Part shown: piece after piece, positions 1-64,000 of the stretch
Layout of the letters: each line of letters starts with the position of its first letter
How positions within the stretch are numbered: position 1 is the stretch's first letter
Assembly (NCBI GenBank): GCA_963758635.1
Contig: CAVWWD010000003.1
Span: 864,001 to 928,000, forward strand
Direction of reading: 5' to 3'
DNA length: 64,000 nt
DNA from: an uncultured Candidatus Rokubacteria bacterium
GTDB lineage: Bacteria; Methylomirabilota; Methylomirabilia; Rokubacteriales; CSP1-6
The notes under the pieces: generated by a model
Database searches by the model: none
Seen by the model: only the letters and a program-made list of their open reading frames with translations
What the model was told of the DNA's origin: nothing
Position numbers and translations under genes: made by a program

Positions 1-660
1 CGACAGGTCGCGCGCCTTCGCCAGCTCGAGCGTCTCCCGGGAGATCTGATCCCGCATGCGCGTCAGCATCCGCCCGAGGATCTCCTCGGGCGTCATCCCC
101 TTCACGAGCTGGTACGTGTCCGGGAACAGGTAGCCCTCCAGGCTCTCGGCCTCGACCCCCACGCTCCGGAGGAACGCGCGGTCGTGGGCCACGCGCAGGA
201 GGTCTTCGGCTGCGGCCACCCGCTCCGACTCGACGGCGCGGGCGAGCTCGACCAGCGTCCCGCCCTCGCGCAGCAGCACGGGATGGTGGAGCACCTTGCC
301 GCTCTCGAGCAGGCGCAGCACGGTCATGGTGGTCGCGCCCTGGGGAATCTCGTACTCGCCGGCCTTGAGGCTGCGGGCGCTGCCCCTCGCCCAGGCCAGG
401 ACCACGAAGCCGAGCCGGCTCCTGATCACACCTGCCTCGTCAAGGCGCTGGACCATCGTCAGGAGGCTGAGCCGGAGCGGGATGTCGACCACCCGGGGGC
501 TCGACTGCACGGTGGGAGAGGGGGTGAACGTCCACCATGCATGGAGAGCCACGAAGACGGCCGCGAGTGCGAGGAGGAGACGAACCGCCCTCCTCCACGT
601 CAGGCCAGGCCGAGCGCCGGGCTCGACGCGGGCCTTGAGGGTCCAGGGCCGATCCGTCAT
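1..660 (-). CDS. mltG: Endolytic transglycosylase MltG (YceG family), 3' end beyond window
   Basis: Not in the ORF track. Manual translation from ATG 660 gives an N-terminal TM helix, SLKAGEYEIP and SLEGYLFPDTY motifs typical of MltG; the frame runs off the window start. Confidence 0.9.
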   Translation of the reverse strand, partial: MTDRPWTLKARVEPGARPGLTWRRAVRLLLALAAVFVALHAWWTFTPSPTVQSSPRVVDIPLRLSLLTMVQRLDEAGVIRSRLGFVVLAWARGSARSLKAGEYEIPQGATTMTVLRLLESGKVLHHPVLLREGGTLVELARAVESERVAAAEDLLRVAHDRAFLRSVGVEAESLEGYLFPDTYQLVKGMTPEEILGRMLTRMRDQISRETLELAKARDLS

Positions 661-725
661 CGTTCGCGCTTACTTTGCCCGGACTTGGACGGTGAGTCAA
701 CTTCCCAAGCGCTCATCGGCCCCTC

Positions 726-734
726 TGTTATACT
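726..734 (+). promoter_or_regulatory. Extended -10 promoter for rpoA
   Basis: TGtTATACT about 45 nt upstream of ATG 780; SD GGAGG at 768-772. Confidence 0.6.
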
Positions 735-779
735 GTGTGGCCGGGGTCGTCGCCCCGCAATCTTCCTGGAGGAAATCAC

Positions 780-1787
780 ATGCCGCAGCTGCTGATGCCC
801 AACCGTCACGAGTGGCTGAGCGAGGATCGGGGATACGGCAAGCTCGCCGTCGAGCCGTTCGAGCCCGGTCTGGCCCTCACGGTGGGGAACGCGTATCGCC
901 GCGCCCTGCTGTCGTCCATCCACGGGGCGGCGCCGACCTGGGCGAAGATCGAGGGCGTCCTGCACGAGTTCTCGCACCTGCAGGGCATCACCGAGGACAC
1001 CCTGAACATCATCATGAACCTGCGGACGGTCGTGTTCGCGCTCCACGTGAACCGGCCGAAGATCTTGAGGCTCCGCGCCACGGGGCCTCGCACGGTGAAG
1101 GCGGGAGACTTCGAGCCCGACGCTGACGTGGACATCCTGACGCCGGACGTGATCGTGGCGGTGCTGGACAAGGACGGGTCGCTCGAGCTCGAGCTGTGCG
1201 TGGAGCGCGGGCGCGGCTACCAGGCCGCGGAGCGCCGCGAGCCGGAGGCCCTGCCCATCAACGCGATGCTCATCGACTCGGACTTCTCTCCCGTCAAGCG
1301 GGTCAACTTCCACGTGGAGTCGCCCCCGGGGGAGGCGCCCGCGCAGGAGCGGCTCGTCCTCGAGGTGTGGACCAACGGCAGCGTGACCCCCCAGGCCGCG
1401 GTGGCCGAGGCGTCCCGCATCCTCGAGGACCACTTCAGCCTGCTGAGCGACTTCCCGCAGCGGCCCGCGGAGGAGACGGAGCGCCGCGAGCCCGGCGCGG
1501 AGCCGCTGCCCAGGGTGGAGCTGAACGAGCACCTGTTCAGGAACGTCGACGAGCTGGAGCTGTCGGTGCGGGCGTCCAACTGCCTCAAGACCGCGAACAT
1601 CCGCACGATCGCCGACCTCGTCCAGAAGACGGAGTCGGAGCTCCTGAAGACGAAGAACTTCGGCAAGAAGTCCCTCAACGAGATCAAGACGATCCTGGGA
1701 GAGATGGGGCTCTCCCTGGGACTCCGTCTTGAGCCGGAAGAGCTGGAGCGGCTCCGCGCCCTGTACGAGCGCACGTTCGAGAGCTAG
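780..1787 (+). CDS. rpoA: RNA polymerase alpha subunit (stand-alone copy)
   Basis: [26 protein letters not shown] and FSPVKRV motifs; alpha-[18 protein letters not shown]...[11 protein letters not shown]. Start placed at ATG 780 after GGAGG. Confidence 0.96.
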
Positions 1788-1820
1788 GTCGGCCGCCCTC
1801 CCGCTTCCCGCGCGTCCCAT

Positions 1821-1849
1821 CACGGCCCCCGGCGACCCCGGGGGCCGTG
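1821..1849. terminator. GC-rich hairpin between convergent rpoA and PAP2 genes
   Basis: CACGGCCCCCGG-cgacc-CCGGGGGCCGTG, a 12-bp perfect stem with no clear U-tract. Confidence 0.5.
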
Positions 1850-1923
1850 GTGTGTCCGGGACCGGGTCAGGACGCGCCCCCGTCGTAGGGCGGCCCGCCG
1901 GGGCACGCCTGCCAAGCGGCGCG

Positions 1924-2973
1924 TCACCTCGCCGCCGGCCTCGCCTCGAGGGCCCCGAACGCCACCGCGAGCCGGCGCGGGTCGGAGGGCTGTCCGCGGC
2001 TCGCGCGGGCGAACCGGAACCGCAGCAGGTTCTCGTCGGGCCGAAGCGCCGGCGCGGGGAGCCTCACGTGATACTCGCTCCAGCCCCGATCCAGGAGCAG
2101 GCGTCCCGCGCGCGAGCCGTTGACCGACACTTCCACGTGCTGGCACGGCAGCTCGTCCTTGACCACGAAGGGTGCCAGCCGCAGCCGGAGGTCGTGATCG
2201 GACCGGCCGAGCGGCCCGATCCGGAGGACGGACTCGTCGCCCTCCGCCCACACGAACGGCGCCGCGCCGGCCCAGCGCTCGTCTCCCGACCAGCCGGAGA
2301 GCATCGCCGCCCGTCCCTCATGGCGGCCGAACGCGACGGTGGCCGCCGGCGGTCCGACGGCGGCGGCCGCATCGGCGCCGGTCCGTTGCGCCCCGAGGGT
2401 GCGCTCGTAGCTCACGAAGAAGGGCAACAGCAGCGCGGCGGCGCCGGCGGGGAGGACCCACAGCCAGCGCCACGCGGGACCGGGACTCTGCGGCGCGCCG
2501 GGCAGGGCCACGCGGGCGAGGAGGGCGCCGCTCACGGTTCCGAGCAGGGCGCCCCCGACGATGTCGATGGCGAAGTGGGCCTGCAGGTAGAGCCGGGCCG
2601 CCGCGGTGAGGACAGCGAGCAGGAACACCACGGGGCCCAGCCGCGGATAGGCCCGCGCGGCCACGGCGGCGAAGGCGAACGCGATGGTGGCATGGCCGGA
2701 CGGGAACCCGTAGCTCGACGCCGTGCTCGAGGGCCGCGGCGACTCCACCACCAGCTTCAGGACGTTGGCGAGGATCCCCGCGGCCACGACGCCCGCCAGC
2801 GCCACGACGCCGAGCCGGGCGAGACGACTCCGCCCCGTGGCGCGACCCGCCACGACGAGCCCGACGCTCAGCGCGCCCGCGACCGCGCCGTGTCCGAGCG
2901 CGCTCGCCGCCCGCATGACGTGGTACGCGCCCGGAACGGATGCGACCGCGCATCCGGCGTCGATCGGATCCAC
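1924..2973 (-). CDS. PAP2-family membrane phosphatase with C-terminal soluble domain
   Basis: Phosphatase motifs KLVVESPRP, FPSGHA and ARLYLQAHFAIDIVGG; several TM segments. Confidence 0.85.
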   Translation of the reverse strand: MDPIDAGCAVASVPGAYHVMRAASALGHGAVAGALSVGLVVAGRATGRSRLARLGVVALAGVVAAGILANVLKLVVESPRPSSTASSYGFPSGHATIAFAFAAVAARAYPRLGPVVFLLAVLTAAARLYLQAHFAIDIVGGALLGTVSGALLARVALPGAPQSPGPAWRWLWVLPAGAAALLLPFFVSYERTLGAQRTGADAAAAVGPPAATVAFGRHEGRAAMLSGWSGDERWAGAAPFVWAEGDESVLRIGPLGRSDHDLRLRLAPFVVKDELPCQHVEVSVNGSRAGRLLLDRGWSEYHVRLPAPALRPDENLLRFRFARASRGQPSDPRRLAVAFGALEARPAAR

Positions 2974-2990
2974 GCGCGGATTCTACTCCC

Positions 2991-5451
2991 TCACATCGGC
3001 GGCGCCTCCCCGTCCAGCGCGATCCGCTCCGTCGTGCGCGATCCCCAGCGCGTGACCCAGACGCTGACGCCGTCCGACTCCACGATCACCGCGCCATCGC
3101 GATCCGTCCGGTAGCACGCGCGCGCCCGCCGCTTGAAGCCGCGCGAGGGTCTCCGGGCGAGGGTGCTGGAAGGGGTTCCGGGCTCCCGCCGAGATCACCG
3201 CGAGCGTGGGTCGTGTGGCGGCCAGGAACGGCTCCGAGCTTCCGAAGCGGCTCCCGTGGTGCGCCACCTTCAGGACGAGGGCGGGGGCGGGGGGCCCGCG
3301 CGCGACGATCTCCTGCTCGGCCCGCCAGCCGATGTCCCCGGTGAAGAGGAGCGACACGCCGCGCCAGTCCAGCCGCATCACGAGCGAGGCGTCGTTCTCG
3401 CTGCGCGCGTCCACGTCGGTCCCAGCACGGCAACGGGCTTCGGCGTCGGGCCTTGCGCGGCCTCGTCGGCCGCGCGGGGCGCCGTGGGGTGGAGCATGGT
3501 GACGAGCGCGGATCCCATCTGGAGCCGCTGACCGGAGGCGAGCACCCGCCGGGGGGCGCCCGACGCGGCGATGGCCCGGAGCGTGTCCTCGGTTCCCTTG
3601 CCCCAGAGGCCGTTCTCCCAGAACTCCCCGACCCGGAAGTTGCGCGCGACGGCGGCGAGTCCTCCGGAGTGGTCGGGATCGGAGTGCGACACGACCACGG
3701 CGTGGAGGTGGGTGACCGGGCGGTTCCAGAGGAACGGGGCGAGGATGCGCTCTCCGACGTTGAAGCGCCCAGGGCCTCCGGGGCCGCCGTCCACCAGGAG
3801 CCGCTTCCCGTCGGGAAGCTCGACCAGGGCGGCGTCGCCCTGTCCCACGTCGAGGAAGGTCACCCGTAGCCGGCCGTCCGATGGTCGCACCCACGGCCAG
3901 AGCGTGAGCGCCAGCACCAGGAGCGCGAGGCTTCCCACCGCTGCGCGCACCGCGGCGCCGGCGCCGAGCCAGGGGAGGAGCGCGGCCGCGGCGTACCACG
4001 CGACCATGCCGAGCCAGTCGGGAGCGGGCAGGTGCACCATGGCCCACGGGACGCACGCGACCACCCAGACAGACGCCTTCAGCAGGACGACCACCAGCCA
4101 GACGAAGTTGAAGAGCGCGGAGGCGGCGAGGTCGCTGAGCAGCGAGAGCGTCAGGGCCAGGAGCCCGAGCGTGGTGACGGCGGCGGACAGCGGCACCACC
4201 ACGAGGTTGGCGACGACGCCGGCCAGCGAGAGCTGGTTGAAGTGCAGCAGCATCACCGGGGTGACCCCGGCCTGCGCGGCGAAGCTGACGGCGAGGCTGG
4301 CGGCGAGGATCCTCGGGCACCGCGCATGCGAAAGCGCGGCCGTGAGAGCGGGCGCCAGGTGGACGATGCCCGCCGTGGCGGCGAAGGAGAGGAGGAAGCC
4401 GGGGTCCCACAGGTCGCCCGGCCGCCAGGCGAGCACGGCGAGCGCGGCCAGGGAAAGCGCGTTCAGGAGCTGTGACTCGCGATCGAGCAGCACGCCGAGC
4501 AGCAGGGCGAGCCCCATGAGAGTGGCCCGCACCACGGACGGCTGGCCGCCCACGATCGACGCGAAGGCGATCAGGACGATGCCCGCCGCGACGGCGGTCG
4601 CGCGGCGAGGCAGCCGGGCCAGCGTGAGGACGAGGAAGACCGAGGACGCGAGGAGCGCCACGTTGAAGCCCGAGACGGCGAGCACGTGGTAGACGCCGGC
4701 GCGACGGAACGCCTCGTCGGTCTCGCGCGGGAGCCCACGGCGCTCGCCGAGGACGAGGCCGGCGAGCAGTGCCGCCGACCCCTCGGGCACGTGGCTGCCG
4801 ATGGTGGCGACGGCCCAGCGCTTCACCCGCACCGGCCACGGGGGCGCCTCCGGCGACAGCGGGGTCAGGCGATCGCCCCGGCCGCTCCCCACCAGGAGGA
4901 TGCCCTCGCGCCTCAGGTGGGCCGGGTAGTCGAAGGCCCCCGGGTTGCGGAAGCCGATCGGTCGATGGAGCGTGAGCTGCGCCGCGATCCGCTGGCCCGC
5001 GGCGAGCGGCGCCGTCTCGCCGAAGATCGTGACCTGCACCCGGCCCTCCGCCGGCCGCCGGCCTTCCGGCTCGATCAGCGCGTCGACGTCCAGGAGGAGT
5101 CGCGAGCGGTCCGGCGTCCACCGGATGGGCTCCTCGACGAGGACGCCTTCCACGCTCATGCGCGGGGACAGCGGCTGCATCACGAGGTGCTCGGGGAGAG
5201 GGCGGGGCGGGCGCGCCGCGCAGGGCGCCGAGTGTCGCGACGGCCCCCAGCAGGAGGGCGCTGGCCGTGCGTGACGCGCGCAGGCCGAGCGCGAGCGCGC
5301 CGGCGCCGAGCAGCGCGAGGGCGGCGCCAGAAACCCACGCGGAGGACAGCGGCAGCCAGGGCGTGGCGGCCAGGCCGGCCACGAAGGCGGCGGCCACCGG
5401 CAGCAGCGGAGCCGCGGCGAGGCGGCCTCGAATGCGTGGAGGAGGGCTCAC
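2991..5451 (-). CDS. comEC: Competence protein ComEC/Rec2 (frameshifted at about 5190, 3420 and 3112)
   Basis: Joined frames give GVYHVLAVSGFNV, FLDVGQGDA, SHSDPDHSGG, LFTGDI, LKVAHHGS and YRTDRDGAV; stop TGA at 2991-2993. Confidence 0.9.
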
Positions 5452-5496
5452 TGGGTCCGCCCGCGGCGAGGCGGCTCGTGATCCGCGCGCGCGGGC

Positions 5497-6000
5497 TCAC
5501 TCGGTGGCGACCACGAGGAGGTCCTTCACGGCGGCCAGCTTCTTCGGGCCGAGGCCGAGGACGCTCCGGAGCGCGTCGGTGGACTCGAAGCGTCCGCGCC
5601 GCTCGCGCTCCTCGACGATGCGGCGGGCCAGCGCGGGCCCGATGCCGGGCAGCCGTGCGATCTGCTCGCTCGACGCGGCATTGAGATCGAGGGGCCGCGG
5701 GTCCGCCGGCGCGGGAGGAGAGCGTTCCCCCGGCAGTCCGGGCTTCCCGATCAACGACTCCGACGACCGCGTGCCCTCGCTCGGGGGCGCGGCAGAGGGT
5801 TGCGGCGGCCGTGGCGCGGGGAGAGGCATCGGTGGAACGGGAAGGGCTGGCGACGGTTCGATCGGCGCCTCGCGGTCGAGCCGCTCGAGACGCTCGGCCA
5901 GCTCCGGGAAGCCGGCGCGCCACTCCCGGACGCCGAGGCCGGCGAGGAACACGAGGGCGAGGGCGAGCAGGAGCCAGAGCTGCGGGCGCGTGTACGGCAT
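5497..6000 (-). CDS. comEA: ComEA-family helix-hairpin-helix DNA-binding protein
   Basis: N-terminal TM, Pro-rich linker, LDLNAASSEQIARLPGIGPALARRIVEERERRGRF; directly upstream of comEC. Confidence 0.9.
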   Translation of the reverse strand: MPYTRPQLWLLLALALVFLAGLGVREWRAGFPELAERLERLDREAPIEPSPALPVPPMPLPAPRPPQPSAAPPSEGTRSSESLIGKPGLPGERSPPAPADPRPLDLNAASSEQIARLPGIGPALARRIVEERERRGRFESTDALRSVLGLGPKKLAAVKDLLVVATE

Positions 6001-6279
6001 CGGGGCCACGCTCTCACGCGCTCCCGGCGACGACTAGAGTGTCGGATTGGATACGGCCCGGCCCAGGGTGACCGCGGGGAACGGCGCCCGAGCCGCCGCT
6101 GGACGTAGATCGAAGGCTCTCTCGGCCCTAGTGGACGGCTCTCGCATCCCGATGCGCTGGCGCCTTGGCGCACGCCGCCCCCGGCGTGGTCCACCTCGAT
6201 CCCGCCACCGACGCAGCCGCGTGGTCCGCGCTGGCGGGCGGAGATGGGCGCTGGCGTTCGTATCGAGCGGCGTACGATC

Positions 6280-7903
6280 TCAGGTATCCGGCAGGTCGAT
6301 CGACGCCGTCCATCGGGACCACCATTCGAGGCCATGCGCGTGACGAACAGGCTTCGATCCGCGGCGCCGGGAACGACCCACCCGTTCGTGGACAGCGCCT
6401 GGAGAAGCGCGCGGGGCCGGTCGAACAGGTCCACCGAGAGCGGCACCCCGTGGCCATCGGGGCCGGTCAGGTGGATCCCGACGTGAGCCATCCGTGCCTG
6501 GGGCGCGTACTGTGGCGACCACTTGCGCCATTCGAGCCGGCAGGTCCTCCGATGTGTCCTCCTCGATCGGATCGGCTCCTTCGCCCGGGCTCGGACGCAG
6601 CGACTCCATCCAGTCCATGATGATCTCGCGCTCGGCCGGCGTGAAGACCTTGTACATCGGGCCGTTCTCGAAGGCCAGCAGCTCGAGGAACCGGCTCCGT
6701 CGCGGGTGCTCCACGTCGACGTACCCGCCCTCCACGAGCGCCTCCATGAGCCGGGGCGGATCGCCGAAGAGCTCCGACAGCGGCGCGCCTGCGACGGCTC
6801 GTCCGCCGTGCACCTGCTTCGCGACGGGCGCCTTGCGCTGTATGAGCGCGGCCATCCGTTGTCCGTGGTACCGCTGCAGGTCAGGCCACAGGGTCCGCTG
6901 GCCGGGTGTCGCGCTGACGTTGATCGTCTTGTGATCGATGGCGAAGAGGCGTTCCGCCAGCTCCCCGCCGAGGCCGCCGATCGTGGCCCACGTGACGTAC
7001 CCTCGCCAGATCCGCCGCCACGATGCCTGAACGAGGCGCTCGCCGCCTTCCTCCCGCTTCTGCTTGAGATAGAGCTTGACCGCCTCCTTGGCGAGGGCGC
7101 CGTGGCCGCCGACGGTGTTGTCGACGGCCACGTGGATCCGATAGAAGTGCGGGTTGATGTGGCGGGCGGCCAGCATGCGCACCATGGGGGCCAGGGTCGG
7201 CGTCGATTCCCATTCGAGAAAGAGCGTCATGCCGAGCAGCTCGGGGAAGAACTCGCCGGGGAACAGGCCGGTGCTGAGCTGGAACACCGCGCCCCGGAAG
7301 GCGCCGGGGAGAAACGGATACTCGGCGAACTCGGGGGAACGTCATCGGGGGCAGGTGGACGTTGACGCTCTTCAGCAGCGCGTCGTAGAGGCTCGCGTGG
7401 TTCTGGGCGGCCTCGCCGTTACCCGCCTCGTCGTTCCAGATCGTGAACAGGTTCGCTTGCACCTGGTCGGCTGGCCCGACGGTGACGATGTGCTGCAGCC
7501 ATGCCCCGTCGACGAGGTTCAACGGGGCGAGCTGGCGAAGGCGCTCGACGACGGCGCGATCGGAGAAGCGACCCACGGAGTACGTGCGCTCTTCGCCCGA
7601 TTCGTCAGGCCACACGAAGATGCCCGTATCCAGCCAGTGCGGCGTGTACATGATGGAGGCGACGTACCCGTCGTAGATCTGCTCGAGCCGCTCGTCGAAG
7701 CGCGCCTCCGTGTACTCGAACTCGTGGTAGAGGGGGCCCGCCTGGAAGTTCGCCCCCTCCAGGTAGTCCTTCGCGAGGTTGCGGGCCACGGGCAAGAACT
7801 CGGGATGGCGTTCGATGTTCACGAGCTTGTGGAAGTACTCCGGCTCCTTGGATGGCTCGAGCGTGACGGGCCGGACCGCGGCGGAAGCGACATGGTCGGT
7901 CAT
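6280..7903 (-). CDS. Heme-oxygenase-like iron-containing redox enzyme family protein (frameshifted; 3' end uncertain, 6128-6280)
   Basis: [42 protein letters not shown] and [12 protein letters not shown] motifs across frames 6881..7924 and 6280..7287. Confidence 0.75.
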
Positions 7904-7919
7904 GAAGGCCTCACCAAAG

Positions 7920-7935
7920 AGCAAGGGCCGCGCCA
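7920..7935 (-). promoter_or_regulatory. sigma54-type promoter
   Basis: Minus strand TGGCGCGGCCCTTGCT (GG-N10-GC), very close to consensus TGGCAC-N5-TTGCW. Confidence 0.55.
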
Positions 7936-8072
7936 GGGCTTTGGACCCACCGAGCCAACGAATCCAGTCACTGGTACGGTCCAGAAGACCACGGATGGGT
8001 GTGTTCGTAACTTCCTACCGGGTAAGGTTCGCCATCTCTGTCCGATCGGGGTCGGAATCGCTAGTATTTTCG

Positions 8073-8088
8073 CGGCACGGGTCGTGCT
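8073..8088 (+). promoter_or_regulatory. sigma54-type promoter for katE
   Basis: CGGCACGGGTCGTGCT (GG-N10-GC) about 80 nt upstream of ATG 8167. Confidence 0.5.
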
Positions 8089-8166
8089 TGAAGCGGGGGC
8101 CGAGCATATGGGACGGACGCCATGTGCAATCCACCAACGTGCGGACGGGTACGGAGGTAGAGAGTT

Positions 8167-10614
8167 ATGCCGCGCCGAAAGAGCACACCGCCCCGAAGGA
8201 GCACACCGAAGAAGACGCCCGGGACGAGTCCTGCCACGACGGTTGCCAGGACCACCGCACGGCCCACGGTGAGCGGGCCGAAGAGCGGCGTCGATGCGAT
8301 CACCGACGCGGCCACCGCGAAGATGGCGGGAACGGAGGCCGTCGCCGCCGCCTTTCCGTTCAACGCGGCAAAGCCGTCGGAATTCGGGGCGGGGGCCCAC
8401 CGGCCAGGGGCCAGACCGTCGAGCCGCCGCATCCCAGTGTGGCGGGGAGCACGCTCACCGAGATCAACGCCTCGGACAAGGTCGGCAGCGGCAATCCGCC
8501 CGCGAGCTTCAACCCGGGCAATGCGTCGCTCGATCGCGTCCGCGTCGATTCGGGCGGACGCGCGCTGACGACCAACCAGGGCGTGCCGGTCGCCGACAAC
8601 CAGAACTCGCTCAAGGCCGGTCTGCGCGGGCCCGCCCTGCTGGAGGATTTCATTCTCCGCGAGAAGATCACGCACTTCGACCATGAGCGCATCCCCGAAC
8701 GCATCGTCCACGCGCGCGGCTCGGGCGCGCACGGCTACTTCGAATGCTACGAGCCGCTGACGCGACCTCACGCGCGCGTCCATCTTCGCCGAAGCCGGCA
8801 AGCGCACGCCGGTGTTCGTGCGCTTCTCGACGGTCGCCGGCGAGCGCGGCTCGACCGACACCGCGCGCGACGTGCGCGGCTTCGCCGTCAAGTTCTACAC
8901 CGACGAAGGCAACTGGGATCTCGTCGGCAACAACATCCCGGTGTTCTTCATCCAGGACGCGATGAAGTTCCCGGACGTCATCCACGCGGTCAAGCCCGAG
9001 CCGCACCACGGCATGCCGCAGGCGGCCTCCGCGCACGACACGTTCTGGGATTTCGTCTCGCTCATGCCGGAGACCACCCACATGCTGATGTGGGTGATGT
9101 CGGACCGCGCGATCCCGCGCAGCTACCGGATGATGCAGGGCTTCGGCGTCCACACATTCCGCTTCGTGAACGCGGCCGGCGAGTCGCGTTCGTCAAGTTC
9201 CACTGGAACCCGATCGCGGGCACGCATTCGCTGGCGTGGGACGAGGCGGTCAAGATCTCCGGCGCCGATCCGGACTTCCACCGCCGCGACCTGTGGGAAG
9301 CGATCGAGGCCGGCGCCTATCCCGAGTGGGAGCTCGGCATCCAGGTGTTCACCGAGCGAGGAGGCCGAGCGGTTCACCTTCGACGTGCTCGACGCGACCA
9401 AGCTCATTCCGGAAGAGCTGGTGCCGCTGACGCCGATCGGCCGCATGGTGCTAAATCGCAACCCCGACAATTTCTTCGCCGAGACCGAGCAGGTCGCATT
9501 CTGCACCGCGCACATCGTGCCGGGGCTCGACTTCAGCAACGATCCGCTGCTCGCCGGCCGCATCCACTCGTACGTCGACACGCAGATCTCGCGGCTGGGC
9601 GGGCCGAATTTCCACGAGATCCCGATCAACGCGCCGGTCGCGCAGGTCCACAACAACCAGCGCGACGGCATGCATCGGCAGGCGATCCCCCGCGGCCGCG
9701 TCGCCTACGAGCCGAATTCGCTCGGCGGCGGCTGTCCGTTCCAGGCCGGCGCGCAGGGCTTCATGTCGTTCCCGCAGCCGATGGAAGAGCACAAGGTGCG
9801 CGGCAAGCCGGAGAAATTCGCCGAGCACTACAACCAGGCGACGCTCTTCTGGAACAGCCAGACGCGACGATCGAGAAGCAGCACATCATCCGCGCGTTCC
9901 GCTTCGAGCTCACCAAGGTGCAGACGCCGCGGTCCGCGAGCGCGTCGTGGCGCAGCTGCGCAACGTCGCCGAAGAACTGGCGACAAGCGGTGGCCGACGG
10001 CCTCGGCATGACCGAGCTGCCGGATCCGCTGCCGAAGGTGCTCGCAGCGCGCCCCGAAGCCGGAAGTCGCAGACGTCGCGCGGCGCTGTCGCTGTTTGCC
10101 CGGCCCGGGCACGGACGGCATCAAGACCCGGCGCGATCGCGATCCTGGTCGCCGACGGGTCGATGGCGCGGCGGCCGCTGCGCATGCACGAGGCGCTGGC
10201 GCGCAGGGCGCGGTGCCGCGCTTCGTCGGCGTCAAGCTCGGCCGCGTGCAGCCAGCGCGAGCGGCGAGCTCGATCGAAGTCGAGGTGTCGATGGAAGCCG
10301 CACCGCGCGGTGGTGTGGGACGCGATGATCGTGCCGCGACGGCGAGCGCGCGAGCAGACGCTGGGCGCGAGCGGCCACGCGCTCGAATTCCTGAAGGACC
10401 AGTATCGGCATTGCAAGCCGATCCTGCTCATGGGCTCGGCATCGGCGCTGCTCGATGCGGCCGGACATTCCGCCGGCGCTCCCCTCGGGACGAAGCGGAT
10501 CCCGGACTGCTCCAGTTCGGTGCGCGATAGAGCCGCGGCCGCCTGCCGGCCTTCATCGAGGCGCTCGCCAAGCATCGACATTTCGAGCGCGAAACGGATC
10601 CGCCACGGGTGTGA
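8167..10614 (+). CDS. katE: Large-subunit catalase HPII (multiple frameshifts)
   Basis: [65 protein letters not shown]-terminus [27 protein letters not shown] before ATG 8167. Confidence 0.92.
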
Positions 10615-10661
10615 TCGGGGGGAGTCAGGCGGACGCGCGAGATGCCGTGTTGGAGCCCGGA

Positions 10662-11099
10662 TCAGGGCCGCTTCGGCCCATCGGGCGCGATCGCCTCGCC
10701 GGCGTCGGCGGGCGTGCCCGGCCGACCGAACTCGAAGGCGAAACCGAAGCCGAACCAGCCGGCGCTATCGGGCTGGGTGGCGCCGCGCGAGCCCACGTCA
10801 GTGTTCGGTGACGTCCAGCCCGCGATGCCGGCGCGGCCGGCGGCCGTCTCGCCGGACAAGGGCGCGATGAACGCGGGCGCGTGTCGCACCCGGGGCGTCT
10901 CGCGATAGCGATCGGCGTCGCTCGGCCGCGACACGTCCTTCGGCTCCACTTCCGGTGCGATCACGAATGGCCGGGGTGGACGCTCGGAGGGCGGAGCTTT
11001 GAGCTCATCTCGGGCCCACGCGCCGGCCGCGAGCCCGAGCACCGCTGCGAGCGCGACAGCGCTTACGACAAGACTCTTGATACCGCGTCTGGTATTCAT
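10662..11099 (-). CDS. Hypothetical exported protein
   Basis: Signal peptide MNTRRGIKSLVVSAVALAAVLGLAAGAWA; no recognisable domain. Confidence 0.6.
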   Translation of the reverse strand: MNTRRGIKSLVVSAVALAAVLGLAAGAWARDELKAPPSERPPRPFVIAPEVEPKDVSRPSDADRYRETPRVRHAPAFIAPLSGETAAGRAGIAGWTSPNTDVGSRGATQPDSAGWFGFGFAFEFGRPGTPADAGEAIAPDGPKRP

Positions 11100-11162
11100 G
11101 GCATCTGAGACCTCGCCCTCCATTTGGAAGCAAGGAAGGCATAGCTTCTGGCCTCATTGCGC

Positions 11163-11178
11163 TGCATCGCGCGTGCCG
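11163..11178 (-). promoter_or_regulatory. sigma54-type promoter
   Basis: Minus strand CGGCACGCGCGATGCA (GG-N10-GC) upstream of the exported protein gene. Confidence 0.45.
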
Positions 11179-11429
11179 AGGCTCCGCATCGGGGAAGCCC
11201 TATACAACGCAGGGATTTCGCGGATCGCCTCGCGCCGGCATCGGGGCCGGCGGGAAGTTCTTTACCGCCGGACCTACTCCCTCTTCCCCCCCTCCGGGAG
11301 TGTTTCAGCCTGTCAGGGCTTTTCCGCTCCTGAGGCGCTGATACGATGCGGGGACGAGCGCGATGGTGATCCAGGCGAGAAACCGGGGAGTCCTTGTGGC
11401 CAGGTCAGCGCGAGCCGGTCGGCGCTAGC

Positions 11430-12351
11430 GTGTCGCGCTTCGAGGATCTCGTCGAGCAGCTCTCGGCCGTTTCGCCCCGTGACTTTGCGAAGGAGCGGGC
11501 CGCGCTCGCGGCGCGTCTCGTCAAGGCTCGGCCAGCCCGCCGAGGCGGCGAGGGTCAAGTTGCTGCGCGCGCCGGCCGTTCCCGTGTGGGCGGCCAACCG
11601 ACTCGTCCGTGAGCATCCGGAGCTTGCCCAGCGGCTGGTCTCGGCGGCCGAGCGTGTCCGCGCCGCGCAGCTCGGGCGCGACACGACGATCCAGCTCGCC
11701 TCGGCGATGGGCGGCTATCGCGCCGCCGTCGACGCCCTCCTCCAGCGGCTGGACGCGCTGCTCGGCGCCACGGGCGCGAAGGTGTCGCCTCCCGTGCGCC
11801 TCAGGGTCAGGAACACGCTGATGGCGGCGGCCGCCGACCCGAAGTTCCGGTCGGCTCTCCTGCACGGCGACCTGAAGGAGGAGCTCACCGCTCCCGGGTT
11901 CGACCTTTTTCAGGGCGCGGCCGGGCGGAGCGACCCGAAAGTGGGGCACGGCGCGCGGCCGCGGCGGAGCGCCCCGGACGCAGGGCACGGAGCGCCGAGG
12001 CGACGGAGCGTCGCGAAGAGCGCCCGGAAGCGCCGCCCCGGCCGCCGGCGCGCGAGCGGCAGGCGGCGGCGCGCGAGGAGCGGGCGCGCCGGCGGATCGA
12101 GGCGCGCGCCGCCGCCGAGCGCGAGCGCGAAGCGCGCGCAGAGCGCCTCCGGCCGCTGCGGGAGGCGGCGGCGACGGCCGCGGAGGAGCTCGCCCGGGCC
12201 AGGGACGAGGCGCGCCGCGCCGTGGCCGCCGTCGCCGCCGCCGCGCGCCGGAAGCGGGAGGCGGACGAGGCTCTCCGCAATGCCCGCGGCCGTCGATCGA
12301 AGGGGTGACGGCGGCCACCGAGCGTCCTCCCGGCGGCCGCGAGTCTGCTAG
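11430..12351 (+). CDS. Hypothetical alpha-helical protein (frameshifted; end uncertain)
   Basis: GTG 11430 gives [29 protein letters not shown], continuing after a shift as AARVKLLRAPAVPVWAANRLVRE...VRNTLMAAAADP; Ala/Arg/Glu-rich tail. Confidence 0.55.
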
Positions 12352-12363
12352 AGTCCGACGACG

Positions 12364-13480
12364 ATGTTCCCTTCGGGCCCGCTCCGGTCCGTCATGAAGA
12401 AGGTGGCGTCCCGCCTGCCGTACGTCGGCCGGCTCATGGCCGAGCGCACGATCATCGCCGGCGAGCGCGATCGGATCGACGAGGAGCGCGTGGCGGTGGC
12501 GCGGGATCGCGACCGCATCGCGGCGGAGCGCGACGGGCTCGCGAGCGAGCGCGACCGCCTCCTCGCCGGGCGCGATGAGCTCCTCGCCGACAACGCCGCG
12601 CTCAGGATCCAGGTGGGCGCGGTCGAATCGGAGCGGGACCGCTACAAGGCGTGGATGCCTCCCGGGCACTACTACTCGCCCGTGCCGTCGCTCGACGAGG
12701 TCCGCGCCCGCGAGGCCCAGATCTTCGGCCCGCCGCCCGCGACCCTGCCGGGCGTGGACCTGAACGAGGAGGAACAGTGGGCGCTCCTCGACACGCTCGC
12801 CCCGTACATCCGGGAACAGCCGTTCGGAACGCGGCGTCGCGCCGGGCAGCGCTACTGCTTCGACAACCTCTACTACTCCCACTACGACGCCGTCTTCCTC
12901 TACGCCATGATCCGCCACCTGCGGCCGCGGCGGATCGTCGAGATCGGGTCCGGCCATTCCTCGTGCGTCATCCTCGACACCAACGACCTGCACTTCGCGG
13001 GCGCCATCGCCTGCACCTTCGTCGAGCCCCATCCCGAGGCGCTCCTCGCGCTCATCCGCGAGACGGATCGCGAGCGGGTGGAGATCGTCGCCCGCCCGCT
13101 CCAGGACGTGGACGCCGCGCGCTTCGAGGCGCTCGAGGCGAACAACGTCCTGATCGTCGATTCCACCCACGTGTCGAAGACGGGGAGCGACGTGAACCGG
13201 CTCCTCTTCAACGTCCTCCCGCGACTCCACGCCGGGGTCCGCGTGCACGTCCACGAACGTCTTCTTTCCCTTCGAGTACCCGCGCGCGTGGGTGCTCGAG
13301 GGGCGCGCCTGGAACGAGGCGTACCTGATGCGGGCGTTCCTGCAATACAACGCGGCGTTCCGCATCGAGCTCTTCAACACCTTCCTCGACGCCACGGACC
13401 GGGAGCGGTTCCTCGCCGCGGCGCCGCTCTGCGTCGAGACGAGCTATCCGGGAGGAAGCATCTGGCTTCGTAAGGCGTAG
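12364..13480 (+). CDS. Class I SAM-dependent methyltransferase with N-terminal coiled coil (frameshift about 13258)
   Basis: PPGHYYSPVP, RPRRIVEIGSGHSS and DSTHVSKTGSDV; after the shift FPFEYPRAWVLEGRAWNEAYLMRAFL...GGSIWLRK. Confidence 0.85.
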
Positions 13481-13624
13481 GAGCGGGCGTCTCCGGCGGG
13501 CGAGCGCGCGCGGTACAGGCGCATCCGGCTCGCGTGGCAGCGGGGCGCTGGCGTGTGACGGCGGCCGCGCGCCGGTGGTACCATCCGGACGGCGGCCAGC
13601 CCACTGACGAGAGGAGCGATCCCC

Positions 13625-14803
13625 ATGGACCTCAACTACTCCGCCCAGGAGACCGCGTTCCGCGACAACGTCCGCTCGTGGCTGTCCGCGAACCTGCCCA
13701 CCGACCTCCGCGACAAGGTGACCAACTACCAGGAGCTGACCAAGGACGACCTCCTGCGCTGGCACAAGATCCTCGCGAAGAAGGGCTGGATCGCTCCGGA
13801 GTGGCCGGAGGAGTGGGGCGGCACGGGCTGGAACGTGGTGCAGCGCTACATCTTCGAGGAGGAGTGCGGCTACGCGGGCTGCCCGCCGCTGGTCGCCTTC
13901 GGCCTCCGGATGTGCGCGCCGGTGCTGTTCCGGTTCGGCAGCGACGCCCAGAAGAAGCAGTACCTGCCGCGGATCTACCAGGGCGAGGACTTCTGGTGCC
14001 AGGGCTACTCGGAGCCGGGCTCGGGCTCGGACCTGGCCTCGCTCAAGACGCGCGCGGTGCGCCAGGGCGATCACTACGTGGTCACCGGCCAGAAGATCTG
14101 GACGACCATGGCGCATCACGCCGACTGGATCTTCTGCCTGGTGCGGACGGACGCGAGCCAGGCCAAGCGCCAGGAGGGCATCTCGTTCCTCCTGATCGAC
14201 ATGCGGACGCCCGGCATCACGGTGCGGCCGATCATCCTGATGGACGGCGGCCACGACGTGAACGAGGTGTTCTTCGACGAGGTGAGAGTGCCCGTCGAGA
14301 ACCTGGTCCACGAGGAGGGGAAGGGCTGGACGGTGGCCAAGCACCTCCTCGGCTACGAGCGCATGGGCAGCGGCCGGATCGGCGCGTCCAAGCGCGAGCT
14401 GGCCACGCTCAAGACGCTGGCGGCGAGCCAGACGAAGGACGGCAAGCCCCTGATCGAGGATCCGCGATTCCGCGACCGCCTCACGCGCGTGGAGGTGGAG
14501 CTGATGGCGCTGGAGATCACCAACCTCCGGTTCCTGGACCAGCTCCGCGGCGGCCGGCCGCCGGGCGCCGAGGTGTCCTTGCTCAAGATCAAGGGCACGG
14601 AGATCCAGCAGTCCCTCACCGAGCTGATGATGCAGACCGCGGGGCCCTTCGCCCAGGCCTTCCGGCCGGTGGACAGCATGGACTTCGACTACTTCACCTC
14701 GCGGCTCGCCGCGCGCTACTGCAACATGCGCAAGACCACGATCTACGCGGGCTCGAACGAGATCCAGCGCAACATCATCTCCAAGATGACGCTCGGCCTG
14801 TGA
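13625..14803 (+). CDS. Acyl-CoA dehydrogenase (PimC-like large subunit)
   Basis: WCQGYSEPGSGSDLASLKT, GQKIWTT and TIYAGSNEIQRNII motifs. Confidence 0.92.
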   Translation: MDLNYSAQETAFRDNVRSWLSANLPTDLRDKVTNYQELTKDDLLRWHKILAKKGWIAPEWPEEWGGTGWNVVQRYIFEEECGYAGCPPLVAFGLRMCAPVLFRFGSDAQKKQYLPRIYQGEDFWCQGYSEPGSGSDLASLKTRAVRQGDHYVVTGQKIWTTMAHHADWIFCLVRTDASQAKRQEGISFLLIDMRTPGITVRPIILMDGGHDVNEVFFDEVRVPVENLVHEEGKGWTVAKHLLGYERMGSGRIGASKRELATLKTLAASQTKDGKPLIEDPRFRDRLTRVEVELMALEITNLRFLDQLRGGRPPGAEVSLLKIKGTEIQQSLTELMMQTAGPFAQAFRPVDSMDFDYFTSRLAARYCNMRKTTIYAGSNEIQRNIISKMTLGL

Positions 14804-14813
14804 CGGGCGCGCC

Positions 14814-15950
14814 ATGAACTTCGAGCTCTCCGACGAGCAGCAGCTCCTCGCCGACAGCCTCAAGCGCTTTCTCGCCAACGACTACACGTTCGACGCGCGG
14901 GCGAAGATCGTCGCCTCTCCCAAGGGCTGGAGCCCGGAGATGTGGGGGAAGCTCGCCGAGCTGGGCCTGGCCGGCCTGCCGTTCTCTCGCGACCACGGTG
15001 GCTTCGGCGGCGGCGCGGGCGACGTGATGGTCGTGATGGAGGCGATCGGCGAGGGGCTCCTCGTCGAGCCGTACCTGGCCACCGTGGGCCTGGGCGGGCA
15101 GTTCGTGGCGCGAGGCGGCTCCGCGGCCCAGCAGAAGAAGCTCTTGCCGCTGGTGGCGGAGGGCCGCTGCCGCATGGCCTTCGCCCACCTCGAGCGCGGG
15201 GCGCGCTACGACCTCGCCCACGTGGGCCTGCGGGCCCGGCGCGAGGGCGACGGCTTCGTCCTGGACGGCACCAAGCACGCCGTCCTCCACGGCGGCGCCG
15301 CGGACGTGCTGGTGGTCTCGGCGCGCACCGCGGGAGCGGACACCGACGCCCAGGGGCTCAGCCTGCTGCTGGTCGAGCGCGAGTCGCCGGGCGTCACGGT
15401 CAAGGAGTTCCGCACCATCGACGAGCTGCGCGCCGCCGACATCACCTTTGCCGGCGTGCGGGTGTCGCGCGACGCGCTGGTCGGTCTCGAGGGCGCGGGG
15501 CTGCCCCTGGTGGAGGAGGTGGTCGACTACGCCACCGCGCTCCTGTGCGCGGAGGCGGTGGGCTGCATCCGCTACGCGAATGACACCACGCTCGAGTACC
15601 TGAAGACGCGGCGGCAGTTCGGCGTGCCGATCGGCAGCTTCCAGGCCCTGCAGCACCGCATGGTGGACATGGTGATCACCTACGAGCAGGCGCGCTCGAT
15701 GGCCTACCTCGCCTGCGTCAAGGTCGACACCGCGGGCGCGGCGGAGCGCCGGCGCGTGGTCTCCGCGGCGAAGGTGAAGCTCGCCGACGCCTGCCGCCAC
15801 ATCAGCCAGGAGTCCGTCCAGCTCCACGGCGGCATGGGGATGACCGACGAGCTCAAGGTGAGCCACACGTTCCGCCGGCTGACCATGATCGGCCAGACCT
15901 TCGGCGACGCCGACCACCACCTCGAGCGCTTCGCCGGCGCCGGCGTGTGA
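14814..15950 (+). CDS. Acyl-CoA dehydrogenase (PimD-like small subunit)
   Basis: RRQFGVPIGSFQALQHR and VQLHGGMGMTDE; paired with the upstream ACAD. Confidence 0.9.
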   Translation: MNFELSDEQQLLADSLKRFLANDYTFDARAKIVASPKGWSPEMWGKLAELGLAGLPFSRDHGGFGGGAGDVMVVMEAIGEGLLVEPYLATVGLGGQFVARGGSAAQQKKLLPLVAEGRCRMAFAHLERGARYDLAHVGLRARREGDGFVLDGTKHAVLHGGAADVLVVSARTAGADTDAQGLSLLLVERESPGVTVKEFRTIDELRAADITFAGVRVSRDALVGLEGAGLPLVEEVVDYATALLCAEAVGCIRYANDTTLEYLKTRRQFGVPIGSFQALQHRMVDMVITYEQARSMAYLACVKVDTAGAAERRRVVSAAKVKLADACRHISQESVQLHGGMGMTDELKVSHTFRRLTMIGQTFGDADHHLERFAGAGV

Positions 15951-15952
15951 CG

Positions 15953-16402
15953 ATGCTCGGCCGCCGCGCCTTCCTCGCCGGCGCCATCGCCGCCGCGCTC
16001 GCCGCGGCTCTGCCGGCGCGCGCGACGGACAAGCCCACGGTGACCGTCTACAAGTCGCCCACCTGAGGCTGCTGCACGGCGTGGGTGGGCCACCTGCGCA
16101 CGAACGGCTATCCGGTGAAGGCGATCGACACCGACGACCTCCCGCCCGTCAAGCGCAAGCACGGCGTGCCCGCGACGATCGAGGGGTGCCACACCGCGCT
16201 GGTCGAGGGCTACGTGATCGAGGGCCACGTGCCCGCCGACCTGATCGACCGGCTGCTGCGCGAGCGGCCGAAGGTGGCCGGCCTCGCGGTCGCGGGGATG
16301 CCCGCGGGCTCGCCGGGCATGGAGACGTCGGGCAAGCCGGAGCCGTACAAGGTCTGGAGCTTCGACCGGGCCGGCAAGACCGCCGTCTACGCGACGCGGT
16401 AG
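15953..16402 (+). CDS. DUF411 metal-binding protein with Tat signal; in-frame TGA (codon 38) read as probable selenocysteine
   Basis: MLGRRAFLAG...VYKSPT-TGA-GCCTAWVGHL...GCHTALVEGYVIEGHVPA...GMPAGSPGME. The TGA at 16064-16066 sits at the first Cys of the family CGCC motif. Confidence 0.85.
16073..16100 (+). promoter_or_regulatory. Candidate bacterial SECIS element
   Basis: Stem UGCACGGCGUGG / CCACCUGCGCA with a 5-nt loop GUGGG beginning with G, 18 nt after the UGA. Confidence 0.6.
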
Positions 16403-17052
16403 GGGGGGCCGGCACGCCGCATCTGCGTGCCCGCCGAGTCTGCTGCCGGGGTGATCGAAGATGCCTCGGTGCCGTAGGTGAGACGCTCGATCCCTCAGCC
16501 ACCCCTGCCGCGCGAGCCGCTAGGCCCAGCTCACAGGACTCAATGCAGCCTCGGAAGGCTCGAAGTCCACATTGCGCATACGAGGTCTTCGGGTGTCCGA
16601 CCAGCGACACGGATACTTTCCTGACGAGCCGTCCCGGTGTCAGGGATCGGCGTTTCGACCGGTCTCGTAGACAACCTCGCCCTTCTGCTCGAGATCCCAG
16701 AGGTGGTGTGCCAACAGCTCTGCGACCTCTCTCGTATCAGCGTCGAGTGCCAGGAGGGCTGGGGTATGGAGCTGCGTATGAACACCCCAACTCCGTCGCC
16801 GTGTCGAGGATGATCGCGTCCATGTACGTGAGGTCAGTGTATCCAGCGACTCACCCACCGCCCCTGAAAGCAGCAGAAGTGGTCCCGGGTGCCACCGGCA
16901 TCCCTGATGATCATCCTTCCTCGCGCCACCGATCTCTGAGGGGGCTTCCGATGGGGCTCGCCCACGTACCGGAACGCATCCAGGGATTCGTCTTGCACAT
17001 CAACGATCGACAGCGCGGCCGCTGGCCAACAGGATCGATTCCTTCCATACGA

Positions 17053-18276
17053 CTATGCGTTCGGCCCGTTCGCCGGACGCGGTTCGAGCACGATTCCAGC
17101 CAGCGCAACAATGCAGAAGGCCGCACTCGCGTAAAAGGTGAAGGACGCCCCGAGTTGATCCCACAACAGGCCGGCCAATACGCTCGCGAACAGCATGGTC
17201 AGACCGGCAAGTAAATTGAAGAAGCCGAACGCCGTGCCGCGAAGGTCTGCCGGCGCGGTCTCGGCAACCAGGGTTGCCAGCAAACCCTGAGTCATTCCCA
17301 TGTGCAAGCCCCAAAGAAGGATGCCGACAAACACCGTGCCCAGGGAGCTGCTGTATGCGAGCGCAAGATCAGCAGCGATTAACACCGCCAAGCCGATCGC
17401 CAGGAGCTTCGCGCGGCTCACGCGATCGGAGAGCTTACCGAATGGATAGGCGGACACGGCATAGACGATATTCATCGCAACCAGGACCAACGGTATCCAT
17501 GCAATCGGCAGCCCGCCTTGCTGGGCGCGCAGCACCAAGAACGCCTCGCTGAACCGCGCCAGGGTGAAGACGGCTCCGACACAGACCACCCACCAGTACG
17601 CCTTGCTCAGTCGCTTGATCTCGCACCAGTGGATGGGATTGACGCGCTTGGCGGGCGTCACTCGCTCAGGCTCCTGAACGCCGACCAGGAGCAAGCCAGC
17701 GGCGAGAAAGCCTGGAATGACTGCCACCCAGAAGACGACGCGGAAATCGTTCGACCAAAGCAGCATCAGCCCGATTGCCAGCAGCGGGCCGGTGAAGGCA
17801 CCCACGGTGTCCAAGGACTGGCGCAGCCCGAATGCCGCTCCACGCAGGGCAGGGGGCGCAAGGTCCGCCACCAGCGCATCGCGCGGCGCGCCTCGAATTC
17901 CTTTACCGATGCGATCCAGGAAGCGGGCAGTGAGAACCATTCCCGTGCTGGCGGCGATGGCGAACAGCGGTTTGCTGAGCGCGCCGAGCCCATAGCCGAT
18001 GACCGCCAGCATCTTGCGGCGTCCAAGGTAGTCGCTCAAGGTGCCGGAGAACACCTTCACGATCAGTGCGGTCGCTTCGGCCACGCCCTCGACTAGGCCC
18101 ACGGTAAAGGCGCTCGCCCCAAGTGCGGTGAGCATGAATACTGGGAGCAGGCTGTGAATCATCTCGGACGAGATATCCGCCAGCATGCTCACGAAGCCGA
18201 GAACCCAAATGCCCGTCGGGATCCGCAGCGAGGCGCTCTTCGTGGAATGGTTCATGCGGCGCGTCCTCATGAGCAT
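17053..18276 (-). CDS. MFS transporter
   Basis: GTLSDYLGRRK and DRIGKGIRGAPRDALVAD; about 12 TM segments; start may be ATG 18255. Confidence 0.92.
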   Translation of the reverse strand: MLMRTRRMNHSTKSASLRIPTGIWVLGFVSMLADISSEMIHSLLPVFMLTALGASAFTVGLVEGVAEATALIVKVFSGTLSDYLGRRKMLAVIGYGLGALSKPLFAIAASTGMVLTARFLDRIGKGIRGAPRDALVADLAPPALRGAAFGLRQSLDTVGAFTGPLLAIGLMLLWSNDFRVVFWVAVIPGFLAAGLLLVGVQEPERVTPAKRVNPIHWCEIKRLSKAYWWVVCVGAVFTLARFSEAFLVLRAQQGGLPIAWIPLVLVAMNIVYAVSAYPFGKLSDRVSRAKLLAIGLAVLIAADLALAYSSSLGTVFVGILLWGLHMGMTQGLLATLVAETAPADLRGTAFGFFNLLAGLTMLFASVLAGLLWDQLGASFTFYASAAFCIVALAGIVLEPRPANGPNA

Positions 18277-18594
18277 CGCCCGTACGAATAGCCGCCAATC
18301 CGGCCGACTCGGCCGCGCGTCGAGCGGTCTGATCGACGGCCATGCGTGCGTCGCTTCTTCGAGGTGGAATCGGGTTAGAGTCGTGGAATCGGATTCATCT
18401 CAATCCTGCGTCTGACGACACCTGCGCATCCGTTCCTTCAACCGAGAGGAAGGATCCTTCCGCTGCTGCCGGTAGCGGCCGCGCCCCAGATCCAGCGGCG
18501 CAGCCCGGAGCACCGAGGAAGTGGCCCCCACTCGCTGTTTCCGTCGCGTCACTCTGGGGGGTCGCTCCAGGGGCGAAGGGCGCTTCCCGTGCGG

Positions 18595-20071
18595 TCAGCT
18601 CTCGTCGTAGCCGGCGGGCTTCCGGAAGCCGCCTACCTCGCGCGCGACGAGCGCGGCGAAGCGGATCGGCGTCAGGTCCTCCAGGTAGGGACCGATGGCC
18701 TGGAGCCCTACCGGCAAGCCGCCGCGTGAGATCCCGATCGGGAACGCGGTGGCCGGCTGACCCGCGACCGTCGAGACGGACGGATACGCGAGGCCGTGAA
18801 GATACGGCACGGTCCGGCCGTTCACGTCGAAGGTGAGCCGGAGGTCGCTGTCGTCCATCGGCCACGTGCGCTCGATGTGCGGGTAGGCGAGCACGTTCAT
18901 GGCCGGAGCCAGCAGCACGTCCCAGTCGCGGAAGAACGCCCGCCAGGCCTGCCGGTACATCTCGCGCTGGCCGCCCCAGAGGACGAAGTCGCCCGGCGCG
19001 CCCGCGAGACCACGGAGATGCGCGTGGGAGAACTCGTCGTCGGGTTTCCGCCACATCTCGATGCGCCGGCGGCGCGCCTCCTCGTCCACGCGCGCGCTCG
19101 TCATCGCCGACAGCAGCGACCGGTACAGCTGGTGATGCGACGCGGTGATCGCCGAGGAGGTCGGGCTGGGCCTCCTTGACGGTGGCGCCGAGACGGCCGA
19201 GGCGCGAGGCCAGCTCCTGCTGCGCCACCACGATCTCGTCGTCGACGGGCAGCCAGGGGATGGCCGGCAGCACCGCCACGCGGAAGTCGGCGAGGCGCTC
19301 GTGGCGCGGCCGCGGCAGCGTCACGCGCCAGGCCACGTCCTCGCCGACCTCGGGGCCGGCCAGCACGGAGAGCGCCAGCTCGAGGTCCTCGGCGCTCCGG
19401 GCCAGCGGCCCCTGCACGCCCATCAGGCCCACGGAGTTCGGCATGGGCGGGATCGGGAACTGGCCGCTCCGGGGCAGGAGCGTCTCGCTCGGCCGGTGCC
19501 CGTAGACGCCGCAGAACGCCGCCGGCACCCTGATCGAGCCGCCGATGTCGCTGCCGACCTCGAGCGCGGAGAGCCCGGCAGCGATGGCGGCCGCGCTGCC
19601 GCCGCTGGATCCCCCCGGCGTGCGGCCGAGGTCCCACGGATTGTTCGAGCGCCCGTAGATGGGGTTGGCCGATTGCCAGTCCGCGAGCATGGGCGGGACG
19701 TTGGTCTTGCCGAGCAGCACCGCCCCCGCCGCGCGCGTGCGGGCGACGGCGGGGGCGTCGTGCTGGGACACGAACCCGCGCCAGTCCGGGACGCCGGCCG
19801 TCGTGGGTAGGCCGGCCACGTTGAACGACTCCTTGATCGTCATGGGCAGGCCGGCCAGCGCCCCGCCCCCGCCGCGGGCCGCGCCCTGGTCGGCGGCGCG
19901 CGCCTGCTCGCGGGCGCGCGTGAAGTCGCGGACGGGCACGGCGTTGAGGCGGCCGTCGTGGCGCTCGATGCGCCGGATGTAGAGCTCGGTGAGGTCGCTC
20001 GACGTGACGTGCCCGGCGCGCAGGGCGGCCAGGAGCTCGGTGGCGCTCGCGAACGGATCCACTGTGCTCAT
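18595..20071 (-). CDS. Amidase signature family enzyme (frameshift about 19140)
   Basis: GLPMTIKE, GKTN, TPGGSSGGS and GSDIGGSIRVPA; C-terminal GLPVGLQAIGP in frame 18595..19104. Confidence 0.9.
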
Positions 20072-20095
20072 CGCGATCCTCCGGTCTCCGCGCCG

Positions 20096-21208
20096 CTACG
20101 GCGTGAGGGCGGCGCGGGTGATCGTCAGGGTTTCCCGGTTGAGCCACTCCGAGTCGGCGAACGCCTCGTTGATGCGCTCGAGCGGGTAGGTGTGGGACAG
20201 GATGCGATGCCACGGCCACCGCTCCCGCGTCCGCACCATGAAGTCCAGCGCGCGCGGGATCACCCACGGGTCGTACTGGATGACGCCCACGATGCGCTTC
20301 GACCCCCACACGAGGAGCGAGGGCTCGATCTCGATCTTCGCGCCCCGGCTGATCGTCCCGATCTCGAGGTAGGTGCCGCCCGAGCGCAGCATCTCGATGC
20401 CCTCGGGGATCACCGCGGGGAAGCCCACGAAGTCGCACGCCACGTCCGCGCCCACCCCGTTCGTCAGCTCGCGGACCCGGCGCACCCGATCCTTCCGGTC
20501 GGGCACTTCGCGCAGGTCGATCGTGTGGTCGGCGCCGAAGGCGCGGGCCAGCTCGAGCCGGCCCGGGACCTGGTCGATCACGATGACCGCGGCCGCGCCC
20601 ATGTCCTTGGCCACGGCGGCGGCCTGCACGCCGAGGCCGCCCGCGCCCTGGATGACGACCCGGTCGCCGAAGCGCACGCCGGCCTGGTGGAGGCCGAACA
20701 TGACCTGGGCGAGGGCGCAGTTGAGCGGGGCCACCACCTCGTCGGAGAGCTCGTCCGGCACCTTGAAGAGATGCCCGCCCGGGCGCAGGTAGTAGTGGTC
20801 GGCGAACGCCCCGTGCAGATGCGGGAACTCCTTCGGCCCGCGCGGGCGCTCGAGCTTGTTCGGGCACGCCGCGGGCTCCATGAGCAGGCACGCGTGGCAG
20901 CGGCCGCACGGGTAGAAGTACGTGTAGGCGACGCGGTCGCCCTCGGCGAGCGGGCGGCCCAGCGAGTCGGTCTTCACGCGGCTCCCCGCCCGGGCGACCC
21001 GCCCCGTCATCTCGTGGCCGAAGATCCAGCCGTCCTCGGGCAGCCGGAGCGGCGCGTCGCCGCGCCAGAAGTGGAGGTCGGAGCCGCAGATGTTGGCGAC
21101 GGTGACGCGGACGAGGACGCCGTCCGGCTCGACCTCGGGGATCGGCACCTCACGGATCTCGAACGGCTTGCCGGGACCGAAGAAGACCGCTGCGCGCGCG
21201 CTCGCCAT
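20096..21208 (-). CDS. Zinc-dependent alcohol dehydrogenase (MDR family)
   Basis: ICGSDLH, GHEMTG, CGRCHAC and GAGGLG motifs. Confidence 0.92.
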   Translation of the reverse strand: MASARAAVFFGPGKPFEIREVPIPEVEPDGVLVRVTVANICGSDLHFWRGDAPLRLPEDGWIFGHEMTGRVARAGSRVKTDSLGRPLAEGDRVAYTYFYPCGRCHACLLMEPAACPNKLERPRGPKEFPHLHGAFADHYYLRPGGHLFKVPDELSDEVVAPLNCALAQVMFGLHQAGVRFGDRVVIQGAGGLGVQAAAVAKDMGAAAVIVIDQVPGRLELARAFGADHTIDLREVPDRKDRVRRVRELTNGVGADVACDFVGFPAVIPEGIEMLRSGGTYLEIGTISRGAKIEIEPSLLVWGSKRIVGVIQYDPWVIPRALDFMVRTRERWPWHRILSHTYPLERINEAFADSEWLNRETLTITRAALTP

Positions 21209-21212
21209 GGCG

Positions 21213-22442
21213 TCAGGCTCCTTGTTCTCGCCCCAGCTCGAAGGCGTCGTGCAGCGAGCGCACGGCGAGCTCGGTGTACTTGTCCTCGATCACGCACGAC
21301 ACCGCGATCTCCGAGGTCGAGATCATCTGGATGTTGATGTTCTCCTTGGACAGCGTCTCGAATACCCGACTCGCCACCCCGGCGTGGCTCCGCATGCCCA
21401 CCCCGACCACCGAGACCTTGGCCACGCGGTCGTCGGCGGCGATGCCGGCGGCGCCGATCTCCCCGGCGATGCGGCCGAGCGTCTCCTCGGCACGCGCGCG
21501 GTCGGGGCGGGCCAGGGTGAACGAGATGTCGGTGAAGCCGTCGCGGCTGATGTTCTGCACGATCATGTCCACGATGATGCTGCGCTCGCCGAGGGCGCCG
21601 AAGATGCGCGCGGCGATGCCGGGCCGGTCGGGCACGCGCAGGATCGAGAGCTTCGCCTGGCCCGTGTCGTGCGAGATGCCAGTGACGACCACGTCCTCCA
21701 TGCTGTGATCCTCCCGCGTGACGAGGGTGCCCGGGTCGGGCTTGAAGGTGGAGCGCACGTGCACGGGCACGCTGTACTTCTTCGCGAACTCCACCGAGCG
21801 CGCCTGGAGCACCTTGGAGCCGAGGCTCGCCATCTCGAGCATCTCGTCGTAGGACACGCGGGCGAGCTTCCGCGCGTCGGGCACCACGTTGGGGTCGGCG
21901 GTGTAGACGCCGTCCACGTCGGTGAAGATCTCGCACACGTCGGCCTTGAGCGCGGCGGCCAGCGCGACGCCGGTGAGGTCCGAGCCGCCGCGGCCGAGCG
22001 TGGTGATGTCGCCGGCCTCGGTCGCGCCCTGGAAGCCCGCTACCACCGCGATGCGGCCCGCGTCGAGCGCGGCCATGATGCGCTCGCCGGTGATGCGCCG
22101 GATCCGCGCCCGGGTGTGCACCATGTCCGTGACGAGGCCGACCTGCGGGCCGGTGAACGAGGACGCGGGATGGCCGAGGGAGGTGAGGGCCATCGCGAGG
22201 AGCCCGATCGTGACCTGCTCGCCCGTGGCCAGGACCATGTCCATCTCGCGGGGATCGGGCGTGGGGGTGATGGCCGCGGCGAGGCCCAGCAGCCCGTCGG
22301 TGGTCTTCCCCATGGCGGAGACGACGACGACCAGGCGATGCCCGTCCGCCGCGTACGAGGCGACCCGGCGGGCGACGTTCTTGATCTTCTCCACGTCGGC
22401 GACCGACGAGCCGCCGTATTTCTGCACGATGAGCTGCCCCAT
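21213..22442 (-). CDS. lysC: Aspartate kinase
   Basis: IVQKYGGSSV, VVSAMG, TTLGRGGSD and TDVDGVYTADP, plus two ACT domains; start placed at ATG 22442. Confidence 0.96.
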   Translation of the reverse strand: MGQLIVQKYGGSSVADVEKIKNVARRVASYAADGHRLVVVVSAMGKTTDGLLGLAAAITPTPDPREMDMVLATGEQVTIGLLAMALTSLGHPASSFTGPQVGLVTDMVHTRARIRRITGERIMAALDAGRIAVVAGFQGATEAGDITTLGRGGSDLTGVALAAALKADVCEIFTDVDGVYTADPNVVPDARKLARVSYDEMLEMASLGSKVLQARSVEFAKKYSVPVHVRSTFKPDPGTLVTREDHSMEDVVVTGISHDTGQAKLSILRVPDRPGIAARIFGALGERSIIVDMIVQNISRDGFTDISFTLARPDRARAEETLGRIAGEIGAAGIAADDRVAKVSVVGVGMRSHAGVASRVFETLSKENINIQMISTSEIAVSCVIEDKYTELAVRSLHDAFELGREQGA

Positions 22443-22451
22443 GAGACCGCC

Positions 22452-22479
22452 ATCGTACACCGGGGGGCGACGGGCGCAA
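22452..22479 (-). promoter_or_regulatory. sigma70-type promoter for lysC
   Basis: TTGCGC-N16-TACGAT, 9 nt upstream of the ATG. Confidence 0.5.
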
Positions 22480-22516
22480 GGACCGGGGATCGCGGGCGAG
22501 GCGCGCTTGCGCTCAT

Positions 22517-22589
22517 GAGCCCCGCGCATCAGACCAATGCCGAGCGGTGGGACTGTAGAGGCCCGTGGCGGTTCCCGTACCCTGCGAGG
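22517..22589. repeat. Dispersed repeat family A, copy 1
   Basis: 73 nt, 4 mismatches to 23602-23674. Confidence 0.9.
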
Positions 22590-22594
22590 GTGAG

Positions 22595-23233
22595 CTACGG
22601 AGCGGGACGCGCGGGTGGCGGCGGTGGTGGAGCGGGACGGCCGCGGCGCAGCTCCTCCCGCGCGCGCTGGCGCTCGGCCGGCGTCATCTGCTGCCAGCGC
22701 TCCCAGTTGCGCTCGAGGCGCTCACGCTGAGCGTCGGGCATCGACTGGTAGTGCTGGAATCGCTGCTGGATCTCCTGCTGGCGCGACGGGGGCAGGCGCT
22801 GGAAGCGCTCGTACGCGCCCTCCAGCTCGCGCTTGCGGCCCTCGGGCAGCTCGTTCCAGCGCTGGAAGTCCTGCATGATGCGCGAGCGCTCCGAGGGCGG
22901 CATCTGCTGGAACCGCTGGAGGCCCTGCCGCGCGGCGCGCCGCTCCTCGGGCGAGAGGCTCCGCCAGTGCCGGTAGTTCTCCAGCGCGCGCTCGCGCTGG
23001 GCCGGCGTCATCTGCCGCCAGCGCTCCAGGTTGCGCCGGACTTGCGCCTGCTCGTCCGGAGGGAGGCGCTCCAGCCCCTTCACGCCGGGCTCGGCCGGTG
23101 TGCTCTCGAGCGGGGGAGGCGGGGGCGGAGGCGGTGGAGGCGCCTGACCCCTGGCCGGCGCGGGGCAGACCAGGGCGATCGCCGCGAGCGCGGCCATCGA
23201 CCAGCGCCTCACGCGCGTGGTGCCCTGGGTCAT
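22595..23233 (-). CDS. DUF3106-like exported repeat protein
   Basis: Signal peptide, poly-Pro, then repeated W/F-xx-L/M-P/S-P-xxR units. Confidence 0.8.
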   Translation of the reverse strand: MTQGTTRVRRWSMAALAAIALVCPAPARGQAPPPPPPPPPPLESTPAEPGVKGLERLPPDEQAQVRRNLERWRQMTPAQRERALENYRHWRSLSPEERRAARQGLQRFQQMPPSERSRIMQDFQRWNELPEGRKRELEGAYERFQRLPPSRQQEIQQRFQHYQSMPDAQRERLERNWERWQQMTPAERQRAREELRRGRPAPPPPPPARPAP

Positions 23234-23237
23234 CCCG

Positions 23238-23588
23238 TCACTTCGCCTCCTTCGGGGCCGGCCGCGTCGCGGGTGTCCCGGCCTGCGCGGCCGGCGGCGC
23301 TCCGCTTCCGCGCAGCGTCTCGAGCATCCGGAGCTGCTCGAGAAGCGGCATCCGCCGGGTCATCTCCCGATCCCGCCGATAGTCGGGGCTGGTGAGCAGA
23401 TCGAGGTCTCGAAGGAGCTCCGCGTCCACCGCGCCAGCGGGATCCGTCGCCGCGCCTCCGGACCCTCCCGGGGCGCCCGTGGGAGCGGGCCGGGTCGAGC
23501 CCGTGTCGCCGGCCAGGGAAGGCGCCGCCGTCAGCAACACGAGCGCGAGCGCGCCCGGGCCGAGGCTCCACGGCGGGCGGCCGGGCAC
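23238..23588 (-). CDS. Small hypothetical exported protein
   Basis: Signal-like ALALVLLTAAPSLA; core ELLRDLDLL...MPLLEQLRMLE; ends 4 nt before the DUF3106-like gene, with GGAGG in its last codons. Confidence 0.6.
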   Translation of the reverse strand: MPGRPPWSLGPGALALVLLTAAPSLAGDTGSTRPAPTGAPGGSGGAATDPAGAVDAELLRDLDLLTSPDYRRDREMTRRMPLLEQLRMLETLRGSGAPPAAQAGTPATRPAPKEAK

Positions 23589-23601
23589 GCCGCGGTCTAC
23601 C

Positions 23602-23674
23602 GAGCCCCGCGCATCAGACCAATGCCGAGCGGTGGGATTGTAGAGGCCCGTGGCGGTTACCGTATTCTGCGAGG
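23602..23674. repeat. Dispersed repeat family A, copy 2
   Basis: Near-identical to 22517-22589; supplies the anti-sigma stop codon. Confidence 0.9.
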
Positions 23675-24166
23675 ATCATAGCCCTCGTTCCGCGGAACGC
23701 CGCTGTCCAGCCGGCCGATCACGTCGAGGTCCTCGAGCAGGTCCAGGCGCTGGACGAGGTCGAGGTGCGCGATCAGCCCGAGCCGGCTCGCGAGCACCGC
23801 GTCGTCCATGACCAGCGCGTCGCCGTTGCGACCGGGGCTGCCCGGCGTGCCGATGTAGACCATGAGCGCGACGAGCCCGGCGGCGAGCCCGGCCGCCACC
23901 GGCCGCAGGCCCCACACGCCCGTGCCCGCCCGGCCGGAGCGCCGGCGGTCGAGCTTGTCGCGGAGCTCGGCGCGGTAGGCCCCCCAGTGCACGGCGGGCG
24001 CCTCGCCCTGTGCGAGCTGCCCGGCCAGCCGATCGTAGTCGGCGCGCGTCTGCCGGCACGGCGCGCAGCCGGCCAGGTGGGCCTCGACCTCGCGGCGCTC
24101 CTCGTCGCCGAGCTCGCCCAGCGCGAGCGGCCGCAGCCGGTCCTCGACGTGGCCTCTCGATGTCAT
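23657..24166 (-). CDS. Zinc-binding (zf-HC2) transmembrane anti-sigma factor
   Basis: HLAGCAPC (HxxxCxxC) and one TM helix; ATG 24166 overlaps the sigma stop (ATGA). Confidence 0.85.
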   Translation of the reverse strand: MTSRGHVEDRLRPLALGELGDEERREVEAHLAGCAPCRQTRADYDRLAGQLAQGEAPAVHWGAYRAELRDKLDRRRSGRAGTGVWGLRPVAAGLAAGLVALMVYIGTPGSPGRNGDALVMDDAVLASRLGLIAHLDLVQRLDLLEDLDVIGRLDSGVPRNEGYDPRRIR

Positions 24167-24741
24167 GACGACCCTCCCACTCGCCGGCGCAGCGTCGCAA
24201 AGGCCCGGTGCAGGTGCACTCGCACGGTGGCTTCCGAGAGGTCGAGCACCTCGGCGATCTCCTTGGTCGCCATCCCCTCGCGGCACGAGAGCTGGACGGC
24301 GGCCCGCTGCTTGGGCGAGAGCCCCTCGACGGCCTCCCACAGCCGGGTCAAGCGGCGGCTCTCGTCCACGGCGTCGCCGGGGTCGACGAAGGGCGCCGGC
24401 TGGCGCTCCACCGGGTCACCCCCGTCGTCGTACGGGCGCTCCGTCTCACGCCAGGCAAGGAGACGGCGCCAGCCGCGGCCGCGGCGCTGGTGGTCCAGGC
24501 AGCAGTTGACGACGATGCGGTAGAACCACGTCGAGAACTTCGCCTGGCCGGTGAAGGACCCCGCGGCCTCGTGCACGCGGAGAAACGCCTCCTGGGAGCA
24601 GTCCTTGGCCGCCTCGCGGTCGCGCAGGATCGACCACGCGATCCGGTAGGCGCGCCCCTGGAAGCGCTCCACCAGGAGGTCGAAGGCTCCCGGCTCCCGT
24701 TCCGCCACGCGCCGGCACAGCGTTTCATCGGACGGCTCCAC
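24163..24741 (-). CDS. ECF RNA polymerase sigma factor
   Basis: AKDCSQEAFLR, KFSTWFYRIVVN and KEIAEVLDLSEATVRVHLHRA; GTG 24741 follows GAGGAG. Confidence 0.92.
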   Translation of the reverse strand: MEPSDETLCRRVAEREPGAFDLLVERFQGRAYRIAWSILRDREAAKDCSQEAFLRVHEAAGSFTGQAKFSTWFYRIVVNCCLDHQRRGRGWRRLLAWRETERPYDDGGDPVERQPAPFVDPGDAVDESRRLTRLWEAVEGLSPKQRAAVQLSCREGMATKEIAEVLDLSEATVRVHLHRAFATLRRRVGGSS

Positions 24742-24832
24742 GCGCTCCTCGCGAGTCGATCTTCCCACATTGGTCCGGGCCGGACCACGCACAGAGCACG
24801 AGCCCGGGCACCGGAGGGGCCTCGATGGCTTG

Positions 24833-24860
24833 GACGGGGGCTACCGGGCCGGTGTTTACA
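24833..24860 (-). promoter_or_regulatory. ECF-type (probably autoregulatory) promoter
   Basis: TGTAAAC-N17-CGTC upstream of the ECF gene, matching the AAC/CGT ECF pattern. Confidence 0.55.
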
Positions 24861-24892
24861 CCTCCTGGGGGGGGCCCGGAGACGCGGCGGGC

Positions 24893-25924
24893 TCAGGCGA
24901 CGGGCGGAGCGCTCGCCGGCCGGCTGGCCTCGGAGAGGTTCACCTCCTCCACCAGCAGCAGGACGAGCCCCCAGAGGGTCACCGGGAAGAACTGGGAGGC
25001 GTGGAAGAGGATCGAGAAGGCGAGCGCCTCGGGGCGCGGCACGTCGAACAGGGAGAGCGCCAGGACGGTGGCGGCCTGGATGATGCCGGCGAAGCCCGGG
25101 CTCGATGGCAGGCTGACGCCCAGCCCGACGAAGCCCAGGACCGCCCACGAGGCGGCCAGCGGCAGGTAGAGGTGCGCGGCGTGGAGCGCGCACCACGCGG
25201 CGAGGGCCCAGGAGAGCCAGTTGACCGTCGACCAGACGACGATCGGCGCCAGGTGTCCTGGCGTCCGGACACCCCGGAGCCCCTCGTTGAACGTGTCCAG
25301 GGTGTCGGAGACCCGTCGCGCCAGCCGGGCGACCGTGCGCCGGACCACGGCGAGGAGCAGGCGCCGGCACCACTCGGGCGCCGCCGCCATGACCGCCAGC
25401 ACCGCGATCAGGGCAACGTCGATCGAGACGAAGACCATGGCCGCCCACCAGAGCTCCCTCGGCAGCCTCACGGCGAGGAGGAGGTAGGCCAGGATGAGGC
25501 CCACAGCCAGGCCGTCGAGCGCGCGCTCGACCACGATCGTGCCCACGGTGGTCCAGAGGCGCTGCCCCCGCCGCGTCATGACGTAGGCCCGCAGCACCTC
25601 CCCGGCGCGCAGCGGCAGGAGGTTGTTGCCGGTGTAGCCGATGACCACGGCGTTCAGGAGGTGGCGGGGGTGCGCGCCGGGCGGGTACAGATAGTACCAG
25701 CGGCGGCTGCGGGCCCACAGCCCGGCCAGGTTCAGGGCGATGCTCGCGGCGAGGAGGCTCCACCGCGTCTCGGCGAGGCGGAGGGCCATGACGTGGAAGT
25801 CGACGTCGCGGAAGAGGTACACGAGGAGCGCGGCGCTCACGCCGAGGCCGAGCAGGATCCGCCCGACGCGCCGCGCCCGGCCGGAGGAGGCGGTGGGCGG
25901 GCTGGAATCGCCGGGAGCGCTCAC
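24893..25924 (-). CDS. Lysylphosphatidylglycerol synthase TM domain (UPF0104 flippase-like) protein
   Basis: NNLLPLRAGEVLR, IVVERALD and LPSSPGFAG motifs; polytopic membrane protein. Confidence 0.88.
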   Translation of the reverse strand: MSAPGDSSPPTASSGRARRVGRILLGLGVSAALLVYLFRDVDFHVMALRLAETRWSLLAASIALNLAGLWARSRRWYYLYPPGAHPRHLLNAVVIGYTGNNLLPLRAGEVLRAYVMTRRGQRLWTTVGTIVVERALDGLAVGLILAYLLLAVRLPRELWWAAMVFVSIDVALIAVLAVMAAAPEWCRRLLLAVVRRTVARLARRVSDTLDTFNEGLRGVRTPGHLAPIVVWSTVNWLSWALAAWCALHAAHLYLPLAASWAVLGFVGLGVSLPSSPGFAGIIQAATVLALSLFDVPRPEALAFSILFHASQFFPVTLWGLVLLLVEEVNLSEASRPASAPPVA

Positions 25925-26009
25925 GCGCGGCCGACGGGACGGAGCGCGGGGCCGCTCACCGCGGTCCCGCGGCCGCGCGGACCGCCGGCCCCGGGGCCGC
26001 GGACCGCGG

Positions 26010-27314
26010 TCAGGGCGTGTCCTCCACGCGGATCATGGTGGTGCGTCCGGCGACCACCGGGAGCGTGTCGATCGCGGCGAGGGCCGCGCGCATGTCCCGT
26101 TCCCGCGCCTCGTGCGTCATCATCACCACGGGCACGGCCTCGCGCTCCGCGCGCTCCTTCTGCAGGACGGAGACGAGCGAGATGTCGTGCTTGCCCAGGA
26201 TGCCCGCCACCTGGGCGAGGACGCCGGGCCGGTCCAGGGCCATGACGCGCAGGTAATAGGCGGAGCGGATGTCGTCCATGCGCTTGCGCGCGAGCGGGAC
26301 CGCCGCGGTCACCGGCAGGTCCTCGGGCAAGGCGGGGATGCCGTGGGCGACGCGCCGCGCGATCTCGAGCGTGTCGGACCACACCGCCGACGCCGTCGGG
26401 AGCTGCCCCGCGCCCCGGCCGTAGAACATCAGGTCGCCCACGTTGTCGCCGGTGATGAACACGGCGTTGAACACGCCGGAGACCGCGGCCATCGGCGAGG
26501 CGGCGGGGATCATGGTCGGGTGCACGCGCACCTCGAGCGCGCCGTCGCTCACCTTCGCGATCGCCAGCAGCTTGATCCGATAGCCCAGCTCCCGGGCGTT
26601 GATCACGTCGGCCTGCGTGACGCCGGTGATCCCCTCCGTGTAGATCTCGCCCAGGTCGACCGACGTGCGGAACGCGAGCATCGCCAGGATCTGCAGCTTG
26701 TGGGCGGAGTCGAGGCCTTCGATGTCGAGGGTGGGGTCGGCCTCGGCGTAGCCCCGCGCCTGCGCCTCCTTGAGCACCTCGGCGAAGTCCCGCCCCTCGT
26801 CGGTCATCTTGGTCAGGATGTAGTTGCACGTGCCGTTGACGATGCCCGAGGCGGAGCGGATGCGGTTGGCGGGGAGCCCGTCCCGCACGGCGCGGATCAG
26901 CGGGATGCCTCCGGCCACCGCCGCCTCGAAGCCGAGCCACACGCGGCGGCGGCGGGCCTCCTCGAACAGCTCGGGGCCGTGGTGGGCGAGGAGCGCCTTG
27001 TTCGCCGTCACCACGTGCTTGCCCGCGGCGAGCGCCTTCAGGATGAACGTGCGCGCCGGCTCGAGCCCCCCGATGAGCTCGACGACGATCTGGACCTCGG
27101 GGTCGTCGAGCACCCGGCGGGCGTCGGCCACGAGGGGCAGCCGGGCGATGTCGATGCCCTCGCGCGGCCGCGTGAGGTCGGTGTCGGCGACGGCGGCGAG
27201 GACCAGCCCCGCGCCCACGCGCTCGCGCATGTCCTCGCCGTGGGTCTGGAGGATCTTGACGACGCCGGCGCCCACGGTGCCGAGGCCGAGCACGCCGATC
27301 TTGATGTCTGTCAT
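26010..27314 (-). CDS. hom: Homoserine dehydrogenase with ACT domain
   Basis: GLGTVG, HVVTANK, FEAAVAGGIP, NGTCNYIL and GYAEADP motifs. Confidence 0.96.
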   Translation of the reverse strand: MTDIKIGVLGLGTVGAGVVKILQTHGEDMRERVGAGLVLAAVADTDLTRPREGIDIARLPLVADARRVLDDPEVQIVVELIGGLEPARTFILKALAAGKHVVTANKALLAHHGPELFEEARRRRVWLGFEAAVAGGIPLIRAVRDGLPANRIRSASGIVNGTCNYILTKMTDEGRDFAEVLKEAQARGYAEADPTLDIEGLDSAHKLQILAMLAFRTSVDLGEIYTEGITGVTQADVINARELGYRIKLLAIAKVSDGALEVRVHPTMIPAASPMAAVSGVFNAVFITGDNVGDLMFYGRGAGQLPTASAVWSDTLEIARRVAHGIPALPEDLPVTAAVPLARKRMDDIRSAYYLRVMALDRPGVLAQVAGILGKHDISLVSVLQKERAEREAVPVVMMTHEARERDMRAALAAIDTLPVVAGRTTMIRVEDTP

Positions 27315-27359
27315 GGATGGTCCGGGCGGCCCGTGCCGCGGCGACGGTTCAGCGCGCCG

Positions 27360-28532
<1,173 letters not shown>

Positions 28533-28839
28533 GGGCGCCCCCTCAGGTTCCAGAGATCATACGCGGTCGCTCGGAAAACTGTCAAGGAAACGGGCAGATA
28601 CATGAGCGACGCCCCGCCCGGCGCATTCGCGGTTGACACCTTCCGAGGCTCGGTGCTAAAAACGGCGAAGCCGACAGGGAAAGCCCTCCGCCCGAAGCAT
28701 CCGACCGACGCACGGAACCAGGATCCGAGCCGTCCCGGGCCCTCCACCGAGGGGAGCGGGGACGAGTCCAGGCGAGAAGAGAGGCTTTCATGAGCCTTGG
28801 GACCAGCGGTTCAGCGAGAGACGAGAAGGCGGCGGCCTC

Positions 28840-29742
28840 GTGACGGGTCGCCAGCGGGTCCACGTCGTCATCGAGCGGACCGACGGGTCCCGGATCGTCC
28901 GGGTGCCTGCCCCGCGCTGGCTGGTGTCGGTGGTCTTCGGCCTGGCCGGGCTGCTGCTGGTCGCGGCGGGGGCCCTCTACAGGGACTACGTGACGCTCAC
29001 GGCCCAGCGGACGGCCTTCGCGACCCTCCAGGCCCGCATGGTCGCCCAGCAGACGCTGATCGACGGATTCCAGGAGCGGGTCGCCACGATGCGCGCGGAG
29101 ATCGACGGCTGGCGTGATCTCCGGACCCGGATCTGGCAGCCGTTCGGGCCCGGTCCCGAGGGTGACCAGGCCGCCGGCCGTGGCCTTGGCATCGGGGGCA
29201 CAACGGGGGCGAAGGCCCCGGACAGCCCGGTCGCTCCGACCCCGTCATTGCTCGAGGAGCTCGAGCAGCTCGCGACGGTCGTGACGGAGGAGGGCGAGAG
29301 CCTCCGCGCCTTCGAGCGCTTCATCGGGAAGGCCGGACGCATCCTCGCCGCGCTGCCCTCCCGCTGGCCGGTCCGCGGGCAGGTCAACTCGGACTTCGGT
29401 CACCGGTCGGGGGTCTGGGCGGAGGGCGCGGAGTTCCACAGCGGCATCGACATCGGCGCGGCGCGCGGCACTCCGGTGGCCGCGCCGGCGCCCGGCACCG
29501 TCGTCTTCGCCGGCTGGCAGGCGGAGTACGGCAACACGCTGATCATCGACCACGGCAACGACATCAAGACGCTCTACGGCCACCTGGCCAGGCTGGGAGT
29601 CGCGGCGGACCAGAAGGTGCAGCGCGGGCAGGTGGTGGCGTACACCGGGAACACCGGACGCTCCTCCGGGCCCCACTTGCACTACGAGATCCAGGTGGCG
29701 GGCCGGGCGGTGAACCCCCGCCGCTACCTCTGGGACGACTGA
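28840..29742 (+). CDS. M23 family metallopeptidase
   Basis: TM plus coiled coil; HSGIDI, TLYGHL and GRSSGPHLHYEI motifs. Confidence 0.92.
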   Translation: MTGRQRVHVVIERTDGSRIVRVPAPRWLVSVVFGLAGLLLVAAGALYRDYVTLTAQRTAFATLQARMVAQQTLIDGFQERVATMRAEIDGWRDLRTRIWQPFGPGPEGDQAAGRGLGIGGTTGAKAPDSPVAPTPSLLEELEQLATVVTEEGESLRAFERFIGKAGRILAALPSRWPVRGQVNSDFGHRSGVWAEGAEFHSGIDIGAARGTPVAAPAPGTVVFAGWQAEYGNTLIIDHGNDIKTLYGHLARLGVAADQKVQRGQVVAYTGNTGRSSGPHLHYEIQVAGRAVNPRRYLWDD

Positions 29743-29856
29743 GTCACTTCCCGGACCGCTGAGCGACCTGCAGAAACGACGCCGGCCGCGCGCCTCCGTT
29801 CGGCACGCCGGCCTCTCCCGCCTCCCTCGACGACCTGACCGCGGCCGCGCGGTTGC

Positions 29857-30831
<975 letters not shown>

Positions 30832-30890
30832 GGCGTCTCACCTCGTGTGGGGTCGACGTCTGTCGTGTGACGTGGTGCTCGCGGGGCTCA

Positions 30891-31868
30891 CTAGTACAAC
30901 CAGCACGCGACCTTGTGCCCCGGCTTGACTTCCTTGATGACCGGATCCTTCTCCGTGCAGACGCTCTTGACGAACGGGCACCGCGGCGCGAACCGGCAGC
31001 CCGGCGCGATCTCGCCCCTCAGCGTGGGCACGGTGCCGCCGATGGCCTCGAGCCGCTGCTTCGACGTGGCCGCGAGGTCGATGCGCGGGATCGAGCGCAG
31101 CAGGCCCTGCGTGTAGGGATGCAGGGGCTCCTTGAAGAGGTCGCCGACCGCGGCCTCCTCGGCCACCTTGGCCGCGTACATGACGACCACGCGCTGCGCG
31201 GTCTCGGCGATGACGCCCATGTCGTGGGTGATGAGCATGACGGCCATGTGGAGCTTGGTCTTCAGCTCGTTCAGGAGCTCCAGGATCTGGGCCTGGATGG
31301 TCACGTCCAGCGCGGTGGTGGGCTCGTCGGCGATGAGGAGGTTCGGGTTGCAGGACAGCGCCATCGCGATCATGATGCGCTGCCGCATGCCGCCGGAGAG
31401 CTGGTGCGGGTACTCCTTCACGCGGCGCTCCGCGTTCGGGATGTGCACCAGCTTGAGCATCTCCACCGTCTTGTCCATCGCGTCGCGCCGGCCGAGCCCC
31501 TCGTGCAGCCGCAGAGCCTCGGCGATCTGCTCCCCGCACGTGAACACGGGGTTGAGCGAGGTCATGGGCTCCTGGAAGATCATCGAGATCTCTTTGCCCC
31601 GGATCTTCCGCATCCGGTTCGGCGCGAGGTCGACGAGGTTCTGCCCGTTGTAGTGGATCGTCCCCTCGACGATCTTGCCGGGAGGCTGGGGGATCAGCTT
31701 CATGATGGACAGCGCGGTCACGGACTTGCCGCATCCGGACTCGCCGACCACCCCGAGCGTCTCGCCCTTGTCGATGTGCAGGTCGATGCCATCGACGGCG
31801 CGCACCGTGCCTTCGTCGGTGAAGAAGTACGTCTTGAGATTCTTGACGTCCAGGAGGCGATCGGCCAT
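30891..31868 (-). CDS. Oligo/dipeptide ABC transporter ATP-binding subunit (OppD/DppD-like)
   Basis: [16 protein letters not shown] and ADEPTTALD motifs. Confidence 0.93.
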
Positions 31869-31950
31869 GGCGTGTCCTTGTTGACCGGGGCCGGATGGCG
31901 GTTCGGCCCGGCAGCATCAGCAGAGTCCGTGTGATGTGGCGCCCGGGGCG

Positions 31951-32055
31951 CTACCAGGCGCTCGTGATCTCCCGGAAGGCCTCGAGGGCCCGTTCGATGT
32001 CTTCGCCGTCCACATGCGCGCGTGTGTCGGAGCGGAGATCGACGATGTCGTGCAT
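31951..32055 (-). pseudogene. ltaE: Threonine aldolase remnant with large in-frame internal deletion
   Basis: 34-aa ORF MHDIVDLRSDT-RAHVDGEDIERALEAFREITSAW: the LtaE N-terminal DLRSDT motif fused to an LtaE-like C-terminal helix. Confidence 0.7.
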
Positions 32056-32062
32056 CGGTGGG

Positions 32063-32842
32063 CTACCTGGCCGCCGTCCGCAGGCGCTGCGCGGCCCGGC
32101 GGCCCCATTCCGTGAACGGGTACTCGTCGCTGAGCCGCCGGAAGGCGTCCTGCGCTTCGCGCGGCCTCCCCTCGATCGCGTAGACCTCGCCGAGGCGGTA
32201 GAGGGCCTCGGGGATCACGAGGGACCGCGGGTAGTCCTTCAGGAGCTGCTCGAGCCGCTGGCGCGCCGCGGTGGGAGTGCCCTGGTTGAAGTAGTAGGTG
32301 GCGACCCACAGCTCCTTCTGCGCGAGACGGCCCTTGCAGACGTCGATCTTGGCCAGCGCGTCGGAGGCGTAGCGGCTGTCCGGATAGTCCCGCACGAGCT
32401 TCGTGAAGGCCTCGATGGCGCGGACGGTGATCCCCTGGTCCTGCTCCACGGGCTTCATCTGATCGTAGTAGCTCATGGCGAGCCGGTACTGGACCAGGTC
32501 GGCGATCTCGTGACGGGGGAAGAAGGCGAGGAACGCCTCGAACTCCTTGATGGCCTTGTCGAACTCACCGTCGCGATAGAAGGCCTCGCCGATCAGGAAG
32601 CGCGCCCGCGGCGCGTAGTTCGACGTCGGGTGACGTTCGACGATCTTCTGGAAGTTGTAGCGCGCGTCCTCGTAGCGCCGCCGGTTCAGTTCGGTCTCCC
32701 CGAGCTGGTAGAGGTCGGCGGCGGGCAGGAGGGGCTGGGGCTTGGGCTTGATGAAATCGGCGAGGCTCCCGAAGGACGAGCACCCTCCCAGGAGGAGCAC
32801 CGCCATGAGGGCCAGAGGGATTCGTTGAAAGTACGTGCGCAT
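32063..32842 (-). CDS. bamD: Outer membrane protein assembly factor BamD
   Basis: Lipobox LLGGC, TPR repeats, EQDQGIT, YPDSRYA and LAQKELWVATYY. Confidence 0.88.
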   Translation of the reverse strand: MRTYFQRIPLALMAVLLLGGCSSFGSLADFIKPKPQPLLPAADLYQLGETELNRRRYEDARYNFQKIVERHPTSNYAPRARFLIGEAFYRDGEFDKAIKEFEAFLAFFPRHEIADLVQYRLAMSYYDQMKPVEQDQGITVRAIEAFTKLVRDYPDSRYASDALAKIDVCKGRLAQKELWVATYYFNQGTPTAARQRLEQLLKDYPRSLVIPEALYRLGEVYAIEGRPREAQDAFRRLSDEYPFTEWGRRAAQRLRTAAR

Positions 32843-33031
32843 GCGACTGGGACGCGGTTTCACTTGGCCCATACTTGTAAGGGGAGACCCCAGGAAAGTC
32901 AAGGAGGAGGGGGACCTTCCGGGGCCTCCCGCCGGCCCGGGCGCCGGTCCTCCGGGAGGCCTCGCCGGGCTGTCCCGGTCGGCCCGGCGGCCGACCCGGC
33001 CCCTGCTCCACGGGGCGTGCCCAGCCGTCGA

Positions 33032-33061
33032 TTGACACCCTGCTCGCCGCCTCCGTATGAT
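33032..33061 (+). promoter_or_regulatory. sigma70 promoter
   Basis: TTGACA-N18-TATGAT upstream of the DJ-1 gene; SD AGGAGG follows. Confidence 0.75.
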
Positions 33062-33102
33062 CCGCGCGTCTCTCTCGCGAGATCGACGACCAGGAGGCGC
33101 TC

Positions 33103-33714
33103 ATGGACCGGTGGAACGTAGGGATTCTCATCTTCGACGGGGTCGAGGTGCTGGACTTCGCGGGGCCGTTCGAGGTCTTCTCCCGGACCCGGCTCCACGC
33201 CGGGCCGGACTCCCGGCGGTCGGAGGAGGCCGCCCCGTTCTCGGTGTTCACCGTGGCCCGCTCCCGGGCGCCGATCAAGGCCACGGGCAACCTCGAGGTG
33301 GTCCCGCATCACGGGTTCGCCGACGCGCCCCGGATCGACCTCCTCCTGGTCCCCGGGGGCTTTGGCACCCGGGCCCTGGTCAACGACGCGGAGACCCTGG
33401 ACTGGATCCGCACGGTGGCCGCCTCCGCCCGCAAGACCACGTCTGTCTGCACCGGCTCGCTGCTCCTGGCCAAGGCCGGGCTCCTGCAGGGGCGCCGGGC
33501 CACCACCCACTGGGCGGCGCTGGATCTCCTGGACTCGCTCGGGGCCGGTGTGACGGTGGACCGGGAACAGCGGGTGATCGACGACGGGATCATCACGTCG
33601 GCCGGGGTGGCGTCCGGCATCGACATGGCGTTCTACGTGGTGGAGACGCTCTTCGGGAAGGCCGTCGCGGACGAGACGGCCCGCTACATCGAGTACCGGC
33701 GGATCGCGGCCTGA
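33103..33714 (+). CDS. DJ-1/PfpI family protein
   Basis: FDGVEVLDFAGPFEV, VPGG, SVCTG, ATTHW and SAGVASGID motifs. Confidence 0.92.
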   Translation: MDRWNVGILIFDGVEVLDFAGPFEVFSRTRLHAGPDSRRSEEAAPFSVFTVARSRAPIKATGNLEVVPHHGFADAPRIDLLLVPGGFGTRALVNDAETLDWIRTVAASARKTTSVCTGSLLLAKAGLLQGRRATTHWAALDLLDSLGAGVTVDREQRVIDDGIITSAGVASGIDMAFYVVETLFGKAVADETARYIEYRRIAA

Positions 33715-33722
33715 AGGCCGGG

Positions 33723-33753
33723 CCGGGAGGGCCCGCATCGCGGGCCCTCCCGG
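33723..33753. terminator. Hairpin between convergent genes
   Basis: CCGGGAGGGCCCGC-atc-GCGGGCCCTCCCGG, a 14-bp perfect stem. Confidence 0.55.
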
Positions 33754-33766
33754 ATCCGGAGCGAGC

Positions 33767-35951
33767 TCAGGACTTCTTCCGGACGAAGACGAAGTCGCCG
33801 CCGTCGTGGCCGGCGTACTTGATCGGCGCGTACTCGGGCGTCTGGCTGAAGCCGAGCCGCCGGGCCGCCGCGTAGAGACGCACCTGGAGCTCGCGGTACA
33901 CGTCGCGGCCCAGCATCATCCCGGGGTTGGCGCGGAGCACCTCGAGGAAGCTGCCGGCGAACACCGACGGCTGCGCCCCCGCACCCTCGGCCACCGGCTG
34001 GAGCCCTCCGGACGTCATCACCATGCGCGCCCGCTTCGCGGACAGGCTCTGGATCGCCCGCGCCACGTCGTCGTCCTTCGACGCCGGCTCCAGCCTGCCG
34101 CTCGCCGAGCGTGACAGCCGCGCGGCGTACGGGGAGTCCGACACCACCAGGAGCTGACGGGCCGACATCACGTTCAGGACGTCGCTGAGCTGGGTGTCGG
34201 AGATCCACGTGCCCGGCTCGCCGGGGCGCGCGTCGGCGGGCAGCCAGTGCGCGCGCTGGTTCTTCTGGTCCAGCTCCCCGCGGCCCGCGAAGTAGATCAG
34301 GAGGTTGTCCTTGGTCCCGAGGCGCTCGCGGAGGTCGTTCAGCTCGCTCATGATCTGGGTCCGGCTGGCGTTCGTGACGGTCCGGACGTTGAACCCGTAG
34401 TCCTGGCGGAGCGCGCGCGACACGGCTTCCGCGTCGCGCACCGGGCTCTCGAGCCGGCTCATGCGCGAGTACTCGCTCACCCCGATGACCAGCGCGTGGT
34501 AGTTGCCGGTGACCGAGACGGGCGGGCCGCCGCCTGGCTTGTCGCCGCGCGACGCGATCAGCTGCACCCGGGCCGGCACCCCGAGCTCGACCGAGGTCCG
34601 ACGCTTGCTGGAGTCGAGCGCGACCAGCCGCACGCGGTCCTCGCGGGCGTCGCGCACCGTCAGCTCCGCGCGGAACCGTGTGTCGGTGGGCGTGGTGTCG
34701 GCGAGTTGCTCGACGCCGTTGATCGTGAAGGACTTGATCGCGGTGGGGGACGCCACGCGGCCGACCACGAGCAGCGTGTGCGTCCCGGCCTTCGCGGCCG
34801 AGGCGTCCGAGCCCGACGCCTGCACCACCGGCGGGTCCACGAGCTGGACGTTGATCAGCTCGATCTCCGGGCCCGACGGGTCGCGCTCCCACTTCAGGGG
34901 CTCGAGCCCGGCGCGCTGCGCCCGGGCCTCGGACTCGGTGCGGGCCAGCTTGGTCCGGGTCTCCTGGACGGCGACCTCGGCGGCGGGCTTCGCCGCGGGC
35001 TCCGAAGCCTGGAGCTTGGACACCCGCTCCTTCAGCGCCGCCGCTTCCTTCTCCTTGGCCTGCAACCGGCTCTCCCGCTCCTGGATGGTCTTGCGCAGAG
35101 CCTCATGGGCGGCCGTCTGGGTGCGGTCCTTCTGCTCCAGGGCCTGGAGCTCCCGGCGGAGCTCCGCGACCTCGGTCCGCGCGGCCTGCACGTCGCCCTC
35201 CTGCTGGGACATGGAGGCGCGCAGGCTGTCGATCTCGCGCTGGGCCGCGCTCAGCTCTCCGCGCCGCGTGTCGAGCTCCTTCCTGTACTGCTCGACCTCG
35301 CCCTCGAGCTGGGCCAGGCGGTTGCTGTCGGCCGCATCGGGGGTGATCTCGTAGGTCAGCTCGCTGAGCCCCGACGCCTTGCGGTACCAGTTGAGGGCCT
35401 CGCGCTGGTCCTTCTGGACTCCGAGACCGCGCTCGTAGAGGCTCCCCAGGTTGATGGCGGCGGCGGAGAAGTTCTGCTCGGCCGCCTTCCTGTACCACTC
35501 GGCGGCGGCGGCATAGTCCGGGGCCGTCCCGAGCCCCTTCTCGTAGATCTCGCCCACGTAGGTCTGGGCCTTCGGGTCGCCCTGCTTGGCCGACTCGAGC
35601 CACACCTTCAGGGCGGTGGCGTAGTTGGCCCGGTCGTAGCTCACGTACTCACCGCCGCGGATCTCGCAGTCCCGCGTGCTGGTCTTGAGGGGGCGGCGGG
35701 GGCCCAGGAAGGTCATCTTGCCGCCGAGACGCCGGATCTGGCCCGGGAGGAGGCAATCGACCACCAGGAAGTCCTCGGCCTTGGCTGGCGGCCTCGGGGG
35801 TCTTCGGGGCAGTCGACGGGGGAGGGGCCTGGGCGATCGCGGTGGAGCCGGTGAAGCCGGCGGCGAGGAGGGCCAAGGCCCCCGCAGCGCTTACCCCGAT
35901 CCATGGAAACCGGCGGACTCTTCCAGGGCGACGGCGGGAGTGAGGTCTCAT
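33767..35951 (-). CDS. Exported Sel1-repeat / coiled-coil / caspase-like (peptidase C14) protein, catalytic dyad substituted (frameshift about 35785)
   Basis: Signal peptide from ATG 35951; Sel1 repeats (AQTYVGEIYEKGLG); ALVIGVSEY, LIYFAGRG, VSDSPY, SVFAGSFL and GGDFVF. Confidence 0.8.
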
Positions 35952-35993
35952 GGCTTCCCCCGGGGAACGGCGTTCGATGGCTACAGTGGCACT

Positions 35994-36023
35994 ACCGTAC
36001 GAGCGGGGGTCCCGCCGTGTCAA
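35994..36023 (-). promoter_or_regulatory. sigma70 promoter for the caspase-like gene
   Basis: TTGACA-N18-TACGGT. Confidence 0.5.
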
Positions 36024-36069
36024 GCCACCGGCGGGGATGCTCGTGGCGGGCTGCGGCTGGCTCGAGGGT

Positions 36070-37556
36070 CTAGAACTCCATGCGGAAGCCGGCCGTGAAC
36101 TGGTGGTGCGTGATCCGCTTGAGCCCCAGGGCCGTCTCGTAGTTGAAGAAGGCGCCGATGCCCCGGCCCAGGAGGACCGAGAGACCTGCGCCAAGGGCGA
36201 AATAGTCCCGGTCGGGCTCGTCCGTGGGCACCGAGAAGAACGTGTTGCGTCACGTCGTGGATGTACCGCGCCTTGATGTTGCGGCTATCGTCTTCGAACT
36301 CATGACGCCACTCGCCCGAGATCTGTGGCACGAACACCCCGAACCCCGTGCTGATCGCGTACGCGAGGCGCCCGCCCAGCGCGCTCTGAACGGAGAGGAT
36401 GTCCTGCTTCTTGACCTGCAGATCGAGACCGGACGCGCCGTTTTCGCGATACCCGTCGATCTCCAGGTAGAGCGTCTCGATCCTGAGGGTCGGCGTGATC
36501 GTGAGCGCGCCGATCGGGAAGTCGTACCCCATGCCGACGTTGAAGGAGAACTGGTAGCCGTCGGTATCGCCCTTCGCGGTGCGGTCCACCACAAGCGGCA
36601 CTGTGCAGGCGTCCCCTTGCCGGCACCAGACATGCGGTGCCCGCCGCATGTAGCCGGCGGTATACGGATGCGGCGGTTCGTGTCGTACGTGTTCCAGGCG
36701 AATCCGACAGCGCCGTCGATGTAGAAGCGGCCGGGGGAGTAGGTCGCGTAGGCGGTGAGGCCGTAGCTACGTGAGTCGGTGTCACCGAGTCCCGCGTTGA
36801 ACTCCGCGTGGCCGCCGACGAACGTGAACGCGAGACCGCCGATGAAGGCGTCGGTGAAGCGATAGTCGGCGCCCAGGGTGACGCCTCCGTCGTGGAAGTC
36901 GAATCCCGGCTCGCGGTCGGAGTCGTCCCGGCTGCCAAAGCTGCCGTGGCCGTTCACGAACACGCCCAGACGGCTCAGACCGGCGCCGTTGGACGCGTCA
37001 CCCAGGAGCTCGCTCCAGTCGCCGACTGGTCCAGGGTGAGGGCGGCCCCGCCGAGCTGGAGGCCGCTGACGCGGACGCCGGTAGCGCCCGGCGCGCACCG
37101 CGGCGAGCCGGGCGCCGATGGTGCCCGAGAACGACCGGGCCCGCCGCTGGTCGTGCCTTGGCTGATGGCCTCGTCCGGGCGTCAGCGCCGAGCAGGACAG
37201 CCTGGTACGGCCGCTGAGGCTCAGGCCCAGAGAGTTCGGCCCTGGGACCGAGTTCGCGATTGGCTGACACGCGTTGGACCGCATCTCCGAGCAGCGGTCG
37301 AACAGGTCTTTCTGCAGCGGGTCTGCAGGCCGGAGCCGTTCGCTGCCGCCGCCGAAGTCACGAGCTCGGGCAAACGACGTCGATGGCCGCGCCCATGCGG
37401 AGCGCGGTGTCGGGTCGAGGCCAGGCACGGTGGCGATCGTTGGCTGGTACTCGGCGGAGCACTCTGAGCGAACACCGCGACCGGACATAGGCCGAGGATG
37501 ATTGCGAAGGTCAGCACTGTCCCGACCCACCAGGCGCCTCGCCGAATGCAACGCAT
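36070..37556 (-). CDS. Autotransporter beta-barrel domain outer membrane protein (multiple frameshifts)
   Basis: Signal peptide from ATG 37556 (SD GGAGGT); GVTLGADYRFTD, YRENGASGLDL and EWRHEF; C-terminal beta-signal FTAGFRMEF*. Confidence 0.8.
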
Positions 37557-37694
37557 AGTGACCTCCGTGACTCGTGTCGGGAGTGAACCCAGGTTCAGAA
37601 GCGCGGCAAGTCTACAGCAACGGAACATCGGGTGCCAACAAATTTGGCACGTCCCAGGCCGCGCCGGCGTCCAGAGTCTGCGGCGGTCGGAGGG

Positions 37695-38663
37695 TCAGTC
37701 GAGCAGGCCGATCTCGCGGTACCGGGGCTCCACCCGGGCGGTGAGGAGCCCCAGCCGCTGCAGGCGGGGGATCAGGACCTCGGTGAACAGGAACCGGTTG
37801 AACGCCTTCGCGGTCTGGGAGTTCTTGATGGTATCCCGGTGGATCGCCTCACCGTCCCAGCCCATCTCCTCCCACACGGTGCTGGATCGAGCGGAAGCCG
37901 GTCCGCTCGTCGCGCCCGTACATGGCGTCGCAGGTGCGGAGCGCGAAGTCCTCCAGGTAGTCCCGCCGTCCTCCGTCCATCGTGGGCAGCGTGCGGCGCA
38001 GGGCGAAGTAGCCGAAGTTCACGTGACGGCCCTCGTCCTGGAGCACGTAGTCGAGAGACGTCGCGCGAGCGTGGAGTCCTGGGTCTGCTTGTGCATCAGG
38101 TTGAACGCGGCGATGGCCAGCCCCTCGATGAGCATCTGCATGCCGAGGAGCTTCACCTCCCACATCTCGGACGAGAGGATCTCGTCGATCAGGCCCTTGA
38201 GCAGCGGGTCGACGGGATAGATCTTGTGGAGCTTCTTCACGTACCGCTCGAAGACTTCGACGTGCCGGCCCTCGTCCATCACCTGCGTGGACGCGTAGAG
38301 CTTGCAGTCGAGCTCGGGCACGGGGTTGACGAGCTGGCTGGCCACGAGGAGCGCGCCCTGCTCGCCGTGCAGGAACTGCGACAGGCGCCACGCCGAGACG
38401 CGGATCTCCACCTCCTTCCGCTCCTCCTCGCTGAGGCGCGGGAAGAACTCGGTGCCCTGGAAGGCCATGTGCACGTTCAGCACCGGCCCCTCCTTGCCGA
38501 TGGCGCGGCTCCAGTCCACGTCCGTCGAGCCGTTCCACTGGTTCTTCTTGGCCGTCTCGTAGAGCGACTCGAGCTCCTGGTGGGTGGGCTCGTAGTCGAA
38601 GTCCCACAGGGTGTCGAGCTGGTAGGACACTCGACGGGCGGCGGCGGCGTTCACGGTGGTCAT
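37695..38663 (-). CDS. Ferritin-like diiron protein (AurF-like; frameshifts about 38060 and 37880)
   Basis: SQFLHGEQGAL, DEGRH twice and IEGLA, matching the two ExxH diiron motifs. Confidence 0.8.
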
Positions 38664-38758
38664 GAGGGCGCTCCTGGTCACGGTTGCGTTTCGGCACTCG
38701 CAGCCTACGCGGCCCAGGCGATCCGGGTCAACCGCGCTCGCGCGCTGCCAACACGCCC

Positions 38759-38787
38759 TTGACACTGCAGGGCCCGGGGCTTAGATT
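38759..38787 (+). promoter_or_regulatory. sigma70 promoter for the ABC operon
   Basis: TTGACA-N17-TAGATT. Confidence 0.7.
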
Positions 38788-38961
38788 CGGAGTGCCTTCC
38801 GGCCGGCGCATCGCCTCCGGAAGGCGTTGCATGCCTCCGATTCCGCACGAGGACAGACGCTTCGCGCTGCACGTCCACCTCGCTCTCGCCGCCGGGACGC
38901 GGGTCTGGACAGGTGTCTCATTTCCTCGATCCCCGATCTCACTCGTACCCGGGAGGTGCCC

Positions 38962-40236
38962 ATGGCTGTCGTGACGCGCCGCCGCTTCCTCACCACGTCC
39001 GCCGGTCTCGCCGGCATCCTCGCCGCGGGTGTCCCGCCCGCCCGAGGCCAGCAGCGCGAGATCTCGTACCTGTGCTGGAACAACTTCGCCCCCGCCTCGG
39101 ACAAGAAGCTCGCCGAGATCGGGCAACGCTTCACCAAGGACACCGGCATCAAGCTCAAGATCGACCACATCTCGCACATGGGCCCGCAGCAGGCGAAGTA
39201 CGCGGCCGAGGTGCAGACGCAAGCCGGTCACGACCTGGTCGAGATGCGGATGCACTTCCCGTGGCTCTACGAGACCCAGCTCGTCGACGTCTCGGACGTC
39301 GTCGCCGGGCTCGAGAAGCAGTACGGCAAGGCGCTGTCCTCCGGCTACGAGGGCGCGCACGTCCACGGCGTCTGGCGCGCGGCGCCGCAGTATCACGGCA
39401 TGTTCGTCTGCACGTACCGCGAGGACCTCTTCAAGAAGGCCGGCCTCAAGGTGCCCGACACCTGGGAGGATCTCTACACCGTCGGCAAGGAGCTGAAGAA
39501 GATGGGGAACCCGGTAGGGATCCCCATCTCCCAGAACTACGACTCGATCTCCACCGCCGGTCCCGTCCTGTGGTCGTTCGGGGGCATGGAGGTGGACAAG
39601 GACGGCAAGACCGTGCGCATCAACTCGCCGGCCACCGCCCAGACGATCGAGTGGTACAAGAAGATGTACAAGGACTGCATGGAGCCCGAGGTCCTGTCGT
39701 GGTCCGACGCCAGCAACAACGAGTCGATCCAGCAGGGCAAGGCAAGCTGGGTCCACAACCCGGTGTCGGCCTACATCGTGGCCAAGCAGCGCAAGCTGGT
39801 CACCGCCGACGGCATCAACCACCACCGGAGCCTCGGCGGCCCCGCCGGACGGCACGAGACGGACACGCCGCGGCACATCGGCATCTGGAAGTTCTCGAAG
39901 AACGTCGAGGCCTCGAAGGAGTGGATCCGGTACCTGCTCGGCAAGCGCGAGGTCTACGACGAGTACATCATGGCGGGGGACGCGTTCAACCTGCCCGCCT
40001 ACGAGAAGCTCCAGGACCACCCGGTGCTGCGCTCGGACCCGAAGTACGCCGCGCTCAGGGGCGAGGGCATCCAGTACCACACCTACGGCTGGCCCGCGCC
40101 CGCGTCCGACAAGGTGCAGCTCATCACCAACACGTATCTCCTGCCCAACATGATCGCGAAGGCGGTCACGGGCACCTCGACCAAGGACGCCATGGCCTGG
40201 GCCGAGAACGAGATGAAGAAGATCATTGCTGGTTGA
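38962..40236 (+). CDS. Carbohydrate-type ABC transporter solute-binding protein, Tat signal
   Basis: TRRRFL twin-arginine signal, YREDLFKKAG..PDTWEDL; SD GGAGG; followed by two permeases. Confidence 0.88.
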   Translation: MAVVTRRRFLTTSAGLAGILAAGVPPARGQQREISYLCWNNFAPASDKKLAEIGQRFTKDTGIKLKIDHISHMGPQQAKYAAEVQTQAGHDLVEMRMHFPWLYETQLVDVSDVVAGLEKQYGKALSSGYEGAHVHGVWRAAPQYHGMFVCTYREDLFKKAGLKVPDTWEDLYTVGKELKKMGNPVGIPISQNYDSISTAGPVLWSFGGMEVDKDGKTVRINSPATAQTIEWYKKMYKDCMEPEVLSWSDASNNESIQQGKASWVHNPVSAYIVAKQRKLVTADGINHHRSLGGPAGRHETDTPRHIGIWKFSKNVEASKEWIRYLLGKREVYDEYIMAGDAFNLPAYEKLQDHPVLRSDPKYAALRGEGIQYHTYGWPAPASDKVQLITNTYLLPNMIAKAVTGTSTKDAMAWAENEMKKIIAG

Positions 40237-40238
40237 TT

Positions 40239-40295
40239 TGCGAGCCGAGCCGAAGGCGAGGCGAGCGCATATGGAAATGCAGTGGAAACGACCGC
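40239..40295 (+). repeat. Dispersed repeat family C, copy 1
   Basis: 48 of 57 nt identical, ungapped, to 48970-49026. Confidence 0.8.
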
Positions 40296-40376
40296 GGCGG
40301 GTTGTCCGCCAAGGGACGTGGGACAGGTCGCGGCGGGTTGTCCGCGAACGGACGTGGAGCAGTCCGCGGCGGGTTG
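40293..40376 (+). repeat. 36-bp tandem repeat (about 2.3 units)
   Basis: CGCGGCGGGTTG recurs at 40293, 40329 and 40365. Confidence 0.85.
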
Positions 40377-40380
40377 ACTG

Positions 40381-41322
40381 ATGGCGGTTCGAGCCGACGA
40401 GGTCATGGCCACCCGCCCGCGCCCGGGCGTCGTCGCCCGGGTGCGCGCGTCGCTCGACCGCGAGACCGTGCTGGGACCGGCGTTCGTCACGCCGGCCCTG
40501 CTGCTGCTCCTCCTGCTCGTCGCGTATCCGTTCGTGGTCGCGCTCTACTTCGCGCTCTCGAACTCCTTCATCGGGCGGCCCAGCGAGTTCATCGGCATCC
40601 GGAACTTCGTGAAGCTCTGGGAGAGCGACGCCTTCCGCCAGACCTTCCAGAACGCGTTCGTGTTCACCGGCATCGCGGTGGCCTTCAAGGTCGTCCTGGG
40701 CATCGCGCTGGCCCTGCTCCTGAACGAGCAGCTCTGGTTCAAGCGCATGATCCGGGGCGCGGTGCTGCTGCCCTGGGTCATCCCCACCGCGCTGTCCACG
40801 CTCGGCTGGTGGTGGATGTTCAACTCGCTCTACAGCGTCGTGAACTGGACGGGCATCGCGCTCGGCATCATGGACCCGCCGGGGCCCAACTGGCTCGGCC
40901 AGAAGGCCTACGCGATGGCGGCGGTGGTCACCGTGAACGTGTGGCGGGGGCTGCCGTTCTTCGCCATCACCATCCTCGCCGGGCTCACCGCCATTCCGAA
41001 GGAGCTCTACGAGGCGGCGGAGGCCGACGGGGCGGGGACGGCCTCCCGCTTCTGGCACATCACGCTGCCCCTGCTCAAGCCGGTGCTGGCGGTGGTGGTG
41101 CTCTTCTCCACCATCCTCACCTTCGGCGACTTCAACATCGTGTACGTGCTGACGCACGGCGGGCCCATCAACTCGACCCACCTCTTCGCCACGCTGTCAC
41201 GCCAGGTCGGGATCGACACGGGGCGGATCGGGGAGGGCGCGGCGATCTCGCTGTACCTCTTCCCGCTGCTGGTCTTCGTGGTGTGGGCGCAGCTCCGCTT
41301 CGTGCGGAAGCAGGAATATTGA
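40381..41322 (+). CDS. Carbohydrate ABC transporter permease 1
   Basis: EAA motif ELYEAAEADGA..RFWHITLP. Confidence 0.92.
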   Translation: MAVRADEVMATRPRPGVVARVRASLDRETVLGPAFVTPALLLLLLLVAYPFVVALYFALSNSFIGRPSEFIGIRNFVKLWESDAFRQTFQNAFVFTGIAVAFKVVLGIALALLLNEQLWFKRMIRGAVLLPWVIPTALSTLGWWWMFNSLYSVVNWTGIALGIMDPPGPNWLGQKAYAMAAVVTVNVWRGLPFFAITILAGLTAIPKELYEAAEADGAGTASRFWHITLPLLKPVLAVVVLFSTILTFGDFNIVYVLTHGGPINSTHLFATLSRQVGIDTGRIGEGAAISLYLFPLLVFVVWAQLRFVRKQEY

Positions 41323-41332
41323 GGCGACGCGC

Positions 41333-42178
41333 ATGACCGTCGAGCGGCGGCCCCTCGCGGCCAAGATCGGCAAGCACCTGCTGCTCGCGCCGTTCCTGGT
41401 GTTCGCGCTGTTCCCCTTCTATCACATGACGCTCACGTCGCTGAAGCAGGACCGCGAGCTCTACGACCGGCACGCGGTGCCGCTCGTCATCCGCCAGGGG
41501 CCCACGCTCGAGCACTACAAGAAGCTCATCTGGGACACCGAGTTCCTGACCTGGACGAAGAACAGCCTGCTCGTGACGGGGCTGTCCACGGCAGTGTCGG
41601 TGGTGATCGGCACCATGGCGGCCTACGCGCTGGCCCGGCTCAAGTTCTTCGGGGTGGGCACCTTCGGCACGGGCATCTTCGTGACGTACCTGGTGCCGAC
41701 CTCGCTCCTGTTCCTGCCGCTCGCCCAGATCGTGAACTGGATCGGCCTCGCCGACTCGAAATGGGCCCTCGTCCTGACCTATCCCACGTTCCTCGTGCCG
41801 TTCTGCACGTGGCTCCTCATGGGCTACTTCCGGACCGTGCCCAAGGAGGTCGAGGAGTGCGCGATGGTGGACGGCGCCACGCGCATCCAGGCGCTGTGGC
41901 GGATCGTCCTGCCGATCGCGGTGCCGGGGCTCGTCTGCGCGGCCCTCTTCGCGTTCACGCTGTCGTGGAACGAGTTCATCTACGCGCTCACGTTCACGTC
42001 GTCGTCGGAGCAGATCACGGCGAGCGTCGGCGTCACCACGGAGCTGATCCGCGGCGACATCTACTTCTGGGGCTCGCTGATGGCCGGCGCGGTGCTGGGC
42101 TCCGTCCCGATCGTCATCCTCTACGTCCTGTTCCTCGACTACTACGTCTCCGGCCTCACCGCCGGCGCCATCAAGTAA
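41333..42178 (+). CDS. Carbohydrate ABC transporter permease 2
   Basis: EVEECAMVDGATR and FTLSWNEF motifs. Confidence 0.92.
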   Translation: MTVERRPLAAKIGKHLLLAPFLVFALFPFYHMTLTSLKQDRELYDRHAVPLVIRQGPTLEHYKKLIWDTEFLTWTKNSLLVTGLSTAVSVVIGTMAAYALARLKFFGVGTFGTGIFVTYLVPTSLLFLPLAQIVNWIGLADSKWALVLTYPTFLVPFCTWLLMGYFRTVPKEVEECAMVDGATRIQALWRIVLPIAVPGLVCAALFAFTLSWNEFIYALTFTSSSEQITASVGVTTELIRGDIYFWGSLMAGAVLGSVPIVILYVLFLDYYVSGLTAGAIK

Positions 42179-42195
42179 AGACCAGCGCACCGACG

Positions 42196-42588
42196 ATGGC
42201 CCAGCTCCAGAAGTACGGCGCGCCCGGCGTCTTCGACCCGCCGGGCTACAGCCAGGCGATCAAGGTGACGGGCGCCCAGACGATCCTGTACCTCGCCGGC
42301 CAGGTGCCCTACGACGCCAGCGGCAATCCCGCGCACCCGGGCGACTTCACGGCCCAGGCCCGGGTGGTGTTCGGCGCCGTCAAGGCGCTGGTGGAGGCGG
42401 GGGGCGGCACGCTGGCCAACGTGGTGAAAATCACCACGTACGTGACGGACGCGCGCTACCGGCCGGAGTTCCGCGTGGTGCGCGACGAGTTCTTCGGGGT
42501 GCGGGGTCCGGCCTCCACGATGGTGCAGGTCGCCGCGCTCTCCCACCCCGACTACATGATCGAGATCGAAGCCGTCGCGATTGTCTGA
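42196..42588 (+). CDS. RidA/YjgF family protein
   Basis: YSQA, LAGQV, VVKITTYV, PASTMVQV and IEIEAVA. Confidence 0.88.
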   Translation: MAQLQKYGAPGVFDPPGYSQAIKVTGAQTILYLAGQVPYDASGNPAHPGDFTAQARVVFGAVKALVEAGGGTLANVVKITTYVTDARYRPEFRVVRDEFFGVRGPASTMVQVAALSHPDYMIEIEAVAIV

Positions 42589-42621
42589 CGCGGGCACCCG
42601 GGCTTCGCCCGCCCGGCGTCA
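42586..42621. repeat. Hairpin repeat family D, copy 1
   Basis: Core GCGGGCACCCGGGCTTCGCCCGCCCG is identical to 62456-62481. Confidence 0.75.
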
Positions 42622-43143
42622 GCGCTCGAGCTCGGTGCCCAGCGCCTCGTTGACGCGGTTGGTGAAGTTGGCGGCGGCGATGACGAGCGTGAGCTGGGTC
42701 AGCCCTTCCGGCCCGAGCGCCTCCCGCAGCGCGGCCACCAGCGCGGCCTCCACCTGGACCTTCCGGGTCATCTCCTCCGCGTACCGGACGACGAGGCGCT
42801 CGAGCGGCGAGAAGAGCGGGCTCCGCGCGTAGTCCGGGAGCGCGTTGAACTTCTCCTTGGTCACGCCGGCCTGCTGACCGATGGCCATGTTGTGCGTGGT
42901 GCAGTACCAGCAGTGGTTGAGCTGCGAGACCTTCACGTAGGCGAGCTGCTTGAGCTTCGGATCGAGCGGCCCCTCGCTCAGGGTGGAATACCACGCGTGG
43001 AACGCCGGCAGCGACCGGGCGTGGTTGGCCATGATCTTGACGATGTTCAGGACCCGGCCGCTCGTCTCCTGCAGACGCTCGTATAGCGTCCGCACCTCGG
43101 CCGGGGCCTGGTCACGCTCGACGTAGGGTAGTCTCGCCGCCAT
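42619..43143 (-). CDS. Carboxymuconolactone decarboxylase/AhpD family protein
   Basis: SQLNHCWYCTTH (CxxC) and ANFTNRVN. Confidence 0.88.
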   Translation of the reverse strand: MAARLPYVERDQAPAEVRTLYERLQETSGRVLNIVKIMANHARSLPAFHAWYSTLSEGPLDPKLKQLAYVKVSQLNHCWYCTTHNMAIGQQAGVTKEKFNALPDYARSPLFSPLERLVVRYAEEMTRKVQVEAALVAALREALGPEGLTQLTLVIAAANFTNRVNEALGTELER

Positions 43144-43211
43144 CGCCGCATCTCCCTCCTGAAGGCCTCGGTACAACCTCGGGCTCGGGCGCGGGACGCA
43201 TCATAGCCGCG

Positions 43212-43712
43212 TCAGAGCAGCTTTTCCATGATCAGGGTGTCCACCCAGCGATCGTCCAGCCGGCCCATCTCCCGGTACACGCCCACCCGCTGGAACCCCA
43301 TGCGCTCGTACAGGGCCACGCCGGCCCCGTTCCACGGGAACGCGGACAGCACGAGCTTGTGGTAGCCGAGCGCGCGGCCGGCCTCGATCAGGCGCTCGAG
43401 GAGGCGGCGCCCCACGCCGCGGCCCCGCCACGCGCGCTCGACGTACACGGAAAAATCCGCCACGTGGTCATAGGCGGGACGGGGGTTGAACGAGTTGAGG
43501 CTGGCCCAGCCCACGACCGGCCCGTCGGCCACCGCGACGAGCACGGGATGGCGCGGGCCCCGGGCGGCCAGCCACGCTCGGCGCTCGTCGGGCGTGCGGA
43601 GCTCAGTCTCGAGCGTGGCGATCCGGTCCTCGATGCCCTGGTTGTAGATCTCGCAGATCGCCGCGGCGTCCGCCGCGACGGCGTCACGGACCACGAGGTC
43701 GGTCTTCGACAT
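43212..43712 (-). CDS. GNAT N-acetyltransferase (phosphinothricin/arsinothricin acetyltransferase-like)
   Basis: IYNQGIEDRIATLE, SVYVERAWRGRGVG and LYERMGF. Confidence 0.88.
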   Translation of the reverse strand: MSKTDLVVRDAVAADAAAICEIYNQGIEDRIATLETELRTPDERRAWLAARGPRHPVLVAVADGPVVGWASLNSFNPRPAYDHVADFSVYVERAWRGRGVGRRLLERLIEAGRALGYHKLVLSAFPWNGAGVALYERMGFQRVGVYREMGRLDDRWVDTLIMEKLL

Positions 43713-43832
43713 GAGCCGCTGCGCCTCCACGGTGAGATGCTCCGGTATAATGCCAGCCGTGCTCGACGGCAAGCCTTCACTCATGCGACGCGCAAGGAGT
43801 TCGTCCGACCCGGCCGCCCCGCTGGTGCCCCG

Positions 43833-44825
43833 ATGAAGCCCCTCGTGGTGGTCGGCGGGGCCATCCACGCCGACGGGATCGCGCTGCTCGAGACCGAGGC
43901 CCGCGTGACCGTGATCGATCGGGCCACCGAGGCGCAGATGATCGGGGTGGCCAGGGACGCCGCGGGCATCCTGTTCATCCTCGAGCCCCCGTGCACCCGC
44001 TCGCTGATGGCCGCGTGCCCGTCGCTCCGGGTCGTGGGGCGTCATGGGGTGGGCCTCGACACCGTGGACCTGCCCGCCGCCACCGACCTCGGCATCGCCG
44101 TGGTCCACGCGCCGGGGTCGAACTCCGACTCGGTGGCCGAGCACGCCATGATGCTCATCCTGGGCGCGGTGAAGAACGTGGTGGTGGTGGACCGGCTCAC
44201 CCGGAAGTCCGACTGGTCGGAGGCCCGCTGGCGGGGCAACTTCGAGGTCCGGGGCAAGACCCTCGGCATCGTCGGCGTGGGGAACATCGGCCGCCGGGTC
44301 GCGCGCATGGCCGCGGCCTTCGGCATGCGGGTGATCGGCTACGATCCCTACCTGCCCGCCGCCGAGCTCGCCGCCCGCGGCGCCGAGCCGATGGCGAGCC
44401 TGGCCGCCCTCCTCGGCCAGGCCGACGTGATCACGTGCCACACGCCGCACACGCCCGAGACCCACCACATGATCGACGCCACCGCGGTGCAGCGGATGAA
44501 GGACGGCGTGGTCTTCGTCAACACCTCCCGCGGCAAGGTGCAGGACGAGGCGGCGCTCCTCGCCGGCCTCAAGAGCGGCAAGATCGCGCGCGCGGGGCTC
44601 GACGTGTTCGAGGAGGAGCCGATCTCGTCGGACAGCGAGCTCCTCCACCAGGACAACGTGATCGTCACCTCGCACCTGGCCGGCGTGACCGGCGAGAGCA
44701 TGCGCGGGATGGCGCTCCAGGTCACGGGGGAGATGCTGCGCCTGCTGCGGGGCGAGCGTCCCCACGTGGTGGCGAACGCGGACGTGCTCGCCACGCTGAC
44801 CCACCTCGTGCCCCCCACGCGATGA
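43833..44825 (+). CDS. D-2-hydroxyacid dehydrogenase
   Basis: RHGVGLD, GVGNIG, NTSRG, LDVFEEEP and SHLAG; perfect TATAAT at 43746-43751. Confidence 0.9.
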   Translation: MKPLVVVGGAIHADGIALLETEARVTVIDRATEAQMIGVARDAAGILFILEPPCTRSLMAACPSLRVVGRHGVGLDTVDLPAATDLGIAVVHAPGSNSDSVAEHAMMLILGAVKNVVVVDRLTRKSDWSEARWRGNFEVRGKTLGIVGVGNIGRRVARMAAAFGMRVIGYDPYLPAAELAARGAEPMASLAALLGQADVITCHTPHTPETHHMIDATAVQRMKDGVVFVNTSRGKVQDEAALLAGLKSGKIARAGLDVFEEEPISSDSELLHQDNVIVTSHLAGVTGESMRGMALQVTGEMLRLLRGERPHVVANADVLATLTHLVPPTR

Positions 44826-44921
44826 GGTCGCACATGAGTGACGAGCCGGCGCTGCGCGTGGACGCGGAATCGCGGTATCGGCCCGCATGGCGAAGTCGAA
44901 TTCCGGAGTCCTTCACACCCT
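44824..44921 (+). mobile_element. About 98-bp MITE-like repeat, family B copy 1
   Basis: Aligns by eye with 59240-59338 (reverse) and 60636-60718. Confidence 0.6.
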
Positions 44922-44937
44922 CGACGAGGAGTCCGCG

Positions 44938-45726
44938 ATGCCGATAGATCCTCGCCATCCCAAGGAGATCCGCGCCGACATCCGCCGGGGCGCGCTCACC
45001 GGCGTCACCGCCGGCCTCGCCCCCGGGTTCGTGCAGGCGAACCTCGCGATCCTCCCGAGGGACGCGGCGTACGATTTCCTCCTCTTCTGCCAGCGGAACC
45101 CGCGTCCCTGTCCCCTGATCGAGGTGACCGACGTGGGCTCGCCGGAGCCGGTGGGCGTCGCCCCGGGGGCCGACCTGCGCACGGACCTGCCGAAGTACCG
45201 CATCTACAAGGACGGCGTCCTCGCCGACGAGGTCACCGACCTCACGCCGTTCTGGCGCGACGACCTCGTGTCGTTCCTCCTCGGCTGCTCGTTCACGTTC
45301 GAGTGGGCGCTGCTCGACGCCGGCATCCCGCTGCGCCACATCGACACGGGCAAGAACGTGGCGATGTGGAAGACGTCCATCGACTGCCGGCCCGCCGGCC
45401 GCTTTCACGGGCCGATGGTCGTGTCCATGCGCCCCATCCCGCAGGCGATGCTGCCCAAGGCGGTGACGGCCTCCGCGCGCTTCCCGGGCGCCCACGGCGC
45501 GCCCATCCACATGGGCGACCCGGCCGCGATCGGCATCGCCGACGTGGACCGGCCGGACTGGGGCGACTCGGTCGGCGTGCGCGCCGGCGAGGTTCCCGTG
45601 TTCTGGGCCTGCGGCGTGACCCCGCAGGCGGTGGCGCTGGCGTCGAAGCCGTCGTTCATGATGACCCACAGCCCCGGCCACATGTTCATCACCGATGTCC
45701 CGAACCACGCGCTGTCGGTGATGTGA
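44938..45726 (+). CDS. DUF1445 putative hydro-lyase / D-glutamate cyclase family
   Basis: QANL, FCQRNPRPCP, GCSFTFE, FWACGVTPQ and HSPGHMFITD. Confidence 0.88.
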   Translation: MPIDPRHPKEIRADIRRGALTGVTAGLAPGFVQANLAILPRDAAYDFLLFCQRNPRPCPLIEVTDVGSPEPVGVAPGADLRTDLPKYRIYKDGVLADEVTDLTPFWRDDLVSFLLGCSFTFEWALLDAGIPLRHIDTGKNVAMWKTSIDCRPAGRFHGPMVVSMRPIPQAMLPKAVTASARFPGAHGAPIHMGDPAAIGIADVDRPDWGDSVGVRAGEVPVFWACGVTPQAVALASKPSFMMTHSPGHMFITDVPNHALSVM

Positions 45727-45777
45727 CATGGGCAACGCGCAGCGGTTCTCCGTTCCCGCCTGAGCGGGCCAACCGCC

Positions 45778-46539
45778 GTGGGCCTCTACGCCGAGCCGCG
45801 CCTGGCCCCGTGCGGCGACCTCGCCGTGGCCGTGGAGCTGGGCGACGAGATCAGCCGCGAGGTCAACGAGCGCGTCCTCGCCCTCGACTCGTTGATCGCC
45901 ACGCGGGCCGTCCCCGGCATCGTCGAGACCGTCCCGAGCTTCCGCTCGCTCCTGGTCTACTACGAGCCGCGGGTCGTGTCGCACCAGGCCTTGGCCGCCA
46001 CGCTCCGCGCCCTCGCCGCGGAGGCGGGCGCGGCGCCGCCGGCGGCGGCGCGGACGGTCGAGCTCCCGTGCTGCTACGGCGGCGAGCTGGGCTTCGAGCT
46101 GGCCGCGGCGGCCAGGCGCCTGGGCCTCGCCGAGGACGAGGTGGCCCGCCTGCACGCGACGGCCGACTACCACGTCTACTTCGTGGGGTTCACGCCGGGG
46201 CTCCCGTACCTGGCGGGCATGCCCGACGCGCTGGCGATCCCGCGGCTCGAGACCCCGCGCACCCGCACGCCTCCGGGCAGCGTGTCCATCGGCGGCTCGC
46301 AGTGCTGCATCTACTCGGTGGAGAGCCCGGGCGGGTTCTGGGTGCTCGGGCGGACGCCGCTGCGGCTCTACGACCCGCGTGCCGCCGACCCGATCCTGCT
46401 CCGCGCGGGGGACCGCGTGCGCTTCCGCGCGATCGATCGAGCGGAGTTCGACGCGATCGCCGCCGCCGTGGCCGCGGGCGAGTTCCGGCCCCTCATTGGG
46501 GCGACCCCAGGAGAGACCCGGGGGGAGGCCCGGCCCTGA
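45778..46539 (+). CDS. pxpB: 5-oxoprolinase subunit B
   Basis: VPSFRSLLV, GFTPGLPYL and SPGGFWVLGRTP. Confidence 0.88.
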   Translation: MGLYAEPRLAPCGDLAVAVELGDEISREVNERVLALDSLIATRAVPGIVETVPSFRSLLVYYEPRVVSHQALAATLRALAAEAGAAPPAAARTVELPCCYGGELGFELAAAARRLGLAEDEVARLHATADYHVYFVGFTPGLPYLAGMPDALAIPRLETPRTRTPPGSVSIGGSQCCIYSVESPGGFWVLGRTPLRLYDPRAADPILLRAGDRVRFRAIDRAEFDAIAAAVAAGEFRPLIGATPGETRGEARP

Positions 46540-47480
46540 GCGAGGCGCGCGTGGTCGTGCGGGAGGCCGGGCCTCTCACCACGGTGCAGGATCTCGGGCG
46601 GCTCGGCCACCTCCGTGTCGGCATCCCGCCCTCGGGTCCGGTGGACCGCGCGGCCTTCCTCCTCGCCAACCGTCTCGTGGGGAATCCCGACGGTGCCGGC
46701 GGCCTCGAGTGCACGCTGGTCGGCCCGCGGCTCGAGTTCGCGGACGACCGCGTGGTCGCGGTGACGGGCGCGGAGATGCCGGTCAGCCTGAACGGAACGG
46801 AGGCGCCGCGCTGGACGTCGGTCGCGGTGCGGGCGGGCGACGTCCTGCGTCTCGGCCCCGCGCGCGCGGGCGCGCGCGCGTACGTCGCCGTGTCGGGCGG
46901 GATCCAGACGCCGCTGGCCCTCGGCTCGCGCTCGACCTACGTGCGCGGGCAGCTGGGCGGCCTCGACGGCCGGGCTCTGCGCACTGGTGATACCCTGCCC
47001 CTGGGCCCGGCGGGCGTGAGCCGGCCGTCGCGCGTGCGGCGCGACCGCATCCCCGACTACGCAGCGCCGCTCGAAGCGCGGGTGGTGCTGGGACCCCAGG
47101 ACGACCGCTTCACGGCGGCGGGCATCGCCGCCTTTCTCGATGGCGTGTACGAGATGCTGCCGCAATCGGACCGCATGGGCGCCCGCTTCCGCGGGCCGCG
47201 CATCGAGCACGCGCGCGGCCACGACATCATGTCCGACGGCATCGCGCTCGGCGGCATCCAGGTGGTGGGCGACGGCCAGCCCATCGTGCTCCTCGTGGAC
47301 CGGCAGTCGACCGGCGGCTACACGAAGATCGCCACCGTCTGCTCCTTCGACGTCGACCGCGTCGGGCAGCTCAAGCCCGGCCAGCCGATCCGCTTCCGGC
47401 GGATCGGCGTCGCCGACGCCCACGCCCTCCTCGCCGCCCGTCGCCGCGACCTGGACGACGCGATGGAGCCGGCGGAGTGA
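46536..47480 (+). CDS. pxpC: 5-oxoprolinase subunit C
   Basis: TTVQDLGR, ANRLVGN, SDRMG and QSTGGYTKI; start is either CTG 46536 or GTG 46551. Confidence 0.88.
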   Translation: MSEARVVVREAGPLTTVQDLGRLGHLRVGIPPSGPVDRAAFLLANRLVGNPDGAGGLECTLVGPRLEFADDRVVAVTGAEMPVSLNGTEAPRWTSVAVRAGDVLRLGPARAGARAYVAVSGGIQTPLALGSRSTYVRGQLGGLDGRALRTGDTLPLGPAGVSRPSRVRRDRIPDYAAPLEARVVLGPQDDRFTAAGIAAFLDGVYEMLPQSDRMGARFRGPRIEHARGHDIMSDGIALGGIQVVGDGQPIVLLVDRQSTGGYTKIATVCSFDVDRVGQLKPGQPIRFRRIGVADAHALLAARRRDLDDAMEPAE

Positions 47481-47538
47481 CGGGTCGCGCGGGGCCACCG
47501 TCGCGGCCGGACCGGCGAGGGAAGGGAAGCGGCGCGGC

Positions 47539-48369
47539 ATGACCCGGCGGCTCGTGATCTGGCTGGCTCTCGGCGCCATCGTCGCGGGATGCGCGCCGGC
47601 GGCCGGGCCCGCGCTCGTGCGTGTCGAGCGCATGACCGCGCCCCCGCTGCCCGCCGACCCGAGCGACGAGCGCCTGCTGTCCACGGTGTCGTGGGCCCTC
47701 ACCCAGCGCCTCGGCCTGCCGCTGTCGCTGCCCGTGCACGTGCACTTCTACCCGAGCCAGGCCGAGTTCGAGCGCGCCCTCACCGCGGAGGCCCGCAGCG
47801 ACAACCCGCTCGTCAAGGACCAGGCGCGCTACGCCACCGGCGTGGGCACGGCGAACGGCATCCACCTGCGCGGCGACCGGCTCGCGTCCGTTCCCCTCGA
47901 GGTCCGCGTGGCGCTCTTCGCCCACGAGCTCACCCACGTGAGCCAGTACGAGCTGGCGGGCGGCCGGCGGGCCACGTCGGAGCAGTGGCTGCGCGAGGGC
48001 TTCGCCGACTGGGTGCAGTTCCGCGCCACGGATCTCCTGTCCATCCGTCCCTACGCGGAGTCGCGGCGGCGCGTGGTCGAGTTCGTGCGACGCGGCGGCC
48101 CGGCGGACCGCTTCCCCTCTCTCGGCCTGCTCGTCAGCAACCGGCAGTGGATCCTCGCCCGCACCGAGCTGGGGAGCGCCGCCACCTACGGCCAGGCGTT
48201 CCTCGCCACGGACTGGCTCATCGAGCGCCACGGCAGCGACCGCGTCGTGGAGTACTTCCGGCGATTCGCCTCGGTGGACGATCGCGCGAGGAACTTCCGG
48301 GCGGCGTTCGGTCGTCCGCCCGGGGAGTTCGCCCAGGAGTTCCGGGCGCGCCTCGCCTCGCTGCTCTGA
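47539..48369 (+). CDS. Lipoprotein with HExxH zinc-peptidase (MA-like) motif
   Basis: Lipobox VAGC; AHELTH followed by WLREGFADW. Confidence 0.7.
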   Translation: MTRRLVIWLALGAIVAGCAPAAGPALVRVERMTAPPLPADPSDERLLSTVSWALTQRLGLPLSLPVHVHFYPSQAEFERALTAEARSDNPLVKDQARYATGVGTANGIHLRGDRLASVPLEVRVALFAHELTHVSQYELAGGRRATSEQWLREGFADWVQFRATDLLSIRPYAESRRRVVEFVRRGGPADRFPSLGLLVSNRQWILARTELGSAATYGQAFLATDWLIERHGSDRVVEYFRRFASVDDRARNFRAAFGRPPGEFAQEFRARLASLL

Positions 48370-48409
48370 TGGGTATCGTCCGCGCCGTCACGCGCGTGCG
48401 CCGGCCACC

Positions 48410-49114
48410 GTGCCGACGATCCTGACCCACGCGGTGGTTGCGGTCGGGCTGGCACGGCTCCTGCCAAAGCCGTTGCCCGTGGCCGCGTCGCTCCTGGGCG
48501 CCGGCGTGGCGATCCTGCCCGACGTGGACGTCCTCGCCTGGCCCCTCGGCCTCGCCCGCGACTCCGCGTGGGCGCACCGGGGCCTCACGCATTCGCTTCC
48601 CGCCGCCGCGGTGACGGCGGCCGCGCTGGCGCTCGCGGCGCGGCGGTGGATCGGCGTCGGGACGCCGCTCCTCGCCGCGTACCTCCTGGCCGCGATGGCC
48701 TCCCACGGCCTGCTCGACGCCGCCACCAACGGCGGCTGGGGCGTGGCCTTCTGGGCGCCCTTCGACATGGAGCGCCACTTCTTCACGTGGCGTCCCGTGG
48801 AGGTGTCGCCGGTCGGGTGGAGCTTCGTCGGCCGCCGGGGCCTCGCGGTGCTGTGGAGCGAGCTCCGGTGGATCTGGCTCCCTCTCGCCGCCGTGATCAC
48901 GACCGTGGAGGTCGTGCGAAGCGAGCCGAAGGCAGTGGCAGTGCGCAGCGAGCCGAAGGCGAGTGGCAGTGCGAAGCGAGCCGAAGGCGAGCGGAGCGAA
49001 CAAGGAAATGCCGTGGAAACAACCGCCGACCGACAACCGCTGACCGACCACCGCCGACGGACCGCACCTGACCGCGGGCGCGCGCGGATTGCGGCCTCCG
49101 AAGGGCTCGATTAA
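48410..49114 (+). CDS. Membrane metal-dependent hydrolase (YdjM-like); C-terminus extended through repeats
   Basis: LPDVD, HRGLTHS and SHGLLDA. Confidence 0.85.
   Translation: MPTILTHAVVAVGLARLLPKPLPVAASLLGAGVAILPDVDVLAWPLGLARDSAWAHRGLTHSLPAAAVTAAALALAARRWIGVGTPLLAAYLLAAMASHGLLDAATNGGWGVAFWAPFDMERHFFTWRPVEVSPVGWSFVGRRGLAVLWSELRWIWLPLAAVITTVEVVRSEPKAVAVRSEPKASGSAKRAEGERSEQGNAVETTADRQPLTDHRRRTAPDRGRARIAASEGLD
48914..49026 (+). repeat. Three tandem 27-28 bp units ending in family C copy 2
   Basis: GTGCG(A/C)AGCGAGCCGAAGGC at 48914, 48941 and 48969. Confidence 0.85.
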
Positions 49115-49117
49115 GAT
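49089..49117 (+). promoter_or_regulatory. sigma70 promoter for the gcv operon
   Basis: TTGCGG-N17-TAAGAT. Confidence 0.5.
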
Positions 49118-49140
49118 GTGTGGGGCCTTCCAAGGACTCG

Positions 49141-50259
<1,119 letters not shown>

Positions 50260-50270
50260 GAGCGCATCCG

Positions 50271-50663
50271 ATGGCGAACGTTCCGGCCGACCTGCGGTAC
50301 ACCCGCGAGCACGAGTGGGCGAAGGTGGAGGGTGACCGCGCCCGCATCGGGATCACCGACTTCGCGCAGAAGGAGCTCGGCGACGTGGTCTTCGTCGAGC
50401 TGCCCAAGGTGGGCGCGAAGGTCACCGCCCTGACGACGTTCGGGGTGGTGGAGTCGGTGAAGGCCGTCTCCGATCTCTACGCGCCGCTCTCCGGCGAGAT
50501 CGCGGAGGTCAACGCGGATCTCGCCAAGACCCCGGAGCTGGTCAACAGCGACCCCTACGGGGCGGGCTGGATGGTCGTGGTCACGCTCTCGAAGCCGGCG
50601 GAGACGGGCGAGCTGATGACCGCCGACGCCTACCGCCAGCTCATCGAAGGCGCGGGGCACTGA
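50271..50663 (+). CDS. gcvH: Glycine cleavage system H protein
   Basis: HEW and the VESVKAVSD lipoyl-lysine motif. Confidence 0.96.
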
Positions 50664-50676
50664 GGGGCTCACTCGC

Positions 50677-52020
50677 GTGCGCTACATCTCGAACACCCCG
50701 GCCCAGCAGCGCGAGATGCTCGCCACGATCGGGGCGGCGAGCATCGAGGACCTGCTCGCGGCGATCCCGCCGAAGGCCCGGCTGTCGCGGCCGCTGGCCC
50801 TGCCCGCGGCGATGGCCGAGACCGACCTCGTGCGCCACCTCCGCGCGCTCGCCGGGAAGAACGCCGACGCGAACGACCACGCGTGCTTCCTGGGCGCCGG
50901 CGCCTACGACCACGCGGCGCCGAGCCCCATCGACCACCTCGTCCTGCGCGGCGAGTTCTTCACCGCGTACACGCCGTACCAGCCGGAGGCGAGCCAGGGC
51001 ACGCTCCGCACCATCTTCGAGTACCAGACCATGATGGCGGAGCTGACGGGCATGGACGTGGCCAACGCGTCCCTCTACGACGCGGCGTCGTCCCTGGCCG
51101 AGGCCGCCCTCATGGCGCACTCGGCGACGGGGCGCGGCGAGGTGGCGCTGTCCCGCGGAGTGAATCCGCTCTACCGCCAGGTCGTCGAGACGTACGGCGA
51201 GGGGCCCGCGCTCCGCGTGCGAACCGTCCCCATCGGCGACGGCGTCACCGACCTCGAGGCGCTCGCGAAGGTCGTCTCCGAGCGGACCGCCGCCGTCGTC
51301 GTCCAGTACCCGAACTTCTTCGGCTGCCTCGAGGACGTGCGCGCGGCGGGGGAGATCGCCCACGCCGCCGGCGCGCTCCTCGTGGTCGTCGCGGACCCCG
51401 TGAACCTCGGCCTGCTCACCCCGCCCGGCGCCTTCGGCGCCGACATCGTCGTGGGCGAGGGGCAGGGGCTGGGCGTGCCGCTGTCCTTCGGCGGGCCGTA
51501 CCTGGGCGTCTTCGCCGCGCGGCAGGAGCTGGTCCGGCGCATGCCCGGCCGCCTCGTCGGCGCCACCGTGGACCGCGACGGGCAGCGCGGCTTCGTGCTC
51601 ACGCTGCAGACCCGCGAGCAGCACATCCGGCGCGACAAGGCCACCTCGAACATCTGCACGAACGTGGCGCTCTGCGCGCTGATGGCCACGATCTACGTGG
51701 CCATCCTCGGCAAGCAGGGGCTCCGGCGCGTCGGCGAGCTGTCCCTCGCCAAGGCCCACTACGCGGCCGGGGAGCTCGCGCGCATCCCCGGCGTGCGGCT
51801 CCGCTACGGCGCGCCGTTCTTCAAGGAGTTCACGCTGGACCTGCCGAAGGCGCCCGAGCGTGTGGCCAAGCGTCTGCTCCGCGACCGCATCCTCGCCGGC
51901 GTGCCCCTGAAGGCGTTCGACCGCACGCTCAAGAGCGCGCTCCTCGTGGCCGTGACCGAGCGGCGCACGCGCGAGGAGATCGACGCCCTCGTCGCGGGCG
52001 TCGGCCGCGCGGTGGCCTGA
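50677..52020 (+). CDS. gcvPA: Glycine dehydrogenase subunit 1
   Basis: TAYTPYQPEASQG and REQHIRRDKATSNICTN. Confidence 0.96.
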   Translation: MRYISNTPAQQREMLATIGAASIEDLLAAIPPKARLSRPLALPAAMAETDLVRHLRALAGKNADANDHACFLGAGAYDHAAPSPIDHLVLRGEFFTAYTPYQPEASQGTLRTIFEYQTMMAELTGMDVANASLYDAASSLAEAALMAHSATGRGEVALSRGVNPLYRQVVETYGEGPALRVRTVPIGDGVTDLEALAKVVSERTAAVVVQYPNFFGCLEDVRAAGEIAHAAGALLVVVADPVNLGLLTPPGAFGADIVVGEGQGLGVPLSFGGPYLGVFAARQELVRRMPGRLVGATVDRDGQRGFVLTLQTREQHIRRDKATSNICTNVALCALMATIYVAILGKQGLRRVGELSLAKAHYAAGELARIPGVRLRYGAPFFKEFTLDLPKAPERVAKRLLRDRILAGVPLKAFDRTLKSALLVAVTERRTREEIDALVAGVGRAVA

Positions 52021-52023
52021 GCC

Positions 52024-53500
52024 ATGGCCGCCACGCGTCCGAGTTACGACAAGCTGATCTTCGAGCTGTCCGCGCCGGGGCGGTTCGCCCACTCGCTGCC
52101 CGCCGCCGACGTGCCGGTGACGGATCCCGCCGCGCTCCTGCCCGCCGCCTTCGTGCGGCCGGCCCCGCCCGAGCTGCCCGAGGTGTCCGAGGTGGACGTG
52201 GTCCGCCACTACTCGCGCCTGTCGCAGATGAACTACGGGCTCGACACGCACTTCTACCCGCTCGGCTCCTGCACGATGAAGTACAACCCGAAGATCAACG
52301 AGGACATGGCGCGCCTGCCCGGCTTCGCGCGGCTGCACCCGCTCACCCCCGCGGCGGCCGCGCAGGGCGCGCTCCAGGTCATGCACGAGCTGGCCCGGGA
52401 CCTCGCCGAGGTCTCGGGCATGGATCACGTCTCGCTCCAGCCCGCGGCGGGGGCGCAGGGCGAGCTGGCCGGCGTGCTGATGATCCGCGCCTGGCACCTC
52501 TCCCGCGGCGAGCGGCGCCACAAGGTCCTCGTCCCGGACTCCGCGCACGGCACCAACCCCGCCACCACCGCGCTCGCCGGCTTCCAGGTGGTCGAGCTCA
52601 CGTCCGAGGCGACCGGCGAGGTCGACCTCGGCGACCTCGAGAAGAATCTGTCCGAGGACGTGGCCGCGTTCATGATCACGCAGCCGAACACGCTCGGCAT
52701 GTTCGAGTCGCGGATCCACGCAGATCACCGAGATGTGCCACGCCCGCGGCGTCCAGGTGTACATGGACGGGGCGAACTTCAACGCGATCCTCGGCATCAC
52801 GCGCCCGGGCGACCTCGGCTTCGACGTGTGCCACTTCAACCTGCACAAGACGTTCACGACGCCGCACGGGGGCGGCGGGCCGGGCGCGGGCCCGGTGGGC
52901 GTGAAGGCGCACCTCGCGCCGTTCCTGCCCACGCCGGTCGTGGCGCAGCGCGCGGACGGCGCCTACGACCTCGACTGGCGACGGCCGCAGTCCATCGGCA
53001 AGCTCGTCACGTTCTGGGGCCACTTCGGCATGTTCGTGCGCGCCCTCGCCTACATCCGCACCATGGGCGGAGACGGGCTGCGCGCGGTGTCCGACAACGC
53101 CGTCCTCAACGCCAACTACGTGCTCCGGCGCCTCGAGGGCCACTACGACCGCTCGGCTCCCGGGCCGTGCATGCACGAGTGCGTCGTGTCGGCGCGGCGC
53201 CAGAAGAAGCTCGGCGTCACCGCCATGGACATCGCCAAGCGGCTCCTGGACCTGGGCTTCTACGCGCCCTCGACGTACTTCCCGCTGATCGTCGAGGAAG
53301 CGCTGATGATCGAGCCCACCGAGACGGAGTCCCGGGAGACCCTCGACGCGTTCTGTGACGCCCTGGTGCAGATCGCGCGCGAGGCCGAGACCGACCCCGC
53401 GGTCATCCACGAGGCTCCGGTGACCACGCCGGTGCGGCGGCTCGACCAGACGCTGGCCGCGCGGCGGCCGGTGCTGCGGTGGACGCCGCCCGCCCGGTGA
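52024..53500 (+). CDS. gcvPB: Glycine dehydrogenase subunit 2 (frameshift about 52720)
   Basis: [12 protein letters not shown] and SAHGTNPA; then [16 protein letters not shown] and IEPTETE in the second frame. Confidence 0.93.
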
Positions 53501-54352
53501 CGCGCTTCCGCCTGCTCGTCACGGAGCCCCTCGACGGCGCCTGGAACATGGCGCTGGACGAGGCGCTCCTCCAGAGCCGGCTCGACGGCGACGGGGCGCC
53601 CACGCTGCGGTTCTTCGGCTGGTCGCCCCCCACCGTGTCGCTCGGCTTCGGACAGCGCCTCGAAGCGCGGCATCGACCATGACGCCATCCGCCGTCTCGG
53701 ACTGGGGTTGGTCCGGCGGCCGACGGGTGGGAGCGCCATCCTCCACGAGGGCCCGGACCTCGAGCTGACCTACAGCGTGATCGCGGGCGCCGCCGACTTC
53801 CCCGGCGCCGACGACCTGCTGGGCACGTACCGCTGGATCGGCGACGGCCTCTGCGCGGGCCTCGCAGCGCTCGGCGCGCCGGTGGAGATGGTGCCGGCGC
53901 AGCCGTCCGATCCCGCGACGATGCCCGCCTTCTGCTTCGCGCGAACGGGCTCGTACGAGCTCGAGGTGGCGGGGAAGAAGCTCGTCGGCAGCGCCCAGCG
54001 CCGCCAGGGCCGCGCGTTCCTTCAGCACGGCGCCATCATGCTCGGCGCCGACCCGGCCCGGCTCCGCCAGGTGTTCACGGGGGCGGCCGATCCGCTCGGC
54101 GGCATGACCACGCTCGAGGCCGTGCTCGGCCGCCGCCCGACGTTCGGCGAGGTGGCGGAGAAGCTCGCCGAGGGCATGGCCTCCGCCCACGGCATCGAGG
54201 TCGCGCCGGGCGGGCTCTCCGAGCGCGAGATGGCGGTGGCCGCGGGGCTCGTGGACGGAAAGTACGGCGCCGCGGAGTGGACGCGCGCGGGGCGCGTCGT
54301 CACCGACCTCGCGCGCGTGTCCGCCGGCTCGGCGACCGAGGGCGCCCGATGA
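53497..54352 (+). CDS. Lipoate-protein ligase / LipM-like octanoyltransferase (frameshift about 53675)
   Basis: [34 protein letters not shown] and LQHG. Confidence 0.88.
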
Positions 54353-54822
54353 CCGACGCGCGGCGGGAATTCCCGGACGCGCCGCGCGTGGGCGTCGGCG
54401 GCGTCGTCCTGGACGACACGCGCGTGCTCCTCGTCCGGCGGGGCCGGCCGCCAGGCCAGGGGCGGTGGAGCATCCCCGGCGGGCTGGTGGGGCTGGGCGA
54501 GAGTCTCGAGGACGCGGTGGTGCGGGAGGTCGAGGAGGAGTCCGGCCTCCGCGTGCGCGTCCTCGGCCTGTGCGGCGTCATCGACCGCGTCATCCAGGAC
54601 GCCGACGCCGGCCGGGTCCGCTATCACTACGTCATCATCGACTATCTCTCCGTGGTCGAGGGCGGTCGCCTGTGCGCGGGGAGCGACGCCGCGGAGGCGC
54701 GCTGGGTCCCGGTGGACGCCCTCGGCGACTACGACATCACCGACGGGGTCGCGGACATGGTGCGGCGGGCCGTGCGCCTGCGCGCCGAGCTGTCACAGGC
54801 CTCCGCGGGAAAGGACAACTGA
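54349..54822 (+). CDS. NUDIX hydrolase
   Basis: Nudix box GGLVGLGESLEDAVVREVEEESGL. Confidence 0.92.
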   Translation: MTDARREFPDAPRVGVGGVVLDDTRVLLVRRGRPPGQGRWSIPGGLVGLGESLEDAVVREVEEESGLRVRVLGLCGVIDRVIQDADAGRVRYHYVIIDYLSVVEGGRLCAGSDAAEARWVPVDALGDYDITDGVADMVRRAVRLRAELSQASAGKDN

Positions 54823-54856
54823 TCATGAAGCTCTCTGTCGGAAGGGGACACCACTC

Positions 54857-56353
54857 ATGAAGCTCTCCGTCGAGACACGCGAGCCGGTGGAGGTTCGCGC
54901 CGATGCGCTCATCCTGGGCCGGTATGCCGGCGAGGCGCGTCCCGGCCCGGCGATCGCCGCCGTCGACGAGAAGGTCGGCGGGATGCTCCTGGCGGCGATG
55001 GGCGCCGAGAAGTTCGAGGGCAAGCCGGGACAGGTCAGCCAGGTCTTCGCGGGCGATCGGCTGCGCGCCCCGCGCGTCCTCGTGGTGGGGCTCGGGCCCC
55101 GCCGGGGTGGCGGCGCGGAGGCGGTGCGGCGCGCGGCCGCGACGGGAGCACGCCGCGCGCGGGACCTCGGGGCGGCGAATATCGCCATCGCCATGCCGCC
55201 CGACGGCCTCGACCCCCGGGCGCGCGCCCAGGCCGTCGTCGAGGGCGCGCTCCTGGGCACGTACCGCTTCGACAAGTACCTGAAGGAGAAGAGCACGAAG
55301 GTGCTCGAGGCGCTGACCGTGGTGGAGCCCGACCGGCGCCGCCACGCCGCGGCGCGGCAGGGCGTCCAGGTCGGCGAGGCGTGGGCGCATGCCACGGCCA
55401 CCACCCGTGACCTCGTGAACGAGCCGGCCAACGTCGTCACGCCGACGTACCTGGCCGAGCAGGCCCGGGCCATCGCCGAGGAAGGGGGCTGCCAGGTCGA
55501 GGTCCTCGACCGGGACGACTGCGGGAAGCTCGGCATGGGCGCGTACCTGGGCGTGGCGCAGGGGAGCCAGGAGCCGCCGCAGTTCATCCACCTCACCTAC
55601 ACGCCCCGGCAGCGCGCGCGGCGGCGGGTGGTGGTGATCGGCAAGGGGATCACGTTCGACTCCGGCGGGCTCGACCTGAAGAGCGCCGACGGCATGCTGC
55701 GCATGAAGGACGACATGTCGGGCGCGGCCGCCGTGCTCGGCATGTTCACGGCGCTGCCCCGGCTGCGCCTGCCCGTGGAGGTGCACGGGCTCGTCGCCGC
55801 CACCGAGAACATGCCGTCGGGGACGGCCCAGCGTCCCGGCGACATCGTGCGGGCCATGAACGGCACGACGATCGAGATCGGCAACACCGACGCGGAGGGC
55901 CGCTTGACCCTCGCGGACGCCCTCGCGTACGCCGCCCGCGAGATCAAGCCCGACGAGATGATCGACCTCGCCACCCTCACCGGGGCCGTGGTCGTCGCCC
56001 TCGGCCTCGGGGTGTCAGGCGTCTTCGGCTCGAACGACGGCTTCACCGGACGGGTGCTCGCCGCGGCGCAGGCCGCGGGGGAGCGGATGTGGCGGATGCC
56101 GCTCCACGACGAGTACAAGGAAGGCCTCAAGAGCGACGTGGCGGACCTGAACAACATCTCGAGCCAGCGCGGGGGCGGCGCGATCGTGGCCGCGCTGTTC
56201 ATGCGCGAGTTCACCGGCGGCCTCCCCTGGGTGCACATGGACATCGCGGGCACCGCGTTCGCCGAGCGCGAGTGGCCGCTCGGACCCAAGGGCGGGACGG
56301 GGGTGGCGGTGCGCACGCTGCTCGCGTACCTCACGAGCCTGGGCGGACGCTAG
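54857..56353 (+). CDS. pepA: Leucyl aminopeptidase (M17)
   Basis: GKGITFDSGG, MKDDMSG and NTDAEGRL. Confidence 0.95.
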   Translation: MKLSVETREPVEVRADALILGRYAGEARPGPAIAAVDEKVGGMLLAAMGAEKFEGKPGQVSQVFAGDRLRAPRVLVVGLGPRRGGGAEAVRRAAATGARRARDLGAANIAIAMPPDGLDPRARAQAVVEGALLGTYRFDKYLKEKSTKVLEALTVVEPDRRRHAAARQGVQVGEAWAHATATTRDLVNEPANVVTPTYLAEQARAIAEEGGCQVEVLDRDDCGKLGMGAYLGVAQGSQEPPQFIHLTYTPRQRARRRVVVIGKGITFDSGGLDLKSADGMLRMKDDMSGAAAVLGMFTALPRLRLPVEVHGLVAATENMPSGTAQRPGDIVRAMNGTTIEIGNTDAEGRLTLADALAYAAREIKPDEMIDLATLTGAVVVALGLGVSGVFGSNDGFTGRVLAAAQAAGERMWRMPLHDEYKEGLKSDVADLNNISSQRGGGAIVAALFMREFTGGLPWVHMDIAGTAFAEREWPLGPKGGTGVAVRTLLAYLTSLGGR

Positions 56354-56382
56354 GCGCGGGCGCGCTCGAGCGAGGCCAGGGC

Positions 56383-57225
56383 ATGGGCGGAGCGGTCGAC
56401 CTGCACTCGCACACGACGGCGTCCGACGGCACGCTCACGCCGGAGGAGCTCGTGCGGGAGGCGGCCCGGCGCGGCGTCCGCGTCCTCGCCATCACCGACC
56501 ACGACTCCACCGAGGGCCTCGCCGCCGCCCTCGACGAGGCCGCGCGGCACCGGCCGCTCGAGATCGTCCCCGGCATCGAGATCAACTGCGACGTCGAGGG
56601 CGGCGAGGTCCACGTCCTGGGGTACTGCCTGGACTACCAGGCGCCATGGTTCCAGGAGTTCTGCCGGGCCCAGCGGGAGGAGCGGCGCGCGCGCGTCCAC
56701 CGCATGGCCGCGCGTCTCTCCGACCTCGGCATGCCGATCGACGCCGAGGAGGTCTTCGCCATCGTCCGTGAGGGCTCGGCGGGCCGGCCGCACGTGGCGC
56801 AGGTCATGGTCCGGCGCGGGTACGTGAAGACCGTCCGGGAGGCGTTCGATCGCTTCCTCGCCAGCGGGAAGCCCGGCCACGTGCCCCGGGCGAAGCTCGC
56901 CCCTGAAGGAGCGGTGCGCCTCATTCGTCGAGCCGGGGGGGTGCCGGTGTTCGCCCACCCGGGCCTCGGCGACCACGACGCCCTGATCCCCTCGATGGTC
57001 GAGGCGGGGCTGATGGGTATCGAGTGCTACTACAGCGAGCACTCCGCCGCCCAGACCGCCGGGTACGTCGAGACCTGCCGCCGCCTGCATCTGGTTGCAA
57101 CAGGGGGCTCGGACTTCCACGGCCCGAAGGTGCGCGCGGGTCATCTCGGCATCCCGTCGGTGCCGCTCGCCGTGTGGGAGTCCCTCAAGGCCAAGGCGGC
57201 CCTGGCCCGCGACTCCCAGCCCTGA
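56383..57225 (+). CDS. PHP domain protein (TrpH/YciV-like)
   Basis: DLHSHTTASDG, AITDHD, GRPH, AHP and GGSDFHG. Confidence 0.92.
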   Translation: MGGAVDLHSHTTASDGTLTPEELVREAARRGVRVLAITDHDSTEGLAAALDEAARHRPLEIVPGIEINCDVEGGEVHVLGYCLDYQAPWFQEFCRAQREERRARVHRMAARLSDLGMPIDAEEVFAIVREGSAGRPHVAQVMVRRGYVKTVREAFDRFLASGKPGHVPRAKLAPEGAVRLIRRAGGVPVFAHPGLGDHDALIPSMVEAGLMGIECYYSEHSAAQTAGYVETCRRLHLVATGGSDFHGPKVRAGHLGIPSVPLAVWESLKAKAALARDSQP

Positions 57226-57380
57226 CGCTCCCCGCGGTCGCTCCGTCCCTCCCCACCGATTCTGCCGTGTAAGCCTTTCGCACATTGCTCGGTCGTGCGG
57301 GGGCGCCCAGCCCCTGGGCTAGAAGCCGCATCGCCACGCGCACTTCCGAGGCATCTGCGGCTGCCGCACCTGGCCTCTGG

Positions 57381-57396
57381 CGGCATGGTTCTTGCC
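57381..57396 (+). promoter_or_regulatory. sigma54-type promoter
   Basis: CGGCATGGTTCTTGCC (GG-N10-GC), followed by AGGAGG and ATG 57425. Confidence 0.55.
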
Positions 57397-57424
57397 CACG
57401 GGAAATCGCCAGGAGGTCTTCGCC

Positions 57425-57766
57425 ATGAGAATGATCACGACGATGGCGCTCATCGCGGCGCTCGGCCTGCTGCCGGCTGTAGGCGTGCGCGCCGCTGACG
57501 ACTCGAAGGTGAAGGAGCGCACCAACCAGGTCGAGGACGGCGCCAGGAAGATCGGCCAGGGCGAGGTCGGCCAGGGCGTCGGAGAGACGGCCAGGGGCGT
57601 CGGCGGCACGGTCGTGGAGGGCAGCAAGTACGTCGGCGAGAAGCTGAAGGAGTCCGGGCAGGCGGCCGAGCCGGCGGCCCGGTCCGCCTGGGAGCACACG
57701 CGGGACGGGGCCGTGTCCTTCGGCCGGAGCGTGAAGAGCTTCTTCACCCGGCTGTTCTCGAACTAA
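57425..57766 (+). CDS. Small exported Gly/Glu/Lys-rich helical protein
   Basis: Signal peptide ending VRA; amphipathic repeats (VGQGVGETARGVG); strong SD. Confidence 0.75.
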   Translation: MRMITTMALIAALGLLPAVGVRAADDSKVKERTNQVEDGARKIGQGEVGQGVGETARGVGGTVVEGSKYVGEKLKESGQAAEPAARSAWEHTRDGAVSFGRSVKSFFTRLFSN

Positions 57767-57768
57767 TG

Positions 57769-57838
57769 GAGCCCCCGCGCACCAGACTCATGCCGAGCGG
57801 GGGGACTGTAGAGGCCCGTGGCGGTGACCGTATTCTGC
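57769..57838. repeat. Dispersed repeat family A, copy 3
   Basis: GAGCCCCCGCGCACCAGACTCATGCCGAGCGGGGGGACTGTAGAGGCCCGTGGCGGTGACCGTATTCTGC. Confidence 0.85.
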
Positions 57839-57894
57839 CCGGGTCACGAGCGTCGGGGTCCGGACGTACGACCAAAGGCCACCGGGATTAGTGG

Positions 57895-57924
57895 TTGACG
57901 CTGCCCGGGCCGACCGATTACCGT
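57895..57924 (+). promoter_or_regulatory. sigma70 promoter for rpsU
   Basis: TTGACG-N18-TACCGT. Confidence 0.45.
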
Positions 57925-58045
57925 CATGGGGCCATACGGTCCCGGATGTTGCCGCTAAGTCGAGCAAGGAGCCGCCGGGGCCCGCACGCAGACGGTCGCT
58001 CCGCCTGCGCGCGCGAGATTTCGCGGATGGGGGGGAGCCAAGTTT

Positions 58046-58246
58046 TTGAAGATCGACGTCGTTGACAATCAGATCGAGTCCGCCCTGAAGGCCCTCAAGA
58101 AGCAGATGGTCAAGGAAGGGCTGTTCAAGGACATGAAGCGGCGGGAGTACTACGAGAAGCCGTCGGTGAAGCGGAAGCGGAAGCAGGCCGCCGCGCGGAA
58201 GAAGCGTCTCAAGGCCCTCAAGCGCTCGCAGGGCGACTCCGACTAG
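58046..58246 (+). CDS. rpsU: 30S ribosomal protein S21
   Basis: IESALKALKK...RREYYEKPSVKRKRK; TTG start. Confidence 0.93.
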   Translation: MKIDVVDNQIESALKALKKQMVKEGLFKDMKRREYYEKPSVKRKRKQAAARKKRLKALKRSQGDSD

Positions 58247-58323
58247 TGCGACGGCACCGCCCCGGCCCGCGCCGGGGCGGTGTTCTCTGCGCCCACCGCC
58301 GCGGGGACCACGTCCCGCGCGTT

Positions 58324-59175
58324 CTACGCGGCGTAGTTCGGAAACATCCTCGAAAAGACACCCGGCGCGCTCCGTCCCCGGAAGTACTCTATCTGCCGCG
58401 CCGAGTACTCCGGCCCGCCCCGGAACACGATGCTCGCCTGGGCGAGCGTGACGTCGGCCGCGGCCAGCGTCACCGCGGCGCGCCGGAACGACCCGCGCCG
58501 GTCCACCGCCGTGACCTCGTCGAAGCGGCCGAACGCCGCGAGCTCCGTCATCGGGGCGCGCGCCCCGGTGAGGGTGAGATCGATCCGGTTGGTGAGCCCG
58601 CCCTCCCGCATCGCCAGCGCGCCGAGCCACCAGGCGATCTCGTCGAGCACCACCGGCGCGAGCGCCGGATGGAGCGCCTGCGGGGTGCGCCACGCCGCCG
58701 ACGGCACGAAGCGGGCCCACACGCCCTCCGCGTCGAACGAGAGGCCTAGCTTGAGCCCGAGCGGGTTGACCGACCCGCAGGCGAGGCACTGCTCGGACAT
58801 GGGCAGGGGCCAGCCGCCCGCGCCGCCGCGCCACGGCGGCGCCGTCTCGGGTGCCAGCGCTCCGATCACCCGCACCGAGCCGGTGGTGAGCGGCTGCCCG
58901 GCGTCGAGGAAGCTCACGCTGACCGTTCCGTCCTGGACGTATCCCTCGAGCTCGAGCGGGGTCTCCACCGGCACCGACGAGGTGAGACGACCCTCGATCC
59001 GGCGCGCGCCCGCGGGGCCGCCGAGCCGCGCCGAGGCCTCGTCCAGCGCGGCCACGAGCCCGCCGCCATGGACGATGCCCGGCCAGCTCGACAGCTCCGA
59101 GGACGCGTGGAATCGCCCGCGTCCGTCGCCGCCGAGGCGCACCGCGCCGGCGAGCGCGGCGCCGATCGTCGTCAC
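58324..59175 (-). CDS. Double hotdog-fold (PaaI-like) thioesterase family protein
   Basis: WPGIVHGGGLVAALDE; second domain CLACGSVNPLGL...VVLDE. Confidence 0.75.
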   Translation of the reverse strand: MTTIGAALAGAVRLGGDGRGRFHASSELSSWPGIVHGGGLVAALDEASARLGGPAGARRIEGRLTSSVPVETPLELEGYVQDGTVSVSFLDAGQPLTTGSVRVIGALAPETAPPWRGGAGGWPLPMSEQCLACGSVNPLGLKLGLSFDAEGVWARFVPSAAWRTPQALHPALAPVVLDEIAWWLGALAMREGGLTNRIDLTLTGARAPMTELAAFGRFDEVTAVDRRGSFRRAAVTLAAADVTLAQASIVFRGGPEYSARQIEYFRGRSAPGVFSRMFPNYAA

Positions 59176-59239
59176 GGTGAGGGTCGCGGGAGCGCCCGCC
59201 CGCCGCGCTCGTGTCCGGTCATGCTCGTGATTTTACGCT

Positions 59240-59338
59240 CGGGTTGTGATGGAACGCGGACGTTGGCTTCAGCGAGCGGGCTCATACCGCGATTCTGCGG
59301 ACTCGCGGCGTGCCGTCTCGCCCTTCATTCACGATCTC
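59240..59338 (-). mobile_element. MITE-like repeat family B copy 2
   Basis: Imperfect terminal inverted repeats GGGTTGTGATGGAA ... TTCATTCACGATCTC. Confidence 0.6.
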
Positions 59339-59402
59339 CCGGTGGACCAGGATGGCGGTCGGGGATCGATCGCGAACGCGCGCCGGGGGCGCCCGCGCCG
59401 TG

Positions 59403-60629
59403 ATGCGGCCGCGTCAGCTCCTGGGGGGCCCCTTCGCCCGGGCCATGGTCACGAACTTCCTGTTCTTCGGGTGCCTGAACGGGTTCGTGCTCTTGCCGCT
59501 GTACATCCAGCAGCTGGGGGGCACCGAGGCGCAGATCGGGCTGGTGCAGGGGATGTACAGCGCGGCGGGCATCGTGTGCCAGCCCGTCATCGGCCTCTAC
59601 GTGGACCGGCTCGGCCGCCGGCTCTTCATGCTGATCGGCGCGGCGCTGCTCACCGGCGCCTCGGCGCTCTTCGTGGTGAGCGCCTCCATCCCGCTGTTCG
59701 CCGCCCTGCGGGTGCTCCACGGCGTGGCGTTCTCCACGTTCTTCGTCGCGAACTACATCCACGTGGTCGAGCTGGTGCCGCCGGAGCGGCGCGGCTGGGC
59801 GCTGGGCATCTACGGGCTCGCCGGCCTCCTGTCGACCGCGCTGGCCCCGCTGGTCGCGGAGTTCATCATCCGCCAGCTCGGCTTCCCCGCGGCGTTCTTC
59901 TTCTCGGCGCTGCTCGCCGCCGGCGCGCTCGGCATCCTGCTCAAGAGCCGCGACGCGCGCCCGCCGGCGCCCGGCGCGGGCCCGGGGCCCGAGGCCCTGG
60001 CCGAGATGGTCCGGGAGCTGCGGCGGCTGCACAACGGGCTCGCGTTCTTCTTCGGCCTCGGCACGGGGACGGTGTTCACGTTCCTGCCCACCTTCGCCGA
60101 GCAGCTCGGGGTGCGCGGGCTCGGCCTGTTCTACACGGCGTACGCCGGGGCCGCGATGGCCGTGCGGGTGGCGGGCGGCACGCTGATCGACGACCGTGGC
60201 CGGCGGGCGGTGATCGTGCCGTCGATGTTCGTGCAGACCTGCGCCACCGGCATCCTGGCCGCGCTGGCGATCCTGGTGACGCCCACGCTCGCCGTGCCGG
60301 TCCTGCCGTTCCTGTTCCTGGCCGGGCTCCTCGCCGGCGGCGCCCACGGCTTCCTCTATCCGGCGCTGTCGGCGCTCCTCATGGACGTGACGCCAGAGCG
60401 CCGGCGCGGCAGCGCGGTCGGCATCTTCAGCTCGGTCTTCCTGGTGGGCAACGCGATCGGCGCGATCGTGTTCGGCTACGTCGCGCACCGGCTCGGTTAC
60501 GCGCCCATGTGGGGGATGCTGGTCGCGCTGCTGACCGGGGGCTTCGCGTGGAGCTTGAAGCTGCCCGCGGCCGTGCCGCGTCGCATCGCGGCCCTGCCGC
60601 CGCACCGCGCGACGCCGGAGTCGTCGTAA
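59403..60629 (+). CDS. MFS transporter
   Basis: GLYVDRLGRR motif A, PERRGWALG and a second DDRGRR; about 12 TM segments. Confidence 0.9.
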   Translation: MRPRQLLGGPFARAMVTNFLFFGCLNGFVLLPLYIQQLGGTEAQIGLVQGMYSAAGIVCQPVIGLYVDRLGRRLFMLIGAALLTGASALFVVSASIPLFAALRVLHGVAFSTFFVANYIHVVELVPPERRGWALGIYGLAGLLSTALAPLVAEFIIRQLGFPAAFFFSALLAAGALGILLKSRDARPPAPGAGPGPEALAEMVRELRRLHNGLAFFFGLGTGTVFTFLPTFAEQLGVRGLGLFYTAYAGAAMAVRVAGGTLIDDRGRRAVIVPSMFVQTCATGILAALAILVTPTLAVPVLPFLFLAGLLAGGAHGFLYPALSALLMDVTPERRRGSAVGIFSSVFLVGNAIGAIVFGYVAHRLGYAPMWGMLVALLTGGFAWSLKLPAAVPRRIAALPPHRATPESS

Positions 60630-60635
60630 AGGCAC

Positions 60636-60718
60636 GGCGACACGGCGCCGCCTGTGAACGCAGAAGCGCGGTGTTGTCCCGCATGGCGAAGTCGAAATCC
60701 GCGTTCCTTCACAACCCC
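60636..60718 (+). mobile_element. MITE-like repeat family B copy 3
   Basis: CCCGCATGGCGAAGTCGAA.TCCG...TCCTTCACA shared with copy 1. Confidence 0.6.
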
Positions 60719-60795
60719 GCAGTCGAGTTGACTTGCTCGGAGGGCGGCGGCAGGATACTGCGGGACGTCACCCTCGCGACACGGAGGACGATGCG

Positions 60796-61419
60796 ATGAT
60801 TGGAACGAACCGCCTGGGAACGGCCGGCGTCCTCCTGTCCAGACTCCTCGCACGCGTGGGCATGGTCGGCGCCCGGCCCGGCGCGGTGAAGCGCGTGGGC
60901 ACGCTCGGAGCGCTCCTGGCGTGCGCGGCGGCGCTGATGGCCGCCACCGGCAAGACCGACGCGCCGGCGCCCCGCGCGGGCGGGCCGCAGGAGGCCGAGG
61001 TCGTCGGCCTGCTCGTCCACCCGGACACGCAGCAGCCGCTCGTCGTGCTCCAGGGCAAGCGCGACCGGCGCGCCTTCGCCATGGCGATCGGGCCCGCGGA
61101 AGCCACCGGCATCGCCGTCCCGCTGCGCAAGATGACGCCGCCCCGCCCGCTCACCCACGACCTGTTCCTGACGCTCTTCGGCCGGCTCAACGTGGCGGTC
61201 AAGCGCGTGGTGATCACCGACCTGCGCGACAACGTGTACTACGCCACGCTGTTCCTCACCGCGGGCGGCAACGAGCTCGCGCTGGACTCGCGCCCCTCCG
61301 ATGCCATCGCGCTGGCCATCCGCGCCAAGGCGCCCGTGTACGTGGAGGAGCGCGTGTTCGAGAAGTCCGAGCGCATCGATCCCGCGCCGACCGACCCGGC
61401 GTCGGGGCCGAGGATCTGA
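60796..61419 (+). CDS. Bifunctional nuclease (DUF151) family protein with N-terminal hydrophobic extension
   Basis: IGPAEATGI, PPRPLTHDL and LDSRPSDAIALA; the start could be a later GTG. Confidence 0.88.
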   Translation: MIGTNRLGTAGVLLSRLLARVGMVGARPGAVKRVGTLGALLACAAALMAATGKTDAPAPRAGGPQEAEVVGLLVHPDTQQPLVVLQGKRDRRAFAMAIGPAEATGIAVPLRKMTPPRPLTHDLFLTLFGRLNVAVKRVVITDLRDNVYYATLFLTAGGNELALDSRPSDAIALAIRAKAPVYVEERVFEKSERIDPAPTDPASGPRI

Positions 61420-61423
61420 GCGC

Positions 61424-62413
61424 GTGTCCGAGCTGCCCCGTCCCGATACCGACCGAGCGCTCCCCGAGACGGCCAGCACGCCCGAGCTGTCGACGCAGCA
61501 GTGGGCCATCCAGCGCCGTATCGAGGACGTCTTCGCCAAGCTCGGCGAGAAGTTCGGCGACCTGTCCGGGCGGGTCGTCGTCACGATCCGGCCCGAGGCG
61601 TCCTTCGACTCGATCGGCGGCCTCGCCGAGGCCAAGGCCATCGTGCGCGGCTTCGCCACCGCGCTCACCGAGCCGGAGCTCTACCGGAAGTGGGGGATCA
61701 CGCCGCCCCGCGGCGTGCTGCTCTACGGGCCGCCGGGCACGGGCAAGACCTTGCTCGCGCGCGCCCTCGCCACCAAGGCCGGCGCGATCTTCTTCCACCT
61801 CAAGCTGATGAACCTGACCTCCAAGTTCGGCCCGAACACCGGCGAGCTTCTCCAGGAGATCCTCGGCATCGCCCGGGCGGAGGGCCGGGCCGTGGTGTTC
61901 CTGGACGAGGCCAACGCGCTCTCGCTCGAGCACCTGCTCCCGCCCGCGCAAGCGCGCGAGGCGAGCGCGCGGCTCGTGGCCGCGCTCTGCGAGAAGCTCG
62001 ACGGGCTCGGCGACTTCGCGCCGACCCTCGTCGTGGCCTCGACCGACCGCATCGACTCCATCGACGCGTCGCTGGTGGAGCCGCGCCGGCTCGATCGCCT
62101 CGTCGAGATCGCGCTGCCCGACGGTCCCGCGCAGCAGGAGATCGTGCAGCTTGCGAAATCTCGCGCGGAGTCGGCGGCGGGGCGGCCGCTGTTCGCCGAG
62201 ATCGACTACCGCTCCCTCCTGCCGCCCATGGGCGGCATGTCAGGGGCGGAGATCTCCGAGCTGCTCCGGCGCTCCCTTGAGCGGAAGGTGCAGGCGGCGA
62301 GCGAGGGACGCGACGAGGGCCTCGTCACCACCCAGGACGTGCTGCAGCAGATCGACGGCTACCGCCGCGTGCGCGAGGTGGTGGAGAAGATCCGGTACGG
62401 ACAGTATCTCTAG
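61424..62413 (+). CDS. Single-module classic-clade AAA+ ATPase with C-terminal GQYL
   Basis: FDSIGGL, PPRGVLLYGPPGTGKT, VVFLDE and MSGAEI; ends RYGQYL*. Confidence 0.88.
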   Translation: MSELPRPDTDRALPETASTPELSTQQWAIQRRIEDVFAKLGEKFGDLSGRVVVTIRPEASFDSIGGLAEAKAIVRGFATALTEPELYRKWGITPPRGVLLYGPPGTGKTLLARALATKAGAIFFHLKLMNLTSKFGPNTGELLQEILGIARAEGRAVVFLDEANALSLEHLLPPAQAREASARLVAALCEKLDGLGDFAPTLVVASTDRIDSIDASLVEPRRLDRLVEIALPDGPAQQEIVQLAKSRAESAAGRPLFAEIDYRSLLPPMGGMSGAEISELLRRSLERKVQAASEGRDEGLVTTQDVLQQIDGYRRVREVVEKIRYGQYL

Positions 62414-62442
62414 TCGAAGGGGGCCTCGACGGCCCCCTTCGA
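62414..62442. terminator. Hairpin immediately after the AAA ATPase stop
   Basis: TCGAAGGGGGCC-tcgac-GGCCCCCTTCGA, a 12-bp perfect stem. Confidence 0.55.
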
Positions 62443-62453
62443 GCATCACCGGC

Positions 62454-62484
62454 GTGCGGGCACCCGGGCTTCGCCCGCCCGCAC
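62454..62484. repeat. Hairpin repeat family D, copy 2
   Basis: GTGCGGGC-ACCCGGGCTTCGCCC-GCCCGCAC. Confidence 0.75.
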
Positions 62485-62696
62485 CGTGCGTGGTCTCGTC
62501 GGGAGCCCGCGCACGGTGCGGACTCGGCGACCCCTGGCGTGCACGTCGGCGTGGTAGGATTTCGAGCGTCGATGTCGTTCCGCGCTCCCTCCTCTCACCG
62601 GACTTCACCGAGCGTCGTGGCGGCGGCCGCTGGCTGTCCTGGGCTGGCCACGGCGGATCCGTCGGCGCGCCCGGCGGACACGGAAGGGCGGGGCGC

Positions 62697-63119
62697 GTGC
62701 CGTCGGTGACGTTGATCAGGGTGCGGTACAAGGACACGGACACGATGTCGGTCGTCTACTACGGGAACTACCTGACCTACTTCGAGGTGGCCCGCGTGGA
62801 GTACCTGCGGGAGCGGGGCCTGCCGATGTCGGAGGTGGACCGCCGGATGCACATGCCGGTGGTGGAGGCGCGCGTGCGCTACGTGAAGCCCGCCCGCCTC
62901 GACGACCTCCTCGAGGTGACCTCGCGCGTGAGCGAGAGGAAGCGCGCGAGCTTCACGTTCAGCTACGAGATCCGCAACGAAGCCAAGGAGCTGGTGGCGA
63001 CGGGCAGCACGCGCCACGCCTGCTGGGATCCCGCCACGAGCCGGATGATCCCGCTGCCCGACTGGCTCAAGGAGATCATGCCCGATGGCGACCTCGACCC
63101 CGACCCCCGCCACGCCTGA
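62697..63119 (+). CDS. Acyl-CoA thioesterase (YbgC/4-HBT family)
   Basis: [26 protein letters not shown] and [11 protein letters not shown]. Confidence 0.9.
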
Positions 63120-64000
63120 GCCCCCGCGGCTCATCGCCGACGTCGCCCGCGACCTGGGCCTCGGCGAGGCCGAGTGGATGCCCTACGGCCGGTACAAGGC
63201 CAAGGTGCTGCTCGGCGCCCTCGAGGCCCGCCGCGCGCGCCCCGACGGCAAGCTCGTGCTCGTCTCCTCGATCACCCCGACGCCGGCGGGTGACGGCAAG
63301 ACGACGATGACGATCGGCCTCGGGCAGGCCCTCTGCAAGGCGGGGAAGCGGGCGGTGATCGCGCTGCGCGAGCCGTCGATCGGCCCGACCCTCGGCATGA
63401 AGGGCGGCGGCACGGGCGGCGGCCGCTCGCAGGTCGTGCCCATGGACGAGATCAACCTGCACTTCACCGGCGACTTCCACGCCATCACCTCCGCCAACAA
63501 CCTGCTCGCCGCCATGATCGACAATCACCTCCACCACGGCAACGCGCTCGGCATCGACCCGCGCCAGGTGTTCTGGAAGCGCGCGCTCGACGTGAACGAC
63601 CGCGCGCTCCGGAAGAACGTGCTCGGCCTCGGCGGCGCCATGGACGGCGTCCCGCGCGAGGGCGGCTTCCTCATCACCGCCGCCTCCGAGATCATGGCCG
63701 CGCTGTGCCTCGCCGAGAGCCTGGCCGACCTCCGGGCGCGGCTCGGGCGCATGGTGGTCGCGGTCACCCGCGAGGGGAAGCCCGTCGCCGCCGACGCCCT
63801 CGGCGTGACGGGGGCGATGACGGCGCTCCTGCGGGACGCCGTGCACCCGAACCTGGTGCAGACCATGGAGGGCACGCCCGCGCTCGTCCACGGCGGGCCG
63901 TTCGCCAACATCGCGCATGGGTGCAACTCGGTGGTGGCCACGCGGATGGCGCTCAAGCTCGGCGAGATCTGCCTGACCGAGGCGGGCTTCGCCACCGACC
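63085..64000 (+). CDS. fhs: Formate--tetrahydrofolate ligase (runs off window end)
   Basis: Not in the ORF track. From ATG 63085: [52 protein letters not shown] and TEAGF. Confidence 0.95.

Follow-up and report, generated by a model that had tools for sequence, protein, structure and literature searches.

The stand-alone rpoA gene and its surroundings

The window, a stretch of 64,000 nucleotides from an uncultured Candidatus Rokubacteria bacterium, carries a gene for the alpha subunit of RNA polymerase between two genes of the opposite strand. The features considered here are as follows:

1..660, minus strand: 5' part of mltG, the divergent neighbour, identified by a profile match; it adjoins rpoA at 87 of the 89 loci whose flanks are long enough and serves as an anchor of the locus, outside the mechanism proposed below
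726..734, plus strand: extended -10-like element TG-T-TATACT, without a recognisable -35, read from the sequence
768..773, plus strand: Shine-Dalgarno-like GGAGGA, 6 nt 5' of the ATG, read from the sequence; GGAGG or GGGGG lies upstream of the genes of relatives
780..1787, plus strand: stand-alone rpoA, 335 aa, from ORF translation, TIGR02027 match and AlphaFold2 fold; part of an order-wide clade
852-875, plus strand: EPFEPGLA, in place of the usual EPLERGFG, from the translation
897..902, plus strand: R40-R41 (E. coli R44-R45), retained by both paralogs, from the alignment
900-902, plus strand: codon of R41, the R45 equivalent, within NAYRR, from the translation
963..971, plus strand: HEF (E. 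coli H66-E67-Y68), in the beta-protected segment, retained by the stand-alone paralog only, from the alignment
1320..1349, plus strand: degenerate loop in place of the R191 loop (E. coli 189-199), from the alignment
1521..1733, plus strand: alpha C-terminal domain, with the equivalents of R265, N268, G296, K298 and S299 invariant, from the alignment
1563-1583, plus strand: SVRASNC, from the translation
1662-1673, plus strand: GKKS, from the translation
1818..1852, plus strand: 15-bp GC-rich hairpin 3' of the stop codon, without a U-tract, from folding (z = -2.5 for 1788-1870)
1924..2973, minus strand: PAP2-type phosphatase gene, the convergent neighbour, from a weak profile match below the cut-offs

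The product of the gene scored 319.7 bits over its full length against the RpoA model TIGR02027 (curated cut-off 227.8) and is thus a member of that family. Its AlphaFold2 model (mean pLDDT 76.7) contains the N-terminal and C-terminal domain folds of alpha, and the best matches listed by Foldseek for this model were RNA polymerase alpha chains (E about 1e-31). Chains A and B of PDB 6wmp, the Francisella RNA polymerase with its alpha1/alpha2 pair, were among the hits. An earlier, sequence-only reading of this DNA had quoted EPFEPGLA, NAYRR, the degenerate loop, SVRASNC and GKKS, and every one of them was located in ORF 780-1787. EPFEPGLA is present as described, but the L of EPGLA is mostly peculiar to this genome, with F in 91% of the stand-alone copies.

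Since both neighbours lie on the minus strand, mltG diverging and the PAP2-type gene converging, and neither rpsM, rpsK, rpsD nor rplQ adjoins, rpoA stands alone here, in agreement with that reading. The PAP2 neighbour it named is there, but it is local to this genome, being found at 1 of 45 loci, whereas 41 of the 45 have ComEC. The comEC region of the window itself (2983-5451) appears to change frame, and sequencing indels are the likely cause.

The gene was also said to have its own extended -10, and we observed the corresponding pattern, TGnTAnnnT, in the 90 nt that precede 66 of 91 stand-alone genes, compared with 4% of shuffled sequences; most of those shown among the remaining copies have TATAAT or TATACT. 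A sigma-70 scan gave 0 sites at the window rpoA because there is no -35. The 119-bp gap that holds the rpoA promoter also contains a -35-like TTGACT facing mltG (695-700, minus strand), with no good -10 after it. The downstream hairpin of the sequence-only reading is real, with 15 bp, but it is devoid of a U-tract and not general among relatives: a stem of at least 9 bp was found at its position in only 40 of 88, so it is not conserved order-wide. A terminator scan gave 0 terminator-like sites there, and the hairpin, which is not a textbook intrinsic terminator, is possibly a terminator or a stabiliser. Finally, contigs of four metatranscriptome runs from three studies cover the window rpoA, several with 0 mismatches over 150-250 bases; these contigs were retrieved with the window gene, one run also spans both neighbours, and DNA carry-over is possible, so that they are no proof of transcription.

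Two alpha genes in one bacterial order

By searching the genome with tblastn and PF01000 we found exactly two alpha genes, both on one 1.08-Mb contig. The second (G000:C3:374802-375785) encodes 327 aa, is 41% identical to the window alpha, lies in an rpsM-rpsK-rpsD-rpoA-rplQ operon and scores 283 bits against TIGR02027, also above the cut-off. The sequence-only reading had taken the window gene for a second alpha paralog, a claim that turned on whether another rpoA lies in the alpha operon. It does, and the window gene is therefore not the only rpoA of this genome. Contamination of the assembly is 0.5%, GC3 of the two rpoA copies is 0.96 and 0.95, and most of the closest named relatives among the matches listed bear the label Candidatus Rokubacteria or Methylomirabilota. 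The genome has one copy each of rpoB and rpoC; the 5' part of the former and the 3' part of the latter (L180, G000:C3:346000-357500) show apparent frame changes, likely sequencing indels.

In order to see how widespread the pair is, we counted PF01000 matches, which need not equal copy numbers, in 151 genomes of the phylum that are at least 85% complete, 110 of them in the order Rokubacteriales and 41 in sister orders. Two or more alpha matches were present in 92 of the 110 genomes of the order, one in 16 and none in 2. The sister orders gave one match in 38 of 41 genomes, none in 1 and two in 2, the latter being G061, probably mis-binned, and G127, with a separate duplication. Two non-identical rpoA genes thus occur throughout the lineage, as in Francisella, with G025 (see below) as an exception. 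The 16 genomes of the order with a single match split 8/8 between the two score classes, rpoB itself was missed in 12 of 41 relatives, and mltG lies at a contig end in G027 and G024; most of these cases therefore look like assembly loss.

Several further alpha genes were met in this survey. The second match of G061 (G061:C124, L257) lies in a Rokubacteriales-type operon with the same contig coordinates as in G090 (L259, G090:C191). That of G033 (G033:C358, L004) is a foreign-looking canonical alpha, probably mis-binned, and was left out of the groups. Extra stand-alone-type rpoA genes away from mltG (L252 and L254 in G146, L255 in G144, L256 in G090) are 77-83% identical to the resident copy. 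Some have changes in the C-terminal domain, the copy of G090 is split, and that of G144 lies on the same contig as the resident one.

Phylogenetic analysis across the lineage, proposed in the sequence-only reading as a check, returned two order-wide paralog clades from a single duplication. Each paralog forms a clade, and the two are joined in one with a support of 99 in a quick tree of 98 rows, 100/98 in a careful tree of 30 rows and 98 in a FastTree of 225 rows that included 127 added diverse alphas. Both paralogs share six residues that few or none of the outgroup alphas have (W16, A36, W58, A170, E199 and F228, E. coli numbering), of which E199 and F228 are frequent elsewhere among bacteria. 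AU tests, made on 30 N-terminal domains with groups chosen after the trees were seen, rejected a tree in which the stand-alone copy arises beside Nitrospira (p-AU 0.009), a position of G025 before the duplication (p-AU 0.002) and, less firmly, the duplicate of G127 (family f12) as a product of the same event (p-AU 0.023). The grouping of the two paralogs may still have been helped by long branches. By the trees and the AU tests, both go back to a single duplication at the base of Rokubacteriales, which is lineage-specific like that of Francisella. Both genes are under purifying selection (median dN/dS 0.10 for the stand-alone and 0.19 for the operon copy, 13 pairs), and their distances correlate (Spearman 0.86, 18 genomes), which points to parallel divergence.

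Contact motifs and the C-terminal domain

Here, E. coli RpoA served as the reference for an alignment of 94 stand-alone and 33 operon alphas with an outgroup of 31, of which 20 belong to sister orders and 11 are Nitrospira-type. Motifs played no part in defining the groups, for which gene context and overall identity were used, and L004, L089_2, L157 (wrong start) and exact duplicates were removed before the counts; 56 of the stand-alone rows were retrieved with the window protein as the query, and kin among the rows are not independent. The HE[FY] patch (E. coli 66-68) is present in 94/94 stand-alone, 1/33 operon and 31/31 outgroup alphas, and the canonical R191 loop in 0/94, 33/33 and 31/31, respectively. 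The two occur together, as in the canonical homodimeric alpha, in none of the stand-alone copies, in one operon copy and in the whole outgroup. The degenerate loop of the stand-alone copies differs among relatives in both length and sequence.

Positions at which the outgroup is invariant and agrees with E. coli fall into a similar pattern. The stand-alone copy alone retains F35, T57, H66, E67, S69, D77, D118, D120, L133 and I223; the operon copy alone retains L43, G63, L83, K86, R191 and D197. Within the operon group R191-L-G, D197, Y198, L83 and N84 are invariant and K86 is found in 94%, while the stand-alone copies have lost L43 and K86, and mostly L83, and retain R45, R150, G151, Y152 and D174 together with the DNA-binding residues. 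According to the footprinting data in excerpts of PMC3294249, residues 30-55 and 65-75 of E. coli alpha are protected by beta, and 175-185, 195-210, K86 and V173 relate to beta-prime. This assignment fits the main block of each of the two lists, whose numbers are too small for a test.

The sequence-only reading had argued for beta-side specialisation of the window alpha from its retained R45 equivalent, noting that the DNA-binding residues of the C-terminal domain are kept as well. Both observations were confirmed in the alignment. However, R44-R45 are retained in 94/94 stand-alone, 33/33 operon and 31/31 outgroup alphas, and we rejected R45 as a marker of specialisation; the argument from it does not discriminate, and it is the reciprocal loss of the HEF patch and the R191 loop that supports a beta-side role. 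The statement that R191 is needed for beta-prime assembly was slightly overstated, since E. coli R191C assembles with normal kinetics but yields an unstable enzyme, as described in a part of PMC8092217.

Among 127 diverse alphas (from 150 hits, filtered by less than 52% identity and by N-terminal coverage, and counted per alpha with genome copy number aside), 102 have both motifs, 15 are without the H66 patch and 14 without R191. Either loss alone is thus uncommon, not unique. With single losses in about a tenth of diverse alphas and an R191C subunit that assembles, a missing motif does not by itself prove that binding is lost. We also inspected the partner subunits at beta Y756, G874, T927, K1057 and E1083 and at beta-prime K370, W409, D410, D/E413 and E443, which we take to be the alpha-docking residues. 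They are conserved in the relatives examined (30 beta and 26 beta-prime loci), so that both sockets appear canonical, with each alpha apparently carrying only one plug. We found no open-access paper giving residue-level alpha-I/alpha-II contacts.

The C-terminal domain has diverged as well. Its mean identity is 0.93 among the stand-alone copies versus 0.72 among the full-length operon copies, which retain R265, G296 and K298, with E261, V264, C269 and K297 changed. It is absent in 12 of the 33 operon copies, namely every one of the 11 copies retrieved from family f4 and the single f3 copy (L039, L040, L048, L051, L054, L057, L058, L060-L063 and L073), where the gene ends at 237-255 aa directly at rplQ; in f4 the stop codon overlaps the rplQ start. 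Alpha C-terminal domain matches in the f4 genomes number one in 15 of 21, two in 2 (one foreign, one marginal) and none in 4. The least conserved part of the operon copy is domain 2 (identity 0.53 vs 0.73). The stand-alone alpha of f3 (L072, G026:C19), a genome in which the operon alpha is without a C-terminal domain, diverges from the family sequence near the end of that domain, probably by a frameshift.

Two lineages depart from the general pattern. G025, the sole and basal member of family f2 (73% complete), has a single alpha of the operon type, in which both motifs are present and the C-terminal domain is near-canonical; in place of rpoA, purA- and ruvX-like genes lie before its mltG (L065/L245, G025:C235; L243, G025:C406). 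Its stand-alone copy was either lost or lies on an unassembled piece. Since the tree puts G025 after the duplication, the split does not extend to every member of the order, and the G025 alpha with both motifs suggests that the loss of HEF from the operon copy came later than the duplication. In a sister order, both f12 genomes have a second alpha from a partial operon duplication, with HEF retained and the R191 loop lost (L089, G127:C3:120000-129500; L247/L249, G163:C126). The layout is rpsM-rpsD-rpoA-rplQ, an unrelated ORF, an rplF-like gene, rpsK and then the divergent second rpoA, which in G127 stands beside a complete alpha. As this duplicate groups with the sister orders (95/90), the same first step, loss of the beta-prime loop in one copy, appears to have occurred twice independently.

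A predicted oriented alpha heterodimer

From the reciprocal pattern we consider it likely that the two copies have been subfunctionalised into an oriented alpha heterodimer, with the window alpha on beta and the operon alpha on beta-prime, independently of Francisella. The window alpha would pair with the operon alpha through helices H1/H3 and recruit beta via R45 and the H66-E67-F68 patch; its R191 loop would have decayed once the need for it was gone. The operon alpha would hold beta-prime via K86, L83 and the R191-T196-D197 loop, with no further need of HEF. It retains R44/R45, through which the second alpha also contacts beta. Because the C-terminal domain of the operon copy is drifting and has been deleted in two families, most promoter and activator contacts would be handled by that of the window alpha. 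A minor homodimer may form alongside the heterodimer, since both copies retain R45 and the dimer helices and sequence alone leaves homodimers possible.

Those shared features, together with a separate locus that has its own conserved extended -10 and with C-terminal domains that differ, would also suit two alternative homodimeric cores, or freely mixed dimers, used by condition with the separate promoter as the switch. Such an idea was first raised for Francisella, where it was tested and the heterodimer dominated (PMC3294249, in part). In Rokubacteriales each homodimer would be without a motif that is present in all 31 outgroup single-copy alphas, while the sockets on beta and beta-prime are kept, and the losses are exactly reciprocal; we regard this arrangement as unlikely. 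The window type could also be the real housekeeping homodimer, with the operon copy a decaying or structural leftover held by the rplQ overlap: it scores higher than the operon type, evolves more slowly and always has the C-terminal domain that the operon copy can lose. However, the operon copy is intact in 33/33 cases, is under purifying selection and preserves R191-L-G, D197, Y198, L83, N84 and mostly K86, the very part that the window copy lost in 94/94, which makes a leftover decidedly improbable.

With a beta-facing patch, a highly conserved DNA-binding domain and no beta-prime loop, the window protein resembles a dominant-negative assembly trap, and extra diverged copies exist in a few genomes. 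It might then be not a core subunit but a regulator, e.g., a decoy on beta or DNA that titrates assembly or activators. The operon copy would in that case be the sole core alpha, yet it is without HEF in 32/33 and has no C-terminal domain in two families, and we give a regulator very little chance. Least credible is that the second rpoA came from misassembly or mis-binning, or was recently acquired by horizontal transfer. The genomes are metagenome-assembled, mis-binned rpoA contigs do occur (G033, G061), and outside the order Nitrospira gives the highest BLAST identity (52-56%); on the other hand, the location of both copies on one contig with low contamination and nearly equal GC3, the synteny with mltG, the congruent distances and the monophyly with the operon copy largely refute this explanation.

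The oriented heterodimer that we favour has a biochemically demonstrated counterpart in alpha1/alpha2 of Francisella (Mukhamedyarov et al. 2011, PMC3294249, in part), whose two different alphas the sequence-only reading had cited, and the Rokubacteriales pair likely works in the same manner without descent from it. Both lineages have two diverged rpoA paralogs, one in the ribosomal operon and one elsewhere, which arose by lineage-specific duplication and between which the beta and beta-prime contacts are divided, in our case as judged from sequence. The origin is separate and in another phylum: the Rokubacteriales copies form their own joint clade with single-copy sister orders, in trees made without Francisella sequences, and the Francisella alphas lie within gamma-proteobacteria (PMC3294249, in part). 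The division also differs. Francisella alpha2 has Gln for R45, whereas both Rokubacteriales copies keep R45 and are split by HEF versus the R191 loop. The operon copy is beta-side in Francisella and predicted to be beta-prime-side here, and loss of the C-terminal domain from one copy, in two families, is a feature of Rokubacteriales unlike Francisella.

An oriented heterodimer of alpha-like subunits, as predicted here, is also formed by archaeal Rpo3/Rpo11 (RpoD/RpoL) and by eukaryotic Rpb3/Rpb11 and AC40/AC19. In the Rpo3-Rpo11 pair the small partner is reduced to the dimerisation domain and is devoid of a bacterial C-terminal domain. The Rokubacteriales proteins, in contrast, are both bacterial-type alphas above the rpoA cut-off, and the inserted domain 2 remains in 33/33 operon copies and the C-terminal domain in most (21/33). 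In pairs of the archaeal and eukaryotic type it is the larger partner that faces the beta-like subunit, its counterpart being much smaller (excerpts of PMC13374769 and PMC3294249). Compared with the canonical E. coli RpoA homodimer (TIGR02027), the window alpha has the same fold and domain order but lies outside the alpha operon and is without the R191 loop, L43 and K86, and mostly L83, for which a second gene would be needed. Other rpoA duplications give two genes per genome likewise, but in few species (Chloroflexus spp., Streptomyces avermitilis) or as recent identical copies (Psychromonas ingrahamii, Leptospira borgpetersenii), as listed in part of PMC3294249; the excerpts of that paper describe no reciprocal motif loss for them, and their list does not include Rokubacteriales.

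The open literature, with subscription journals and supplements outside the scope of the search, gave no paper naming Rokubacteria together with rpoA. On paralogous rpoA pairs it yielded Francisella, a plastid study and a review of lactic acid bacteria, with nothing on this lineage, and a demonstration of the unlike-alpha arrangement was found in print for Francisella only. A 2026 review presents the alpha homodimer as the bacterial rule, with zero occurrences of 'Francisella' or 'rpoA'.

We lean, by a little, towards the view that Rokubacteriales independently repeated the transition from an alpha homodimer to an oriented heterodimer which lies behind archaeal Rpo3/Rpo11, with its stages preserved in living genomes. 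One copy would first lose the beta-prime loop while the other stays complete, which is the f12 state and is compatible with the operon alpha of G025; the operon copy would then lose the beta patch and, in f3 and f4, the C-terminal domain, so that a single alpha C-terminal domain would be fixed on the beta side. Such genomes would form a graded series for the possible rise of the archaeal and eukaryotic alpha-like pair. A predicted oriented heterodimer in a whole order of soil bacteria would moreover map, by natural variation, the alpha residues that serve beta apart from those that serve beta-prime, and would offer a natural way to test if a single alpha C-terminal domain suffices for UP-element and activator control. 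As a two-copy and fast-evolving gene, rpoA is unsafe as a single-copy marker in Rokubacteriales.

Follow-up and report, generated by a model that had tools for sequence, protein, structure and literature searches.

A candidate selenocysteine form of the copper protein CopG (DUF411) in a Rokubacteria genome

Introduction

In the window studied here (a stretch of 64,000 nucleotides from an uncultured Candidatus Rokubacteria bacterium), a short open reading frame of 105 codons stands where a longer frame, opening further upstream at an ATG, is interrupted by one TGA. The locus raises the question of whether this TGA is a genuine end of translation, an error in the DNA sequence, or a codon for selenocysteine (Sec), and, in the last case, what the residue could do in the protein. 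A sequence-only reading had proposed a periplasmic UxxC selenoprotein of the DUF411 family, exported by the Tat pathway, followed by a SECIS-like hairpin, in a family not known as a classical selenoprotein family. Here, the reading frame, the state of the codon across homologues, the selenocysteine machinery of the genomes, the hairpin and the gene surroundings are considered together.

Gene structure and reading frame

The positions of all features are collected in Table 1. The start codon lies where the sequence-only reading had placed it, 2 nt beyond the stop codon (TGA, 15948-15950) that ends an acyl-CoA dehydrogenase gene, and the two genes are therefore probably co-transcribed and translationally coupled. 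From this ATG the frame reads MLGRRAFLAG...VTVYKSPT-TGA-GGC-TGC-TGC, and its translation meets a single internal stop, so the stretch around the TGA was rightly described as being in frame with the rest of the domain down to the terminal TAG. The read-through product has the N-terminus MLGRRAFLAGAIAAALAAALPARA and, later, TDKPTVTVYKSPT-U-GCC. It had also been predicted that gene callers would truncate such a gene. This is what has happened, both in the ORF list and in public protein sets, where P0002, P0009 and P0020 are the same 105-residue stubs, all beginning VGHLR. These three are the nearest entries in a large protein collection (98% identity for P0002, 86% for P0009 and P0020), and the full-length entries of that collection, with 60-68% identity, carry Cys where the window gene has UGA. 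A scan of 13400-17200 found no promoter-like or terminator-like sites, and the short ORFs of the gap 16403-17052 had no Pfam match.

Table 1. Features of the candidate CopG gene and its hairpin, with copper-type neighbours of related Sec-form loci
Feature	Position, column pair or locus	Strand	Basis or remark
Acyl-CoA dehydrogenase gene	14814..15950	+	ORF list; directly upstream of the CopG ATG
Candidate Sec-form CopG/DUF411 CDS	15953..16402	+	149 codons; UGA is codon 38; TAG at 16400-16402
Predicted signal peptide, residues 1-24	15953..16024	+	RR is R4-R5 (15962-15967); A-R-A cleavage-type end
Predicted selenocysteine codon (in-frame UGA)	16064..16066	+	Alignment with the first Cys of CxCC
U-G-C-C motif, equivalent of the CopG CxCC copper-cluster motif	16064..16075	+	Alignment to CGCC of 6WIS
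SECIS-like hairpin	16077..16102	+	Core 16079-16087 with 16091-16099 (9 bp); loop GGC 16088-16090
105-aa ORF, GTG start	16085..16402	+	Reported by gene callers instead of the whole gene; without signal peptide and metal motif
Cys79-His80 (CHT motif) of the DUF411 domain	16187..16192	+	Invariant in 23 rows; kept in 6WIS
G-M-P-x-G-S-P-G-M with Met116 and Met123	16295..16321	+	Invariant in 23 rows; GMPVGSPGM in 6WIS
Hairpin column pair	19-39		Paired in Sec 19/30, Cys 15/68
Hairpin column pair	20-38		Paired in Sec 17/30, Cys 10/68
Hairpin column pair	21-37		Paired in Sec 27/30, Cys 27/68
Hairpin column pair	22-36		Paired in Sec 30/30, Cys 47/68
Hairpin column pair	24-34		Paired in Sec 27/30, Cys 38/68
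Hairpin column pair	27-31		Paired in Sec 20/30, Cys 29/68
Multicopper oxidase neighbour	L092, L129		Sec-form loci
P-type ATPase neighbour	L087, L111		Sec-form loci
SCO1/SenC neighbour	L043		Sec-form locus
PCYCGC protein neighbour	L108		Sec-form locus

Family, motif and structural model

The read-through protein matches the Pfam family DUF411 (PF04214) with 89 bits against a gathering cut-off of 27 (E 1.6e-25) over residues 77-123, and no NCBIfam model matches it. The similarity to the CopG structure PDB 6WIS is longer (E 2.8e-28 over residues 30-147) and sets U38 opposite the first C of CGCC; further along, GMPAGSPGM of the window protein aligns with GMPVGSPGM of 6WIS. The two remaining cysteines of the motif, C40 and C41, are unchanged throughout the 23 aligned rows. 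An AlphaFold2 model calculated from this 23-row alignment has a mean pLDDT of 88.9 and opens with a beta-alpha-beta arrangement; since strand beta1 (30-34) is followed by a helix (39-50), residue 38 falls at the N-cap or N-terminus of that helix. A thioredoxin-like fold is predicted for the protein.

To our knowledge, CopG is one of the few known proteins with a cysteine-bridged multinuclear copper cluster. Passages of the review PMC7558416 describe the CopG-like proteins as periplasmic and as an aid to copper resistance in anaerobic conditions, with a tetranuclear Cu cluster held via CxCC and two adjacent methionines. The role proposed there is the oxidation of Cu(I) or the hand-over of copper to other proteins, and the genes are said to be often linked to copA, cusCBA or cueO (PMC7558416). 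By analogy with the site outlined in those passages, Met116 and Met123 are taken to be the two methionines that complete it in the window protein. Because the motif of the window protein is the copper-cluster motif of CopG, a role as metal ligand is more likely for the predicted Sec than one in a UxxC redox centre. The UxxC claim of the sequence-only reading divides: its selenocysteine is supported by the alternation and the machinery described below, and a metal ligand is preferred to its redox centre.

Presence of the TGA in the DNA

A sequencing or assembly error could have created the TGA, and the assembly is indeed prone to indels, as it lacks a C at 16622 that contigs from three runs share, and several of its genes are split in frame. 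However, the contigs of runs X1 (records 1, 6) and X2 (record 12) cross 16064-16066 and show no listed difference at these positions, so the codon carried by the assembly is also that of the runs. The two runs belong to two studies, and the assembly may itself derive from one of them. Moreover, the assembly errors seen are indels and not substitutions, and within the order a further fourteen genomes carry this TGA. An erroneous TGA is accordingly so improbable that we give it practically no weight. From the RNA run X9 came no more than two short contigs, within 16039-16099 and each differing at 5-6 places; because these probably come from relatives, no claim on expression is made from them.

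Alternation of TGA and cysteine codons across homologues

A homologue was present in 22 of the 61 genomes of the same order (26 matches, one a C-terminal fragment), and the 25 matches that cover the motif have TGA in 15 cases and TGC in 10, all at one codon. A wider scan of 185,579 species' genomes gave 596 related stretches, and the best 80 of these 596 were retained, with TGA in 17 and TGC or TGT in 63 at the codon of the window's UGA. When the order and the best 80 of 596 are joined and 3 duplicates removed, 102 distinct homologues remain, 31 with TGA and 71 with TGC or TGT, which is the alternation expected by the sequence-only reading; the ratio is uninformative for the whole family because the best 80 of 596 were picked by their likeness to the query. 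According to their record titles, the Sec-form sources among these best 80 of 596 include Rokubacteria, Binatia, Gemmatimonadota, Chloroflexota, Burkholderiales, Vicinamibacterales and 'delta proteobacteria'. The strand VTVYKSPT before the TGA is kept in frame among the homologues, and two genomes (G041 and G046) each hold both a Sec and a Cys form. With a TGA at this one codon shared by 31 distinct homologues, the recurrence is far beyond chance.

This recurrence bears directly on whether the gene is a pseudogene, in which a nonsense mutation at the first Cys of the motif would have left a functionless 105-residue remnant (16085-16402) or no product at all. Gene callers and public protein sets treat the gene in just this way, and selA and selD of the same genome appear frame-split in the assembly. 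On the other hand, decay would hardly place the same TGA in 31 homologues of several phyla with both flanks in frame, nor in 16 of the 25 rows of the order's clade, and the remnant would be without the signal peptide and the entire metal motif. We therefore consider a pseudogene highly improbable.

The history of the codon was followed in a quick maximum-likelihood tree of 99 rows and 123 columns, with the Sec/Cys column masked, from which L045, L048 and L049 (fragments or frameshifted), L050, L052 and L053 (duplicates) and L060 (pattern missed) were left out. In this tree, in which many forks are unresolved, at least nine state changes are needed, three of them forced by well-supported branches, and shuffled labels average 26. 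The window protein belongs to a clade of 25 rows (SH-aLRT 96) with 16 Sec and 9 Cys forms, and eight of the nine Cys rows make up one nested clade (SH-aLRT 97). This arrangement suggests a change from Sec to Cys in the nested clade, although its direction depends on the root.

Selenocysteine machinery

The genome encodes the machinery that the sequence-only reading would lead one to expect. The tRNA-Sec scores 67.7 bits against a cut-off of 47 and is given by ARAGORN as a SeC tRNA with anticodon tca; selB scores 375.6 bits and is adjoined by selA in two pieces (404.9 and 149.6 bits), and selD is found with 212 bits and an N-terminal piece. Both selA and selD contain one frame change each in the assembly. 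We think that these splits are assembly indels, judging from the extra C at 16622, from the catalase and amidase genes of the window, which are likewise split, and from the state of the assembly (a completeness score of 87% over 12 contigs). The formate dehydrogenase alpha subunit (FdhA) of the genome reads QARI-U-HSS with the UGA at the classical site. Furthermore, 6 kb past the window there are exported thiol-redox genes, one TlpA-like (WATW-U-PTC) and one Prx-like (FTAT-U-IKE). A reassignment of TGA in the genetic code was rejected because the upstream gene and most homologues terminate in TGA.

Within the order, selB is present in 54 of the 61 genomes, and its co-occurrence with the Sec form does not discriminate there because it is near-universal; other phyla were used instead. 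Among 14 related genomes with the Sec form, selB was found in 12, and G052 has selB in two pieces as well as tRNA-Sec. Neither selB nor tRNA-Sec was found in G009, a genome of 95% completeness with the Sec form. In the other phyla, selB was above the cut-off in five of five Sec-form genomes tested (L077, L087, L092, L122 and L108) and in none of the first five cultured Cys-form isolates (L063, L076, L083, L102 and L112). The contrast between Sec and Cys forms outside the order is thus clean but small.

The downstream hairpin

Bacterial SECIS elements, as Zhang and Gladyshev reportedly described them in 2005, are hairpins just 3' of the UGA with a G early in a small apical loop. The hairpin noticed by the sequence-only reading exists, and its loop, GGC, starts with G, but the proposed spacing of 18 nt did not stand, as the stem begins 10-12 nt and the loop 21 nt after the UGA. 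The core pairs GCG-UGG-GUG with CAC-CUG-CGC, and in the folds two outer pairs around a bulged A16100 extend it to its full length. Judged from this one sequence, the hairpin does not exceed chance: the single-sequence 45-nt fold has a z of -0.87, with 37 of 200 GC-matched shuffles at least as good, and the 71-nt fold has a z of -2.64. Nothing above noise was returned by an Rfam scan of 15900-16450; Rfam, as far as we know, has no general bacterial SECIS model.

The comparison across homologues, which ignores relatedness, included 30 Sec forms, all of the 31 but L057, and 68 of the 71 Cys forms. With the register fixed at 9 bp, the Sec forms have 82.6% of their cells paired, a value reached by none of 500 column shuffles, versus 59.3% in the Cys forms, where 103 of 500 shuffles reach the value. 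The mean number of pairs is 7.43 in Sec forms and 5.34 in Cys forms, and the Mann-Whitney p of 5e-8 for this difference overstates the case because the rows are related. The inner 5-6 bp are dictated by the conserved W-V-x-H-L codons and fold in the Cys forms too; column pairs 23-35, 25-33 and 26-32 form in both sets because they are fixed by the codons for Trp, Val and His. The two sets differ in the outer pairs (GCG/CGC, U-G), which are Sec-specific, and in the closing pair, with columns 19-22 paired in 57-100% of the Sec forms versus 15-69% of the Cys forms. G occupies the first loop position in 28 of 30 Sec forms versus 50 of 68 Cys forms, and the second in 16 of 30 versus 7 of 68. Two changes restore pairing at amino-acid-changing sites: GUG/CAC becomes GCG/CGC in L040 (U-A to C-G) and AUG/CAU in L092 (G-C to A-U).

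Codon usage in the stem points the same way. Within the order, 14 Sec forms show a synonymous entropy of 0.39 bits at the stem codons versus 0.885 bits at 78 other codons, and nine Cys forms show 0.686 versus 0.718 bits. The stem codons of the order's Sec forms use GCG for Ala in 11 of 11 cases and CTG for Leu in 12 of 14 (CTA in 2, CTC in 0), and the loop codon is the most variable one, with 1.78 bits; the order's Cys forms have mostly CTC for Leu and mostly CGG for Arg. The conservation of the hairpin among Sec forms, another point raised from the sequence, is thereby borne out as enrichment and synonymous constraint, with only the outer pairs specific to Sec. The genome's own fdhA has an 8-bp hairpin from +14 with the loop at +22 to +24, and on the same numbering the CopG hairpin has its stem from +13/+15 and its loop at +24 to +26. 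Thus, it is probable that the hairpin starting 10-12 nt downstream helps Sec decoding.

The signal is not universal in the fixed 9-bp register, because eight Sec forms pair at six or fewer of the nine positions; among these eight, the four Chloroflexota forms, L108 and L120 pair at 4-5 and may use a different structure. RNAalifold found no consensus structure over all 30 Sec forms, and subsets gave only the 6-bp core. For 10 Sec forms of other phyla and for 4 Chloroflexota forms it drew an outer stem that pairs the UGA region with about +39 to +48. This outer stem, together with the inner pairs that the protein sequence imposes, would suit an arrangement in which Sec is inserted but 16077-16102 provides none or only a part of the signal, and SelB reads another structure such as a longer stem that includes the UGA region. 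Such an arrangement is unlikely, although it deserves some weight, in view of the Sec specificity of the outer pairs and of the spacing, which matches that of the genome's own fdhA hairpin.

The UGA could instead be read through without Sec, by near-cognate Cys or Trp insertion or by other recoding, which would yield an ordinary CopG at low efficiency. A single base separates TGA from TGC, the hairpin does not reach significance in this one sequence, and it is missing from some Sec forms in the fixed register. However, the genome holds a full Sec gene set, selB separates the five Sec-form genomes of other phyla from the five Cys-form isolates, the synonymous constraint on the stem codons is restricted to the TGA forms, and TGA serves as an ordinary stop in neighbouring and homologous genes. 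We consider read-through of this kind very unlikely. With high probability, the UGA at 16064-16066 is decoded as selenocysteine by the SelB/tRNA-Sec system of the genome.

Export and gene neighbourhood

The Tat consensus is S/T-R-R-x-F-L-K. Residues 3-9 of the predicted protein, G-R-R-A-F-L-A, followed by AGAIAAALAAAL, fit this twin-arginine consensus; the AlphaFold2 model has a helix at 4-17 with low pLDDT, and 11 of the 23 rows aligned from the order share the RR. The genome also carries a TatC gene (213.6 bits). Tat export and cleavage after A-R-A are predicted on the basis of the RR motif and the TatC gene.

Upstream, the gene is preceded by two acyl-CoA dehydrogenase genes, and on its downstream side an MFS transporter gene runs convergently towards it; no copper genes were found beside it in the window. 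In related Sec-form loci, copper-related neighbours occurred at 6 of the 29 loci scanned (88 ORFs; Table 1). Among the matches listed for the Cys-form loci (38 of 58 loci, 95 of 145 ORFs), at least eight had copper-type neighbours, namely multicopper oxidase, CopB, P-type ATPase, and RND pump or cation-efflux proteins. The case for a copper role thus comes from homology and from some of the gene contexts in the family, and not from the window locus.

Proposed function of the selenocysteine residue

In the mechanism that we consider most likely, the hairpin recruits SelB with Sec-tRNA(Sec) as the ribosome reaches the UGA at 16064-16066, and Sec is inserted there. The precursor would leave via the Tat pathway by means of its RR motif, and removal of the signal peptide behind A-R-A would give a mature protein of about 125 residues that adopts a thioredoxin-like fold with Sec38 at the N-terminus of helix 1. 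In this protein, Sec38, Cys40 and Cys41 with Met116/Met123 would together coordinate a multinuclear copper cluster of the kind described for Pseudomonas CopG, and a selenolate would act in place of the thiolate when Cu(I)/Cu(II) is handled or passed on in the periplasm. Compared with a thiolate, a selenolate is softer, more acidic and more easily oxidised.

By analogy with CopG, Sec38 may be a direct ligand of the copper cluster, an assignment that we make tentatively. We also hold with reserve, as a real possibility that falls somewhat short of a probable one, the broader proposal that the Sec38 selenolate bridges the coppers of a CopG-type Cu4 cluster in soil bacteria of at least six phyla, the Sec form being the majority form in Rokubacteriales and possibly ancestral there, with a later return to Cys in one subclade. 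If this is true, a copper-selenium cluster protein exists in nature and ties selenium supply to periplasmic copper handling. The two genomes with both forms would offer a natural Sec/Cys pair, which could show the effect of selenium on periplasmic copper redox chemistry or transfer.

Comparison with known systems

In our judgement this is a real and conserved selenoprotein candidate, well supported by comparative evidence, in which a known copper protein would be varied by a known recoding mechanism. That the family lies outside the classical selenoprotein families, as had been supposed, agrees with the catalogues searched. DUF411, CopG, PF04214 and UxCC are absent from the family table in the main text of a 2026 review (PMC13188914). 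DUF411 and CopG are likewise absent from the main texts of BSepDB (PMC13326102; its family Table S2 lay outside the search), deep-Sep (PMC12013277) and a 2022 review (PMC9312934), and DUF411 from that of the GOS study (PMC2398784). A full-text literature search returned no paper joining DUF411 with a selenoprotein, and no paper on CopG, selenocysteine and copper was relevant by its title or abstract. Within the catalogues searched, the Sec form of CopG is apparently uncatalogued. Because the gene is cut to a stub, no NCBIfam model matches it and the catalogues searched omit the family, the selenoproteomes of soil phyla such as Rokubacteria, Gemmatimonadota, Binatia and Chloroflexota are undercounted.

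The closest known proteins are CopG of Pseudomonas aeruginosa (PDB 6WIS/6WJE) and CutG of Rhodobacter capsulatus, which share the family (DUF411, PF04214) and, by prediction, the fold. The window protein has in common with CopG the x-G-C-C after strand 1, CH(T), GMPxGSPGM, the small size and the (predicted) export. In contrast to CopG, the window copy has a UGA, predicted to encode Sec, as the first cluster Cys; it also has a twin-arginine signal and adjoins acyl-CoA dehydrogenase genes with no copper genes nearby. It resembles bacterial selenoproteins with Cys homologues in the in-frame UGA opposite Cys, in the hairpin and in the presence of SelA, SelB, SelC and SelD. Passages of PMC13188914 name as metal-related selenoproteins the SO_0444 family Cu/Zn efflux transporter (UxC), CopZ-like 2Fe-2S proteins, MbdU and a putative mercuric-reductase-like UxxU protein. 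The candidate is similar to those named there in having Sec within a Cys-rich metal-binding motif and a predicted metal-handling role, but they are of other folds and families, and none of those named is a CopG-type copper-cluster protein (PMC13188914). A listed small thioredoxin-like UxC selenoprotein has a UxC motif and a size class like those of the window protein, whereas the window protein belongs to PF04214 and itself has no PF13192 match up to E 10.

Sec and Cys Forms of the CopG Gene

Both the Sec form (TGA at the first Cys codon of the CxCC motif) and the Cys form (TGC or TGT) of the CopG gene occur together in G041 (loci L028 and L046) and in G046 (L034 and L047), the two genomes found to carry both, which belong to the same order. 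We hypothesize that the two forms may act as a selenium-dependent backup pair. The hairpin in the register of the window gene (9 bp, 16079–16087 with 16091–16099) was absent from the four Chloroflexota Sec forms (L087, L088, L096, and L111), in which 4–6 of the 9 positions were paired. For these four sequences, RNAalifold predicted an alternative structure, in which the UGA region (+0 to +9) would pair with +39 to +48. In-frame UGA codons were also observed in two exported thiol-redox genes past the window, in the contexts WATW-U-PTC and FTAT-U-IKE, with hairpins starting at +12 and +15.

Probable Assembly Frameshifts and the Region Downstream of CopG

In the assembly sequence of the window's own genome (G000), the reading frame of each of the Sec-machinery genes selA and selD changes once outside the window, at about 237,037 of contig C10 and about 51,247 of contig C3, respectively. 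The sequence around both sites is GC-rich and non-homopolymeric, and the frame switches are probably assembly indels. Within the window, the contigs of three sequencing runs (X1, X2, and the RNA run X9) agree on an extra C behind position 16622, and thus one base seems to have been dropped there by the assembly. The split catalase gene and the partial amidase ORF are more signs of frameshift errors. The CopG stop codon is separated from the convergent MFS gene by a 650-bp stretch (16403–17052), in which neither an ORF matching Pfam nor a terminator-like site was found.

Coordinates of split, partial, and UGA-containing genes
Feature	Location	Observation
Catalase gene	window 8812–10870	split across at least two frames
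Piece holding the Catalase domain	window 8812–10011	one part of the split gene
Piece holding Catalase_C	window 9947–10870	another part of the split gene
Amidase ORF	window 18395–20071	profile positions 1–279 of 445 only
Two exported thiol-redox genes with in-frame UGA	G000 C3, about 933,900–935,500	start about 6 kb after the window ends

Gene Neighbors of a Sec Form

The Sec-form CopG at locus L108, from a 'Deltaproteobacteria' MAG, is adjoined by two genes (L108:3418–3960 and 4142–4807). The product of one belongs to the PCYCGC family (PF13798), listed in a 2026 review as the selenoprotein 'CYCXC family' (PMC13188914), and that of the other is a multiheme cytochrome c.
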